NCBI GenBank assembly: GCA_000004695.1
Contig: CM000152.2
Span: forward strand, 3,264,001 to 3,328,000
DNA from: Dictyostelium discoideum
Taxonomy: Eukaryota
Direction: 5' to 3'
DNA length: 64,000 nt
Made by a program: the position numbers and the translations under genes
The notes under the pieces: model-generated
Seen by the model: the letters and a program-made list of their open reading frames with translations, nothing else
Databases searched by the model: none
Told to the model about the DNA's origin: nothing
In this document: in pieces, positions 1 through 64,000 of the stretch
Numbering within the stretch: the first letter of the stretch is position 1
Layout: each line of letters opens with the position of its first letter

Positions 1-319
1 ATAAATAATATTTATTCACTTTTTCCAAATTTTAAATTTTATAATTTAATTATACCTTACTATAAAAGGAAAATAAATAAATTAAATAAATAAAACAAAT
101 TAAATTAAATAAATATAAAATTAGAAAAAAAATTATAAATAATTAAATAAATAAAATTAATTTTAAAATCTTTTTATTTTTATTTTTTTTTTTTTTTATA
201 AATCTAAATTTTTATTTTTATTTTTATTTTTATTTCAAAGTAAATAATTTTTTGAAAAATTAAACCACATATGTTGTTGTGGTTACCTCCCTATCCCAAA
301 GTCAATTGAATCGAGTTTA

Positions 320-357
<38 letters not shown>

Positions 358-606
358 TTGTTATGGTTAAATTTTTGAAATATAATAAAATTTTTATTTG
401 AATGGTTTGTAACTTAATATTTGCAGCCTTTTCGTTTTCCTATTTTTTATTTTTTTTATTTTTTTTTTATTTTTCTTTTTTATTTTTAATAATTAAAAAA
501 TTAATTTTATTACATTGATGTTTTTCCAATTCACTTAATAATTTTCAAATAAACAAATTTTATTTTTTTTGATTTTTTTTAATTTTTTAAAATTTTTTTT
601 TTTGAG

Positions 607-638
<32 letters not shown>

Positions 639-715
639 TTTTTAAAAATCAAAATAAAAAAAAAAAAAAAAAAAAAAAAAAAAGATATTGTATAATCAAT
701 TTTTTTATATAAGCA

Positions 716-760
716 AAAACAAAACAAAACAAAACAAAACAAAACAAAACAAAAAAAAAA
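716..760. repeat. (AAAAC)n pentanucleotide microsatellite inside an A-rich tract
   Basis: Direct reading shows 'aaaacaaaacaaaac...' flanked by poly-A. It lies in a gene-free, extremely AT-rich leader region (1-2500). Confidence 0.8.
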
Positions 761-1047
761 AACAAAAAAAAAAATGTAGGTGCTATTGAACCTAACACGA
801 TATAATAAAATATTGTTGTGGGTTGTTTTTTTTTTTTTTTTTTTTTGTGTTTGTTTTTTTTTTTTTTTTTTTTCCTTTCTCTCTTCTTCCTCCCTTCCAT
901 ATTTCTTTCATTCTTCAATGCAAATTTAAATAATGCTTAAATAAATTTTTTTTTTTTTTTTTTTAATAGCTTTACAATATATACATTAACTTTCATCAAA
1001 CTTAAATTAAAAAAAATAAAAAAATAAAAATAAGAATAAAAAACAGA

Positions 1048-1700
<653 letters not shown>

Positions 1701-1836
1701 TTAGCCGATAAATAATATTAAAAAAACTCTCAGTAATCATTATACCAATAAGTAATAATATTATCAGTAAAATGTATTTTTTTTTTTATTATTATTTTTG
1801 GACACCTAAATTCTTGATGGGTTTTTGGAAAATTTT

Positions 1837-1874
<38 letters not shown>

Positions 1875-2502
1875 CCAGGTTCAATTATTTAATTTTAGAA
1901 TAAATTTTTTTTTTTTTAAAATAAAAAAACAATATAAAAAAGTTATCAACACAAAAAAAAGATAAAGGTTTCAATTTGACAAGAGAAAAAAAAAAAAAGA
2001 TATTATTACAAAGAAGATGTGTTTTTATTAAACACAACCTACTTGATTTGTTGTTCTTTATTTTTAATTTTCCACAACAAAACCAAAAAAAAACTTACCC
2101 ATGTTTCATTTGGGCATTCGATTTTTTTTTTTTTTTTTTTTTTTTTAATTTTTTTAATTTTTTTTTTTTTTTTTTTTAATTTTTATTTTTTTCATTTTTT
2201 TCACATTAAAAAAAACTCACTTTAATTTAATTTTTTTTTATTTTAATATTTTTTTTTTTTTTTTTTTTTTTTTTATAAAATCCATCCACAAGTGTACAAT
2301 ATTAACCTTTTCATACCTTCATCAAAATCACAATATACTTATATTTCAAAAATTATAAATAGAATTTTGTAATATTTAGCCAACTTAAATCAAACTAAAA
2401 ACAATTAAAATCAAACCTCAAATTTTTTTATAGATTTATTTATTTTCTCAACCAATCAATCAATAAACTACAAATTTATAATATAGATATTTTTTCGAAA
2501 TA

Positions 2503-3523
2503 ATGACTTCTCCAGCAACAAATAAATCAGCAGCCTACGATTATTTAATTAAATTACTTTTAATCGGTGATAGTGGTGTAGGTAAATCATGTCTTTTATT
2601 ACGTTTTTCTGAAGATTCTTTCACACCAAGTTTCATCACTACTATTGGGTAAGTTTTATAAAAAATTTTTTAAACAAAAAATAAAACAAAATAATATAAA
2701 TATTAATCAAAATTATATTTTCTTTTTTATTTCTTTTTTTTTTTATTTTATTTTTATTTTATTTTTTTTTATAATAGTATCGATTTCAAAATTCGTACAA
2801 TTGAATTGGAAGGTAAAAGAATTAAATTACAAATTTGGGATACTGCAGGTGTAAGTAAATTAAATATATATATATTTATATATATTTTAAAAATTTCATT
2901 CATGATACTAACTATATTAAATAATTAATTAAACAGCAAGAAAGATTCAGAACTATCACTACAGCATACTATCGTGGTGCTATGGGTATCCTATTGGTTT
3001 ATGATGTCACTGATGAAAAATCTTTTGGTAGTATGTATATTAATCAACAGTTATTCTCGAATAACATTGTTATAAAATATTAAAATTTATTATTTTTTAT
3101 TATTTTTTTATTATTATTATTTTAGACATTAGAAATTGGATTAGAAATATCGAGCAACATGCTACAGACTCTGTTAATAAAATGTTAATCGGTAATAAAT
3201 GTGATATGGCTGAAAAGAAAGTTGTTGATAGCTCAAGAGGTAAATCACTTGCAGACGAATATGGTATTAAATTTTTAGAAACCTCAGCCAAAAACAGTAT
3301 AAATGTAGAGGAAGCCTTTATTAGTTTAGCAAAAGATATTAAAAAACGTATGATTGATACACCAAATGAACAACCACAAGTTGTTCAACCAGGTACAAAT
3401 CTTGGTGCAAATAACAATAAGAAAAAAGCTTGTAAGTAGTTTTATTTTATTTTTTACCATAAATTTTATTGTCACTTTTTCTTAATATTAATGGTTTTAT
3501 TTCTTCTTTAATTAGGTTGTTAA
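2503..3523 (+). CDS. Rab8/Sec4-family small GTPase (Dictyostelium SasA/SasB type), 208 aa, 5 exons: 2503-2648, 2778-2850, 2937-3030, 3126-3431, 3516-3523
   Basis: P-loop GDSGVGKS, switch II WDTAGQERF, NKCD and ETSAK motifs were read directly. Splice junctions GTAAGT/GTATGT...AG restore a continuous frame through TIG|IDFKIRT, DTAG|QERF and KSFG|NIRNW. The final 8-nt exon supplies '..KKKACC*' (a CC geranylgeranylation motif), whereas the unspliced read-through ends ..ACK*. Confidence 0.85.
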
Positions 3524-3639
3524 ATTGGGTGCTATTTTAATTTTCACATTATATTATTAGATAAAAATAAAAAAAAAAAAAAAATCTTAAAAAAAAAAAA
3601 AAAAGTCATCAAAATTATTCACCTAAAAACATAACATAT

Positions 3640-3760
3640 AAACCCTCGGTTTCAAGGCAGAGGATGATTCACTTACAACAACAACAACAACAACCAACAA
3701 CAACAACAACAACCAACAACAACAACTAACAACAACAACAAATAATAATAATAATAAAAA
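3640..3760. repeat. (CAA)n / (AAC)n imperfect trinucleotide repeat in the 3' flank of the Rab gene
   Basis: Seen directly as 'acaacaacaacaaccaacaacaacaa...'. Confidence 0.8.
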
Positions 3761-4116
3761 TAATAATAATAAATCCCCAATTGTGAAGTTGTGTTGAAAT
3801 TAATAAGAGTGGGAGGTTTATATCGCATCAATCACTTTTTTCTTTTCCTCAACTTCATATATAAAAAAAAGAAAAAAAAAAAAAAAAAAGAAAAAAAAAG
3901 AAATAATAAAAAAAATAAAAAAATAATAAACAAATAAAAAAACAAAAAAAAAAAAAAAAAAAACAAAACTAAATTAATTAATTTATTATTAATAATGTAA
4001 AAAAAAAATATATATATATTACAGTAGTTTATTTTAGTATACTAATTTAAGATCCAATTTTTTTAATAGACCTACTTTTTTTTTTATTTTTTTTTTACAT
4101 TTTTAAATTTATTTCT

Positions 4117-4169
<53 letters not shown>

Positions 4170-4191
4170 TACAAGTATCCAATTTACTACC

Positions 4192-6862
4192 TTAAAAAGG
4201 AAAATATTTTACATAAAAGGCCACTTTTTGTATTTTCATTTGAATTGTTTTCATTAAATTTTTATCAGATCTCTTTTTAAACCAAATATATGTTGAGCCA
4301 GCCACAATAACTACAACAAATAAAATTGAGCAAATTATAATAGCAGCAATTTTAGAAGCACTCATTCCCGATTCATTATTATTTGAACAAATTGAATATG
4401 ATGATGATGAGATTTCTTTTGTATCTAAAAACATGGAAAAATCAGGATCAATAATAATTTGATTTTGGAAATAAGGAATATTAATACCAATAAATGCTTC
4501 ACGATAAGAAACATTATCATTTTTACTACCATCAATATTAGTATCAGATAAAGTTGATGAATCAAGTATTGAATTCTCTAATGTAATTATCTTTGTTGTG
4601 CTCTTTTAATAAATCTAGCATAAATTGAATGATTATCAATTTGAATTTTTAAATAATTTGAATTTTCTTCTTTTATAGTTTCACCAAATTCTTTAATTGA
4701 GCAAATGTTATTATTATTGTTATTGTCATCATCTGATGTTTTATTTATTATCATCATTGCTGAAATAATTAATTGAAGTCTATTTAATTTATTTTTAAAA
4801 TTATATTTTGATATTTCAATTGTGTATTTAATTGTTGATGGGTTCATTTTAATATCACTATTTGCAAATGAAATATTAGTTTTTCAAACCATTGTAATGT
4901 TATTGTTATATCAGTTGTTGAAATAATTGATTTAAAAAGTTTATTATTATTATTATATTTATTTGTTTGTTCGTCATTTATTTCAAATTCAATTGTAGGG
5001 TTTGAATCATTTTTTGAAGGTTGTGGAATTATTATAACTTTTGAAGAACAATCAATTCCAACCCATGGTGATTTACAAATACAACCATTATTTGTGCAAA
5101 CACCTTTGAGATATACCACCACATGGTTTATCATCTTTAAAACACTTTGATAATAGTAATGGAGTATATTGAAAACTTTTTAATAATGTAAATATTATAT
5201 CACCATCGTTTAATGTTAGATCATGGATTCCAAAACCTGCTACAATTTCACATTGAATTGTTGTTTCATTATATTGTATAATATTTATACATTGATTTGA
5301 ACCAATATCAATTGTTGAATTTTCAGATATATTACCAAAGAAACCATAAATAAATGTTAATCCACCATCAATAGTTGGGGATTTTACAGAATCAATATAT
5401 ATTTTAGAAATTTCACAATGGTCACCTTTGGTTTTAGAATCACATAAACATGAATTTGCTTCATATTCACCATGAGATGTACAATTACCAAAATCTTTTA
5501 AAATTGTGTATGATAGATCATTATCAGTGAATGTAACATTCTTTTCACCAAATTGAAGTATGTCAACTTGATAAACAATATTAAAATCATTTATTTGTTT
5601 TATATTATTACACTGTAATTCACCAATATGAATTGTACTTTCATTACTTATTGTTCCAAAGACACCATCCAATGATAATTTAATATTTTTGATTGTTGTT
5701 GAAAATTCTATTCTATCTATAACAATTAAAGATTTTTCACATAATTGACCACTAGTTTGAGTATCACATATACATTTATTTTGAGTTTTATTAAATGTTC
5801 CATGAGATGTACATGTTCCGAAATCATTTGAAAAATTAAATGACAAATCACCATCTGTATAACCAATAATTTGTCACCATATAAAGGTGTTGTTGTGCAT
5901 GAGACCAATATTGGACTGTGTTGCTTTATATTTTACAATCATAAGCGTTACCAATTTTAACAGTTGTTAACATTGGTGAAATGTATCCAAAGAATCCAAA
6001 AATTGATATATTATCTTCTTGAAAATATCTATAGTAATATACTTCCTTAATAATTATTTTTGAAGTTTCACACTGAGTACCATTGGTTTTTGAATCACAT
6101 AAACAACCACCACCATTATAATTACATACACCATGATTTGAACATCCATAATTACAATCACAAACTAATGAACTATAATATTCAATTTGGTATGTACATG
6201 TTTCAGCTTCTAATACTTCTGTTTTAGTAAATACTCCTCTATTTAGATCACAGATGAGGAAAAATTTCATTCTTCTTCTATTGGGTACGGGAGAGCCTGA
6301 ACAATCATTTCCACCTGTGGGGTCAAAATGATATGAACTGGTTATAATAGTCAATCCATTTTCAGGAAACTCTACAGAAAGTTATAACCAGTACACTTTC
6401 AATTTGGTAGCAATTTGATTGGTATGCACTGGAATATATATTTAGTGGCTTTCCCCTGGAAAACCATGACATTTATCAACTGTTACATTACAAAAATTAA
6501 ATTTATATAAACCATCACCACCATATGATAAATTTGAGGCAGCTGTCCAAGGATCAGAGGAATTTCTTAGTTTTTTATTTTTTATTTTTCATTTTTTATT
6601 TTTCATTTTTTATTTTTTTTTTTTATTTTTTTTTAGAATTGGAATTAATATTTTAATTTTTTCGATTCATAATTTTTAATATTTATTTATAGAATTGGAA
6701 TTCCAAAATTTGTATTATTATATTTTTTTACCTTTTTAATGGGGAGAGATCATATATGATTCCTTTATTTATATTATTATATAGACAGTTATTTTGACCA
6801 ATACATTTTATTATATTTAGGCTGGTTAAAAAAATAATAAAAATTAAATATTTATTTTTCAT
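4192..6862 (-). pseudogene. TIG/IPT + EGF-like repeat single-pass membrane glycoprotein gene (tgr 'Tiger'-family-like); probable pseudogene or mis-assembled because of multiple frame disruptions
   Basis: The minus strand starts with a signal peptide, MKNKYLIFIIFLTSLNIIKC, at 6862-6732, then a GTAAAA donor. Repeated units follow of the form FG.CTSHG....C.C(D)..T.G..CE.S + IPT-like ...GG.TFIYGFFGNIS.NSTI.IG...C. A TM helix IAAIIICSILFVVVIVAGSTYIWFKKR and a short tail lie at 4434-4192. The reading frame changes by +/-1 at about 5100, about 4845 and about 4605 with no GT..AG AT-rich intron available. Two further frame breaks at about 5850-5925 and about 6360-6450 are only bridged by atypical GC-richer 'introns'. 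Confidence 0.5.
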
Positions 6863-7723
6863 TTTTAATCTATTTATTTATTTATTTGTATTTTTCTTTT
6901 TTTTTTGAAAGAAAGCCAAAAAAAAAAAAAAAACATTATAAACATTAAAAATATAACAAATTTGTTGGAAAAAAAAAAAAAAAAATGGTATTTCAGATAT
7001 GTTATAAAAAATTTCCACCCCTCCCAGATTTTCCGAATTTTTTTTTTTCTGTTCCACCCGCCTTGTGGACTAATTTTTTATTTTTATCAAATTTTTATTT
7101 TTTTTATTTTGGTATGGCTTTTTATTGTTTTGAATTAAAGATTGATAAAAACATTGATTACATATAAAAATTTGAATCTAATGATTTTTTTTTTTGTAAT
7201 ATTTATTGGTGAATGATTTTGTGATATTTCTTTTTTTTTATATTTTTATCAAATTTTTTTTTTTTTTTTTTTTTTTAAGGACATTTATTTTTTTTAATCA
7301 AAAATTTTATTTTTAGAATTTAATTATTTACCATTCATTTTATAAATAATATTAAAAAATTATAAAAAAAAAAAAAAAAAAGATAATAAAATGAAAAAAA
7401 AAAAAAAAGAAAAAACATTTTTTTTTTTTTTTTTTTTTTATTTTAATTATATTTTAATGTTTTTGTTAATAAAATAAAAAAACTTTACTTATTTAATTAC
7501 TCCAAATTGTTTATTTAAAATTTTTTCTTTTTTTTTTTTTTTTTGGGGTTGAACTTGAAACTTTTTTGAAAAAAAAAAAAAATTTAAAAAAAAAAATCTT
7601 GGCGCCAATTTTCTTCAATTTAAAATATTTTTTCTAAAATTTTTATTTTTTTTTATTTTTATTTTTTTTTTGTTTATGAATATATATAAACCTTAAACAA
7701 CAAAATAATATTTACATGTAATA

Positions 7724-7832
7724 ATGGATTTTAACCAAGAAAAAATAGATGATGCATTTGTTAACAACAACAACAACAACAACAACAATAGCAACAATAT
7801 TCTTGATTTTAATAAAATAACTGAACAAAGTG

Positions 7833-7886
<54 letters not shown>

Positions 7887-8213
7887 CAACTCAAACTTTT
7901 AATGAGGTTGAAAATAAAAAAGATAATGTTATTTTTTATGAAATGTCATCATTAACTCTATCACCAATCACAGTTAATCAATTATCAATAAACCAAAATA
8001 TCACCACCTCATCTTCTACAAATTCTATTTCCACACCATCATCATCATCATCAACTACAACAACAACAACTACAATTACAACAACAACAACTCCAAAAGA
8101 AATTCACACAACACAACAAGAACAAAAATCAACAACAGAATATTCACATTTTGAAAATGTACAGGATCAACAAGATCATTTAAATGAAAATAATATTCAA
8201 AATGAAATAAATC

Positions 8214-8305
<92 letters not shown>

Positions 8306-10972
8306 ACCATTGGGCCATCACACAGTTCAAATGATGAACCACCAATAATATCTAAAACCCAAAATGAAAACAATAAAACACATATTTATGACGAGAGTGT
8401 AGTCAACACCAACACCAACACCAACACCAACACCAACACCAACACCAACAACAACACCAACAACAACATCAACAACAATAATAATAATAATAATAGTAAA
8501 GAAAAAGAATTAAATGAACAATTAATAATATCAAAATCAGAAAATGATGAGTTAGAATTAATAATTTTAGAGAAAGAATATGAAATATCACAATTGAGAA
8601 TTGAAGATTTGGTTGAAAGATATGTTAAAAATAAATTACTATATAGCAATTGTAAGATAAAAAAAAAAAAAAAAAAAAGAATTATAATATAATATAATAT
8701 AATACGTATATATATTTATATTTATATTAATATTTATTATTTTATAATTTTATTATTTTATTATTAATTTTATAAAGGTATTAAAGATTTTGAAAATTAT
8801 GAATTAAAAGAATTATATGAAATTAATAGAAAAGAAGAAATTGAGAAAACCAATTCATATGTTGAAGAATTTTCAAAGAATGCAAATCAAATGATTAGAG
8901 ATGAGATTAATGAATATGATAAAAGAATTAAAGAGATTAAACAACAACATTTAGAAGAGATATTAAAATTACAAGAAACTTTAAAAAGATTTAAAAATGA
9001 TAAAGAGAATTTAGAGATTTCATTATTGAATTCCAATAATCAATTAATGGAGCTCGAGGATCAGTATCAGTTAAACACAAATCAGTTGAAGGAGACCTAC
9101 AGGAAGCAAATCGCTATTCTCACTAATTTAAATTCGAAATTAACTATTGATCTTGAGAGAATTCAGAATCAAAAAGATAAAGAATTAAAAGATAATTTAA
9201 ATTCCTTGTCTTTGGAATTGGTGGAGGCAGGCGAGAGAATTGAAAGATTTAAAACCATAGTTGAGAAATTGCAATCAGAGAAATCCAAAGACAGAGAGAC
9301 AATTAAGGAATTGACTGAATCAAATTCAAAGATTAATAATAGTTTGGAGAAGTTACATAGGGAGTTTGATAAACAGGTGAAGGTGAATAAAAGGAATTCC
9401 GAATTACAGACAAAGGTTGACATTTTGCAAGGTGAGAATGACAATCTACAAAATAAAATCCAAGATTTGAAAACATCGTTTGAAAAAGAGTCAAACAGAT
9501 TCCAAACTAAACTATTATCAAATGAGTCTACTAAAACCACACTTGTGTCTCAATTAAAGGATGAATTAAAACTTTCAATTAATGAATGTAAATCACAAAA
9601 GAAATTAAATGATCAATTGACTCTAGAGAATGAAAGATTGAAATCTGATAATCAAATTGAGAAATCATTACTTGATAATCAAATTAAACAACTCATTGAT
9701 GAATCAAAACTTTTAGGTAATCAATTTAATTCTTTAAAACAACAAAATGAAAAAATTATAAAAGAAAATGAAAAATCTCAATTAATCTTAAAAACAAATA
9801 AAGATAATTCAAATAATGAAATCATTCAATTAAAAGATCAAATTTCAAAATTATTAAAAACTTTACAAAATAATAATAATAATCAAAATAATAATCAAAA
9901 TAATGATAACTTAATAATTGATAAAACTGAACCAAAGAAACAAAGAAAAACTATCACCACAACTACAGAAACTTTAGAGAATTTAGGTGTAACATCTCGT
10001 TCTGGTAGAAAAAGGACACCAATTATATCTGATGAAGGTCAGGAAATTAAAACTGTGGTAAATAATTTTGTAAATAAAATGGAAGATGAAACAAAAGAAG
10101 AAGAAGAAGAAGAAGAAGAAGAAGAAGAACCAAAAGAAGAGATAAAACCAAAGTCAAGATCAAGAAAGAATGATAGTAGTGTTAAAAATGTAATTAACCA
10201 ATCATCTAGAAGGAAGGTAAAAAGTAAAGAATTGGAAGAAGAATTGGAAGAAGAAAAAGAGGAACAACTAGAAGAACCAATTAAAGAAGATATTCCAATC
10301 CAACCAACTAGACCTAATTCAAGATCAAGGAGAAATACTACCACCACCACCACTATCAATCAAGATACTCCAATCATCATCAATAATGTAAATAGTAAAA
10401 AAAGAACAAGAAAATCACATCAAGAAGAGGTAGAAGAACAAGAACAAGAACAAGAAGAACAAGAACAAGAAGAGCATGAACAATCATACATATTGGAGGG
10501 AGAACAACCAAAAAAAAGAAATAGAATTTCTAGAAAAGATAAAGAAGAACAAGAACAAACTGAAAGATTAGAGTTGGAAAGATTAGAAAAAGAAAGATTA
10601 GAAAAAGAAAAATTAAAAAAAGAAAAATTAAAAAAAGAGAAATTAGAAAAAGAAAAATTTGAAACTGAAAAATTGGAAACTGAAAAATTTGAAAAAGAAA
10701 AATTAGAAAATGAAAAATTAGAAAAAGAGAGAGAAAAAGTTAAACAAAGAGAAAAATTAGCAAAAGAGAGAGAAAAGGAGAGATTAAAAAAAGAAAAATT
10801 GAAAAAAGAAAAATTGGAAAAAGAAAAATTGGAAAAAGAAAAATTGGAAAAAGAAAAATTGGCAAAGGAAAAATTAGAAAAATTAGAAAAAGAAAAATTA
10901 GAAAAAGAGAGAGAAAAAGTTAAACAAAGAGAAAGAAATAACAGTAAATATCCAATACACAAAAATGTGTAA
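7724..10972 (+). CDS. Large coiled-coil protein with polyN/polyQ/polyT tracts and a C-terminal (KEKLE)n charged repeat; 2 exons: 7724-8651, 8778-10972
   Basis: ORF-track ORFs 7724-8692 and 8891-10972 are joined in-frame by a GTAAGA...TATAAAG intron (8652-8777). A heptad-like Q/E/K/L-rich sequence runs throughout. (CAA)32 at 8205-8300 encodes polyQ. No recognisable catalytic domain. Confidence 0.75.
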
Positions 10973-11254
10973 AACTTTAAATTTTCTTCTTTTACTAATA
11001 CTCTTCATTTCATATATAGATAAAGAAAATCTTAATGCAAATATATCAAATAATAGTAGTAATGGGAGTAAATTTGGGAAAATTCATCAATATCTTTTAA
11101 ATAAAGGAACCATTCCGAAACTATCAAATATGGTATGTAAAATAAAATAAAATAAAATAAATGAATTAATTTACTAATTTTTATTTTTAAAATAATTTTT
11201 ATTTTTTATTTTTTTTATAGAAAAAATAAAAATAAAATTTTTTTTTTTTTTTTT

Positions 11255-11947
11255 TTATTCTTGATTAAATATTGTTTTACAAAATACTTTAAGATTTAAA
11301 TTATTATTTTCTTTTGAAGTACAACTGTTTGCAATGCTATAGGAAGTACAAGATTCTGGCCAATTGTTGTAATTGCAATATTGTTCGTATGGAGTGAGAT
11401 TTAAGAAAGCACAATAATAATTTTTAGTGACTGCTTCACCTTGTTTGAAAATTAAATTTGGTGTGAAAAATAATGAGAATAGTAAATTCAAAGATGAGCA
11501 ACCAGAATTTGTTTTTGAATGATATTCGAAAATTACTTGACCTTTGTTATAAAGTGGTTCGTTTGCAATTGTTACATAGGAGAAGGTTGTTTCATTTTGA
11601 GCATAGGTATAGTTTTCCATGGTGAAAAATGGATGACTGTAAGAGCATTCATTAAGACCATTTTTGAAAACATTGCTTGGACTATCACTACAATCATTGT
11701 TTTGATATTGTTGAGAAATTACTACATTATTTGTTTGATCATATGTGAATTTCCAATTTGTATTTTCTAAACCAATATCACCAACCGAACTAATACATTC
11801 ATTTAATAAAAATGAATATCCAATACCACTTTGTTGATCTGATGAACATTTTAAACTTGAATATGGTTGAAATGTAACATATCCTTGAGATTTAACTAAA
11901 TTAAATAATGAAATTGTTAAAATAATAAGAATAATAATAATTTTCAT
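11255..11947 (-). CDS. Secreted cysteine-containing protein of unknown function (230 aa, single exon, N-terminal signal peptide MKIIIILIILTISLFNLVKSQ)
   Basis: Complete ORF from the track. Hydrophobic leader followed by a hydrophilic body with about 14 Cys and several N-glycosylation sequons. No family recognised. Confidence 0.7.
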   Translation of the reverse strand: MKIIIILIILTISLFNLVKSQGYVTFQPYSSLKCSSDQQSGIGYSFLLNECISSVGDIGLENTNWKFTYDQTNNVVISQQYQNNDCSDSPSNVFKNGLNECSYSHPFFTMENYTYAQNETTFSYVTIANEPLYNKGQVIFEYHSKTNSGCSSLNLLFSLFFTPNLIFKQGEAVTKNYYCAFLNLTPYEQYCNYNNWPESCTSYSIANSCTSKENNNLNLKVFCKTIFNQE

Positions 11948-12491
11948 TTTTTTTTTTATTTTTTTTTTTAATTTATTTATTTCTTTATTTTATATTTTAA
12001 AAAAAAAAAAGATTTTATATTTAAAATGATTTTAAAATAAAAATTATTGTGATTTTTTTCTTTTTATTTAAAAAAAATTATAAAATAATATAAAAAAAAA
12101 AAAAAAAATTTCGTCATCTTTTTCAAGATATCTTGATATTTTATAATTTCGTATGAAAATTCTTATTCCAAATTTTAAAAAAAAAAACAATAATTAAAAT
12201 TAAGAACGTCATAGATATTTTTTTAAATAACTCATTTTTTTGATATAAAAAAATGAAAATTTTGAAAATAATAAAAAAGAAATAAAAAAAATATAAAAAA
12301 AAAAAAACAAATAATAAATAAAGAATCATCAATAAAAAATTATAATTGTAATTTTTTTTTTTTATTTAAATATATGTTTTATGTTTTATGTTTTATGTTT
12401 TAGGTTTTATGTTTTATGTTTTTTTTTTTTTTTTTATATAAAATAAGAAAAAAAAAAAGTATTATATATATTATTAATTATAAAAACTAAG

Positions 12492-12893
12492 TTATAGTTT
12501 ATCATTATTATTTGTTGGATTTTCATTATCATTTTTTATCTCTTCAACTATTTTATTTGATGATGATGAATTTTCTGGATGGTATTGATATTTTTCAGGT
12601 AATTTTTCATTTATAGCGTTTCCAAAATTGGTGATATGTTCTTTTGATATCTGAATACCTTCATTTATTTTTTCTTTTGTATATTGATAACTCTCTGCAG
12701 CTTTTTCTTTGGCAATTTCATAACTCTCATCCATTTTAACTTTATTTAATTCATATTGTTCATCAAGTTTTTCTTTTGCGCTTTCATATCCTTCTTCCAT
12801 TTTAGTTTTACTTATTTCATATTGTTCTTCAAATTTTTCCCATGATTTATATGCAAAATCTTTTAATTGTTCAAAATAATTATTTGAACCTTT

Positions 12894-12941
<48 letters not shown>

Positions 12942-13024
12942 AAAATTAATTTTATTTTAAATTTTTTAATTAAAACATTTTATTACTTACCAGAATTTGA
13001 ATCGGTTTTATTATCAGAATCCAT
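12492..13024 (-). CDS. Small hydrophilic K/E-rich repeat protein (hydrophilin / LEA-like), 2 exons: 13024-12991, 12889-12492; tandem paralog of the next gene
   Basis: Exon 1 is MDSDNKTDSNS with a GTAAGT donor. Exon 2 continues ..SNNYFEQLKDFAYKSWEKFEEQYEISKTKMEEGYESAKEKLDEQYEL..NAINEKLPEKYQYHPENS. It shares the KSWEK...YE.(S/T)KEK...NAINE(K/Q)LPEK.QYHP(E/D) pattern with 13418-13913. Confidence 0.7.
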
Positions 13025-13417
13025 TTTAAATTATTTGTTTTTTTTTATTTGTTTTTTATATATTAGTTTTTTATATAATTGTTTGAATGACTTTAGTTTT
13101 TTTTTTTTTTTTCTCATTTTATAGTTAATTTTTTTATTTTATTTTTGTTTTTTTTTTTATTAAAACAAATCATTACTCTAAAAATTTATTTGAATTTTGA
13201 TTTTGATTTTTTCAGCGAATTTTTTATTTTTATTTTTTTTTTTTTATTTTTTTTTATTTTTTTTTTTATCCATTTAATTGTTTGGTCATCAAATTTTTTT
13301 ATTTTTATCTTAATTCTCATAAATATAAGTAATTAAAAAATAAAAATATTTTGTTTTTACTATTTAAATATTGTTTTTTATTTTTTTTTATTTATTTTTT
13401 TTTTTTTCTTTATTTGT

Positions 13418-13913
13418 TTAAACTTTGTCAGTTGGAACCGATTTTACATGAGTTGTTTCACTTTGGATAGTAGTTGTTCCATCTGGATTTTTATAAACAG
13501 TTTCAGTTTCAGTTTTAGTACTAGCAGAACCATCTGGATGATATTGGATTTTTTCTGGTAATTGCTCATTGATAGCATGACCAATACTTGATAATTGTTC
13601 CTTTGAGACTTGGTAACCTTCACTAACTTTTTCCTTTGTAAATTCAAAACCTTCACCAACTTTTTCTTTAGTTATTTCATAACCTTCACCAACTTTTTCC
13701 CATGATTTATGAGCTAATTCTTTTAAATGATCCACAAAACCACCACTAGATGTGGTTGCTTTGCAAAGAGAAAAAAAAAAAAAAAAAAAATTTGGAGTGT
13801 GGTTTAAAAAAAAAAAAAAAAAAAAAAAATTAATTAACTATTTTAATTATAATATTAATAAAATAAATTATCTTACATGTTGTAGTTGTAGTTGTTTCTA
13901 CTTTCTTTTCCAT
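13418..13913 (-). CDS. Small hydrophilic K/E-rich repeat protein, paralog of 12492-13024; 2 exons: 13913-13877, 13743-13418
   Basis: Exon 1 is MEKKVETTTTTT with a GTAAGA donor. The acceptor ..catctag joins to ..GFVDHLKELAHKSWEKVGEGYEITKEKVGEGFEFTKEKVSEGYQVSKEQLSSIGHAINEQLPEKIQYHPDGS.. The intron contains a poly-A/T tract. Confidence 0.65.
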
Positions 13914-14338
13914 TTTATTATTTGTTTTTAAATTTTGTTTTTAAACTAATTTTTTATTAATTTTTTTTTCCCTTAAATATTTTTTTTTAAGGTTAAAAAA
14001 AAAAAATGTCAAAAAACTAATTATGATACCATTAATGGTCCTTTAATTTTATTTTTTATTATTTATTTAAAATCTATTTTTTTTTTATTTTATTTTTTTT
14101 TAATAAAATGTTAATTAATTAATTAATTTTTTTATTTTTTTTTTTTTGGTTTTGAACCACGAATTTTTTAATTCAGGAAATTATACTAAAATAGAAAAAA
14201 AAAAAAAAAAAAAAAAAAAAAAGAAAAAAATGTTTTTATTCTAAAAAAATTTTTTTTTTAATTTTTTTATTATTTTTTTATTTTTTGACGGATTTTGTTT
14301 AAATGACTATTTAAAAAATATAAAAAATAATAATAAAA

Positions 14339-14570
14339 TTAATTATAAATTACACCAGTCATACATTCATTATTTATACAAGGGAAACCATTACAAAATT
14401 TTGTAGAATATTTACAAATATTCGATATTAAATCACAAGTATAGGTTTCACATAAATTATATCTATTACATTCAATATCAGTTGAACATGGCACTTTTAT
14501 AGAACATTCAATTTGTTCGTGGTAACAGCCGTACATTATTGAGCAAAAATCTGATGTACATGGATCTATA

Positions 14571-14602
<32 letters not shown>

Positions 14603-14632
14603 GTTATTTGTTGAATTAATATTATTATTATT

Positions 14633-14707
<75 letters not shown>

Positions 14708-15326
14708 CCATTATCATCACAAGAAATATTTGTATGAACACAACCATTTGGTCCACAAGAATCAATAGTACAGAAATCATTATCTTCACAATTTTTTAAT
14801 GTATGTTGGCAAGTATTAGTGAAATCACAAAAATCATCTGTACATGGATTGTTATCATTACAATTCTTTTGACAGATTACACTTGGGTGTTTATTATTTG
14901 GTAAAGAAAAACAACCGTAACCATTATGACAAAAATCATCAGTACAAGGGTCACCATCGTCACAATTTGCTTTTGTATTAATACAACTACCATTATTTAA
15001 ATCACAAGAAACTATATGACATGCATCTATACGTACACATTTATCAATTCCATAACATCCAGCACGAGGATTACAATAATGATTTACACAGTTATTATTA
15101 AGACTAGAACAACTTGCACTTGTACACTTTACAATTGTACCTTTTTTAAAAAATAAAATAAAATAAAATAATATAAAAAATGATATAAGAAAAAAAAAAA
15201 AATTAGTTAAAAATATATTTAAAATTATTATTAAAAAAAAATAATAATAGTTTTTTTATTATATATATTACCATTTGAAAATGAAATTATTGAAAGAATA
15301 AATGATAGAATTATAATACTCTTCAT
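14339..15326 (-). CDS. Secreted Dicty_CTDC-type cysteine-rich repeat protein (ecmA/ecmB-like 24-residue C..D.NPCT.D.C repeats), 3 exons: 15326-15272, 15140-14709, 14565-14339
   Basis: Exon 1 is the signal peptide MKSIIILSFILSIISFSN with a GTAATA donor. Exons 2-3 give repeated ..C.DDNPCTDDFCD....C......C.DNDFCTIDSC... motifs. Intron 2 (14566-14708) contains an uninterrupted roughly 60-nt homopolymer. The frame is continuous with the splices chosen. Confidence 0.75.
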
Positions 15327-16263
15327 CTTTTTTAAGAATAATAATTCTTTTTTTTTTTTTGTTTAAAATTTTTTTTTTTTTTTTTTTATTCTTAGTTTTG
15401 TTGATTGTAATGAATAAATAGGAAAGGGAAAAAAAAATAAAAAAGAAAAAAAAAATTTAAAATTTATTTCTAATTATTTTAATAGGAAAAAATAGATTAT
15501 TAGTGGTTTTTTGAAATTGCAGAAATCATTTTTATCATAATCCATTTGGTTTAAGGGTGGTTTTTATTTTTTTTTTTAAAAAGGAATTTAATTTCATATT
15601 ATTATTTTTTTTATTTTTTTTTAAAAAAAGTAAATATAATTTCTGCCCCTATAATCTTGATTTTTTTTTAAAAAAAAAATTAATTTTAATAATTTAAGAA
15701 TGAAGTTATAGAATACAATAATTTATTATTCTTGAATATTTACCAATCAACAAAAATAATCCAATTATTGGTGTTGTTATTTTTTATGGTACTAACGCTT
15801 AAACTAAATCTTGAAAATAATAATAATAATAATAACAAAATAATATTAGAAAAAAAAAAATAATAAAATCACAATAATAATTAAAAATGTAAAACTGGAA
15901 ATAATCATTTTTTACATGTAATTTTAAAAAAAAAAAAAAAAAAAACTAAACTTTTAAAAAATTATTCTTAATTTTTTAATTTTTAAATAGTTTGTGGTGT
16001 AAAAAATAAATGTTACTGTTATATATTAATTTATTTTTTATATAATGAGTTTTAAACTTTTATTTTTAGAAGTTAAGAAAATTAAAACTAATTTATTATA
16101 ATCAATTTTATATTGACTCTTTTTTTATTTTATTTAAAAATATATATAAATAATTTAAAATATTATGATATCAAAAAACAATATATATTTTTTATTCATA
16201 AATGTAATTTATTATAATAATATGGTGTGGGTTATTTATATATTTTTGTGTGATTGAAGGAGT

Positions 16264-16320
<57 letters not shown>

Positions 16321-16487
16321 GGGTAAGGGGTATTAATATATTATTATTATTATTTTTTTTTTTTAATTTTTTTTTTTTTTTTATTATTATTTTTTTTTTT
16401 TTAATCTTTTAATTATTAAAATTATATTTATATTACAATAAAAATTCATATTAAAATTATATTAATAAAAGTAAAAAGTAATTAGAA

Positions 16488-16946
16488 ATGATAAATCATA
16501 ATATTATTAGTTTTAAAAAATTTGAAGCTATTTTTGAACAACGTCCAGGTGGTTTAGAACTTAATATGCCAATAGAAATTGGTAGTAATAATGTTGATTT
16601 AACATCAAAACCATTCAATATTAAAGGTGGATCACATTACAAGGTTAAAATTGGTTATATGGCAAGTGAACCAATCACAGATTTAATTTGCCAAATTCAT
16701 ACATTTAGAAAATCCACACCATACGGAAGAGATACTCAAAAAGTTGGTGACATTTGTGCAAATACAAATGACTTGGAATTTGATTTCCCAAAATTTGGTT
16801 GGGAGCAAGCTTCAACTCAATCATCGTCAATGGGTGATTACACAATTAAAATGTATTTCAAAGGTAATGGAAATCAAGATCTTGCAACTTTCTTTTATTC
16901 TTTTAATGTTGCTCCAGATTGGGAAAATGCTTTACCAATAAATTAA
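16488..16946 (+). CDS. Rho GDP-dissociation inhibitor lacking the N-terminal regulatory arm (RhoGDI2-like), 152 aa, single exon
   Basis: Contains only the RhoGDI C-terminal immunoglobulin-like geranylgeranyl-binding domain: ..TSKPFNIKGGSHYKVKIGY...TFRKSTPYGRDTQKVGDI...DYTIKMYFKGNGNQDL... Compare the canonical ..KEGVEYRIKISF..YMVGSYGPR..YSIKSRFTDDD. It matches the published description of Dictyostelium RhoGDI2 (rdiB) as a short GDI. Confidence 0.7.
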   Translation: MINHNIISFKKFEAIFEQRPGGLELNMPIEIGSNNVDLTSKPFNIKGGSHYKVKIGYMASEPITDLICQIHTFRKSTPYGRDTQKVGDICANTNDLEFDFPKFGWEQASTQSSSMGDYTIKMYFKGNGNQDLATFFYSFNVAPDWENALPIN

Positions 16947-17112
16947 ATTTAAAAATAACAATAAAAATTATAATTAATAAATAAAGTTTTTTTATTTATT
17001 TATTTAAAATTTTATTTACAAATTAAAGATTCTATTTTATTTTTTTTAATTTTTTAATTTTTTTTTTTTTTTTTTTTTTTTAAAATGAAGGATTAAATTA
17101 TTTGTAAATAGT

Positions 17113-18389
<1,277 letters not shown>

Positions 18390-19499
18390 TATTTAATTAA
18401 TTTAAATATACAAAAAAAATAATTTTTTATAATTAATATCTCTATTTTATTTTTAATAATCTAGAGTTTTGTTTATAGTATTGTAAAAAAAAAAAAAATA
18501 AAAATCTTTTGAAAGTTTTTTAGAGAGTATAGAAAAAAATAAAATGGAAAAAAAAATAAAAAAATAAAAATAAATACTAATTTAATTTCAGTGTCCAAAA
18601 ACTGCAAAATAAATTTAAATTATTAAAAATTTAATTATTTTTTTATTTTTTTATTTTTTTTTTTTTATTGTCAATATTATTATTTTTATTTTTATTTTTA
18701 TTTTTATTTTTATTTTTATTTTTATTTTTATTTTTATTTTTATTTTTATTTTTATTTTTTTTTTTTATTTTTTTATTTTAATTTAATTAAAATAATTTGT
18801 TTTTATTATTAAAGATTATTTTTATCATTATTTTGAAAAAAAAAAAAAAAAAAATTGCCGATTCCTTGTTGTTGTCATTTAGGATAGCACTAAGAGAATG
18901 TTGTTCATTTCTCAATAAAAAAACAACAATTTTTCTATTTTTAATAAATTTTGATTATTATAATAATTTGTAATATTTTTTTTTTTTTTTTTTTTTTGGG
19001 ATTTTAATTATTTTTTATTTTTTATTTTTTTTTTTTTTTAATTTATTTTATGGTGGTGTGTTGTTTTAACCACATTGTAATTTCTTGTTGAAGAATATTG
19101 ACTAAAATGGATATTAATTTTTTTTTTTTTTTTTTTTTTTTAATGAAATAAAGTTATTTTTATTTTTTTACATATTTCCCTTTTGGTCTAAAAGATAATT
19201 TTTCATTAGATATTATTAATAACAATCAACTTTATTTAAAATTAATTATTTGATTTTTTTTTTTTTTTTATTATTTTTTTTTTTTTTTTTTAATTATTAT
19301 TTTTTTATTTTTTTTTTATTTCATTTTATTGTAATTAAATTTAATTAAAAGAATATAAATGAAAGAATTATAACAAAAAGAATTATATAAATTAATGTAA
19401 ATGAGCCAAGATGTGAATTTTTTTTAATTTAACCCAACTTCTGAATAACGGTCAAAAAAAAAAAAAAAAAAAAAAAAAAGATTAATTCTTTTAAATCAG

Positions 19500-19531
<32 letters not shown>

Positions 19532-19771
19532 AATTAATTGATAAGTTAGAATTTAAATTAAAAATTTAATTGTTTTAAAAACTTTATTTTTTTATTTTAT
19601 TTTATTTATTTTTTTTTTTTATTATTTTTGTCTTTTTCTTTTTTATTTTATTTTTTTTTTTTTATTTTTTTTTAATTTCAGAAAACAAAGAAATATTATT
19701 TTTAAACCTGTATCACAAATAATCTGTATCACAAAATAAATAAAAAAATAGGAAAAAAAAAAAAAAAAAAA

Positions 19772-19988
19772 ATGAAAAATCTTTTTAAATTAAATTTCTT
19801 ATTTATTATTTTTATATTCATCTCAATATTTGCATTTCCAACAAATTCACAAAATACATGTCCCTCAGGATCATTAAATTCAACTGCAATTCCAATTAAA
19901 ATAATTATTGCCTCAAATTCAATTGCTAAAAATCCACCATTAAGTGGTATGCTTGCTGGTTCAGTTTGTTCATCAATCAGTGTGTATA

Positions 19989-20038
<50 letters not shown>

Positions 20039-20320
20039 TTTTAATTTTAAAAAGATTTACTAATAGTTATTATTATTATTATTTTTTTTTTTTTTTTTTT
20101 TATCTTTAAAAATTAAATAGCTGGAACAATAACAACATTTACTTTTCCAAATGGACCAATTATTAATACAGTACCATCAGGATTAATTGGTAAACCAATT
20201 ATTGGAAAAATAGTTTTAGATTATTTAAATGCAAAATATGGTTTGGATTTTTCAACTGCAACTATCTCACAATCCAGCAGCACAGTTTCAATTAGTATTT
20301 CAAATATTGTAAAACATTAA
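19772..20320 (+). CDS. Small secreted protein (about 134 aa), 2 exons: 19772-19979, 20121-20320
   Basis: Signal peptide [34 protein letters not shown] donor follows ..SSI. The ..aaatag acceptor restores the frame to [66 protein letters not shown]. The unspliced read-through runs into poly-T (FFFFF..), which supports the intron. Confidence 0.6.
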
Positions 20321-20705
20321 TTAATTATACTCTTTTTTAAAATTATTTATTAAAAATCAAATAAATAATAAAACCTTGTAAATAATAATAAAAAATAAAA
20401 TAATTTATTAATTAAAAAAAAAAAAAAAATAATTATCTAAACAAATTTTTAATTAATAATTTTAAAGGATAATATATTATTTCCATTAAATTTTAAAAAA
20501 AAAAACTTTTTACCCGTTTTTCAATTTTTCAATTTTTCAATTTTTTTTTTTCTTTTTTTTTTCAATTTTTTTTTTTTTCTTTTTTTTTTTTTTAATTAAT
20601 TTTTTAAAAAAAACAAACACACAATTTCTCTCCTAAAAAAAAACAAAAAACAAAAAACAAAAAACAAAAAAAAAAAAACAAATTAAAAAAAAAAAAAATA
20701 AAAAA

Positions 20706-21911
20706 ATGACAAAAAAGATTCAATTTAAAGGGACAACAGGCCAAAGCGCAACACGTTGGGAAAAAAGATGGATAAATGTCGGACATATGAAACTTTTAAA
20801 ATGGGTACCAAGTATGTATACATAATCTATACCATATGTTTATATACATATAAATTAAATATATAAATATATTATTATATTATTCATATACAAATAATTT
20901 TTTTTTACTAACTATGGTTATTAATTTTTGAAAAAAAATAAAAAATAAAAAAATAAAAAAAATAAAAATTTTATTAAACACCTAAAAAAAAAATTATTAT
21001 TATTATTATTATTATTATTTTTATAATTATTATTAATTTAATAAATTAAAGCAAAAATAAAGAGACCAACACCAACACAAGGTAATGTTAGAAAAGAAGG
21101 TGGATTAACAACTAGACAAACACCTTCACAAAATATGGAAACTAGATACACAAGATCAAATCGTAGAGTTATTGGTGATAAAAAGAATGCAGAACATGAT
21201 GAAGCATTTGAAATGATGTATTTAAATAGTTTACCAAAAACAAGAAGAACCACTAAAAAGATGGATTTACTCCAAAAGAAACATTTACAAGATGCAGGTT
21301 TAGTTGATACTGATTTACATGCCTCATCTGCTGATGAAAAATCCTCAACACCAAATAAAATAATTAAAACACCTCCACCAAAAAGAGCACCAGGTAGAGT
21401 TAAATCAATGTTATCACCTTCTCAAGATACAGCAATGTCAAATATAGGTTCAGATAGTGAATTAACTTCAAAATCAAATGATGAACAAGAAACTGTTAAA
21501 AGTCCTTCAAGAAATTCTAGAATAACTCCAAAAAGAAACAGTAATACAGGTTCATCAACTCCAACAACAACAACTACAACTACAACACAAACACCACAAC
21601 CAACAACAACAGCATTAAACACTCCAACTACTACTACTACTACTACTACCACTACACCAACTACAAAATCAAAAACTAATTTAGATGAATCAATGGATGA
21701 TAAAGATAGTGGTGTCAGTGAAGACGAATCAAAAAAATCTAAAAACAACAACAACACAAATAATACCGATAATAAAAAAGATGAAAGTTTAAATAATAAT
21801 AATAATAATAATAATAACAATAATAATAATAGTTCAAATGAAAAAATGGAAATTGAATCATCAAATAATTTAGACAATGGAAAAAATAGTGAATCTTCTT
21901 CAAACTTTTAA
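20706..21911 (+). CDS. Ser/Thr/Asn-rich low-complexity protein with a short conserved-looking N-terminal exon; 2 exons: 20706-20811, 21052-21911
   Basis: Exon 1, MTKKIQFKGTTGQSATRWEKRWINVGHMKLLKWVP, is unusually GC-rich for non-coding DNA and ends at a canonical GTATGT donor. The acceptor ..aaattaaag|CA joins in-frame to TKIKRPTPTQGNVRKEGGLTTRQTPSQNMETRYTRSNRR... (ORF 21135-21911). The body is polyT(hr), polyN and acidic. Confidence 0.55.
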
Positions 21912-22063
21912 TTTATAAAAGTAATAATAAAAAACAAACAAAAAAAAAAAAAAAAAAAAAAACAGATAAAAATAAAACTGTAATTGTAAAAAATAATCTA
22001 AAAATATCTTTCTTGTTAAAAAAAAAAAAAATCAATTTAATCTAAGAAAATGTTAAACCCATG

Positions 22064-22099
<36 letters not shown>

Positions 22100-22143
22100 T
22101 TTTATTTTTAATTTTTTTTTTATTATTATTATTAATATTATTT

Positions 22144-22889
22144 TTACTTTTTACCTAAATTACCAAACATTTTTAATAAATCTGGATTATTGAGAAGACT
22201 AGCCATATCACCATTATCCATCATTTCTTTCATTTTTGGATCAGACATTAAGTTGTTTGCTAAACCTCTAATTGCTGGATTACTTAAGAGTGAACCAAAA
22301 TCTAAACCACCTAAATCTGGCATACCTGGAATATTTGGCATAGCTGGTGCTTGATTGTTTGCAGCAGCAGCAAGTCTTTCAGCATTGGCAAGTGATGCTT
22401 TAAAAGTTTCATTATTTGGTTCTAATTCAATTGCTTTATTATATGCTTCCATTGCTTCTGAGAATTTACCTAATGATGTATATGCAGAACTTTATATATA
22501 TATATATATTTATTAGATATAAGAAAATATATTATTATTATTATTAATTATTTTATGAAAAAAAGTAAAAAAAAAACATACCCCATTCTAGTGTATGCTT
22601 TACCATAATTTGGATTTCTTTTAATTGCTTCAAGACAATCTTCAATTGATTTTTCAAAGTTTTGTAAAGCAGAATAAGTGGCAGCTCTATTTGCAAAGTA
22701 AATAGCGTTGGTGTTATCATAAAGAATTGCTTTATTGTAACATGAAAGTGCTTCTTGATGTTTACCTTCATTCAATTTAGCATTACCTTCATTCTTTAAT
22801 TTTTCAGCAATAGCTTTAACTTCACCTGCTTTACTTTCCATGAACTTTTGTTTTGTTGCTTTAATAACTGTTTCACATGCTTAATATAA

Positions 22890-22920
<31 letters not shown>

Positions 22921-23386
22921 TTGGTAAAACGAGAAATGTAATTGATATTATTATATATTATTATTCAAAATATATATATATATATATATATTATTGTGTG
23001 TTGTGTGAAATAAAATAAAACCTACAATCTTCATTTGCAAAAGCACCTTTTTGTTCAAGAATTGTGATAAATTGTTTAAATGATTCAAGAAGTTCGTATG
23101 GGATTTCACTATAAGTTTGATTTAATAATTCTTCTTTTGAAAGTTTTGTAGTGGTGGTAGTGGTGGTGGTGGTGGTATTGGTATTATTTTCACCAATGAA
23201 TTTATCGAAAATTTCAGATAATGGTGCTGAAACTTGTAAAGTTGAATCATTTTCATCTACTCCGAAAACATCTCTAATACATTCGACTGCAACTTGTAAA
23301 CTTTCAGCATTCTCTGCATCTTCTTTCATTGATACTTTTAAAAAGTTTAAAATACTAACTGCTAATTTTTGTTTATTTGATGCCAT
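22144..23386 (-). CDS. Small glutamine-rich TPR-containing protein (SGT) co-chaperone homolog; 3 exons: 23386-23026, 22879-22582, 22489-22144
   Basis: N-terminal SGT dimerisation region: MASNKQKLAVSILNFLKVSMKEDAENAESLQVAVECIRDVFGV... Three TPRs: ..AEKLKNEGNAKLNEGKHQEALSCYNKAILYDNTNAIYFANRAATYSALQNFEKSIEDCLEAIKRNPNYGKAYTRMG|SAYTSLGKFSEAMEAYNKAIELEPNN.. Gln/Met-rich C-terminus ..PAMPNIPGMPDLGGLDFGSLLSNP..MKEMMDNGDM.. Donors GTAGGT and GTATGT; acceptors ..ttaag and ..ataaag. Confidence 0.8.
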
Positions 23387-23664
23387 CTTCTCAAATAATT
23401 TATTATTATTTTTAATGTTATTAGATGTAACCTATTATTATAATAAAATTTTAGAAAAAATAAAAAATAAAAAAATTAAAAAAATAAAAAAAAGGGTTGA
23501 AATTTAAAAAAAGAAAAATTAAAAAAAAAAAAAAAAAAATTAAAAAATGAAAAAAAAATATTATATTAAAATTTTTTTTTTTTTTTTTTTATTTTTTTTT
23601 TTTTTTATGGTGAAATAAAAAATAATAAAAATAATAATAAAAAAAATAATAATAATAGTAAAAA

Positions 23665-23946
23665 GTGGCAGCTTATAAAAGATTAATTCAAGAATATAAA
23701 GATTTAACAATTAATCCACCTGAAGGATTAGCAGCAGGACCAGTAAATGAAGAAAATTTATTTATATGGGAAGCTTATATTATGGGCCCACCTGATACTG
23801 ATTATGAAAATGGTGTTTTTACAGCAGTTTTAACATTTCCAACTGATTATCCTTTAAATCCACCAAAAATGAAATTCATTTCAGAAATGTTTCATCCAAA
23901 TGGTATGTTGATTTCATTTTTTTTTTTATTTTTTTATTTTCCATTT

Positions 23947-23983
<37 letters not shown>

Positions 23984-24431
23984 TGTGGTTTGGCAAATGA
24001 TTAATTAATTAATTAATGATTTATTGACATTTTCCAAATGGAATCTGAATATAATAAATAATAAATAAATAATTATTATTAGTATATCCAAATGGTGAAG
24101 TTTGTATAAGTATTTTACATCCACCTGGAGATGATCCAAATCATTATGAAAGTAGTGTTGAAAGATGGTCACCTGTTCAATCAGTTGAAAAAATATTATT
24201 ATCTGTTGTATCGATGTTATCTGAACCTGTAAGTTTTAAAATATAAATATAAACATTCCTTTAAATAAATCTTTTTTTTTTTCGTTTCTAACAATCAAAC
24301 GAATATAAATATATATATAGAATATAGAAAGTCCTGCAAATATTGAAGCAGCAAGAATGTGGAGAGATAATAAAAAACAATTTGGCGAAAAAGTACGAAT
24401 AACTGGTAAGAAAACATTAGAATTAATATAA
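23665..24431 (+). CDS. Ubiquitin-conjugating enzyme E2 of the UBE2G (Ubc7) class; 3 exons: 23665-23902, 24083-24228, 24321-24431 (the start codon is unresolved and may lie in an upstream micro-exon)
   Basis: ..[69 protein letters not shown]|[49 protein letters not shown]|[31 protein letters not shown].. This is the HPN..C active site with the UBE2G acidic-loop insertion. The first in-frame codon at 23665 is GTG, preceded by an in-frame TAA. An ATG (23607-23609) directly followed by GTGAAA could be a 3-nt start micro-exon, but phase-compatible splicing could not be established. Confidence 0.7.
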
Positions 24432-24731
24432 TAAATAATAAATAATAATAATAATAATAATGTAAAATAAAATATATGTATATAATCCTTGCAAAAAAAT
24501 ACACCATTTTTTTTATTTTCCATATATTTCCAAATTTTTAATTAATGGTTTGTAATGCGAGAGATTTTGAATAATAAAATTGATTGATAAAAAAAATAAT
24601 AAAAAAATAAATAAATTATCACGATTGTTTAATTATAATTAATGTACAATATTTGGTGGGGGTTTTTGTTATTGTTTGTTTCTTTTTTTTTCTATTTTTT
24701 TTTATTTTTTTTTTTTTTTATTTGACTTATT

Positions 24732-25517
24732 TTAATTACTGGTTTCAATTGTTGGTGTAGTAGATTCTACTGATGATGCTGTTGATGTTGTAATAGTTGT
24801 AGTTGTAGTAGTAGTATTTGAATTTTTATTTTCAATTGGTTTTTTTACGGGTTGCTTTGGCATTGGATATTTTTTCATTACTAAATCTAAATTTTTACCA
24901 AATACTGAACTCATTAATTGTGCTTTCTTTCCATCCAATACTTTATCTGATTGTAATTTTACAATAATTGATTCTGATTCTTTCCCTATTATATTTATTA
25001 TTATTATTATTATTAGTATAGTTTATTAATGATTGATAAATGTTTAGGTAGAATAATAATAATGATAATGAAACATACATTGTTCTTTAGTTGTATCTCT
25101 TCTTTGTTGACCTAATTTTAATTGAAATATTGCCCATTCAATTTGTCTATTAAATTTTTCTTCGGCAGTTTCTTCTTTTTTTGGTTCTGCTTTTGCTTTT
25201 GGTTTTGGTGTAGTTGTAGCAGTTGTAATAGTTGTTGCTTGAGCTGATTCTGTTGATGGTGATGATGATGATGATGATGAATCTTGTTCATTTAATTCAT
25301 TTTCTTTTTGTTTTAATTTCTTTTCTTTTTCTTTTAATCTTTTTTTTTGACCTTTAGATAGTTTTGTTGTTGTTTGATCATCGACTATATTTTCGTTATT
25401 ATTATTATTATTATTATTTTCTTTATTTATATCTAAATTCTCTAATTTTGACTCAATGCTGGTGGTTGTTTCCGTGATTGTAGTTGCTGAGGTGGTTGGC
25501 AAAGTGTTTGTGTCCAT
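24732..25517 (-). CDS. Hypothetical K/E/T-rich protein; 2 exons: 25517-25079, 24985-24732
   Basis: ORFs 25044-25517 and 24732-24938 are joined by a GTATGT...ataatag intron (24986-25078) that restores the frame: ..EEKFNRQIEWAIFQLKLGQQRRDTTKEQ|WKESESIIVKLQSDKVLDGKKAQLMSSVFGKNLDLVMKKYPMPK.. No domain recognised. Confidence 0.55.
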
Positions 25518-25635
25518 TTTTATATAGGAAAAAATAAATAAAAAAAATAAATTTGACTAAAAAGACGAATTTATGTTGTTGGGGATTGTTTTTTTTTTTG
25601 AGGGGCGCAGCGTTCGTTTTTTTTTTTTTTAATTT

Positions 25636-25677
<42 letters not shown>

Positions 25678-26143
25678 TCTTTCAATAATTGAGTTAATAT
25701 CTACAAATATCAATGTTTTTTCAAGTCGGGAGGGGTTTAATTAAATTTTATTCAATGCAAATAAAAATAATATTGAGGAATTTAAATTTTTAAAAATTAT
25801 AATTTTATTTATAAAAAAAAAAATTGATGACGTTTTTAAAATAGATTTTTTTTTGTAAATAAGGTTAGCACCTGTCACCAAAATAGAATATAATCATTAT
25901 TATTAATATTAATATTATTATAATTTTAAAAAGGAGCTTGTTGTAAAAAAAAAAAAAGATATTTTTTAGATTTTTTTTTTTTTTTTTTTTTTTTTTTCAA
26001 TTGATTAAAGAAAATATCCACTTTAAAATATCTTCTTTTTTTGCCAAATTTAAATATTTTTTTATTTTTTTATTGTTTTTTTATTTTTTTAATGTTTTTT
26101 TATAATAAGATAATTATTTAATGGGCTGGAACATGTAAAGTAA

Positions 26144-26180
<37 letters not shown>

Positions 26181-27769
26181 AAAAATTAGTGTATGTATTT
26201 TTCCAGAAAGTTCTTTGGGGGATTGAAGAGGTAAAGAACATATTTTTGTAGTTGTTTTTTTTTTTTTATTTTTTTTTTTTTTCCGCACTATCGTAAAAAA
26301 AAAAAAAAAAATAAGATGGTTAGGGCTATTCAAAAGATGATTTTTTTTTCTCATGAGCGCCATGGCGAATTTTTTTGGTATTGACGTTAGTTGATATTTT
26401 ATTTTTTTTTATTTTTTTATTTTTTTTTTATTTTTTTTTATTTTAATTTTTTTTTTTTTTTTTTTTTTTATAGGGAGTATTGTCAACAAACGTTTCTGTT
26501 TTTCTTTTTTCTTTTCACTTTTTATTTTTTTTTTTTTTTTTTTTTATTTTTATTTTTTTTTTTTTTTTTTTTTTCATTTTTCAAATAATATCCAATATAA
26601 ATATAAATATATATATATATTTTTGTACATTAAAGGTTAGTCTTTATTATCCTACTTTTTTTAATAATAATAATAATAATAATAATAATTAATAGTAATT
26701 AAAAAAAAAAAAAAAAAAAAAAATCTTGGTTTTCAATAAAACAATTATATTAATTATATTTACCTTTAACCAAATAATATCAAAATTTGATAGGCCAAAT
26801 AGGTTAAAATCCGAATATCATTTTTGAAAATTGAAAATTTTTTCAATATTAAACCATAAAAAAAAAAATTGATTAGAGAATCTCCCTGATGTAAGTGCAA
26901 AGATTTCCCATTATTTTTTTTTTTTTCCAATTTTTTTTTTTTTTTGAGAAGTTTTGCCTTTTTATTGTGGCTTCTTTTTTTTTTTTTTTTTTGGATATAA
27001 TCAAGGTTATACTTTTATTTTTTTTTTAATTAATTTAAAAATTTTTTTTTTTTTTTTTTTGTTGTTTTTTTTTTTTGTTGTTTTTTTTTTTTTTTGTTGT
27101 TTTTTTTTTTTTTCTTTTTTTAAAAAATTTAGTTGAACAATAAATTTAAATATTCAATCTTGATTAGAGAAAAAAAAAAAAAAAAAAATCAATAAAATGT
27201 AAAGTTATTTTATTTTTTTATTTTGTTAAATACTTCACCCATTTCCTTTTTAGTTAGTATTTTGGAAATAATATTTCGTGTAACCCTACATCACTAATTT
27301 TTTTTTTTCATTTGCAACCAAACTCCACTCAATTTTTATTTTTTTTTATTTTTTTTTTTTTTTTTAATGTTTTGTTTTGTTTTAGATATTTTTTTTATCC
27401 AAATTATCAAAAAAAAAAAAAAAAATTGTTTAGAAAAATAGGCTATCAATTTTTTTTTTTTTTTTATAATATTTTTTTTTTTTTTCTCGATATCCAAACA
27501 TATTCAAAATAATTTATATTTATCATAATAAAAAAAAAAAAAAATTAAAATAAAATAAAATTTATTTTTATTTTTTTAAAAAAAAAAAAAACAAAATCAT
27601 TTTTCATTCACCATAATTTATTTATTTAATTTATTTATTTAATTTATTTATTTAATTTATTTATTAACAAATTAAAAAAAAAAATACAAAAAAAAAAAAA
27701 AAATTAAATATAATTAAATATAATTATAGCAATTTAAAAATTTAAAAAAAAAAAAAGAATTTAATAAAA

Positions 27770-29366
27770 ATGTGTACAAGAAATAAAAAAGATATTACAA
27801 CAGAATATTTAAATAGTAAAAAGATTGATAGAGAATTAAAACAAGAATCAACAACATTACAACCATTGAAATTATTATTATTAGGTAGTGGTGAATGTGG
27901 TAAATCAACCATTTTCAAACAAATCATTTCATTCCAAGATGAAGCAACTAAAAAAGAATATACACCACCATCTGATTATGTAATTAAAAATATATTTTTA
28001 AATATTTTAACAGCAACAAGTACATTTGTTAGAGTTGCACCAAGTTATAATATAGAATTCTCTGAAGAAGAAAATCAAAAAATTCAATCAATTTTAAATG
28101 TATTTTCAGATTTAGAAAATTTAGACCAAACTGTTTTCACATCTGTCTCTGATAATATTAAATATTTATGGAATTCAAAACAAATTCAATCAATTTATAA
28201 TAATACAAATAGAATTTTTCAATTAAATGATTCAACAGAATAGTATGTATTTTTTATTTTTATTTTTTTTAAAAAAAATCACAAATTACTAATTTTATTT
28301 TTTTTTTTTTTTTTAGCTTAATGAGTAATATTGATAGATATTCAAAACCTTTTAAACCAACCCAAAATGATTTTTTAAGAGTAAGAGTTAAAACAACTGG
28401 TATAGTAGAAGCTGATTTTAAAATTGAAGCAGTTCCTTTTAAGTAAGTAGCTTTATAATAATTTTTTTTATAATTTAAAGTTTGAAATTCATACCACACA
28501 CAATTTTTTTAAGAAAAAAAAAAAAAGCCCATACTATAGCGCTAAAAAGTGTAGTGGTTCCCAATTTGTCGATAGATATTTTTTTTTTTTTTTTTTTTTC
28601 AAATTTTTGGAATTTATTCAATTTAATATTGTTGGGGGTGCTTATTTTTTACAAAAAAAAAAAAAAGATATTTTCATTTTTTTTTTTTTTTTTTTTTTTT
28701 CAAACCTCTCGGCATAATGTTTTTTTCCTTTTTTTTTTTTTTTCCAAAATTTTTTTTTTTTTATTGTGAAATTGAAAACTGTTTTTTTTTTGTCAATTAT
28801 CCTGGTAATTTTATACTAACATTTCATAAAATAAAAAAAAAAAAAAAAAAAAAAAAAAATAAAAAATCTTTTTTTTTATTTTATTTATTTATTTATTTAT
28901 TTTTAGATTAGTTGATGTTGGTGGTCAAAAAAATCAAAGAAGAAAATGGATACATTGTTTCCAAGATATTACATGTGTTTTATTTGTAACATCAATTAAT
29001 GATTATGATACATTATTAGAAGAGGATAATTCAACAAGTAGATTTACAGATTCATTAGAATTATTTAGAGAGATGGTTAATAGTAATTGGTTTACTAAAT
29101 CACCATTTGTATTATTTTTTAATAAAATAGATTTATTTAAAGAGAAAATTAAAAGAATACCAGTTTCTCAACATTTAAAAGATTTCAATGGTAATGATCA
29201 TTCATATGAAGAAACTTCACAATTCATTAAAAATAAATTTCACACAACCATTAAAAATTCAAACAAAATTGTATATCATCATTTCACTTGTGCTTTAGAT
29301 TCTCGTGCTATAGAAGTAGTTTTCAATTCAATTCAACATTCATTATTAATGAATGTTGCAGAAATT

Positions 29367-29372
<6 letters not shown>
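27770..29372 (+). CDS. Heterotrimeric G-protein alpha subunit (354 aa); 3 exons: 27770-28242, 28317-28442, 28907-29372
   Basis: G1 KLLLLGSGECGKSTIFKQI. G2/switch I ..LRVRVKTTGIVE... G3 LVDVGGQKNQRRKW. G4 FFNKIDLF. G5 TCALDS. Junctions ..DSTE|YLMSNIDRY.. and ..AVPFK|LVDVGGQ.. use GTATGT/GTAAGT donors and ..tttag acceptors. The N-terminus MCTRNKK has no Gly2. Confidence 0.85.
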
Positions 29373-29411
<39 letters not shown>

Positions 29412-29944
29412 AAAAATAGAAAAAAAAAAAAAAAAAAAAAAAAATCCAGAAAAAATAAAAAACAAATCAAAAAATAAAAATAAAAATATTTTTTTTTAAA
29501 AAAAAAAAAAAAACTAATTACAAATAAATAAATTATTCATTGTTTTTTTTTGGTTAATAGAGAAAAAAAAAAAAAAAAAAATATCTGTAGTTTTTAAAAC
29601 ATATTTTCTCACAAACAAAATCAAAACTAATGACGCAATAGGGAAAAAGTAAGATTACTGGCATATAAAATTTTATTTTTTTTTAAAATTTTGTTATTTT
29701 TGATTTTTTTTAATTTTCATTTTCAATTTTCTTTTTTTTAATTTTTAATTTTTTTTTTTTTAATTTTTTTAATTTTTTTTTTTTGATTTTTTTAATTTTT
29801 TTTTTTTTATCGTGTGGTTTTTTAAACACTAAACTGTTTAATTTTTTCATTTTATTTAAGTATTATTAAATTATCTTTATTGTTTTTTTTATTTTTTTTT
29901 TAAGATCAAATTAAATTTTATAAAAAAAAAAAAAAAAAAAAAAA

Positions 29945-32736
29945 ATGATTGGATTAAGATCAATTTCAAAGAATAAACAAACAATAAATTCAATTTCAAA
30001 GAGTTTTTATTGTACATCATCACCATCATCATCAAGTGTAAAATTAAGTGTAACAAGATTAATTGATGGATATAGAGCACATGGTCATTTAGCAGCAAAT
30101 ATTGATCCATTAGCAAGAATGGAAAGAATTAGAAGTCAATTATTAGATTTAGATCGTTATAATTTAGTTAAAGGTCAATCAATTCCATCAACTATTGATT
30201 TAATTAATCAAGATTTAACCAACCTTGATCAAGTTGTTAGTTTTCTTGAAAATGCATATTGTAATGATGTTACAGCACAATTTGATCATATTGAATCGAT
30301 TGAAGAAAAAGCATGGCTCTATGAAAAGTTTGAACAATTACAACATCAAAATCCATCAAAATCTGAAAAAATTAATATTTTAAAAAATTTAATTAAATCT
30401 GAAATTTTTGATCAATTTATGCAAAAGAAATTTCCAACTTTTAAAAGGTAACATAAATAAACCCACACACACATATATTTAATAAAAAATTTTTTTTTTT
30501 AAAATATTAATTTTTTAAAATTTTTAATTTTTATAGATATGGTTTAGAAGGTAATGAAAGTATGATGGTATCATGTGATTCAATTTTTAGAGAATCAGCA
30601 AAGAATCAATTAAAGAATGTTGTAATTGGTATGCCACATAGAGGTAGATTAAATTTATTAGTACAAATGTGTAATTATCCAGCAAAAGATTTCTTTTGGA
30701 AAGTTAAAGGTAATTCTGAATTTTCAGAGGGTATTTTAGGTGTTGGTGATGTGACAAGTCATATTGCAGTTAGTACAGATTTACAATTTAATAACAATAA
30801 AGAGAGTGTACATGTATCATTAATTCATAATCCATCACATTTGGAGGCTGTAGATCCTGTAGCAGCAGGTAAAACACGTGCAAAACAATTTTATGAAAAG
30901 AATGAAGGTGGTTCAGAATCATTGTGTTTAATGTTACATGGTGATGCAGCAGTTGCAGGTCAAGGTGTTGTAACTGAAACACTCCAGCTATCTCAATTGT
31001 CTGGATTCAACATTGGTGGTTGTGTACATGTGATTGTAAATAATCAAATTGGGTTCACAACCGTTCCAACCAATGGTAGATCCAATCGTTACAGTTCCGA
31101 TATTGGTAAATTCATTGGTGCACCAATCATTGTAGTAAATTCACAATCACCAGAACAAGTTGAAAAAGTTTCGAGATTGGCCGTTGAATATCGTCAAAAA
31201 TTCAAAAAGGATATAATCATTGATTTAATTGGATGGAGAAAGTTTGGTCATAATGAAGTCGATGAGCCATCATTCACTCAACCAACAATGTATCAAAATA
31301 TTCGTAAACGTCAATCTATTCCACAAAAATATGCAACTCAAATCATTAGTCAAGGTATCTTTAGTGAGCAAGAGTTGTTGGAATTCACTCAAAAGGAACA
31401 AGCCATTCTCGAAGAACAATTCCAATTATCAACACCAGAGAATTTCAAATACTCACCAATGGATCATTTACAAGGTAAATGGAGTGGTTTAATCCAATCA
31501 AAGCATATTGCAGATGATAGTAAACTTGATACAGGTTATTCAGTTGAGGAGTTGAGCGAGATTGCCAATGACTCTGTAAAGGTTCCATCGGATTTCCAAG
31601 TTCATCAAAGATTACTTCGTTCTTTCTCAAATGCAAGATTAGAAAAGTTAAAACAAAACCAAGCAGATTGGGCTACCGCAGAGTCTATGGCAGTGGGTTC
31701 ATTAATGAAACAAGGTTACAATGTTAGAATCTCTGGTCAAGACGTTGGTAGAGGTACTTTCTCTCAAAGACATTTCAATTTAACCGAACAAAATTCTGAC
31801 CGTATATATCAACCATTGAATAACATGGGTGCCAAAGGTGAATTGGATGTTGTAAATAGTAATCTTTCAGAGTTTGCCGTACTTTGCTATGAGTATGGCT
31901 ATTCATTGGAGTCACCAGATACACTACCAATTTGGGAGGCACAATTTGGTGATTTCATCAATGGTGCTCAAATCGCAATCGATCAATTCGTTACAAGTGG
32001 TGAATCTAAATGGTTACGTCAAAGTGGTATTGTCATTCTTTTACCTCACGGTTTCGACGGTGCCGGTCCAGAGCATTCAAGTTGTCGTATTGAACGTTTC
32101 CTTCAATTGAGTGATACCGAAGCTGTAAATGTCAAAGACGATACATTAATCAATCAAGAGACAAACTTTTACTTTATCAATCCTTCAACTCCTGCAAATT
32201 ATTTCCATGCACTTCGTAGACAAATGATTAGAAACTATCGTAAACCATTGATTGTCGCTGGTCCAAAAGTATTATTACGTCATCCAAATTGTTTCTCAAC
32301 TTTAAATGAAATGGCACCAGGAACTCATTTCCAAACAGTTTTATCCGATCCTGATACCATCAATAACGCATCCACAATTAAACGTGTCATCTTTTGTAGT
32401 GGTAAAGTATTCTATGACCTCCAAGAGGAAAGAAAAGCAAAGAATTTCAATGATGTAGCAATCATTCGTCTTGAACAAATCGCTCCATTCCCATATCAAC
32501 GTATTCAAGAAGAAATCAATCGTTATTCAAACGCTACTAAATTCGCTTGGGTTCAAGAAGAACAACAAAATGGTGGTTGTTGGTCATTCGTTGAACCACG
32601 TTTCAAACAACGTTATCCACAAACTTCTCAAATTAAATATATTGGTAGACCACCTTTAGCTGCTTCTGCAATTGGTATCTCTTCAATTCATAAAAAAGAA
32701 GTTTCTCAATTATTAATTGATGCTTTTAATTTTTAA
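29945..32736 (+). CDS. ogdh: 2-oxoglutarate dehydrogenase E1 component, mitochondrial; 2 exons: 29945-30447, 30537-32736
   Basis: N-terminal presequence-like MIGLRSISK... ..LIDGYRAHGHLAANIDPL.. then ..KRYGLEGNESMM..GMPHRGRLNLL..NPSHLEAVDPVAAGKTRA..LHGDAAVAGQGVV..VNNQIGFTT..DLIGWRKFGHNEVDEPSFTQP..GQDVGRGTFSQRH..WEAQFGDF.NGAQI.IDQF..PHGFDGAGPEHSS.R.ERFLQ. These are canonical thiamine-PP dependent E1o motifs. Donor GTAACA; acceptor ..tttatag. Confidence 0.9.
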
Positions 32737-33936
32737 AAAATAAAAAAATAAAAAAATAAAAAAATAAAAATAAAAATAAATTATAAATCTTAAAAAAAAA
32801 AAAAAGAAAAAAATTTAAATATCTTTTTTTATTTTTATTTTTATTTTTTTTTTTTTATAATTATTTTATTTTCCAGTAAAAAAAAAAAAAAAAAAATATT
32901 TGATCCTTAAAATTACATAAAAGGATTTTTTCATGTTTTGTTTTTTATTTTTATTTATTTTTTTATATTTAATAAATAATATAAATTCAAAATACAATTT
33001 CTTCACTATAAATAGAAATGAGTTTTAATAAAACTACTCTTTTCTTACTGTTTAAAAAAATAAAAATTAATATAACCCCCACCACTTTATTTATTATTTT
33101 TTTTACGTATTCTTACTATTGTTTATTTTTTTTATTTTTAATTTTTTTTTTATTTTTTTTAAAAGATTGTGGGGTAACCTTTTTAAGGTTTTTTTTTTTT
33201 TATTTTTTCAAAATTAGTTTTTACAATCTTTCAATTATATAATATATAAAATTTATTTAAATAAAAATAAATAACCTTTTTTTAGAAATTAAAAGTAATA
33301 ATCCTTATATATATTTTTTTTTTAAAAAATAAATAGATTGATTAATTTATCTAATACAAATTTATTAAATTAATTTATTATTTTTTATTTTTTATTTTTT
33401 ATTATAATTAAACCTTATAAAATATAAAAACACATTTTTCTAAAAAATTTTATTTATTTTTTAATTTATTTATTTATTTATTTAATAGTAATAATATTTA
33501 TCAATAATATATTTCAATAAAAAAAAACATAATAATAATAATATTTATAATAATAACAATAATAATCATAATAATAATAAAAAAATAAAAATAAAAATAA
33601 TAATATTTAAATGTTTATAGTATCAATAATTATTAGTTTAAAAAACAATAACAACGAAAACGAGAAACATAATATATTTTAGCATTAAATTAAATTTAGT
33701 TTATTGGTAAGTAATAATAATATTTTGTTTTGTTTGTATGTGTAAGTGGGTGTGTGTTATTGTTATTTTTTTTATTTTTTTTATTTGATAATTTTAAAAA
33801 TCAATGGTGTAATAATTTAACTATCAATTTCATTTTGATTATATTTGTATAATTATTGGTTAATCTAATAAAAACGGAGACATCTAATCATCATCATTTT
33901 AGAAACATAAAATTAAAAATTAAAACATAAAAAATA

Positions 33937-33968
<32 letters not shown>

Positions 33969-35439
33969 CACACACATATACCACATATAACCACACCTAA
34001 TCTACACCACTTAATAATTTTAAATGGTATGGTTTTTTTAAATTCCATATAAAATATATATTTAATTATTATTAAATTTAAAAAATATAAATTAATAATC
34101 AATCATCACATTGTTTTTATTTTTTTTTTTTTTTTTTTTTTTTTTTTGATTTCTTGAATTAATTCTCCACGCATTTTTTATTTATAATAATAAAATCATA
34201 ATAATCACCAAAAATTAAAATTTCATATTAATATTTGGTAATGATGGGTTAAAATTATAAATACAAATAGTTTTTGTTAAAATATAAACCATATTTGTAT
34301 ATTGTGCAATCGGAAATTGGACGTCAGATGTCGTATTTCAAATCAATAATTAAATTAATTTCATTCACACAGCTCCAATTACATTATAGTGTTGTTTTTG
34401 TTTTACTATGGTCATTATTCTAGTTAAAACTTTAATTAATTAAAAAATTTGTGTGTGTGTTTGTGGTTTTTGTTTGTGTTTTGTTTGTGTTTTGTTTGTG
34501 TTTTGTTTGTGTCTCATTGTAACTTTATTTTTGTGGGAAATAAATAATAAAAAACCAATAAAAATAATAATAATAACAACTTTCATAACATTGGGTCCAC
34601 TTTCAAAAGGATAATATTATTTCCATCTATAAAAACATGTTTGAATTTTATTATTTGTAATTAGTATTGTGAATTTTTATATTATTTTAATTTTATTTTA
34701 AATTTCTTTGTTTGATTTTTTTTTTTTTTTTTTTTTTTTAAAAAATATAAATATTTAATATATATTTTTTTATTTTATTTTATTTTATTTTTTTTTAAAA
34801 TCATATATTTTCAATATAATTAAAATAAGATTCAATTTTAAAAATTATCACCAGTCCATTTATTTATTTATAACAAAAAAAAATAAAATAAAAAAAAAAT
34901 TCACATATTATCTATACATTTCTTATTTTTTTAATTAATTTTTTATTTTTTATTTTATATTTTTTTTATTTTTTTTATTTTTTATAATTTCAACAAATAA
35001 AATAAACTCACATAAATTCAATTATTTATTTATTTCCATACCATATTTTTTCATTCAATAAATATTTTATTTAATTAGTATGTAAAAAAAAAAAAAATAA
35101 AAAAAAAATTAAAAAAAATAGAAACAAAATAAAAATTTAACAATAATAGCTAAAATTAAAAAAATTATACAATTGTAAAAAATAAATGTTTATATGTTTT
35201 TTAAGGAAAATAAAAAAAAATATAACAACATTATAATTTTTTTTTTTTTTTTTTTTTTTCAAAGAAGATTTAAAACTAACACTAATTTATTTCATTTAAT
35301 AATTATTATATAATAGAAAAATTAATTTTCAATAGCCATAAAAAAGTTTTACCATATTTATTTATTTCATTTTTAATTTATTAACACCATTATATTTAAA
35401 TATTATTTTTTTAAATTATTTAATTCCATTTTTTATATT

Positions 35440-35478
<39 letters not shown>

Positions 35479-35809
35479 CTTTATTTAATTTGTAAATCAA
35501 AAATTATTATTTTTAAAATTTCATAAAAAAAACATAGTTTAGAATAATAAAAATAATAATAATTAAAATAATAATAATAATAAAAATAATAATAATATAT
35601 AGTTTATAAGTTTTATTTTTTCATTAAAATTATTTAAAAATATAAATTTGTTTTATTATTCCAAAAAAAAAAAAAAACTTATTTATATAAATATTTTATA
35701 ATATAAAAGACAGATTAATTAATTTGATTATAAAAATCAAATTAATATAATCAATTAAAACATCTCTATTCATATAAATTTTTGTGCATTATTTTATAAT
35801 TTTTAAAAA

Positions 35810-36006
35810 ATGACAAAAATGTTTCTTTCTTCAAAGAAAAAGAAATCAACAATTGAAACTTCAGATAAGAAGTATGGAGATGTAAAGTGTCTTAATAATA
35901 ATAAAATAAATAATACTGGTGTTGATATTGATCAACCGATGAAAAAAATAAATCATCAAAATAGTTTTAATAATATAGTTGAAATTCAACAACAACAACA
36001 ACAATT

Positions 36007-36053
<47 letters not shown>

Positions 36054-36499
36054 ATCCAGGTTACTCAGTTGATCAATCAATAGTTTTACAAAATAAAAAT
36101 TTTAATTCAAAAAGTCAGTTTGCTGGAGCATCTGAAATATATGGTAATAATAATATGGATAAGTCACCACCTGTTGCCAATAAACCATTTGAACAAAAAC
36201 ATCATAGTTTAAAAAAAATGTTTAAAAGAGTTTTAGATTTCAATAAAAAGAAAGATGTTGACCCTAAATTGGATGAATTTTTGAAATTGGTCGATTATCA
36301 TAGAGAATTTTTCAAGAGAAGTCCAGAAATTGATAGATATGTTATGACATTGGCATTTATATATATTAAGAAAGCTTTTCCTAATGATACTTTAATTTCA
36401 AATGAATTATTTTTTTATTCTTTATATTTAGCTTGGGTAAGTTTTTAATTTATTATTATTATTATTATTATTGTTAATATTATTATTTTTTATTAATTA

Positions 36500-36538
<39 letters not shown>

Positions 36539-36837
36539 TTTCTAAAAAATAGGAAACTGAAGAAGATTCTACATTGGGTTTAGAAAGTATTATTCATTAT
36601 ATAATTGGAAGTTATCCGTCATCAAAGAATAAAGATAAAAATCAAAGAAAACAAGAAATTATTGAATGGAGAATGAGATTAAGACAGTTCCATACTGGAA
36701 AAGATATTTTATGGAGAGCATTAGATTATAAAACAGTTGTCGATTTTCCACATATTCAAAAAACAATTAAAGCTTTTCCAAATCACGATATTTTAAAAAG
36801 AGAAAGAACTTCAACAACTTCAATTAAATTCTTTTAA
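35810..36837 (+). CDS. Speedy/RINGO-box (Spy1-like) putative CDK-activating cell-cycle regulator; 2 exons: 35810-36436, 36553-36837 (about 303 aa)
   Basis: After a polyQ N-terminus the sequence ..FLKLVDYHREFFKRSPEIDRYVMTLAFIYIKKAFPNDTLISNELFFYSLYLAW|ETEEDSTLGLESIIHYIIGSYPSSKN...EIIEWRMRLRQFHTGKDILWRALDYKTVVDFPHIQKTI matches the RINGO-box consensus NFF.ALYLA...EEDEE..KYEIF.WALG..W...F...R..LW.R..Y...V. Junction LYLAW|ETEEDS uses a GTAAGT donor and an ..aaaaatag acceptor. Confidence 0.65.
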
Positions 36838-37389
36838 AACATAATTTGATAATAATAATAATAATAATAATAATAATATAAAAAAATATATATATTTTTA
36901 TAATAAAGATTAAAAAAAAAAAAAAAAAAAAAAAAAAATAATAATAATGATAATAATAATAATAATACATAAACAATAATTAACAGAAACATAATATGGT
37001 AAAAATATTTGTATTTATAATAATAAAAATAATTCTTATTTATTAAAATGTATTTATTGTTTAGAAAAATTAAAAAATTGTAAATTATCAATTAAATTGA
37101 TTGTATAATTTCAAAACAAAAAAAAAATAGAAAAAAAAAAAATAATAAAAAAAATTTATATACATTCATTTGTATAAATAAAAAAAAAAAAGAAAAAAAG
37201 TTTTGTTTTCAAAAGGTTTTTTTTTTTTTTATTATTATTATTAAAGTTAAACTATTTTGAATTGGCGTAATATAATAAAAAATTATTTTTGTTTATTTAT
37301 TTATTTATTTTTTATTTATATAAATTAAATTTACAATAATGATGGTTTATAATAAACGTATTTACAATAGCATGTGATGCAGTTGTATA

Positions 37390-37560
37390 GAGTATTTATA
37401 AATGACTTTAATAATATGTCGAACCAAGAGAAAAGGAAATCCTTATTTGGCTTTGATGTTGTGAGGCCATAGTAACGCAGAAGTAACATATCTATCTATC
37501 TGAATCTGAATTGGTTACCAATTCAATTGAATCTTTAAGCTATATTTCCTAATTTTTTTC
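37390..37560 (+). repeat. Left arm of an imperfect inverted repeat of about 185 bp (about 90% identity); a sense-orientation duplicate of the last about 28 codons, stop codon and 3'UTR of the HAT-repeat gene, immediately followed by an A-rich tract
   Basis: Plus strand reads aat aga gta ttt ata aat gac ... gtg agg cca tag = NRVFINDFNNMSNQEKRKSLFGFDVVRP*, against the real gene end NRVFRNDFNNMSNQEKRKALFGSDVVKP* (39494-39410, minus). The similarity continues through about 90 nt of UTR (..atctatctatct..aattggttaccaattcaatt..) and an A(n) tract at 37567-37610. Confidence 0.8.
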
Positions 37561-37565
37561 TATAA

Positions 37566-37596
<31 letters not shown>

Positions 37597-37793
37597 AGAA
37601 AAAAATAAGTGTGATGAAAAGTAATTTTTATGGGTCGTTAAAAAAATATACTGAAGTTATTAATTATTAATATGAAATAACAACACATTGAAATAATAAA
37701 TTTAATAGTTTTTTTATTTAGAAAAAGCCATTGATGATTATTATTATTATTATTATTAATCAATAAATTCAAAAGGAATAAAATTAAAAGTGA

Positions 37794-37824
<31 letters not shown>

Positions 37825-38151
37825 AAATAAAGGTAATAATTTGGATAATATAGAAACAGATTTTAAAAGGTAATTAATTTTTTAATATAGAAAAACCTAT
37901 TTTAGATAATATAAAAACTACAACTTATTGTTTAAACAAAAAAGCTCACAATATTAATTTTTTTTTTATTTTTTTTTTTTTAATATTACAAAAAATTTAT
38001 AAAAGGTATCTTGATCTGGATCATCTGTGTCATCAGTATCATCAGTGTCATCTACCTTATCAACTTTATAATTTTCAAGATCTTGAGGACCAGTGCATGC
38101 TACAGTATAACGATGTGGACAAAGAATTTGACCATCAATATACTCATTATA

Positions 38152-38355
38152 CTAACCAAAAAAGTGACAGTACTTTCTTGATTCATTTCTTTCTTTAGAC
38201 TCATGAACGCATTCAATAATTGAACGATTGTAATCTAAATGTGAGAGCGGTTGTTCAGTTAGAAGTCTCCCTTCGTTCTTGTGCACGCCATCTACACCTC
38301 TTGAAGTATTTTGTAAATATAGTTTCTTTAATTTTCCAAATCTTGTATTAAACAT
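38152..38355 (-). CDS. Small ORF (67 aa) inside the inverted-repeat-bounded island; the same frame continues for a further about 58 codons after a single in-frame TAG (possible 57-nt GTTAGT..TAG intron, readthrough or pseudogene)
   Basis: MFNTRFGKLKKLYLQNTSRGVDGVHKNEGRLLTEQPLSHLDYNRSIIECVHESKERNESRKYCHFFG* then YNEYIDGQILCPHRYTVACTGPQDLENYKVDKVDDTDDTDDTDDPDQDTFYKFFVIL in the same frame. Local G+C is about 35% against under 20% in the flanks. No family recognised. Confidence 0.35.
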   Translation of the reverse strand: MFNTRFGKLKKLYLQNTSRGVDGVHKNEGRLLTEQPLSHLDYNRSIIECVHESKERNESRKYCHFFG

Positions 38356-39278
38356 AAAGCCTATTATTTAATTTAATTTCTTGTATGATATGTGCACATA
38401 TTACCTCACCCAATTACCAACCTTCAAACTAAAGTACAAGATTTTTGTGATGATATTCATTATGGAGAGGATAATAAGAGGTATTACAACACAATCAAAA
38501 ATGGGAAGCCATTTGTTTTTCCTTAAATTAAAAATAGTATTGTCATTAATCAACACATTGAAAATGTTTATGAATACCATTTATTGGATCATCAGTTGTA
38601 TTCTTGCAAGAATATTTCTCCAAAACTAGTAAAACTCTCCTACAGGAAAAAGTAGGACAGCCACTTTAAATAATTTTAAGTTTGTACAGGCAGGAGACAT
38701 TTTATTTACTAATGTATGCCCCATTATTCATTCTTATGAAAATAATTATCAAGAGCCACAATCAGAAGCTCAAAATTTAGTCTTCTTTTCAATTTTGAAT
38801 ATTCTATAAGCAAATCCATCTGTAATCATTATTTCAGGTTCAATATCTTTATATCATTTCAAAGAAGCTCTATATAAAATCGAAAATATCCAGTGGGACA
38901 ATGATTCAATCACTATCAATTGTAAGAAAATTATGTAGTTAAAGATTAAACACCTATGTATGCAAGAATCTATAAATCAATTAGATAATAAGCTAAAAAT
39001 ATTTTTTCAATTATACTAATAGTTTATTTAAAAAATTATATTATTTTTGTTAAATCATAATAATAATAATAATAATAATAATAATATTGAAAAGTTGATA
39101 TTTTAAAAAAAATAATTGTATTTAAAAAATTAAAACTCATAAATATGCCTTTTATTTCTTCTGAAGGATAAACCAATTGGTTAATCAGTATTAAAAAAAA
39201 AAAAAAAAAAAGATAATAATATTAATAACTTAAATATATTTTTTTAGCAACTCACGAAAATTACTTTTCATCACACTT

Positions 39279-39309
<31 letters not shown>

Positions 39310-39310
<1 letters not shown>

Positions 39311-39495
39311 TTTATTGAAAAATATTAGGAAATATAACTAACTTAAAGATCTAATTGAATTGGTAACCAATTCAAATTAAGATAGATAGATATGTTACTT
39401 CTGAGGTTACTATGGCTTCACAACATCAGAGCCAAAGAGGGCTTTCCTTTTCTCTTGGTTCGACATATTATTAAAGTCATTTCTAAATACTCTAT
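39310..39495 (-). repeat. Right arm of the roughly 185-bp inverted repeat (the genuine 3' end, stop codon and 3'UTR of the HAT-repeat gene, plus an adjoining poly-T tract at 39270-39314)
   Basis: The reverse complement aligns with 37390-37560 with about 15 mismatches and one 4-nt indel. Confidence 0.8.
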
Positions 39496-39891
39496 TCAAT
39501 GATAAAACACCATCTGAACCAACCCAACATGAACCATATTCAGGTTTTTTTTCTTCAAGATATTGTTCTTTTGGTTGTGTCATTTCGAGTAATAATTTTT
39601 TAGCATTTCTCAATACTTGTCTACTGCTATCTAAAACGCAAACTGTACAATGAAGCCACATAAATCCATAATTTGGATCAGCATTGATACAAAGTTGTTC
39701 CAATTTTGAAATATCACAATTTGGACCTTTCTCCATAATCTCTAAACGAAGTAGTTCAATAAATGAATCTCCAAATTGTGGTGTAAATTGAATTGCAAAT
39801 TCTAAAAATCTTCTGGCTTCTCTTAGTTCATTATTATTTAATGCAATTCTAGCGCCTTCACACCAAACCTCACCAGATTTTGGTACCTAAT

Positions 39892-39934
<43 letters not shown>

Positions 39935-42111
39935 ATGTTAATTCATTTATATATTTTATTATAAATTTGATTTTTTTTAAAACAATGGTGGTTGATATTG
40001 TTATATTATTTTTAAACTTACAAATTGTAAAGCTTTCTTAAAAACATTTAATTGTGATTTAACACCTTTTAATTGATTTAATTGAATAAGAGCAGCCCAT
40101 AGTCTACCAGCACCACTATGAATTTTTAAAGATTCTTTTGCTTCTTTAATTGCTGCTTCATAATTGTTTGCTCTCATTTCAAGTAATACACTTTCTAAAA
40201 ATACTTTCCAATCTAAACGTGCTTCTACATGAGCCATCTTTAAAATTCTACGTGATTTATTAATGTTACCTGCATATTCCTCTAATCTTGAATATTCCAA
40301 TAATACCAATGATCTTAATTTGGATGGTACCTCCTCTAGAGCACGGAAAACCAATTTTCTAGCTATACAAATATTATCAGCATTTAATTCTGTTCTGCTA
40401 CCACCTAACCAAACTTTCCATAATAAATTCTCTGGACAAAGCTCGACACTCTTTACATAGGCAGCTCTAGAGAGTGTTAAATTTTTTGAACGTTCTTCAA
40501 TTTGAGCTGCTTCGAAATAGATTTTCCAAGTTACTTCACGTGATACAGCTTGTCTAGCACGTTCAACGGTATTACGAGTTGATTGAAGGAAACCATGACT
40601 AGTTTTCTCATATAGACGTAATGCACTAAACCAAAGTGGACCATATTTTGGATCTTCAAATAAACCTTTCTCTACAATGTTAATGGCACGTTCATACTCT
40701 TCACATCTCTCTTCAAGTTTATAAGCTTCTTGATAGATTGGACCATACCAAGGTACATGTTTCATGAGATATTTAAAGATCTTTCTAGCAACATCAATAT
40801 TACCAGCACGAGCCTCCAATAAACCACCCTCCATTACAGCTCTCCAAGTTTTATAGATTGATTGATCACGTAGTTGAGAAAGTAATGCTCTTGCTCCCTC
40901 TAAATTATCCATTTTCTCTTCATGACGAATACCTTTAATCAATAAACTCTCATTGAATGGACAATGTTTAAGACCCAATTGAAGTATCTTTTGACATTTC
41001 TCAAGACGACCATAATCTTCCTCCATTTTAGCATACTCTAACCAACCTTGACTAATATAGGGTTGAGTACTTGTAACCTTTCTATAGAATTTACGAGCCA
41101 ACTTAAGGTTATTTTGACGGTTAGCCAAATCTGCCAATTCTAAATAAACTCTCCAATGAACTTTTTCTGGTAAAACACTTAATGATTGAAAAGCAAATTC
41201 CATTGCAATCTCTAATCCTTCTTTTTCTTTTAATTTAAATTGTTTAATAAAGTGTTTATATTGTTGTTTAGAAACTGGACTCTCTACCAATTCACCTCTT
41301 TTAGATTCATTTGGTGGTGGTTTAGAATGATTAACTGTTGTTAATAACTCTTCATTATCTGAATCATTATTAATAATATTAATATTTGTTTGATTATTAA
41401 TTGTTGTAACATTATTTGTATTATTATTATGTTGTTGTTGTTGTCTTTGATTTGAAGTTGGTGGTTGTTGTTGTTGTGGTTGTTGTGATTGTTGTAGAAG
41501 AGGTGATTGAGTTGTTGATGTTTGTACATTTTGTTGTTGTTGTTGTTGTTGTTGTGTAGATTGTTGAGTTTGATTTTGTTTTTGATGTTGATTTTTGTGA
41601 TTTGGATGTGACTGATTATGGTGTTGGTTATGATGTTGGTTATGTTGATTATGTTGATGTTGGCCATGATGTTGGCTATGTTGATTGTGTTGATGTTGGC
41701 CATGGTGTTGATTATGTTGATGTTGACCATGATGTTGATTGTGTTGATGTTGACCATGGTGTTGATTATGTTGATGTTGACCATGGTGTTGCATTCANNN
41801 NNNNNNNNNNNNNNNNNNNNNNNNNNNNNNNNNNNNNNNNNNNNNNNNNNNNNNNNNNNNNNNNNNNNNNNNNNNNNNNNNNNNNNNNNNNNNNNNNGTG
41901 GTGATTGTTGTTGGTTATTGTTTAAAATCGGTTGATAGTAATACTTTGGATAGTGTTGTTGATTTTGTTGTTGATTTTGTTGTTGATTCTGTTGTTGGTT
42001 TTGTTGTTGATTTTGTTGTTGCTGTTGCTGTTGCTGTTGTTGCTGTTGCTGTTGCTGTTGCTGTTGTATTTGCATTTGCATTTGTAACATTTGTTGGTGT
42101 TGTAAGAGGCT

Positions 42112-42151
<40 letters not shown>

Positions 42152-42667
42152 ATTGGGTTTTGTTGCATTGAGTTTTGTTGTAATTGAATAGGTGGTGGTT
42201 TTACAACACTTGACCAATGATCTCTATTTGATGTTACAGTTGATTTAATTTGTTGATTATTTAAATATACAAGGTTTTGTGTTTGTTGTTGTTGTTGTTG
42301 TTGTCTTTGTTGTTGTTGTTGTAACATTGCTTGGGTGTGATTTGTTGAGGTTGATTGATCAGGTTGTAAAGATGGACTCCAATTGAATCCATTAACACCA
42401 GCATCAAATGACATATTTTGATAACTACCAGTGCTAGTATTTAATTTTTGTTGTTGTCTATAATTATTTGTGTTAATATTATTGTTATTATTGTTGCCAC
42501 TATAAATATCACCCAAAACTGGTGATGAAATTGGTGCATTTAATGGTGAAACTGATGGATTGGCAATATATTGAGGTGTTGGTGGTGTTTGATCAATTTT
42601 AATAATACCATTGATTGACGTATTTTGTTGTTGCTGTTGTTGCTGTTGCTGTTGTTGCTGTTGTTGC

Positions 42668-42729
<62 letters not shown>

Positions 42730-43151
42730 TTGTGTATAGAAAAATGGTGAAATTGGTGAAGGGGAAGATTTTAATTTTAATTTTTGTTGTTGTTGTTGTA
42801 ATTGTTGTTGTCTTGAAACTATTGAAGAATTTGTACTTGGTAAACCATTTATATTTCTCTCAGAGAATGGATGAAAGAAGTAATTTGGATTTCCAAATGA
42901 AATCTCTTCACCATCACTTAATCTCTCTAAAGATCTTTGAAGTAATTGTTGTTGTTCATCCAATAGTTTATCATCTTCCTCATCTATATCACCACTTCCA
43001 TTATTTATACTGATTCCATTGATGCTACTAATACCATTCATACCAAAACTAACATCATTAATCATCATATTACTACCACTACTACTTGTCATACCATTTA
43101 CTATTGGACTCACGATTCTCTGTGCATGATGACTATTTGTTATTAAACTAC

Positions 43152-43250
<99 letters not shown>

Positions 43251-43307
43251 TATTATTATTGTTGTTGATATTAAAATGTTGTTGTTGTTGTTCATGATAA
43301 TATTGTT

Positions 43308-43338
<31 letters not shown>

Positions 43339-43483
43339 GTTATAATATCCTCTATTTCCACCTCTAATAATATTAACATTATCTATTTGGTTATCATCTA
43401 TATCATATAAATTACCATGGGTAATACTGGTGTTGCTATTGTTATGAACATAGCTAAATGTTGGGGATATATATTGTTGTGGG

Positions 43484-43529
<46 letters not shown>

Positions 43530-43728
43530 GATGATGTTGTTGTTGATGATGTTGTTGTTGTTGATGTTGTTGATGATAATTGCCACCAAATCTAACTTGA
43601 TTGAACTGTGTTGTATGTTGCTGTTGTTGTTGTTGTACTTGAGTATTATTTTGTTGTTGGTGGTGATGCTGTTGTTGATTTAACATCATCCTACCAAAAG
43701 AATAGGATAGAGAGTCTTCGTTATTCAT
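39410..43728 (-). CDS. HAT/TPR-repeat protein whose C-terminal about 600 aa resemble pre-mRNA-processing factor 6 (PRP6)-type HAT arrays, fused to a polyQ/polyN/polyH N-terminal region of about 800 aa or more. The CDS is interrupted by a 100-N assembly gap (41798-41897). The last intron is 39887-40021 (exons ..40022 and 39886-39410)
   Basis: ATG at 43728 (MNNEDSLSYSFGRMML...). ORF 41341-43728 and ORF 40001-41794 are in different frames across the N gap. The HAT repeats are of the form ..W..Y.E.A.....L..AR..Y.R......P.....W..YA.ME... The C-terminus ..KSGEVWCEGARIALNNNELREARRFLEFAIQFTPQFGDSFIELLRLE...INADPNYGFMWLHC.. parallels the PRP6 C-terminus (..NSGILWSEAIFLE.. ..GDAWAFFYKFE.. ..AEPRHGELWC). 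The junction ..KKALQF|VPKSGEVW uses a GTAAGT donor and an ..attag acceptor. The conserved PRP1_N domain was not seen. Confidence 0.6.
41600..41797. repeat. Tandem 30-bp coding repeats (five or more copies of cat ggt caa cat caa cac aat caa cat, encoding Q-H-H-G-Q-H-Q-H-N-Q) abutting the assembly gap
   Basis: ORF 40001-41794 begins MQHHGQHQHNQHHGQHQHNQHHGQHQHNQ... The nucleotide period is visible directly as 'ccatgatgttgg..tatgttgattgtgttgatgttgg..' iterations. Confidence 0.8.
41798..41897. other. Assembly/scaffold gap (100 N) inside the HAT-repeat gene
   Basis: Run of 'n' characters. The reading frame differs on the two sides. Confidence 0.99.
43141..43262. repeat. (ATT)about 40 trinucleotide repeat, translated on the minus strand as a poly-Asn tract in the HAT-repeat gene
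   Basis: Direct reading. It corresponds to NNNN... in ORF 41341-43728. Confidence 0.85.
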
Positions 43729-43794
43729 TCTTTTTTTTTTTTTTTTTTTCTTATCTGTTTTTGGTTGTATTGATATATTTATATTGATAATTGA

Positions 43795-43872
43795 TACTGA
43801 TATTGTTGATAATTGATAGTTGATAATTGATTATTGATTATTGATTATTGATTATTGATTATTGATTATTGA
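43795..43872. repeat. (TTGATTA)n heptanucleotide minisatellite about 70 bp upstream of the HAT-repeat gene's start codon
   Basis: Plus strand reads 'gataattgattattgattattgattattgattattgattattgattattgatat'. Confidence 0.8.
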
Positions 43873-44305
43873 TTATTGATATTTGACTTTGTTTTTTAAA
43901 AATTTTAAAAAAAAACAATAAAAAAAAAAAATAATAATTAAATTTAAAATTAAAATAAAGTCTTGAAACTGGAAAAAAAAAAAATAAACTTGATGGTTGT
44001 GTTTTTTAAATATTCTTGTAGATCTTATTCTAAAGAACACTAAAATTTCACTGTTTATATTTATTTCTTTTCTTTTCTCTTCTCTTCTCTTTTTTTTAAT
44101 TATATTATATTATATAAAATAAAAAAAATAAAAAAACAAAATAAAATAATATAAAAAAACTATTAAATTAGTATATATATTTATATATAAATATATTGTT
44201 ACTGGTATTTTAAATAAAATAAAATTTTAAAATAAAATAAAATATATAAAATAAAATAAAATAAAAAAAAAAAAAAAAAAAATCTTAATTGTTTTTTTTT
44301 TATTA

Positions 44306-44364
<59 letters not shown>

Positions 44365-44681
44365 TTTTTATTTTTTTTAAAATTAAATTTTTATGCTGGT
44401 TTTTGAATTTATTATATTACTTTCCAAACCAATTATAGGTTTTATAGTGTGGCGTATTGATGTGTTTTTTTATTTATTTTTTTTTATTTTTTATTTTTTT
44501 TTGCTTTTTTTGTTTTTTTATTTTTTTTTTTTATTTTTTTTTTTTTTTGTGTGATAAAAATACAATAAAATAATATGATGTTGTTTGTTGTTGGATGACG
44601 GTTACATATAAAAAAAATTTAAAAAAAAATTGAAAAAAATTAAAAAAAAAAAAAATTCAAAAAATTAAAAAATAAAAAAAA

Positions 44682-44715
<34 letters not shown>

Positions 44716-45263
44716 TTGAAAAAATTAACAGTCAGTTGAAATGGAGGCGCCAAAATTCAAAATTTAAATTTAAATTAATGGAGGGGGCAAATTAAAAAAT
44801 AAAAAAAAAAAAATAAAAAAAAAAATAAAAAAAAAAAATAAAAATAAAAGACTTTTTTTGGAAAATCTGATTAATTCTTGAGCATAAAAAAAAAAAAAAA
44901 AAAAAAAAATTTAGATTTTAAAATTTTTTTTATTTTTTTTGGCTTTGCAATTTAAAATTTTTTTCTTTTTCTTTTTTTTTTTTATTTTCTTTTTTTTTTT
45001 TTTATATCAATTTTTTTATTTTTTTTATTTTTATTTTTTTTTTTTTTTATTTTTATTTTTTTTTTTTTTTTTTTTTGTCCCCCTGTAATATCTTTGGGAT
45101 GTAAAAAAATAAAAAAAAAAATAACATAAAAAAATAAAATAAAATAAAAAAATAAATAAAAACATGACTGTAAAATTTTTTGATTTTTTGATTTTTTGAT
45201 TTTTTTTTTTTTTTGATTTTTTTTTTTTTTTTTTTAATTTTTCATTAATTTAAATTTTTTACA

Positions 45264-45619
45264 ATGACAGAACCAAATAATAATACAAGTTCACTAGCAG
45301 CACAACCTGTTGCAGCAACATCATCAACAGCAGCCACAATCAATAACACAACAGCAACAACAATAACAACAACAGCACCAGCATCAGCAGCAACAACAAC
45401 GATTTCACCAGGAACAGCATTTTCCTTAATAAACTCAAACCCATTATTAAATTCAGTTGAAGATAATGATTTATTAGTTAAATCTATTGCAGAAGGATAC
45501 TCAAATTATCTTGGTTTTTCACAAAGTACAAATGACCAAGCTAAAAATATTGATGATACAATTGAATATATGTTAGCAAGATTAGATGAGTTTGGTGCTT
45601 TTGTTGAAACTGTATGTAG

Positions 45620-45685
<66 letters not shown>

Positions 45686-46014
45686 TAGTATTAAAAAAAA
45701 AAAAAACCAATCAAACATATTAATTAACTTATTATTATTGTTATTATTATTGTAATATAGATAAAAACAGATACAGATAAAACTGATTCAAAACTTATAC
45801 CATTATTATTTGAAAAAACAAAAGAAGTTCAACAATTTTTCCCAATTATCGATAAACTAACTGAATTATCATCAGATATTAATAAAAATATTTCAATATT
45901 AGAGGATAGATTAAATCAAGCTGATAGACATGTTTCAAATTTAACTGGAAAGAGCAACCCATTAAAATGGGTTTTATCTCATATTGTAAGTATTTTATTT
46001 TAATTTTGTTTTTG

Positions 46015-46057
<43 letters not shown>

Positions 46058-46324
46058 AATTAAAAATAATAAATGTATATTAATTATCAAAATTATATAT
46101 ATATTTAGCAAAAAGAAGAAGATATTTTGCAACAAATTAAAAATTCACAAGAATCAAATAATAATAATAATAATCCTCAACTCAGATTTGAACCACTCAA
46201 AATTCATAATACAACTGAATTCTTTAAACAAGTTAGAAGTCAAGCACAACCATCTAGTACTAATGCTACTACTACTACTACTACTTCTAATATAACGCAA
46301 AATGAAACATTAAAAAAAGAATAA
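45264..46324 (+). CDS. Hypothetical protein (about 262 aa) with a T/A-rich N-terminus and a coiled-coil-like C-terminal half; 3 exons: 45264-45611, 45761-45985, 46109-46324
   Basis: ..LARLDEFGAFVETV|IKTDTDKTDSKLIPLLFEKTKEVQQFFPIIDKLTELSSDINKNISILEDRLNQADRHVSNLTGKSNPLKWVLSHI|QKEEDILQQIKNSQ... Donors GTATGT and GTAAGT, acceptors ..atatag and ..atttag. Intron 1 is (ATT)n-rich. Confidence 0.6.
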
Positions 46325-46608
46325 ATATATTTATAAATAAAAACTCTTGTAAATTAAATAATATGGTATGATAATAAATTAAAATTATTACCTTTACTTG
46401 TAGATAAATAACCCGATATTTATACAAGTTTAAAAACAAAAACAAAAAATAAAAAAAAAAAAAAAAATAGAATTCGCCTATAATTAAAAGAAATTGTTTT
46501 AAATATAATTTTAAAAATCTATTATGATATATAATCGGACTTTTTTTTTATTTTTTTTTATTTTTATTTATTTATGTTAGTTTATTGATTTAAATTTATA
46601 ATTTATTG

Positions 46609-47235
46609 TTATACTGATTCTTCACCCATATTATTTGTTGTAGCGGTCGTTGTGGTAGTAGTGGTCAAATCATTTCTGGAATCAGTTGATACAGATATAC
46701 TAATTAATAAAGGTTTTGATTCTTGAGTTTGAAATAAATCTAAAACCAATTTTATACTAAAAAACATAAATAAACTCCATATTATGAATAAAACTGTAAA
46801 TAATATTCTAAAAGGGTATGATATATTAAATTTATTATTATTACCAATTTCTAAAAATTGGCAAATATCGTATGAAGACATAAAAAATGATACTTCTGAT
46901 AAGGTGCAATACTTTTTTTTTTTTTTTTTTTTATTATTTACATAAAAAAAAAATAATAATTTTAATAGTTTTAATAATTTTAATAATAATAAATAAATGA
47001 TATTTACCAATACTAGAAATGATTTTTTTAAAGTTTTAATTCCAAATAATCCAATTATAATTGTTACTATTTCTATAGCCATATTACATATTGATAAAAA
47101 TGAAAAGAAACACCAAGGTATCCTTAATAGTATCATTATTAAAAATAACCATTTTAATTTGTATATTACTTTTTCTAATTCTGTTAATTCATTATAATTT
47201 TCACATTCAAATAATGATAAATCACCACCAATCAT
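46609..47235 (-). CDS. Small multi-pass membrane protein (about 176 aa, four predicted TM helices); 2 exons: 47235-47008, 46911-46609
   Basis: MIGGDLSLFECENYNELTELEKVIYKLKWLFLIMILLRIPWCFFSFLSICNMAIEIVTIIIGLFGIKTLKKSFLVL|YCTLSEVSFFMSSYDICQFLEIGNNNKFNISYPFRILFTVLFIIWSLFMFFSIKLVLDLFQ.. A GTAAAT donor and ..aaaaaag acceptor excise the A/T-rich segment. The ORF-track read-through is LLKLLKLLFFFYVNNKKKKKKK. Confidence 0.55.
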   Translation of the reverse strand: MIGGDLSLFECENYNELTELEKVIYKLKWLFLIMILLRIPWCFFSFLSICNMAIEIVTIIIGLFGIKTLKKSFLVLVNIIYLLLLKLLKLLKLLFFFYVNNKKKKKKKYCTLSEVSFFMSSYDICQFLEIGNNNKFNISYPFRILFTVLFIIWSLFMFFSIKLVLDLFQTQESKPLLISISVSTDSRNDLTTTTTTTATTNNMGEESV

Positions 47236-47877
47236 TATAAATATATTATTATTATTATTATTATTTTTATTTTATTTTATTTTTTATTTTTTATTTTTTT
47301 TTTATTTTATTTTATTTTATTTTATTTATTTATTTATTTTATAAACGGAAAAATTTAGTTTTCATCATATATATAGTTTTATTTTTCATTATATAATTTA
47401 ATATATTTTTTTTTGTTCTTTTTTAAATTACTTAATATTATTATTGACTTGGAATGTGTAAAAAAAAAAAAAAAAATAAAAAAAAAAAAAAAAATATAAT
47501 ATAATTTTTTTTTAAAAATTGAATGAAATAAATAAATAAATATTTTTTTTTCTTGTTATTTTAAATACTCATCGTTCATTAGAAAAAAATTATTACAATA
47601 ATAACCAAAACAGATGGTTATAGATTTTATATTGCCTTTTTTTTATTTAGATTTTTATTATTATTTTATTTTATATTTTTTTAATTTTATTTTTTTTAAA
47701 GATTTAGTTGGTGTAAAAAAAAAAAAAATAAAAAAAAAATAATAATAAAAATAATAAAAAGGATGGATTAAAAAAAGGAATTGGTGTTTTTGATTTGGCC
47801 AAATCAAATAATCAAAAATCATAAATTTAAAAAAAAAAAAAAAAATTAAAATAAAAAATTAAAAATAAATCTTTTTT

Positions 47878-47916
<39 letters not shown>

Positions 47917-47956
47917 CAAAAACAGTGAAAAAAAACGAGTCGGTTTTGGAATTTTT

Positions 47957-47989
<33 letters not shown>

Positions 47990-48081
47990 TTTTTATTTTT
48001 TTATTAATATTATTATTATTATTATTTTTTTTTGACGAAAACATTTAAATAGATTTTTTTGTCTATAAAAAAAAAATTAAA

Positions 48082-48387
48082 ATGAATTTAAATAAAAATA
48101 ATAACAGTGTTGAAGATAGTGTTAGTAGTGATTTAATTGATTTAGAATGTACATTCGAATCAATGGGTTTGGATAATAGAATCCTTAGAGCATTAAAAAA
48201 GATGGGATTCCAAAATCCAAGTCTTGTACAATCAAAATCAATTCCACTCTCATTACAAGGTAAAGATATTTTAGCAAAAGCTAGAACTGGTTCTGGTAAA
48301 ACTGCTGCATATTCAATCCCAATTATTCAAAAAGTTTTAATGGCAAAAGAAGTAAGTGTTTAATTTAATAAATTAATAAATTAATAA

Positions 48388-48480
<93 letters not shown>

Positions 48481-50385
48481 AATTTTTATTTTTTATTTTT
48501 ATTATTTCATTTTTAGAAATCAAATATTAAAGGTGTTAAAGCAGTTGTATTAGTACCAACTAGAGAATTATGTGAACAAGTTAAGAATCATTTTAATCAA
48601 GTTTCATATTATTGTCAACAATTAGTATCAGTAGTACAATTAGGTAATGATAAGACATTGGATGAACAAAAAGGTTTACTTCGTGATATTCCAGATGTTA
48701 TAGTTAGTACACCAACAAGATTAGTACAACATTTAGAGAATAAAACCATTCAATTACAATCAACATTAGATATATTAGTAATTGATGAAGCTGATTTAGT
48801 TTTAAATTATGGTCATCAAAATGATATTAACATAATTAAATCATTTTTACCAAAAGTTTGTCAATGCTTTTTAATGTCTGCAACATTAACTAAAGAAGTT
48901 GAAGAATTAAAAAAATTAGTATTACATACTCCAGCCGTTTTAAAATTAGAAGAAGATAAAGCAATTCAAACTAATTTATCAGAATATTCAATTAAGTAAG
49001 TAATAATTAAAATTAATATTAATATTAATATATATTAATATATATTAATATTATTTTTAATTTTTTATTTATTTAGATGTGCAGAAGTTGATAAATTCTT
49101 ATTAGTATTTTCATTATTAAGATTAAGATTAATGCAAGGAAAAATTTTATTCTTTGTAAATGATACAAATAATTGTTATAAATTGAAATTATTCTTTGAA
49201 AGATTTCATATTAAATGTGCAGTTTTAAATTCAGAATTACCAATTAACTCTAGACATGATATCATTTTACAATTTAATAAAGGTTTATTCGATTATTTAA
49301 TTGCAACTGATGAATCTTTTAAATCTGATTCAAATAAAAAAGAAGAACAAGAATTAGAAGATAATGAAAATGAGGATGATGATGATGATGATGATGAAAT
49401 GACTGATGTTAAAAAAGAAGATGATGAAGAAAATGAAGATGAAGAAGAAAATGATGAAGAAAATGAAGAAGATGAAGAAAATGAAGAAGATGAAGAAGAT
49501 GAAGAAAATGAAGAAGATGATGATGAAGAAGAAAATGAAGAAGATGATGATAAAAAAAATAAAAATAAAAAAATAAATAATTCAAAAGGTGATAAAGAAT
49601 ATGGTGTAGCAAGAGGTATTGATTTTAGAAATGTTGATATTGTTGTAAATTTCGATTTTCCAAGAACAATTAAAAATTATATTCATCGTATTGGTAGAAC
49701 CGCTAGAGGTACAAATAAGGGTATTGCATTATCATTTGTAACTTATCATAATGAAGAACTCTTAAAAAAAGTATCAAAGACTAGAGGCGATGCAGGATAC
49801 AATCTTAAACCATTCGAATTTAAAATGAATGCAATTGAAGGTTTCAGATATAGAGTTGAAGATGTACTTAGAACTATTGGTATTCGTGCAATTAAAGAAG
49901 CCAAGAAAACTGAATTAAAACAAGAACTTTTAAATAACGAGAAATTAAAATCTCACTTTTCAGAGAATCCACAAGATCTTTTAGCTTTAAAACATGATAC
50001 TACCTTAATTAAAAAACAAGTCCCACTTCATTTACGTGTTGTTCCAGAGTACCTCTTACCAACACAATTCAAAAATCATGCCGATCAAAAATTGGAAATC
50101 ATTCCATCAAGACCACAATCTGGTCATCATGGTACAACCGGTAGAAGTTTAGGTGTTAATAAAAAACTTGAGCAAAAGAAAAGAAAGAAAGATATCTTAA
50201 AAACTTTATCAATTAAAAAGAATACAACTCTCACTGGTGAAGAATTGGCTCAAGCTCGTTCTAAATCACTCATTAAAAGATTAAAAATTAAAGAAGGTAA
50301 TATCTCTGCTGATGGTTCTTATAAAACTGTTAAAGTTCAAAAGAAAGGTGCAAATAATAATAGAAGAAAACTTATTGTTGATTAA
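48082..50385 (+). CDS. ddx56: DEAD-box ATP-dependent RNA helicase DDX56/Dbp9 homolog (about 686 aa); 3 exons: 48082-48351, 48517-48995, 49077-50385
   Basis: Q-motif ..[15 protein letters not shown]. Motif [11 protein letters not shown]. Ia/Ib [36 protein letters not shown] ..[44 protein letters not shown]...[10 protein letters not shown]. Order and spacing are as in DDX56. An acidic insert of about 80 aa ([11 protein letters not shown]..) lies at 49330-49570. Donors GTAAGT; acceptors ..ttttag and ..atttag. Confidence 0.85.
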
Positions 50386-50420
<35 letters not shown>

Positions 50421-50521
50421 TAATAATAATTTTTTAAAAAAAAAACACACTCCCACATACACACACACTCTCTCTCAATATATATTATTTTTCTCATATT
50501 AAATTTTACAAATAAATAAAT

Positions 50522-50570
<49 letters not shown>

Positions 50571-50621
50571 ACACATATATGATATAGAGTTTATTATTAT
50601 TATTTATTTGTTATTTATTTA

Positions 50622-51553
50622 TTATTTAATTATAAATTTTGGTTCACCAGAATTAATTGAAATTTGAAATGATTTTACATGATTAAATTGATTTAATTTA
50701 AATAATTGTATAATTGAAGATTCAAATTCTTTAAAATTATAAGAATCAGTTGTTTCATCAATTTCAAAGTAATCACCATTTAAAAAGATGAAATAATGAT
50801 TAATTCTTTTATTATTTTCCAATAAATATTTAATTAGTTGTATTGATTTTATATCTTGTAAGAAAATTCTAGTTATTGATTCATTTTCAATAATCATTGA
50901 AAATAAAACTTCTAATAGTTGTGGAATTTCATTTAATACCCAATTTACATTTTCATTCATTTGTGTTACAATTGAAATTGATTTCAAACTTTTACTAATT
51001 TTAATTAATTCTTTATATTTATTCCAATGTTTAATAAATAATTCTATTTTTTCATTTGTTAATAAATTATTATTAAATTCTTTAATTTTACTATTAAATT
51101 CTATTTCTTTATTATTATTATTATTATAATTTAATAATAAATTTGGAAACATTTGAAAAAACTTTGAAATAAATGATTGAAAATTCATTGAAATAATTAA
51201 ACTTTTTAAATTTGGAAATAATTTTAAAGAATAATATAATGTAGTAATTGTTGAATCTTCTAATATAAAAATATTAACTTTTGAAAAACCAATACTTTTA
51301 TTATTATTATTATTATTATTATTAATATTATTATTTGATTTTAATAATTTAAAAGTTTTATAAAAATTTAAAATAATTTTTGAAAATCCAATTTCAATTA
51401 CTTTAATTGGTCTATTTAAATTATATAATGATTTTATTAAATATTGGAAATCAGTTGAATTATTTTGATAACTAAATGTGAAATCATAAATTGAGGTAAT
51501 ATTACTATCATCTCCTATTAAATATTCTTTTTTATTATTATTATAATTACTAC

Positions 51554-51641
<88 letters not shown>

Positions 51642-52241
51642 TAAGGTTTCATTATTAATTCTTTGAACAATATGTTTAAATAATGATATATTTTTAAATT
51701 TAATTCCTTTAATTATAATTTTATCCATTTTTGAGAATGATAAATTATTAATTATTATTCTTTTTAAATTCTTAAATAAACTAATATCAATAATTAATTG
51801 ATTTAATAAATTAACTAACTTTACTAAGTCATCTTCTGTAATTAATGGTTTATTATATCCATTTTTAAATTTTTCTGTATTTAATTTTAAATATTTTATT
51901 GAATCATTATTAATTATTGAATAATTATTATTTTTATTATTATTATTAATTAATTCATTTAATTTAATTATTAATGATTTATAATCTAAATTTGGATTAT
52001 TTTTATAATAGAAATCAATTGATACATTTAGATTTAATTTCATATATTTAAACCATTCCCAACATACTAATGAAATTTTATCAATATCAATTGGTTGTGT
52101 TGGTTTACGTGAAAATAGATCATTTGGTATTGGTGGTGTTGGATATGATGATGTATATGATTTAATTTTTTTATTATGATAATTAATATCTATTATTAAA
52201 AAATTTAATATCTTTTTTTGAACATAAATTGGAATTATCAT
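50622..52241 (-). CDS. Hypothetical Asn-rich protein (539 aa, single exon) with an F-box-like N-terminal region and degenerate leucine-rich repeats
   Basis: Complete ORF from the track: ..KISLVCWEWFKYMKLNL..; repeated L..L..N/I..L.. segments; a 30+ Asn run. No catalytic motif. Confidence 0.55.
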
Positions 52242-52511
52242 TTTTGCTTTTTTTTTTTATTGGAAAAAAAAAAAAAAGAAAAAAAAAGAAAAAAAAAATT
52301 AAATTAGAAAAAAAATAATAAAAATTAAATTATAAAAAAAAAAAAAAAAAAAAAAATTAAAAAATAAAAAAAAAGATATTAAAAAAAAATAGATTTTAAA
52401 TTGTAAAAAAAAAAAAAAATTAAAAGTAGAAAAAAAATTAGTCATTCTTTTTTTTTTTTTTTATTTTTTTATTTTTTTATTTTTAATAATAATAATACCC
52501 ACTGTGGAGTT

Positions 52512-52605
52512 TCACCAATGCTCTAAAATTTTCAGCTGTCTTTGGTATAATATCGTTATATAATTCAAATACAACTCTACCTAATTCTTTTCACCTTGTT
52601 TTATA
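52512..52605 (-). pseudogene. Short duplicated fragment of about 90 bp of the cyclophilin gene's 5' coding region, lying about 220 bp beyond that gene's stop codon
   Basis: 52517-52585 'aatgctctaaaattttcagctgtctttggtataatatcgttatataattcaaatacaactctacctaat' versus 53221-53289 'aatgctctaaaattctctgctgtctttggtacgatatcgttatataattcaaatacaactctacctaat' (about 5 mismatches in 69). Partial similarity continues a few bases on either side. Confidence 0.7.
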
Positions 52606-52820
52606 TCAAAAAAAAAAAAAAAAAACCTTAACTCTACTATTTGCCATTTTTTTAATTTTAAACAAAAAAAAAAAAAATAAAACCAAAAAAAAAAAAAAAA
52701 AAAATTTAGTGGACCTGTTAAAAAAAAAGAGAGAAAAAGTTAAAGATTTAAAAGTAAAATAATCTTTTTCTTATTTTTATTTTTTATTTGTTATTATTAT
52801 TATTATTATTTAAAAAGTTT

Positions 52821-53345
52821 TTAAAGTTGACCACAATCTTCAATGACACATGCAGCTTTTGGACGATCACTTCTATCAGTTTCAGCATTTTCAACTTTTT
52901 TGACTATATCAAAGCCTTCAACTACTTCACCAAATACAGTATGACCACCATTTAAATGTGGAGTTTCAGCAGTGGTAATAAAGAATTGAGAACCATTTGT
53001 ATTTTTACCAGCATTTGCCATTGATAAACAACCGATTTTATGTTTAACGAGGAAATTTTCATCATTAAAAGTACGACCATAAATTGATTCACCACCAATA
53101 CCAGTACCATGAGTGAAATCACCACCTTGAACCATAAAGTTTTTAATGACTCTGTGAAATGATGAACCTTTGTAATGTAATGGTTTACCTGATTTACCAA
53201 TACCTTTTTCACCAGTACATAATGCTCTAAAATTCTCTGCTGTCTTTGGTACGATATCGTTATATAATTCAAATACAACTCTACCTAATGGTGTATTACC
53301 TTGTTTAATTTGAAAAAAAACTTTATTTCTAATAATTCCTGTCAT
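52821..53345 (-). CDS. Cyclophilin A-type peptidyl-prolyl cis-trans isomerase (174 aa, single exon)
   Basis: ..[81 protein letters not shown]...[36 protein letters not shown]. This aligns residue-for-residue with human PPIA. Confidence 0.9.
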
Positions 53346-53500
53346 TTTTTTAGTTAATATTAAAAAACGAAAATGAAAATAAAAAAAAAAAATTTTTTTA
53401 AAAAAAAAAAAATAAAATTTAAAGATTTCGTTTTTACGCGAAAGAGAAAAAAAAAAAAAAAAAAGATTAATTTAAAGATTTGTAAAAAAAAAAAAAAAAA

Positions 53501-54841
53501 ATGATAAATAAAATTGTAAAAAATGTTATAGAAAATCAATTTAAAGGATATAATAAATTAAAAGATTTACCAATTTCATTATTTGTTTATTGGCCATATT
53601 GTAGTAAAATATGTCCATATTGTAATTTTAATAAATATAGAGATTCAGATAAGGTTGATCATGAAAGAATGTCAAAAAGTTTATCAAGAGAATTAGAATC
53701 ATTTGTAAAGAATATATATTTAAATAGTAATGAAAATAGTTTTATAAGAGAAAGACCAATAACATCGATTTATTTTGGCGGTGGTACGCCATCGTTAGCA
53801 AAGATTTCAACATTTGTAGAAACCATTGAAACAATGAAAAAACTATTCCCATCGTCATTGAGTATTGAAGATATTGAAATCACATTGGAGGTAAATCCAG
53901 ATCAAAAAGATTTAAAAAATTTATTAAAAGATTTTAAAAAATATGTTGGTGTTAATAGAGTTTCATTGGGTGTTCAATCATTGGTTGATAAAGATCTCCA
54001 TTTTTTAGGTAGAACTCATAATAGAATTCAAGCTGAAGAAAGTATAAAAATTGCAAGAGATTTATTTGACCATGTTACATTTGATTTGATTTATTCTAGA
54101 ACTATAGATCAAACTTTGGAACAATGGAGAAATGAATTGAGATATGCTTTGAATTTAGCAGATGGTAATGGTCATGTTTCATTATACACACTAACCTTTG
54201 AACAAGGTACATCATTCTATAGAAGATTGTCTTCAAAAGGTAATAAATTTAAAATCATTCCACCTGATGATCAAAAATCATCAGACCTTTATGATTTAAC
54301 GGTTTGTGAAGCTGAAGCTATGGGTTTCCAACAATATGAAATTAGTAGTTTTGCATCTTCACATAATCAAAAAGGTAAACATAATTTAAATTATTGGAGA
54401 TCTGGTGATTTCATTGGTATTGGTCCTGGTGCTTCTTCAAGATTGACAACTTTAAATAATAATAATAATAATAATAATCAAATTTCAAGATATTCTTTCA
54501 AAAATATATTACACCCAAAAGAGTGGATGGAAAAGTTAAATTCAAAAGAAATATTATGCAATGCATTCATTGAAGATGAATTTAATCCAACCATACCTTT
54601 AACAAATTTTGAAGTGGCTGAAGAAATGTTACTCAATGGTTTGCGTACTATTGAAGGTGTTCAGCTTTCAACTTTTACTTTTCAAACTAATGGTTTAACT
54701 TTTGATCAATTTTTAAATATGAAACAAGTTGAAATATTACAAGAACAAGGATTTTTAATATTAGAACCAACTTGTTTAAAATTAACTGGAAATGGTAGAA
54801 AATTATTAGATACTATAATTCCAAAGATTTTAAAATATTAA
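53501..54841 (+). CDS. Radical-SAM HemW/RSAD1-like protein (oxygen-independent coproporphyrinogen-III-oxidase-like, putative mitochondrial haem chaperone), 446 aa, single exon
   Basis: CxxxCxxC radical-SAM cluster motif in ..LFVYWPYCSKICPYCNFNKY.. Downstream ..YFGGGTPS.., ..VNRVSLGVQS.. and HemN_C-like ..L.NGLRTIEGV.. are as in HemW/RSAD1. Confidence 0.8.
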   Translation: MINKIVKNVIENQFKGYNKLKDLPISLFVYWPYCSKICPYCNFNKYRDSDKVDHERMSKSLSRELESFVKNIYLNSNENSFIRERPITSIYFGGGTPSLAKISTFVETIETMKKLFPSSLSIEDIEITLEVNPDQKDLKNLLKDFKKYVGVNRVSLGVQSLVDKDLHFLGRTHNRIQAEESIKIARDLFDHVTFDLIYSRTIDQTLEQWRNELRYALNLADGNGHVSLYTLTFEQGTSFYRRLSSKGNKFKIIPPDDQKSSDLYDLTVCEAEAMGFQQYEISSFASSHNQKGKHNLNYWRSGDFIGIGPGASSRLTTLNNNNNNNNQISRYSFKNILHPKEWMEKLNSKEILCNAFIEDEFNPTIPLTNFEVAEEMLLNGLRTIEGVQLSTFTFQTNGLTFDQFLNMKQVEILQEQGFLILEPTCLKLTGNGRKLLDTIIPKILKY

Positions 54842-55398
54842 TATAAAAAAAAAAAAAAAAAAAAAAATAATATTAATATTTGTGAATTTTTATAATCAAA
54901 ATTTCTGTGAATTTTTTGATCAAATCTGAGATTTCTTTTTAATTTAATTTTAATTTTTTTTTAATTTTTTTTTTTTTTAAATTTAATTTTTTTTTTTTTA
55001 ATTATTATTTTTTATTTTTTTTATTTTTTTTATTTTTTTTTTTTTTTGATTAAAAAAACTCAATCATAGCTTCAAATTAGACTACTCAATAAAATTAATT
55101 ATTATTTTTTTTTTATTTTTTTATTATTAATCTTTTTTAGATAAAATCCGTCCCAAATAAACTTTTTTTAATTTAATCTTTTTTTTTTTATTTTATTTTA
55201 TTTTTTTATTTTTTTTTTTAATTTTTATTTTTTTTTTTTTTTTTTACACGGAGCCAAAGAAAATTAAAATTATTTTTTATTTTTTTTATTTTATTTTTTT
55301 TAATTTAAAATCTTGTAAAGGAAGAAACAAAGAAAACACGCACACACACACACAATATAAATATACAAGTTGTATATATATTGTTTTATTATTAAAGA

Positions 55399-58888
<3,490 letters not shown>

Positions 58889-59156
58889 TTGATAAAAATA
58901 AAAAAATAAAAAAATAAAAAAAAATAAAAAATAAAATAAAAGAAAATAAAAAGAAAATAAAAAGAAAATAAAAAAAAAAAGTAGTAAATAAAACAATATA
59001 AAAACAATATAATGTGTTCAAAAGCAGTATTTTTTTATTTTATTAAAAAAAAAAAAAAAAATTATTAATATAGAGAGGTTGGTAGGTTTTTTTTTTTTTT
59101 TGTGGTTATATAAATAAATTATTTTTATTTTGGAAAGGTGTTATAATAATAATGTT

Positions 59157-59190
<34 letters not shown>

Positions 59191-59793
59191 CCCAAAAATA
59201 AAAAAATGATTGCTTAAAAAATAAGGAAAAATAATAAATGTTAATTAAATTGAAACAGTAAATCTGATCGTTTTTTTTTTTTTTTAAAACAAAAATATTA
59301 AATAAAAAAAAAAAAAAAATTTTATTACTTTACTTCTAATTAACTTTTAACTAATTTTTTATTGTAATAACCACTTTTTTTTTTTTAAAAAAAAAAAAAA
59401 CAACACTTGGATGAAAATACACTTGGATGAAAATACTAATTTTTCAATTTAATTTCCCAATATATTTAATGTTTGTTTAAATCTATAATAAAAAATTGAT
59501 GATTTAATTAACTCTTTTCTGTCCATTATTCTCTAATAGGAAATAAAAAAGATTTTTTTTTTTTTTTATAATATAAAAATAATTCAAATCTAATTATAAA
59601 TCTTAAATAGTACTATAATAATATATAGAAATTTTTTTTTTTTTTTTTTTTTTAAAAAAAATACCCCTTTGACTTCTTTTTAATTTTTATAAAAAATAAA
59701 AAAATTAAATTTATCTTTTTTATTTTTTTTATTTTTATTTAATTTAATTTTTTTATTTTTTTTTTTATTGCTTAATTTTGTTCACTTATTTGG

Positions 59794-59837
<44 letters not shown>

Positions 59838-59964
59838 TAAAGACAAAACAAAAAAAAAAAAAATCTTATTATTATTTCTCAATAATTTTAAAATATATAA
59901 AAATTAACAAATATTATAAAATAAAATAAATAAAATAAATAAAATAAAATAAAATAAAATAAAA

Positions 59965-60460
59965 ATGGTAGCAATAAATGAAGAATTTATTAAAAAAAAT
60001 ATATTGGATGAAAATGCTAATATATTTGGAGCATGTATAATTGGTGCACCAGAATGTATGGTACTTTCAAAATTAAATTTTGAAATTTCAAATGAAGAAG
60101 TTAAAAGATTAACAGAAGTTTTCACACTTTTCCGTGAAAATCCATTAGTAATTGGTGGTAAAATTTATACAAGAACAAAAACAACATCAAGTTATATTCT
60201 TGCAAAAAATGTAAATCTATTAAATTTTAATATTTAATATTTTTTTTTTAATTATTAATATTTTTTTTTTTTTTTTTTTTTTTTCTCTCTCTCTCCCTCT
60301 CTCTCACCTCTCATACTCACAAAAAAAGGATACAACTGGTATTGCATTATTTCAAAATAATATGGGTTTGATAGCGGTAGCAAAATTTTTAGATAACTCA
60401 ATAGAACCAGAAAGATTATTAAAAATTTTACAAAGTGCAATTTTAAAAGCTTTATTATAA
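59965..60460 (+). CDS. Divergent profilin-family protein (about 125 aa); 2 exons: 59965-60210, 60329-60460
   Basis: MVAINEEFIKKNILDENANIFGACIIGAPECMVLSKLNFEISNEEVKRLTEVFTLFRENPLVIGGKIYTRTKTTSSYILAKN|DTTGIALFQNNMGLIAVAKFLDNSIEPERLLKILQSAILKALL. The pattern aligns with profilin: ..GG.L.AAAIIG.DGSVWA.S..F... / ..LGG.KYMVI.GE......K.G.GGI.I.KT.QALV.GIY.E. The GTAAAT...(CT)n..aaaaaaag intron restores the frame. Confidence 0.55.
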
Positions 60461-60589
60461 TAATAAAATTTTTTACAAATAATATCAATTAAAAAAATAA
60501 ATAAAATTATATTAATTTTTTTTAAAATTTTAAATTTCTTTTTTTTTTTGGTGTGAAAATGGAATATTTATTTTTTTTATTTTTTTATT

Positions 60590-61516
60590 CTATAGTTTTT
60601 TACCAGTTAATTGTTCATACTCTGCTTTAAAAGTATCTAAATTATTTGATAATTCATTATCAATATCAGTCATTGCTTGATTATATTCTCTTCTCATTCT
60701 TTTATATCTTTCTAAAGCGACTTGAGCAATTGTATTCATTTCTTCAGTTCTATCAATTGATACATCATTTAAAATGAATTTCCATGCAGGATCTAAATTT
60801 TTAAAATCTGTGTGAAATGAAATACATGCTTTTAAAAATGTTGGAAAATTAATTGTATTATTTTCATTATTATTTTCATTATTATTTTGATTATTATTAG
60901 TATTTTTATTAATAAATTTTTGAATATAATTATCAGTATATTCAGATCCTTTCGAATTTTGAAGAAATGATTTCAATTCATTGAAATCCAATAAATGATT
61001 TAAATCTTTGTCTAATTCATCCCTATAAAAAATTTTATATTGTGATATAAATTCTTGAGAAAGGAATTTCCTTGAATTTAATTCCTCATCACTAAAAAAG
61101 ATATCATAATAATCAATTTTCTTTGAATCATAACCTTTTAATTGTTTAATTAAATTTTGATAATCCTCTAAAAAACTCTCTTCTCTATTTAATTTATTAA
61201 TGATTTCATTTTTAAAAATTCCTTTAATTTTCTCTTGTTGCTTATTTTTTAAATTGATTTTTAATTTTTATTATTATTATAATTGAAAAAAAAATAAAAA
61301 AAGAAATAAATTCAATTCAATTAAATTAAATTATAAAAATTTAATATAAAATTGAATTATTAATTGGATTATTATAAAAAGTGTATTGAAAAAAACAAAA
61401 AAAAATAAAATTAAAAAAAAAAGAGTGAGATTAGTTTGAGATTTAAAAAAAAAAAAAGAAAAAATGAATGAAATGGTGGGGGTGTGAAAAAAATAGTATT
61501 TAAAAACTTACTCCAT
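60590..61516 (-). CDS. Hypothetical protein of about 199 aa with a degenerate EF-hand-like loop; 2 exons: 61516-61512 (ATGGA) and 61184-60590
   Basis: The long minus-strand frame has no in-frame ATG (the ORF track's start is TTG). Upstream, 'ATGGA|gtaagt' provides an M-E start that joins in phase 2 to ..aaattaaatag|AGAAGAG.. giving MEEESFLEDYQNLIKQLKGYDSKKIDYYDIFFSDEELNSRKFLSQEFISQYKIFYRDELDKDLNHLLDFNELKSFLQ... The proposed intron is 327 nt. Confidence 0.45.
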
Positions 61517-62247
61517 GTGCGATTTTATTTAAAAATAGAATCAAAAAAATTGAATATAGAATAATTTTTTTTTTCATGATATTTGTTTTTAATATTAACT
61601 AAAACCAAACAAACCCCCCTTTGCAAAAATAAAAAATAATTATTTTTAAAAAAAAATAAAAAAAAATTAAAAAAAATTAAAAAAAAAAATAATTATAAAA
61701 ATAAAAAAATAACATTGTTTTTAATATTTAATTATTTTATTATAATTTTTAATTTATTTTTAATTTTTTTTGTGTTTATTATGATTTTTTTTTTTTTTTT
61801 TAAACATTTAAATTTATTATCCTAAAATCATTTTTTTAATTAAAAACAATCGATTAAAATACATTATTAATAAATCAACGAAATCTTGGATATTTTTTTT
61901 TTTTTTTATTTTTTAATTCGTGTATTATATTTTATTTAATTAAATAAATTCAAAATATATGTGTTTCTTTTTTTTTTTTTTTTTTTTTTTTTTAGTTTTA
62001 AGATTAATTTTTTGTTGTTACTATTAATATTTTACAAAGAATTGAGGTTTGTTTGTGCATCACCTGACGATTAAAAATTAATACTTGAAATACAAAAGAT
62101 CTAATTACATTCACAATTATTATATTAAAAAAATAAAAAATAAAAAAATAAAAAAAAAAAATTAAAAAATTTGAAAAATGAAAATCATAAATTTCAGATT
62201 TGAGATGTGGTGTTATAATTAGATTTTTTTAATTTTGATTATAAAAA

Positions 62248-62299
<52 letters not shown>

Positions 62300-62558
62300 T
62301 ATTTTTTTTTTTTTTCATTAAATATTATTTTTTTTTTTTTTTTAATTTAATTTTTCAAACCTATTCCAAAAAATAATTTTTGGATAATTAACTTTAAGTG
62401 AAATAAATCTCTTTAATTTTAATAAAAATAAAAATAAATATTAATAAAAAATAATAACAAACAATAATTTAAATAATAATTTTTAAATTTATTATTTTAA
62501 ATTTAATAATTTAATTTAAAAAAAAAAATTAAAAAAATTAAAAAAAAAAAAAAAAAAA

Positions 62559-64000
62559 ATGCCAAGTGATGAAGATTTTTTTAATAATTTACCAATAAAT
62601 TTACAAAAACAAATTTTAAGTAATTTATTTTTAAATAATTTTCAAATTTATAATAAAACAATATCAAAATCAACATTTACAAATGACTGTTATATTGAAA
62701 ATAATTTACAATTAGAATTTAAAAATAATGAATGTTTTAATAATAGTATTTATATAATTTCATTATCATTAGTTTGCAAATTATGGGCAATTTCATTAAT
62801 ACCAGGTGCATTTGATACAAATGGATACCAATTTGTAATTAATAATAGAAAAGATTATTTATACTTTTTAAAATGGAGTCAACATGGAATAATTGAAAGA
62901 ACAAAAAAATGGTATGGTAAATTAAAATTAAATTTTAGTAGTAAAAAAAAGAAACCAAAATATCCACCAATTAAATTCGATTGGAATAATGTTATAATTA
63001 ATTATATTAATCCACCTGAATTAACAATTCCAAAAGATATTCAAAATATTTCAATGATAAATAGTCAATTATTAATTAATCAATCATCATCAACCTCATC
63101 ACCATCAACATCATTTTTGTCATCAATTTATTCTGACACAAATTCAGATTCAAGTTCTGATTTTGATATTGGTAATTCAACAACTACTGTAATAACAAGT
63201 TCAATTACATGTCAATCATTATCAAATTCAGCAGTGATTGGTAATGGAAGTGGTACCGCAACAACTATTCATCATAGTATTAGTAATGGTAATTTATCAG
63301 CATGTTCAAACTCAACTTTATCAACACCAACATCATCACCAAAATTAACAAATCATAATAAACATCGTAATCCAAGTAATGGTAATATAATAAACCATTT
63401 ACAACAACAACAAAATTTACAAACATTAAAAATAAAAATGAATTCTAATAATGCTAAAGAAACCGATACATTTATTGATTTAGTTAATAAGAATGCAAAT
63501 TTAAAACATTTAGAAATTGATAGATCTGAAATTTCATATTTTAGTAATATCGGTGGTGGTAGTTCAAGTATTGCTTTATATGATACACTTTCAAATCTTT
63601 TGCATTTACAAGTTTTAAAAATTCAAATGACACTTAATGGTGGTACACCAATTCATCATTTAGGTCTATTAACTAATATAAAGAAATTATATGTTGAATT
63701 TATACCATCACCAACAAGTGAAGGACGTTGTGATTGGAATAATTTAGAATATTTATTAAAAAATGCACCTGAAATTGAAACACTTTCAATTAAAGATTGC
63801 AATCGTATTCCATTTTCAAACATATTCACTGTCTTAACCAATAATAGAAGTTTAACAGAATTAGATATTCAAGAATGTATTTCACCATTATCAATAATTA
63901 ATAATAGTAGTGGTAATTTATTAAATTTATTAACAACAAATAATAATAATACAAATAATACAAATAATACAAATAATACAACCAATAATTGTAATAATAG
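62559..64000 (+). CDS. F-box / leucine-rich-repeat protein, 5' part only (open frame continues past the end of the window)
   Basis: ATG at 62559: MPSDEDFFNNLPINLQKQILSNLFLNNFQIYNK.. (F-box-like LP..L...IL..L). Later ..LKHLEIDRSEISYF..LQVLKIQMTLNG..LGLLTNIKKLYVEFIPS..LEYLLKNAPEIETLSIKDC.. (LRRs). No stop codon before position 64000. Confidence 0.6.
   Translation, partial: MPSDEDFFNNLPINLQKQILSNLFLNNFQIYNKTISKSTFTNDCYIENNLQLEFKNNECFNNSIYIISLSLVCKLWAISLIPGAFDTNGYQFVINNRKDYLYFLKWSQHGIIERTKKWYGKLKLNFSSKKKKPKYPPIKFDWNNVIINYINPPELTIPKDIQNISMINSQLLINQSSSTSSPSTSFLSSIYSDTNSDSSSDFDIGNSTTTVITSSITCQSLSNSAVIGNGSGTATTIHHSISNGNLSACSNSTLSTPTSSPKLTNHNKHRNPSNGNIINHLQQQQNLQTLKIKMNSNNAKETDTFIDLVNKNANLKHLEIDRSEISYFSNIGGGSSSIALYDTLSNLLHLQVLKIQMTLNGGTPIHHLGLLTNIKKLYVEFIPSPTSEGRCDWNNLEYLLKNAPEIETLSIKDCNRIPFSNIFTVLTNNRSLTELDIQECISPLSIINNSSGNLLNLLTTNNNNTNNTNNTNNTTNNCNN

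What the first reader, a model, noticed from the sequence alone, without database searches (positions are those of the whole stretch)
35810..36837. Speedy/RINGO-box CDK activator homolog in an amoebozoan genome
The spliced product carries a well-conserved RINGO box (..LAFIYIKKAFPNDTLISNELFFYSLYLAW|ETEEDSTLGLESIIHYIIG...EIIEWRMRLRQFHTGKDILWRALDYKTVVDFPHIQ). Speedy/Spy1 proteins are best known as vertebrate atypical CDK activators, so a clear homolog in a social amoeba is phylogenetically interesting. The N-terminus is polyQ-rich, as is usual for this genome.
Basis: partly seen in the sequence, partly recalled or inferred. Interest (0 to 1): 0.55.

Follow-up and report, generated by a model that had tools for sequence, protein, structure and literature searches.

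The report
Known Dictyostelium Speedy/RINGO gene speA
This two-exon gene really does encode a Speedy/RINGO-type cyclin-dependent-kinase partner in the social amoeba Dictyostelium discoideum, but it is already published as speA (DDB_G0280357), a stalk-cell marker, so it is a correct but ordinary finding.

Summary
Window 35810-36837 (+) is a two-exon gene: exon 1 35810-36436, a 116-nt GT..AG intron, exon 2 36553-36837. It encodes 303 aa with a polyQ tract and the quoted peptides. Residues 175-294 match Pfam Spy1 (PF11357) above the curated cut-off. A profile of 21 homologs hits human Speedy A in the PDB at E=1e-13. An AlphaFold model of the 96%-identical D. dimigraforme domain matches Spy1 chains from CDK2 complexes (TM 0.70-0.83); cyclins score only marginally. 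The three acidic residues by which human Spy1 grips CDK2 (D97, E135, D136) are conserved here as D175, E213 and D214.

The window is D. discoideum AX4. The gene is DDB_G0280357, named speA (speedyA) by Forbes et al. 2022. Their promoter primers and their stated distance to the upstream gene map exactly onto this window. It is silent in growing cells, switches on at culmination in stalk and basal disc cells, and its promoter responds to c-di-GMP. Amoebozoan Speedy genes were also reported in a 2018 preprint.

Verdict: interpretation supported, already known. CDK binding and activation remain untested in the papers I could search. Non-metazoan members carry a conserved insertion that animal Speedy lacks.

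The parts
34829..35848 (+). Published speA promoter fragment (-983..+39 from the ATG) used for the promoter-lacZ fusion.
   Evidence: Primer 280357-Fw matches 34829-34855 exactly. The first 22 nt of the reverse complement of 280357-Rv match 35819-35840. The primer table is in the PMC9117722 supplement.
35810..36436 (+). Exon 1 (codons 1-209). It holds the low-complexity N-terminal region and the first part of the Speedy/RINGO box.
   Evidence: ORF and translation. The donor GTAAGT is at 36437.
35987..36052 (+). PolyQ tract (residues 60-81).
   Evidence: It is variable in orthologs.
36098..36145 (+). Conserved short N-terminal motif NFNSKSQFAGASEIYG (residues 97-112). Role unknown.
   Evidence: The consensus FNSKxQxxGAxEIYG is conserved in most dictyostelid orthologs, with variants in P0005 and P0007.
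36248..36436 (+). First part of the conserved domain (residues 147-209). It includes D175 (36332-34), the equivalent of human Spy1 D97.
   Evidence: Family alignments A2 and A3. HMMER alignment to 5uq1_B. Role of D97 taken from PMC6170502.
36437..36552 (+). Intron: 116 nt, phase 0, GT..AG, 5% GC.
   Evidence: The position is conserved in D. dimigraforme, where the intron is 107 nt, and in distant relatives.
36553..36837 (+). Exon 2 (codons 210-303 plus the stop). It holds the rest of the Speedy/RINGO box.
36559..36567 (+). Acidic loop E212-E213-D214, equivalent to human Spy1 E134-E135-D136. D136 is the residue that mimics phospho-T160.
   Evidence: Alignment. Invariant in A3. The EED motif is present in 21 of the 22 sequences of the wider alignment. 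Roles taken from PMC13570426 and PMC6170502.
36610..36663 (+). Conserved insertion SYPSSKNKDKNQRKQEII (residues 229-246). It is present in the non-metazoan relatives aligned here (named ones are Amoebozoa) and absent from metazoan Speedy.
   Evidence: Gap in human Speedy A and in Saccoglossus. Multiple alignment. In the model it forms a loop plus the N-terminal extension of a 28-residue helix.

Best explanation
This is speA (speedyA, DDB_G0280357) of Dictyostelium discoideum AX4, a genuine and already named member of the Speedy/RINGO (Pfam Spy1) family. The protein has a disordered N-terminal half containing polyQ and a C-terminal helical Speedy/RINGO box of about 155 residues. The most likely mechanism is inferred, not shown. 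The box would dock on the PSTAIRE-helix and activation-loop face of a Dictyostelium CDK as a single cyclin-box fold. Its conserved acidic residues would do the work: D175 and E213 would anchor the activation loop, and D214 would occupy the arginine pocket that normally holds the phosphorylated T-loop threonine. This would switch the kinase on without CAK phosphorylation. The gene is silent in growing cells. It is induced at culmination in prestalk, stalk and basal disc cells under the stalk inducer c-di-GMP. Any such CDK activity would therefore serve terminal stalk-lineage differentiation rather than the vegetative cell cycle. My estimates are about 0.97 for family membership and gene identity, and about 0.6 for actual CDK binding and activation. 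The overall confidence of 0.85 is a blend of these two that leans towards the identity and family claim.
For: Gene model and peptides. Pfam Spy1 at 33.6 bits, above the cut-off of 25. All 21 aligned relatives hit Spy1 only. The top PDB hit is human Speedy A. The AF2 model has pLDDT 89.1 and pTM 0.84. Foldseek ranks 1-5 are Spy1/Speedy A chains from CDK2 complexes, TM 0.70-0.83. D97, E135 and D136 are conserved as D175, E213 and D214, with their roles taken. Purifying selection against D. dimigraforme: dN/dS 0.11 overall and 0.058 in the domain. Synteny with D. dimigraforme: G-alpha, 2-oxoglutarate-dehydrogenase-like, Spy1. Source organism: two window ORFs are exact matches to AX4 proteins DDB_G0280333 and DDB_G0280411. 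Gene identity: the published 280357 primers map to 34829 and 35819. The published '5' gene -3074' equals 35810-32736, which is the stop of the upstream gene. Name, domain, conservation and expression: PMC9117722. The promoter-lacZ fusion is induced about 6-7 fold by c-di-GMP and 17 fold with DIF-1 added.
Against: I found no biochemical or genetic test of CDK binding or activation for any amoebozoan Speedy. Identity to animal Speedy is only about 26-27%. The Pfam match for the window protein starts at profile position 29. A conserved 18-residue insertion next to the acidic loop could change partner contacts. E137-E139 of the human acidic loop are S-T-L here. Expression in non-dividing, terminally differentiating cells is not what a classical cell-cycle activator would show.
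Confidence: 0.85

Rival explanations
1. The protein is a Spy1-fold protein that does not activate a CDK catalytically. It would act as an adaptor or scaffold in stalk and basal-disc cells. Two versions are possible. It could tether a CDK or another partner to a structure, as mammalian Speedy A does at meiotic telomeres independently of CDK2 activation. Or it could bind a non-CDK partner through the insertion found in non-metazoan members and the invariant C-terminal K-[FY]-F tail.
For: Expression is confined to post-mitotic stalk-lineage cells and is zero in vegetative cells. The conserved insertion and C-terminal tail are absent from animal Speedy. An activation-independent role of Speedy A-CDK2 binding is cited in PMC6170502, ref. 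64.
Against: The residues that make the activating contacts (D97, E135, D136) are invariant among the close relatives and retained in nearly all of the wider set. That is hard to explain if activation-loop engagement were dispensable. The domain is under very strong constraint (dN/dS 0.058).
Confidence: 0.3
2. The match reflects a generic cyclin-box or helical-bundle fold. On this reading the protein is a divergent cyclin, not a Speedy/RINGO protein.
For: Speedy is itself a single cyclin-box fold. Weak Foldseek matches to cyclin T1, B1, D1, K and E appear in the list (ranks 6-28).
Against: The cyclin matches have E of 0.5 or worse and TM of about 0.4. Speedy A chains have E~1e-4, probability 1.00 and TM up to 0.83. 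No Pfam cyclin family is hit; Spy1 is the only family above its cut-off. The profile search of 1.84 billion representatives found 193 hits at E<=0.001, and all 10 that I scanned against Pfam matched Spy1 and no other family.
Confidence: 0.01
3. The gene model is an artefact: a chance ORF pair, a pseudogene or a wrong splice in AT-rich DNA.
For: The genome is 20% GC, with many spurious ORFs. The exact protein is not in the large protein collection.
Against: Orthologs with 72-94% domain identity occur across Dictyostelia. The intron position is conserved. dN/dS is 0.11. RNA-seq and promoter-lacZ expression are published. The absence from the collection also covers every D. discoideum and D. citrinum ortholog, while neighbouring AX4 proteins are present. 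That looks like a withheld cluster, not missing annotation.
Confidence: 0.01

Closest known systems
Human Speedy A / Spy1 / RINGO A (SPDYA; PDB 5UQ1-5UQ3, 7E34)
   Same: Both match the Pfam Spy1 box. The predicted single cyclin-box-like helical fold superposes with TM 0.70-0.83. The CDK2-contacting acidic residues D97, E135 and D136 are conserved as D175, E213 and D214. Both have the LYLA...EED motif and the (K/R)D.LW...(D/N)Y...V helix, with disordered flanking regions.
   Different: Identity is only about 26-27%. An 18-residue conserved insertion (residues 229-246) follows the acidic loop. The acidic loop is shortened (EED-STL against EEDEEE). The protein ends a few residues after the box in an invariant K-[FY]-F, whereas vertebrate Speedy has a long C-terminal extension. 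The N-terminus is polyQ-rich. Expression is in terminally differentiating stalk cells rather than in oocytes, germ cells or G1/S. CDK binding is untested.
Dictyostelid SpeA orthologs (D. dimigraforme ACTA71_009192, D. purpureum DICPUDRAFT_96142, P. violaceum CYY_003406, H. album PPL_08250, T. lacteum DLAC_07509, C. fasciculata DFA_02495)
   Same: Same architecture. Domain identity is 72-94% for the six of these orthologs returned. The intron position and synteny are shared with D. dimigraforme, the only one checked for these. All carry the same insertion, and all but C. fasciculata (which matched the family profile over its full length) end in SIK[FY]F.
   Different: Only the length and composition of the low-complexity N-terminus differ. 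According to PMC9117722, the orthologs in taxon groups 2 and 3 are also expressed in spores.
Other amoebozoan Spy1-domain proteins (Balamuthia mandrillaris QOT17_010162, Endostelium zonatum transcript) and unnamed environmental homologs (P0009-P0062)
   Same: Full-length, single-stretch matches to the same profile, with an insertion at the same place and the EED motif.
   Different: Identity is 25-55%. The insertion varies in length (13-25 aa) and sequence. Some have C-terminal acidic extensions.
Canonical cyclins (A, B, D, E, K, T)
   Same: They share a helical cyclin-box-like fold and the presumed docking site on the CDK.
   Different: There is no detectable sequence similarity, only one box, and structural matches are marginal (E>0.5, TM about 0.4). 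Cyclins need T-loop phosphorylation of the CDK; Speedy supplies an aspartate instead.

Membership tests
Speedy/RINGO (Pfam PF11357 Spy1) | Sequence match to the Speedy/RINGO box above the curated Pfam threshold. | tested here: met
   33.6 bits against a cut-off of 25, E=5.6e-8, residues 175-294 matching profile positions 29-131 of 131. All 21 aligned relatives match, best E 9.8e-15. A profile of the relatives hits human Speedy A at E=1e-13.
Speedy/RINGO (Pfam PF11357 Spy1) | Single cyclin-box-like helical fold, as in the Spy1-CDK2 crystal structures. | tested here: met
   AF2 model of the 96%-identical D. dimigraforme domain: pLDDT 89.1. Foldseek top 5 are 7e34_B and the 5uq1, 5uq2 and 5uq3 Spy1 chains, probability 1.00, TMt 0.78-0.83. 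Caveat: this is a predicted structure and an ortholog, not the window protein itself.
Speedy/RINGO (Pfam PF11357 Spy1) | Acidic residues that contact the CDK activation loop and replace phospho-T160 (human D97, E135, D136). | tested here: met
   D175, E213 and D214 align to D97, E135 and D136 (numbering cross-checked). They are invariant in A3 and near-universal in the wider set. Roles come from PMC6170502 and PMC13570426.
Speedy/RINGO (Pfam PF11357 Spy1) | No sequence similarity to cyclins. | tested here: met
   No cyclin family appears in the Pfam scans even at E up to 10.
Speedy/RINGO (Pfam PF11357 Spy1) | Direct binding and activation of CDK1/CDK2-type kinases without T-loop phosphorylation. 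| not testable with these tools
   This needs biochemistry or at least a multimer structure prediction. No published test for any amoebozoan member was found.
Speedy/RINGO (Pfam PF11357 Spy1) | Role in cell-cycle or meiotic transitions. | tested here: inconclusive
   Published RNA-seq shows zero expression in vegetative (dividing) cells. Expression peaks in fruiting bodies and is enriched in stalk. This argues against a growth-phase cell-cycle role but says nothing about a differentiation-linked CDK role.
D. discoideum gene DDB_G0280357 (speA) | Same genomic locus as the published gene. | tested here: met
   Published primers map at 34829-34855 and from 35819. The published 3074-bp distance to the 5' gene equals 35810-32736. 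The window is AX4, and the flanking genes DDB_G0280333 and DDB_G0280411 bracket the ID. The published domain label is 'spy1'.

The most novel reading that the evidence does not exclude
SpeA could be a working, CAK-independent CDK activator that Dictyostelia deploy after the last mitosis, specifically to run the terminal stalk and basal-disc programme (vacuolation, wall synthesis, cell death) under c-di-GMP control. On this reading, the insertion-bearing form found in Amoebozoa (Dictyostelia, Balamuthia, Endostelium) represents the ancestral Speedy. That would place the family's origin before the split of Amoebozoa from animals and fungi, with loss in fungi and shortening in animals. It would be the first functional Speedy outside animals and a CDK role in non-dividing somatic cell fate.
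Probability: 0.3. Interest if true: 0.5.

Novelty: already known. Interest (0 to 1): 0.18.

Why it matters
As a discovery it matters little. The gene is annotated and named, its Spy1 domain is noted, and its expression is mapped (Forbes et al. 2022). Amoebozoan Speedy genes were listed in 2018. Two things remain open and can now be tested cheaply in a tractable organism. First, does a Speedy protein outside animals actually activate a CDK? The residue-level conservation of the phospho-threonine mimic shown here gives a direct mutational test (D214A). Second, what is a CDK activator doing in post-mitotic stalk cells? The conserved insertion and the C-terminal K-[FY]-F tail, both absent from animal Speedy, mark out a distinct subgroup that could inform how the Speedy-CDK interface evolved.

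Tried and rejected
1. I first suspected the gene was unannotated in D. discoideum. No D. discoideum protein appeared among the homologs. Three alternative models of the protein were absent from the 15-billion-sequence collection. I rejected this idea because the literature names DDB_G0280357 speA with a spy1 domain and its primers map here. The absence affects the whole cluster of close orthologs (D. discoideum strains, D. citrinum), while neighbouring AX4 proteins are present. It therefore looks like a gap or withheld cluster in the collection, not a gap in annotation.

2. I could not see the AX4 gene calls around the locus.

I reran both with the D. dimigraforme ortholog as first row.

4. 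The word-indexed profile search reached only amoebozoan-type relatives and no animal Speedy. The exhaustive HMMER search was needed to bridge to animals.

5. The McGrath et al. 2017 structure paper is not held. Contact residues were taken from two open papers instead.

6. tRNA and Rfam scans of the whole window found nothing.

7. The GC-richer 1.55-kb core downstream has no convincing ORF and no copy elsewhere in the window or in the D. dimigraforme locus.

Full report
**1. Observation**

The region 35810-36837 on the + strand is a compact two-exon gene.
- An ATG at 35810 opens a 209-codon exon that ends ...TAT TTA GCT TGG at 36436.
- A 116-nt intron follows (36437-36552). It starts GTAAGT, ends ATAG, and has 5% GC against 25-26% in the exons.
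- Exon 2 runs from 36553 to the TAA at 36835-36837.
- The spliced product is 303 aa and holds both quoted peptides verbatim, joined at LYLAW|ETEEDS. It has a Q-rich tract at residues 60-81.

**2. Is it a Speedy/RINGO protein?**

Sequence evidence:
- Pfam gives one significant family, Spy1 (PF11357): 33.6 bits against a curated cut-off of 25, E=5.6e-8. Residues 175-294 match profile positions 29-131. The other listed hits are low-complexity noise below their cut-offs.
- Against all PDB chains the best matches are human Speedy A (7e34_B, 5uq1_B; E about 2e-4).
- A homolog search returned orthologs from several dictyostelid genera (D. dimigraforme, D. purpureum, Polysphondylium violaceum, Heterostelium album, Tieghemostelium lacteum) at 72-94% identity over the query. 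It also returned about 50%-identical unnamed environmental sequences. All carry PF11357.
- A profile of 21 such sequences (alignment A3) hits Speedy A in the PDB at E=1e-13. All 21 match Spy1 and nothing else.

Structural evidence:
- The model is confident: pLDDT 89.1, pTM 0.84, seven helices.
- Its five best Foldseek matches in the PDB are the Spy1/Speedy A chains of the CDK2 complexes (probability 1.00, TM 0.70-0.83).
- Cyclins T1, B1, D1, K and E follow only at E>0.5 and TM about 0.4.

**3. Functional residues**

Published structural work on human Spy1-CDK2 gives three key contacts.
- D97 and E135 anchor the CDK2 activation loop, binding R157 and T158.
- D136 binds R50 and R150 in place of phospho-T160 (PMC6170502).
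- D136A abolishes activation of unphosphorylated CDK2 (PMC13570426).

In the HMMER alignment these residues correspond to D175, E213 and D214 of the window protein (positions checked).
- All three are invariant in the 21-sequence alignment.
- The EED motif is kept in 21 of the 22 sequences of a wider set that includes Balamuthia, Endostelium and animal sequences.
- The rest of the human acidic loop (E137-E139) is S-T-L here.

**4. Constraint and gene structure**

- Against the D. dimigraforme ortholog, dN/dS is 0.11 overall, 0.058 in the domain and 0.16 in the N-terminal half.
- That ortholog has its intron (107 nt) at the same position and phase.
- Gene calls from distant relatives run into an intron at exactly LYLAW| (P0039, P0042) or begin at |ETEEDS (P0036, P0037). 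The intron is therefore old.
- Synteny is shared with D. dimigraforme: G-alpha gene, 2-oxoglutarate-dehydrogenase-E1-like gene, Spy1 gene, then a long minus-strand gene.

**5. Whose genome, and is the gene known?**

- Two complete ORFs in the window are exact matches to D. discoideum AX4 proteins DDB_G0280333 (11255-11947, minus strand) and DDB_G0280411 (53501-54841) on a 6.43-Mb record.
- A full-text search for 'Spy1' plus 'discoideum' found Forbes et al. 2022 (PMC9117722). Table 1 lists DDB_G0280357 as speA with domain 'spy1', pattern 'stalk + disc', conserved in all taxon groups. The text calls it 'speedyA'.

The supplementary primer table ties that locus tag to this window.
- Primer 280357-Fw matches 34829-34855 exactly.
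- The reverse complement of 280357-Rv starts at the ATG at 35819.
- The stated construct span, -983 to +39, fits an ATG at 35810.
- The stated distance to the 5' gene, 3074 bp, equals 35810 minus 32736. Position 32736 is the last base of the upstream gene's stop codon.

A 2018 preprint (bioRxiv 10.1101/354886) had already listed Speedy genes in two amoebozoans (D. fasciculatum and D. purpureum) and in two taxa it lists under Ichthyosporea (Amoebidium parasiticum and Capsaspora owczarzaki). The finding is therefore correct but already known.

**6. What the published expression says**

RNA-seq values compiled in the paper's supplement show:
- speA at 0 in vegetative cells and near 0 up to the slug stage;
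- about 30-36% of maximum at culmination, and maximal in fruiting bodies;
- 87-100% of the prestalk/prespore signal in prestalk cells;
- in purified cell types, stalk 62-100, spore 0.8-14, cup 2-11 and vegetative 0.

The promoter-lacZ fusion is induced about 5.7-6.9 fold by 1-10 uM c-di-GMP. Induction is 1.1 fold with DIF-1 alone, 17 fold with both, and about 4 fold with BHQ (values, column headers). This is a late, stalk-lineage gene and not a growth-phase cell-cycle gene. I found no paper that tests CDK binding, kinase activation or a mutant phenotype.

**7. Wider family**

- An exhaustive HMMER search of 1.84 billion cluster representatives with the A3 profile found only 193 proteins at E<=0.001, of which 34 reach E<=1e-10.
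- Most of the stronger hits (roughly those down to E about 1e-11), apart from truncated or intron-interrupted gene calls, match the whole profile in one stretch. The named ones are Cavenderia fasciculata, Endostelium zonatum and Balamuthia mandrillaris. The rest are unnamed metagenome or transcriptome sequences.
- Most of the weaker hits match in two stretches. The one I looked up by name is an animal Speedy A-like protein (Saccoglossus kowalevskii), and all four of them that I scanned match Spy1 at 174-203 bits.

The reason for the split is an insertion of 13-25 residues after the I-G-x-[YFAL]-P turn. Here it is SYPSSKNKDKNQRKQEII, residues 229-246. It is present in all the non-metazoan sequences and absent from the animal ones. 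In the model it is a loop plus the N-terminal extension of a 28-residue helix. The dictyostelid and closest environmental proteins also end in a conserved K-[FY]-F a few residues after the box. Animal Speedy proteins continue for 100 residues or more.

**8. Mechanism**

Shown here: homology, predicted fold, conservation of the CDK-contact residues, and purifying selection. Taken from the published paper: expression.

Inferred: SpeA docks on a Dictyostelium CDK like a one-domain cyclin and uses D214 as a built-in substitute for T-loop phosphorylation. This would give CAK-independent kinase activity in differentiating stalk and basal-disc cells. I put family membership and gene identity at about 0.97 and real CDK activation at about 0.6.

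The main rival (about 0.3) is a non-catalytic adaptor role, or a role with a different partner mediated by the insertion and tail specific to non-metazoan members. The 'generic cyclin' and 'artefact' readings are rejected (about 0.01 each).

**9. Verdict**

Novelty is 'already known' and interest is low. The small added value here has three parts:
- the residue-level mapping of the phospho-mimic aspartate (D214);
- the definition of the insertion and tail specific to non-metazoan members;
- the reminder that the biochemical function of this named marker gene has not been tested in anything I could find.

Noticed in passing
window 37383-39499: An inverted repeat lies downstream of speA. Its arms (about 37383-37673 and 39213-39499, 87% identical over 296 nt) flank a GC-richer core of about 1.55 kb (GC up to 0.36). 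The right arm contains the 3' end of the last exon of the neighbouring minus-strand gene (...NDFNNMSNQEKRKALFGSDVVKP). The left arm is an inverted, diverged copy of it (+ strand ORF 37374-37472). In D. dimigraforme the Spy1 gene and that neighbour are 433 bp apart, against about 2.57 kb here, so AX4 has about 2.1 kb extra. The core has no convincing ORF and no other copy in the window.
   Followed up: partly
window 41798-41897: A 100-N assembly gap sits inside a polyQ/polyN-rich minus-strand coding region. The ORFs at 40001-41794 and 41341-43728 are probably one long gene, which is 1564 aa in D. dimigraforme.
   Followed up: no
window 35810-36837 (protein collection look-ups): The exact SpeA protein is missing from the 15-billion-protein collection, and so are all D. 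discoideum, D. cf. discoideum and D. citrinum orthologs. Neighbouring AX4 proteins and the D. dimigraforme ortholog are present. This could mislead a reader into calling the gene unannotated. The literature shows that it is annotated.
   Followed up: yes
window 32737-35809: The 5' intergenic region is unusually long at 3074 bp. It has GC-richer islands at about 33650-34700 and a (TG)n-like run near 34450-34475. The published promoter construct used only the proximal 983 bp. No tRNA or Rfam family was found there.
   Followed up: partly
window 36098-36145 (residues 97-112) and 36820-36834 (residues 299-303): Two short conserved elements lie outside the classical Speedy box. One is an N-terminal motif, FNSKxQxxGAxEIYG, conserved in most Dictyostelia orthologs. 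The other is a conserved C-terminal K-[FY]-F end shared with the closest environmental relatives and modelled with low confidence. They could be docking or degradation motifs.
   Followed up: no
primer 280357-Rv against window 35819-35848: The published reverse primer, as printed, has one A fewer (AAAGAAAAGAAATCA) than the window (AAAGAAAAAGAAATCA). This is either a deliberate frame adjustment for the lacZ fusion, an Ax2/AX4 difference, or a transcription slip in the PDF.
   Followed up: partly
window 27770-32736: The upstream neighbours are a G-protein alpha subunit gene (exon 1 at 27770-28243) and a two-exon 900-aa 2-oxoglutarate-dehydrogenase-E1/DHTKD1-like gene (29945-30447 + 30537-32736). 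Both are syntenic with D. dimigraforme.
   Followed up: partly
P0036, P0037, P0039, P0041, P0042 (environmental homologs): Several database proteins of this family are mis-called across introns. They read through after LYLAW, or contain junk between FHAGK and GKDLLW. This reveals two conserved intron positions in unnamed relatives.
   Followed up: no

Follow-up and report, generated by a model that had tools for sequence, protein, structure and literature searches.

What is the island of GC-richer DNA, bracketed by inverted repeats, that lies between a Spy1-like gene on the plus strand and the HAT/TPR-repeat gene DDB_G0280363 on the minus strand of Dictyostelium discoideum, and how did it come to be there? 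The original prediction was made from the letters of the window, by which we mean the whole 64-kb stretch of DNA that was analysed and to which all positions refer. It had wavered between a retro-copied mRNA fragment, a foldback or DNA-transposon remnant, and an inverted segmental duplication with captured foreign sequence. Our analysis favors a modified form of the last of these: the spacer between the two genes probably bears the scar of a rearrangement that is neutral and specific to one lineage. The locus has the following parts, which are aligned where possible to the orthologous spacers of two sister strains, L005 and L006.

37255 to 37317, no strand assigned: remnant of the ancestral spacer ("S"), left of the left arm, aligning to L006 17346-17372 and 17423-17472.
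37383 to 37673, plus strand: left arm, an inverted, non-functional duplicate of 29 codons, the stop, UTR, the A-tract and about 65 bp beyond.
37863 to 37929, no strand assigned: remnant of the ancestral spacer "S" inside the island, 88% identical to L006 17644-17709 (plus).
37969 to 38358, minus strand: relic ORF of 130 codons (by translation), partly annotated as DDB_G0280361.
38389 to 39010, plus strand: 5'-truncated pseudogene of the orphan Dictyostelium family P0003/P0125, by tblastn.
39135 to 39212, no strand assigned: ancestral spacer that meets the right arm beside the HAT 3' flank, aligning to L006 17842-17903 and L005 17796-17837.
39213 to 39499, minus strand: right arm, in which the HAT/TPR-repeat gene DDB_G0280363 has its native 3' end.

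The long inverted repeat was borne out when the window was compared with itself by blastn. Positions 37383-37673 match 39499-39213 at 87.2% over 296 columns (E 8e-99), and this arm pair is the top-scoring non-self match of the whole window. The arms had been described as roughly 185 bp long, which is too short: they measure about 290 bp and reach about 65 bp past the A-tract (37608-37670). Identity is about 90% at aligned sites (p = 0.096) and 87% with gaps. The outer edge of the repeat is sharp, with 9.6% mismatch within the arms versus 57% immediately beyond them. The entire arm-interior-arm structure also appears in L001, an independent assembly of D. discoideum, where homopolymer lengths are the sole difference, and this excludes an assembly artefact. 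The structure has no second copy within the 64-kb window. A larger, decayed palindrome was looked for by comparing the left inner half with the reverse-complemented right inner half, both as DNA and as six-frame protein; this gave low-complexity matches alone, equally on both strands. The palindromes CCAATTGG and GAATTGGT are enriched at the edges of the rearrangement, mostly due to the presence of two arm copies.

The right arm is the live 3' end of the minus-strand HAT gene, just as had been proposed. The last exon of DDB_G0280363 runs from 39884 to 39410, and the arm covers its last 29 codons and stop (39499 to 39410) together with the 3' flank. Its 3' UTR contains the palindrome GAATTGGTTACCAATTC at 39357-39373 and an AATAAA; the arm also includes a T-tract on the plus strand (about 39275-39316), followed by about 60 bp more. 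The HAT protein of the window is 100% identical to P0004, and its C-terminal peptide, LSLNRVFRNDFN.M.N.E.RK..FGSD.VKP, is kept in other dictyostelids, including Synstelium, Tieghemostelium and beyond. The orthologous right-arm sequence is present as one copy, at the equivalent position, in L005-L009, and it is single-copy in seven related genomes. The HAT gene itself is untouched by the rearrangement.

The left arm is a decaying copy of this gene end and was made at the DNA level. Its reading frame still runs ...YRVFINDFNNMSNQEKRKSLFGFDVVRP*, as the original prediction had said, with the correction that the first residue is Y and not N. Three replacements (R->I, S->F and K->R) fall at residues that are conserved among the orthologues. 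Since the duplication, 16 substitutions have been specific to the left arm versus 9 to the right arm. When L005, L006 and L009 are taken for comparison, about four derived AX4 substitutions are common to both arms. The derived substitutions in both arms, combined with the later changes in each, indicate that the duplication postdates the split from these relatives, yet is old. Homology between the arms continues past the A-tract for about 65 bp (87% identity over 63 aligned sites), and the A-tract is encoded in the genome both at the parent locus and in L005, L006, L008 and L009, each of which has one orthologous site. The copy begins mid-exon. Direct repeats are not evident at 37383 or 37673, where the AT-rich flanks make short repeats uninformative.

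Orthologous loci in related genomes were reached via the reconstructed neighbouring E1 dehydrogenase protein and its 90% cluster. The gene order G-alpha, E1 dehydrogenase, Spy1-like and HAT is kept in seven other Dictyostelium genomes; the HAT locus of T. lacteum is not syntenic downstream. The spacer measures 2569 bp in AX4. It is shorter in the relatives, where it spans 342-432 bp (D. citrinum, D. firmibasis and D. dimigraforme) or 1.0-2.3 kb (the discoideum complex). The left arm, the minus-strand ORF and the pseudogene are absent from all seven. The same gene order with neither a left arm nor relics means that the island is a derived insertion, and the collinear presence of the island and both arms across dictyostelid loci, which would have pointed to an old local duplication, was not seen. 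The island-bearing sample is one lineage, consisting of AX4 and a near-identical assembly.

The pieces of ancestral spacer that flank the left arm (37255-37317 and 37863-37929) are ordered and oriented as they are in L006. The L006 orientation is probably ancestral, being common to AX4. Against L005, the first remnant aligns in inverted orientation, and the second is 88% identical to 17482-17417 (minus); the matches of this second remnant to L006 and L005 have a z of about 10-11 against shuffles. L005 and L006 differ from each other by a micro-inversion of about 500 bp in the spacer, at 93% identity. Because the flanking remnants of AX4 are collinear and co-oriented with L006, the additions to this locus look like insertions and not like the product of an inversion or a mobile element, and the interior is not inverted. 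The ACTFIY spacer contains an unrelated insertion of 1.56 kb. This convergent AT-rich spacer is unstable, with independent rearrangements in sister lineages.

The inserted DNA is less exotic than it had seemed. Only the central 1 kb or so (38000-38960) is GC-richer, with 25-36% GC in 200-bp windows. The value of about 35% that had been given for the segment between the arms does not extend to its outer parts (37673-38000 and 38960-39213), which have 11-16% GC, like ordinary spacer. The 30-36% GC of the central part equals that of the adjoining HAT exons; its composition is therefore not unusual. Codon usage of the minus-strand ORF is host-like as well, with a score of 0.25 bit/codon, in this frame only, similar to real exons. 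By these measures the captured DNA would be ordinary Dictyostelium coding debris. The last of the three predicted readings, duplication with capture, is essentially right, and the "compositionally foreign" interior is not.

The interior consists of two 5'-truncated gene relics joined head to head. That there is no clean gene here was upheld, though the AX4 annotation places a 76-aa hypothetical protein, DDB_G0280361, on the minus strand; this is most likely a relic ORF. It has one in-frame TAG (38152-38154), an acidic C-terminal tail and no N-terminal continuation upstream. Relatives were not found, the sole database matches being the AX4 and ACTFIT gene models at the same locus, and the ORF belongs to no family in Pfam or PHROGs. 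The plus-strand pseudogene was recognized through P0003 and P0125, which match the window by tblastn at 38-50% identity (E 2e-32 and 1e-29). It lacks about 100 N-terminal codons that both proteins have, and its frame is broken by three stops (38524-38526, 38807-38809 and 38936-38938) as well as by a +1 frameshift near 38631-38640, all of which the second assembly shows too. Another match to this family, at 16659-16793, lies inside an unrelated 152-aa ORF and was judged to be due to chance. When decay was simulated at the left-arm rate (5.5%), 1.7 and 2.6 stops were expected in the minus-strand ORF and the pseudogene, versus 1 and 3 observed. Both relics thus appear to have decayed neutrally. 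The structure as a whole presumably lacks function.

The probable sequence of events behind the scar begins on the AX4 branch, after the split from the nearest sampled sister lineage, with breaks in the AT-rich convergent spacer. Repair of these breaks would have copied or captured DNA, resulting in two insertions. For the left arm, about 290 bp of the HAT 3' end would have been copied in inverted orientation from a source that lay, at that time, only a few hundred bp off. The other insertion, a 1.05-kb block placed about 300 bp to the right of this one, would have brought the orphan ORF and the P0003-family fragment, the latter from elsewhere in the genome. Neither retrotranscription nor self-driven transposition would have taken part, and the inserted pieces would have been dead on arrival, with neutral decay since. 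Double-strand breaks could have been mended by templated insertion, by template switching or by the capture of fragments, and either one event or two separate insertions may lie behind the structure. Owing to the AT-rich flanks, the insertion boundaries are approximate, not base-exact, and the same applies to any target-site duplication.

Templated insertions and complex rearrangements are known to arise from replication template switching or break repair, in FoSTeS/MMBIR-type events. The island resembles these in having several short segments packed closely together in mixed orientations, of which one is local and inverted and two are non-local, with some spacer seemingly lost. It differs in the age of its events, which left about 5% divergence per copy and may have taken place separately. 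Donor loci of the two interior fragments were not found, and the likeness is one of arrangement.

An unlikely alternative is that the P0003-family gene, and perhaps the minus-strand ORF, came in with a mobile or virus-like element, now a remnant, of the foldback, Pack-MULE-like or endogenous viral kind, with the arm originating from integration or excision. The P0003 family does have unusual properties. Two intact members exist in 1.84 billion representatives; these genes come from two D. cf. discoideum genomes, in which their loci are not syntenic, so that with the pseudogene the family is found in three genomes at different loci. The two genomes have E1 proteins that are 98% identical, yet their family proteins share only 57% identity. 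In L002, the family gene adjoins an AEP primase, a YqaJ recombinase and a primase-helicase-like ORF, and in L004 there is a piggyBac-like fragment 5 kb from it. A patchy, fast-diverging family at differing loci, once beside virus-like replication genes, leaves some room for a mobile carrier of the interior block. However, the homology between L002 and L004 is confined to the family ORF, and no terminal repeats surround the gene in either, only A/T runs. No relatives of the family were found in IMG/VR. No transposase, integrase or RT domain (Pfam) and no capsid was found in the island, and the host-like codon usage of the minus-strand ORF also argues against such an origin.

Scans of both interior ORFs, P0003 and P0125 against Pfam, PHROGs and PDB sequences gave nothing above threshold; a sub-threshold zf-CCCH_3 match (E 0.04) in the family scans was taken as chance. 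In P0003 and P0125, the motifs run in the order NSPT...FTNVCPI...SG...PHL and a beta-alpha-beta pattern is predicted, which may recall the uracil-DNA glycosylase (UDG) superfamily; Pfam, PDB sequence-profile and PHROGs searches gave no match. The AlphaFold model of P0003 (pLDDT 33) is too poor for fold comparison.

The arms themselves fit such an element poorly. Pack-MULE and foldback-type elements have long terminal inverted repeats around captured gene fragments, and the island likewise has inverted repeats of about 290 bp around host-like gene fragments. Here, however, the repeats derive from the end of a resident, conserved host gene, with one of them in situ, and the structure is single-copy in the window, with no transposase, multi-copy protein family or evident target-site duplication found. 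The proposed foldback or DNA-transposon remnant is not supported for these reasons. As for the known D. discoideum elements (DIRS, Skipper, DGLT-A, TRE5/TRE3, Tdd, DDT and thug), the interior ORFs match D. discoideum proteins of this locus only. TRE elements lie near tRNA genes, and the 64-kb window has no tRNA genes.

It is improbable that the structure results from a staggered-break micro-inversion, in which breaks at the HAT 3' end and in the spacer inverted about 1.5 kb and the filling-in of overhangs produced inverted duplicates at both ends (Ranz et al. 2007). Inverted duplicates of unique gene sequence, with the extra copy decaying, have been reported for 12 of the inversions in that study (PMC1885836). 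The island shares with these a partial, inverted gene duplicate of about 88% identity, one duplicated breakpoint, a decaying extra copy and no repetitive element, and the same spacer was micro-inverted between L005 and L006. Inverted duplicates of an ancestrally unique sequence are indeed found at the ends of the segment. The interior, in contrast, is not inverted. Such an inversion would flip the inner remnant (37863-37929) alone, whereas both remnants match the L006 orientation; the 1.5 kb between the copies is non-inverted by this measure and holds non-local gene fragments, and the 1-kb non-local block would be left unexplained.

Slightly less probable again is that the locus functions as an antisense or hairpin locus, where a minus-strand RNA, from DDB_G0280361 or from HAT read-through, pairs with the 3' end of the HAT mRNA and leads to RNAi or regulation. 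By computation, minus-strand left-arm RNA and the HAT 3' end would form 264 intermolecular base pairs over 287 positions, with a ddG of about -238 kcal/mol. The structure has also persisted for a long time, and the ACTFIT gene model of the minus-strand ORF reaches into the left arm. That model, however, passes the stop codon by way of an implausible 66-nt "intron", so it appears to be ab initio. The arms diverge near the neutral rate, the left arm faster, with no sign of conservation or gene conversion, and the relatives all manage without the structure. The Rfam scan of the region and the window gave no matches, the literature makes no mention of either gene id, and the literature on Dictyostelium small RNAs or inverted duplications held nothing specific to this locus. 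In plants and Drosophila, hairpin-RNA and proto-miRNA loci arise by inverted duplication of the target gene. The island resembles them in being a nearby, inverted, partial gene duplicate with 264 bp of predicted dsRNA with the gene's mRNA, and it differs in its neutral divergence and its absence from the relatives.

We also considered whether the structure is ancestral and was lost, once or independently, in the other lineages instead of being gained in AX4, which is very improbable. Pairwise distances between the left arm, the right arm and L005 are near star-like (0.096, 0.117 and 0.094), and four sites unite the left arm with L005 and L006. These conflicting sites rely on a poorly aligned, AT-rich outgroup, and the island is missing from the seven genomes, which include three outgroup species with spacers of 340-430 bp; the derived AX4 substitutions carried by both arms also speak against loss. 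Virtually no weight is left for a retrocopied 3' fragment of the HAT mRNA with its poly(A) tail (a processed pseudogene), which the A-rich tract behind a gene 3' end superficially resembles. The tract is internal to the duplicated segment, with homologous sites beyond it, and is genomic in the relatives; the copy starts mid-exon, flanking direct repeats are not evident, and neither tRNA genes nor retroelement ORFs are nearby.

The finding opens no long-standing question. On the reading of the locus as a rearrangement scar, it is an example, with known polarity and a date, of how inverted local duplication and the capture of gene fragments enlarged a convergent AT-rich spacer of a gene-dense protist genome, taking it from about 350 bp to 2.6 kb. 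There is little likelihood that the scar is an AX4-lineage RNAi or antisense regulator, or, independently, that the pseudogene was left by an undescribed element, mobile or virus-like, of the D. discoideum complex, one that carries the fast-evolving P0003-family gene together with the AEP primase, YqaJ and helicase genes of L002. If true, the regulator reading would mean that a protist silencing locus was born through inverted duplication of its own target. The remaining interest of the locus lies in this candidate dsRNA against a conserved gene and in the odd, possibly mobile orphan family to which the pseudogene belongs.

The window lies on AX4 chromosome 3, where DDB_G0280361 (the interior ORF) and the HAT/TPR gene DDB_G0280363 share one 6,357,299-bp contig. 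When the window was compared with itself, the top non-self match across the 64 kb was that of 37383-37673 (+) to 39499-39213 (-), with 87.2% identity over 296 columns (E 8e-99). The inverted repeat is genuine, with corrected dimensions. The original prediction had put its arms at roughly 185 bp; they are about 290 bp long, since the homology holds through all parts and mismatch leaps to 57% immediately beyond the outer edge. Of 280 aligned positions, 27 differ between the arms (p = 0.096), and divergence is alike part by part:

29-codon coding part, 0.078
3' UTR, 0.089
A-tract, 0.108
63 bp beyond the A-tract, 0.127

An additional D. discoideum assembly (L001, from ACTFIT, GCA_054883475.1) is identical over 36800-40100, apart from the lengths of three homopolymer tracts, and carries every interior stop as well as the one frameshift. 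Because the arm-interior-arm structure is reproduced there, it is real. Its parts are:

37383-37673, left arm, inverted copy
37969-38358, minus strand (38358->37969), relic ORF, 130 codons long, acidic at its tail and interrupted by one TAG (38152-38154)
38389-39010, plus strand (38389->39010), pseudogene with 38-50% identity to the proteins P0003 and P0125, three in-frame stops and one frameshift
39213-39499, minus strand, right arm, last-exon end of DDB_G0280363 (39884->39410) and its 3' flank

To place the island among relatives, the neighbouring E1 dehydrogenase protein was reconstructed (900 aa), and its 90% cluster gave orthologues in nine other Dictyostelium assemblies, from which seven loci (L005-L011) were compared. 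The order G-alpha / E1 / Spy1-like (+) / HAT (-) is found in all seven.

Table. Spacer length from Spy1-like stop to HAT stop
D. citrinum (L007), 342 bp
D. firmibasis (L010), 373 bp
D. dimigraforme (L011), 432 bp
D. cf. discoideum ACTFIZ (L008), 1004 bp
D. discoideum ACTFIR (L005), 1183 bp
D. discoideum ACTFIW (L006), 1246 bp
D. cf. discoideum ACTFIY (L009), 2276 bp
AX4 window, 2569 bp

By blastn or tblastn, the second HAT tail, the minus ORF and the pseudogene are absent from all seven loci. E1 protein identity to AX4 is highest in ACTFIR and ACTFIW (99.1-99.3%), followed by ACTFIY (98.6%), ACTFIZ (98.0%) and D. citrinum (94.9%). Since even the closest relatives do not have its parts, the island is derived in the AX4 lineage, and the proposed comparison of orthologous loci identifies it as an insertion. 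ACTFIR and ACTFIW are both labelled D. discoideum, and their divergence from AX4 is about 10% in non-coding DNA over 35800-40100 and 0.7-0.9% for the E1 protein. This divergence seems large within one species, and they may be a cryptic sister lineage.

The C-terminal peptide of DDB_G0280363 (...LSLNRVFRNDFNNMSNQEKRKALFGSDVVKP) is kept in Synstelium and Tieghemostelium and is partly conserved much farther afield (...ERRKAIFGSDQLKP). The left arm reads ...YRVFINDFNNMSNQEKRKSLFGFDVVRP*, in which conserved residues have been replaced (R->I, S->F, K->R). Because the right arm is a conserved gene end and the left arm is altered at conserved positions, the left arm is the derived, unconstrained copy. 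An assembly gap of about 100 N (41796-41897), filled by 644 bp in L001, parts the HAT/TPR ORF from an upstream minus-strand poly-Q ORF. All other annotations have one long HAT gene of 1444-1654 aa, so the 749-aa AX4 model DDB_G0280363 probably covers only the C-terminal portion of a larger gene.

Three short remnants of ancestral spacer in AX4 align to L006:

37255-37317, to about 17346-17472
37863-37929, to 17644-17709 (88%, z about 10)
39135-39209, to 17842-17903

Their order and orientation match L006, and they flank the left arm on either side. Relative to an L006-like ancestor, AX4 has two insertions:

Insertion 1, the inverted arm and some additional AT-rich sequence, with about 100-170 bp of spacer lost
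Insertion 2, a 1.05-kb gene-relic block about 300 bp to the right of the inverted arm

A plain staggered-break inversion could be invoked for an inverted duplicate, but in such inversions the DNA between the duplicates is flipped (Ranz et al. 2007, PMC1885836), whereas the AX4 remnants flanking the left arm keep the L006 orientation. This explanation is therefore contradicted. The retro-copied mRNA fragment once suggested for the arm was also rejected. The duplicated segment takes in the A-tract and about 65 bp of unique sequence beyond it (AAGTGTGATGAAAAGTAATTTT...), and the same succession is encoded at the single orthologous site of L005, L006 and L009; the A-tract is thus part of the genome, and DNA was the template for the copy. 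The reading as a transposon, whether a foldback or a DNA-transposon remnant, fails. What fits is that breaks were repaired by copying from a nearby template and that ectopic fragments were captured; the arm's source would have lain only a few hundred bp distant at the time of copying.

The captured DNA looks like host gene debris, so the proposal of an inverted segmental duplication with captured sequence was essentially right, while "compositionally foreign" was not an apt description. The GC-richer part, predicted to span about 2 kb, is limited to 38000-38960 (25-36% GC in 200-bp windows); the remaining interior flanks have 11-16%, as in any Dictyostelium spacer. Since the adjacent HAT exons have 30-38% GC, this is ordinary exon composition. 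The two reading frames diverge outward from the junction 38358/38389, and the island's inner halves do not mirror one another. In this frame and no other, codon usage in the minus ORF reaches 0.25 bit/codon, a score comparable with those of the last HAT exon (0.36) and the exon of the left-hand neighbour (0.27). In the databases the ORF is matched only by the two models annotated at the locus itself, DDB_G0280361 (P0002, 76 aa) and ACTFIT_010988 (P0001, 115 aa). In P0001 (L001:10001-10864, window about 38371-37508), a 66-nt "intron" takes out the in-frame TAG, and the final exon (..LKDSIELVTNSDSDR) comes from left-arm sequence on the minus strand; this looks like an ab initio artefact. P0002 instead gains a short upstream exon (MNNGAYIS) out of antisense pseudogene sequence.

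Among 1.84 billion representatives scanned exhaustively with HMMER, P0003 (227-aa model, D. cf. discoideum ACTFIY) and P0125 (378-aa model, D. cf. discoideum ACTFIZ) were the only relatives of the pseudogene to be found, and searches of Pfam, PHROGs, PDB and IMG/VR found none for the family. Both share about 100 extra N-terminal codons (LIPQLI..YN.LIY.NY...) missing from the pseudogene, which is therefore 5'-truncated. These two intact family members are just 57% identical, compared with 98% for the E1 dehydrogenases of their genomes, and their loci are non-syntenic, with DNA homology confined to the ORF. Either the family evolves very quickly, or its members are paralogues that relocate or have been lost differentially. 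Within L002:2600-11130 (D. cf. discoideum GCA_054859205.1, JBTAPH010000031.1), P0003, whose true ORF is probably 10177-11124, sits beside a series of ORFs resembling those of viruses or mobile elements, which may be an integrated element:

AEP primase (PF23162, 22.4 bits, cut-off 23)
YqaJ recombinase (E 7e-37)
primase-helicase-like P-loop protein (weak PHROGs DNA-primase matches)
small P-loop NTPase

About 5 kb upstream of P0125 is a piggyBac-like transposase fragment (L004:5000-5422, GCA_054859235.1; PF13843, E 5e-5).

For timing, both arms were aligned with L005, L006 and L009. Arm-specific sites number 16 on the left and 9 on the right, and there is no sign in this alignment of gene conversion between the arms, which diverged independently after duplication. 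The arms agree against L005 and L006 at 15 sites, about 4 of which are derived in AX4, with L009 there matching L005 and L006. Because these substitutions are common to both arms, the duplication is later than the split from the ACTFIR/ACTFIW lineage; it is nevertheless old, going back over roughly three quarters of the time since that split. Neutral decay simulated at the left-arm rate (5.5%) predicts 1.7 stops for the minus ORF, where 1 is observed, and 2.6 for the pseudogene, where 3 are; this is compatible with all three pieces having been non-functional for about equal time, though not proof of a single event.

Nothing in these comparisons suggests a function for the island, since the arms change at a roughly neutral pace, the relatives are without the structure, searches for RNA-family and tRNA matches gave none, and no literature mention of DDB_G0280361 or DDB_G0280363 was found. 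A minus-strand RNA across the left arm is computed to pair with the HAT mRNA tail at 264 of 287 nt (ddG about -238 kcal/mol).

The Spy1-like/HAT spacer itself is unstable in general. An AT-rich segment of about 500 bp, bordered by A/T runs, is inverted between the sister strains ACTFIR and ACTFIW (L005 17297-17804, L006 17829-17332; 93% identity), probably as a derived change in ACTFIR because AX4 has the ACTFIW orientation. ACTFIY has its own insertion of about 1.56 kb at the same spot (L009:17331-18888), which bears no relation to the AX4 island and is largely AT-rich (its middle has 17-24% GC). The HAT 3' UTR (39357-39373) and its copy (37508-37524) each contain the perfect 17-nt palindrome GAATTGGTTACCAATTC, and related CCAATTGG or GAATTGG motifs adjoin the right arm (39173-39180) and the edge of the invertible spacer in AX4 (about 37257-37267), L005 and L006; these may be chance. 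The AX4 island is a fresh instance of an already known type of rearrangement scar.
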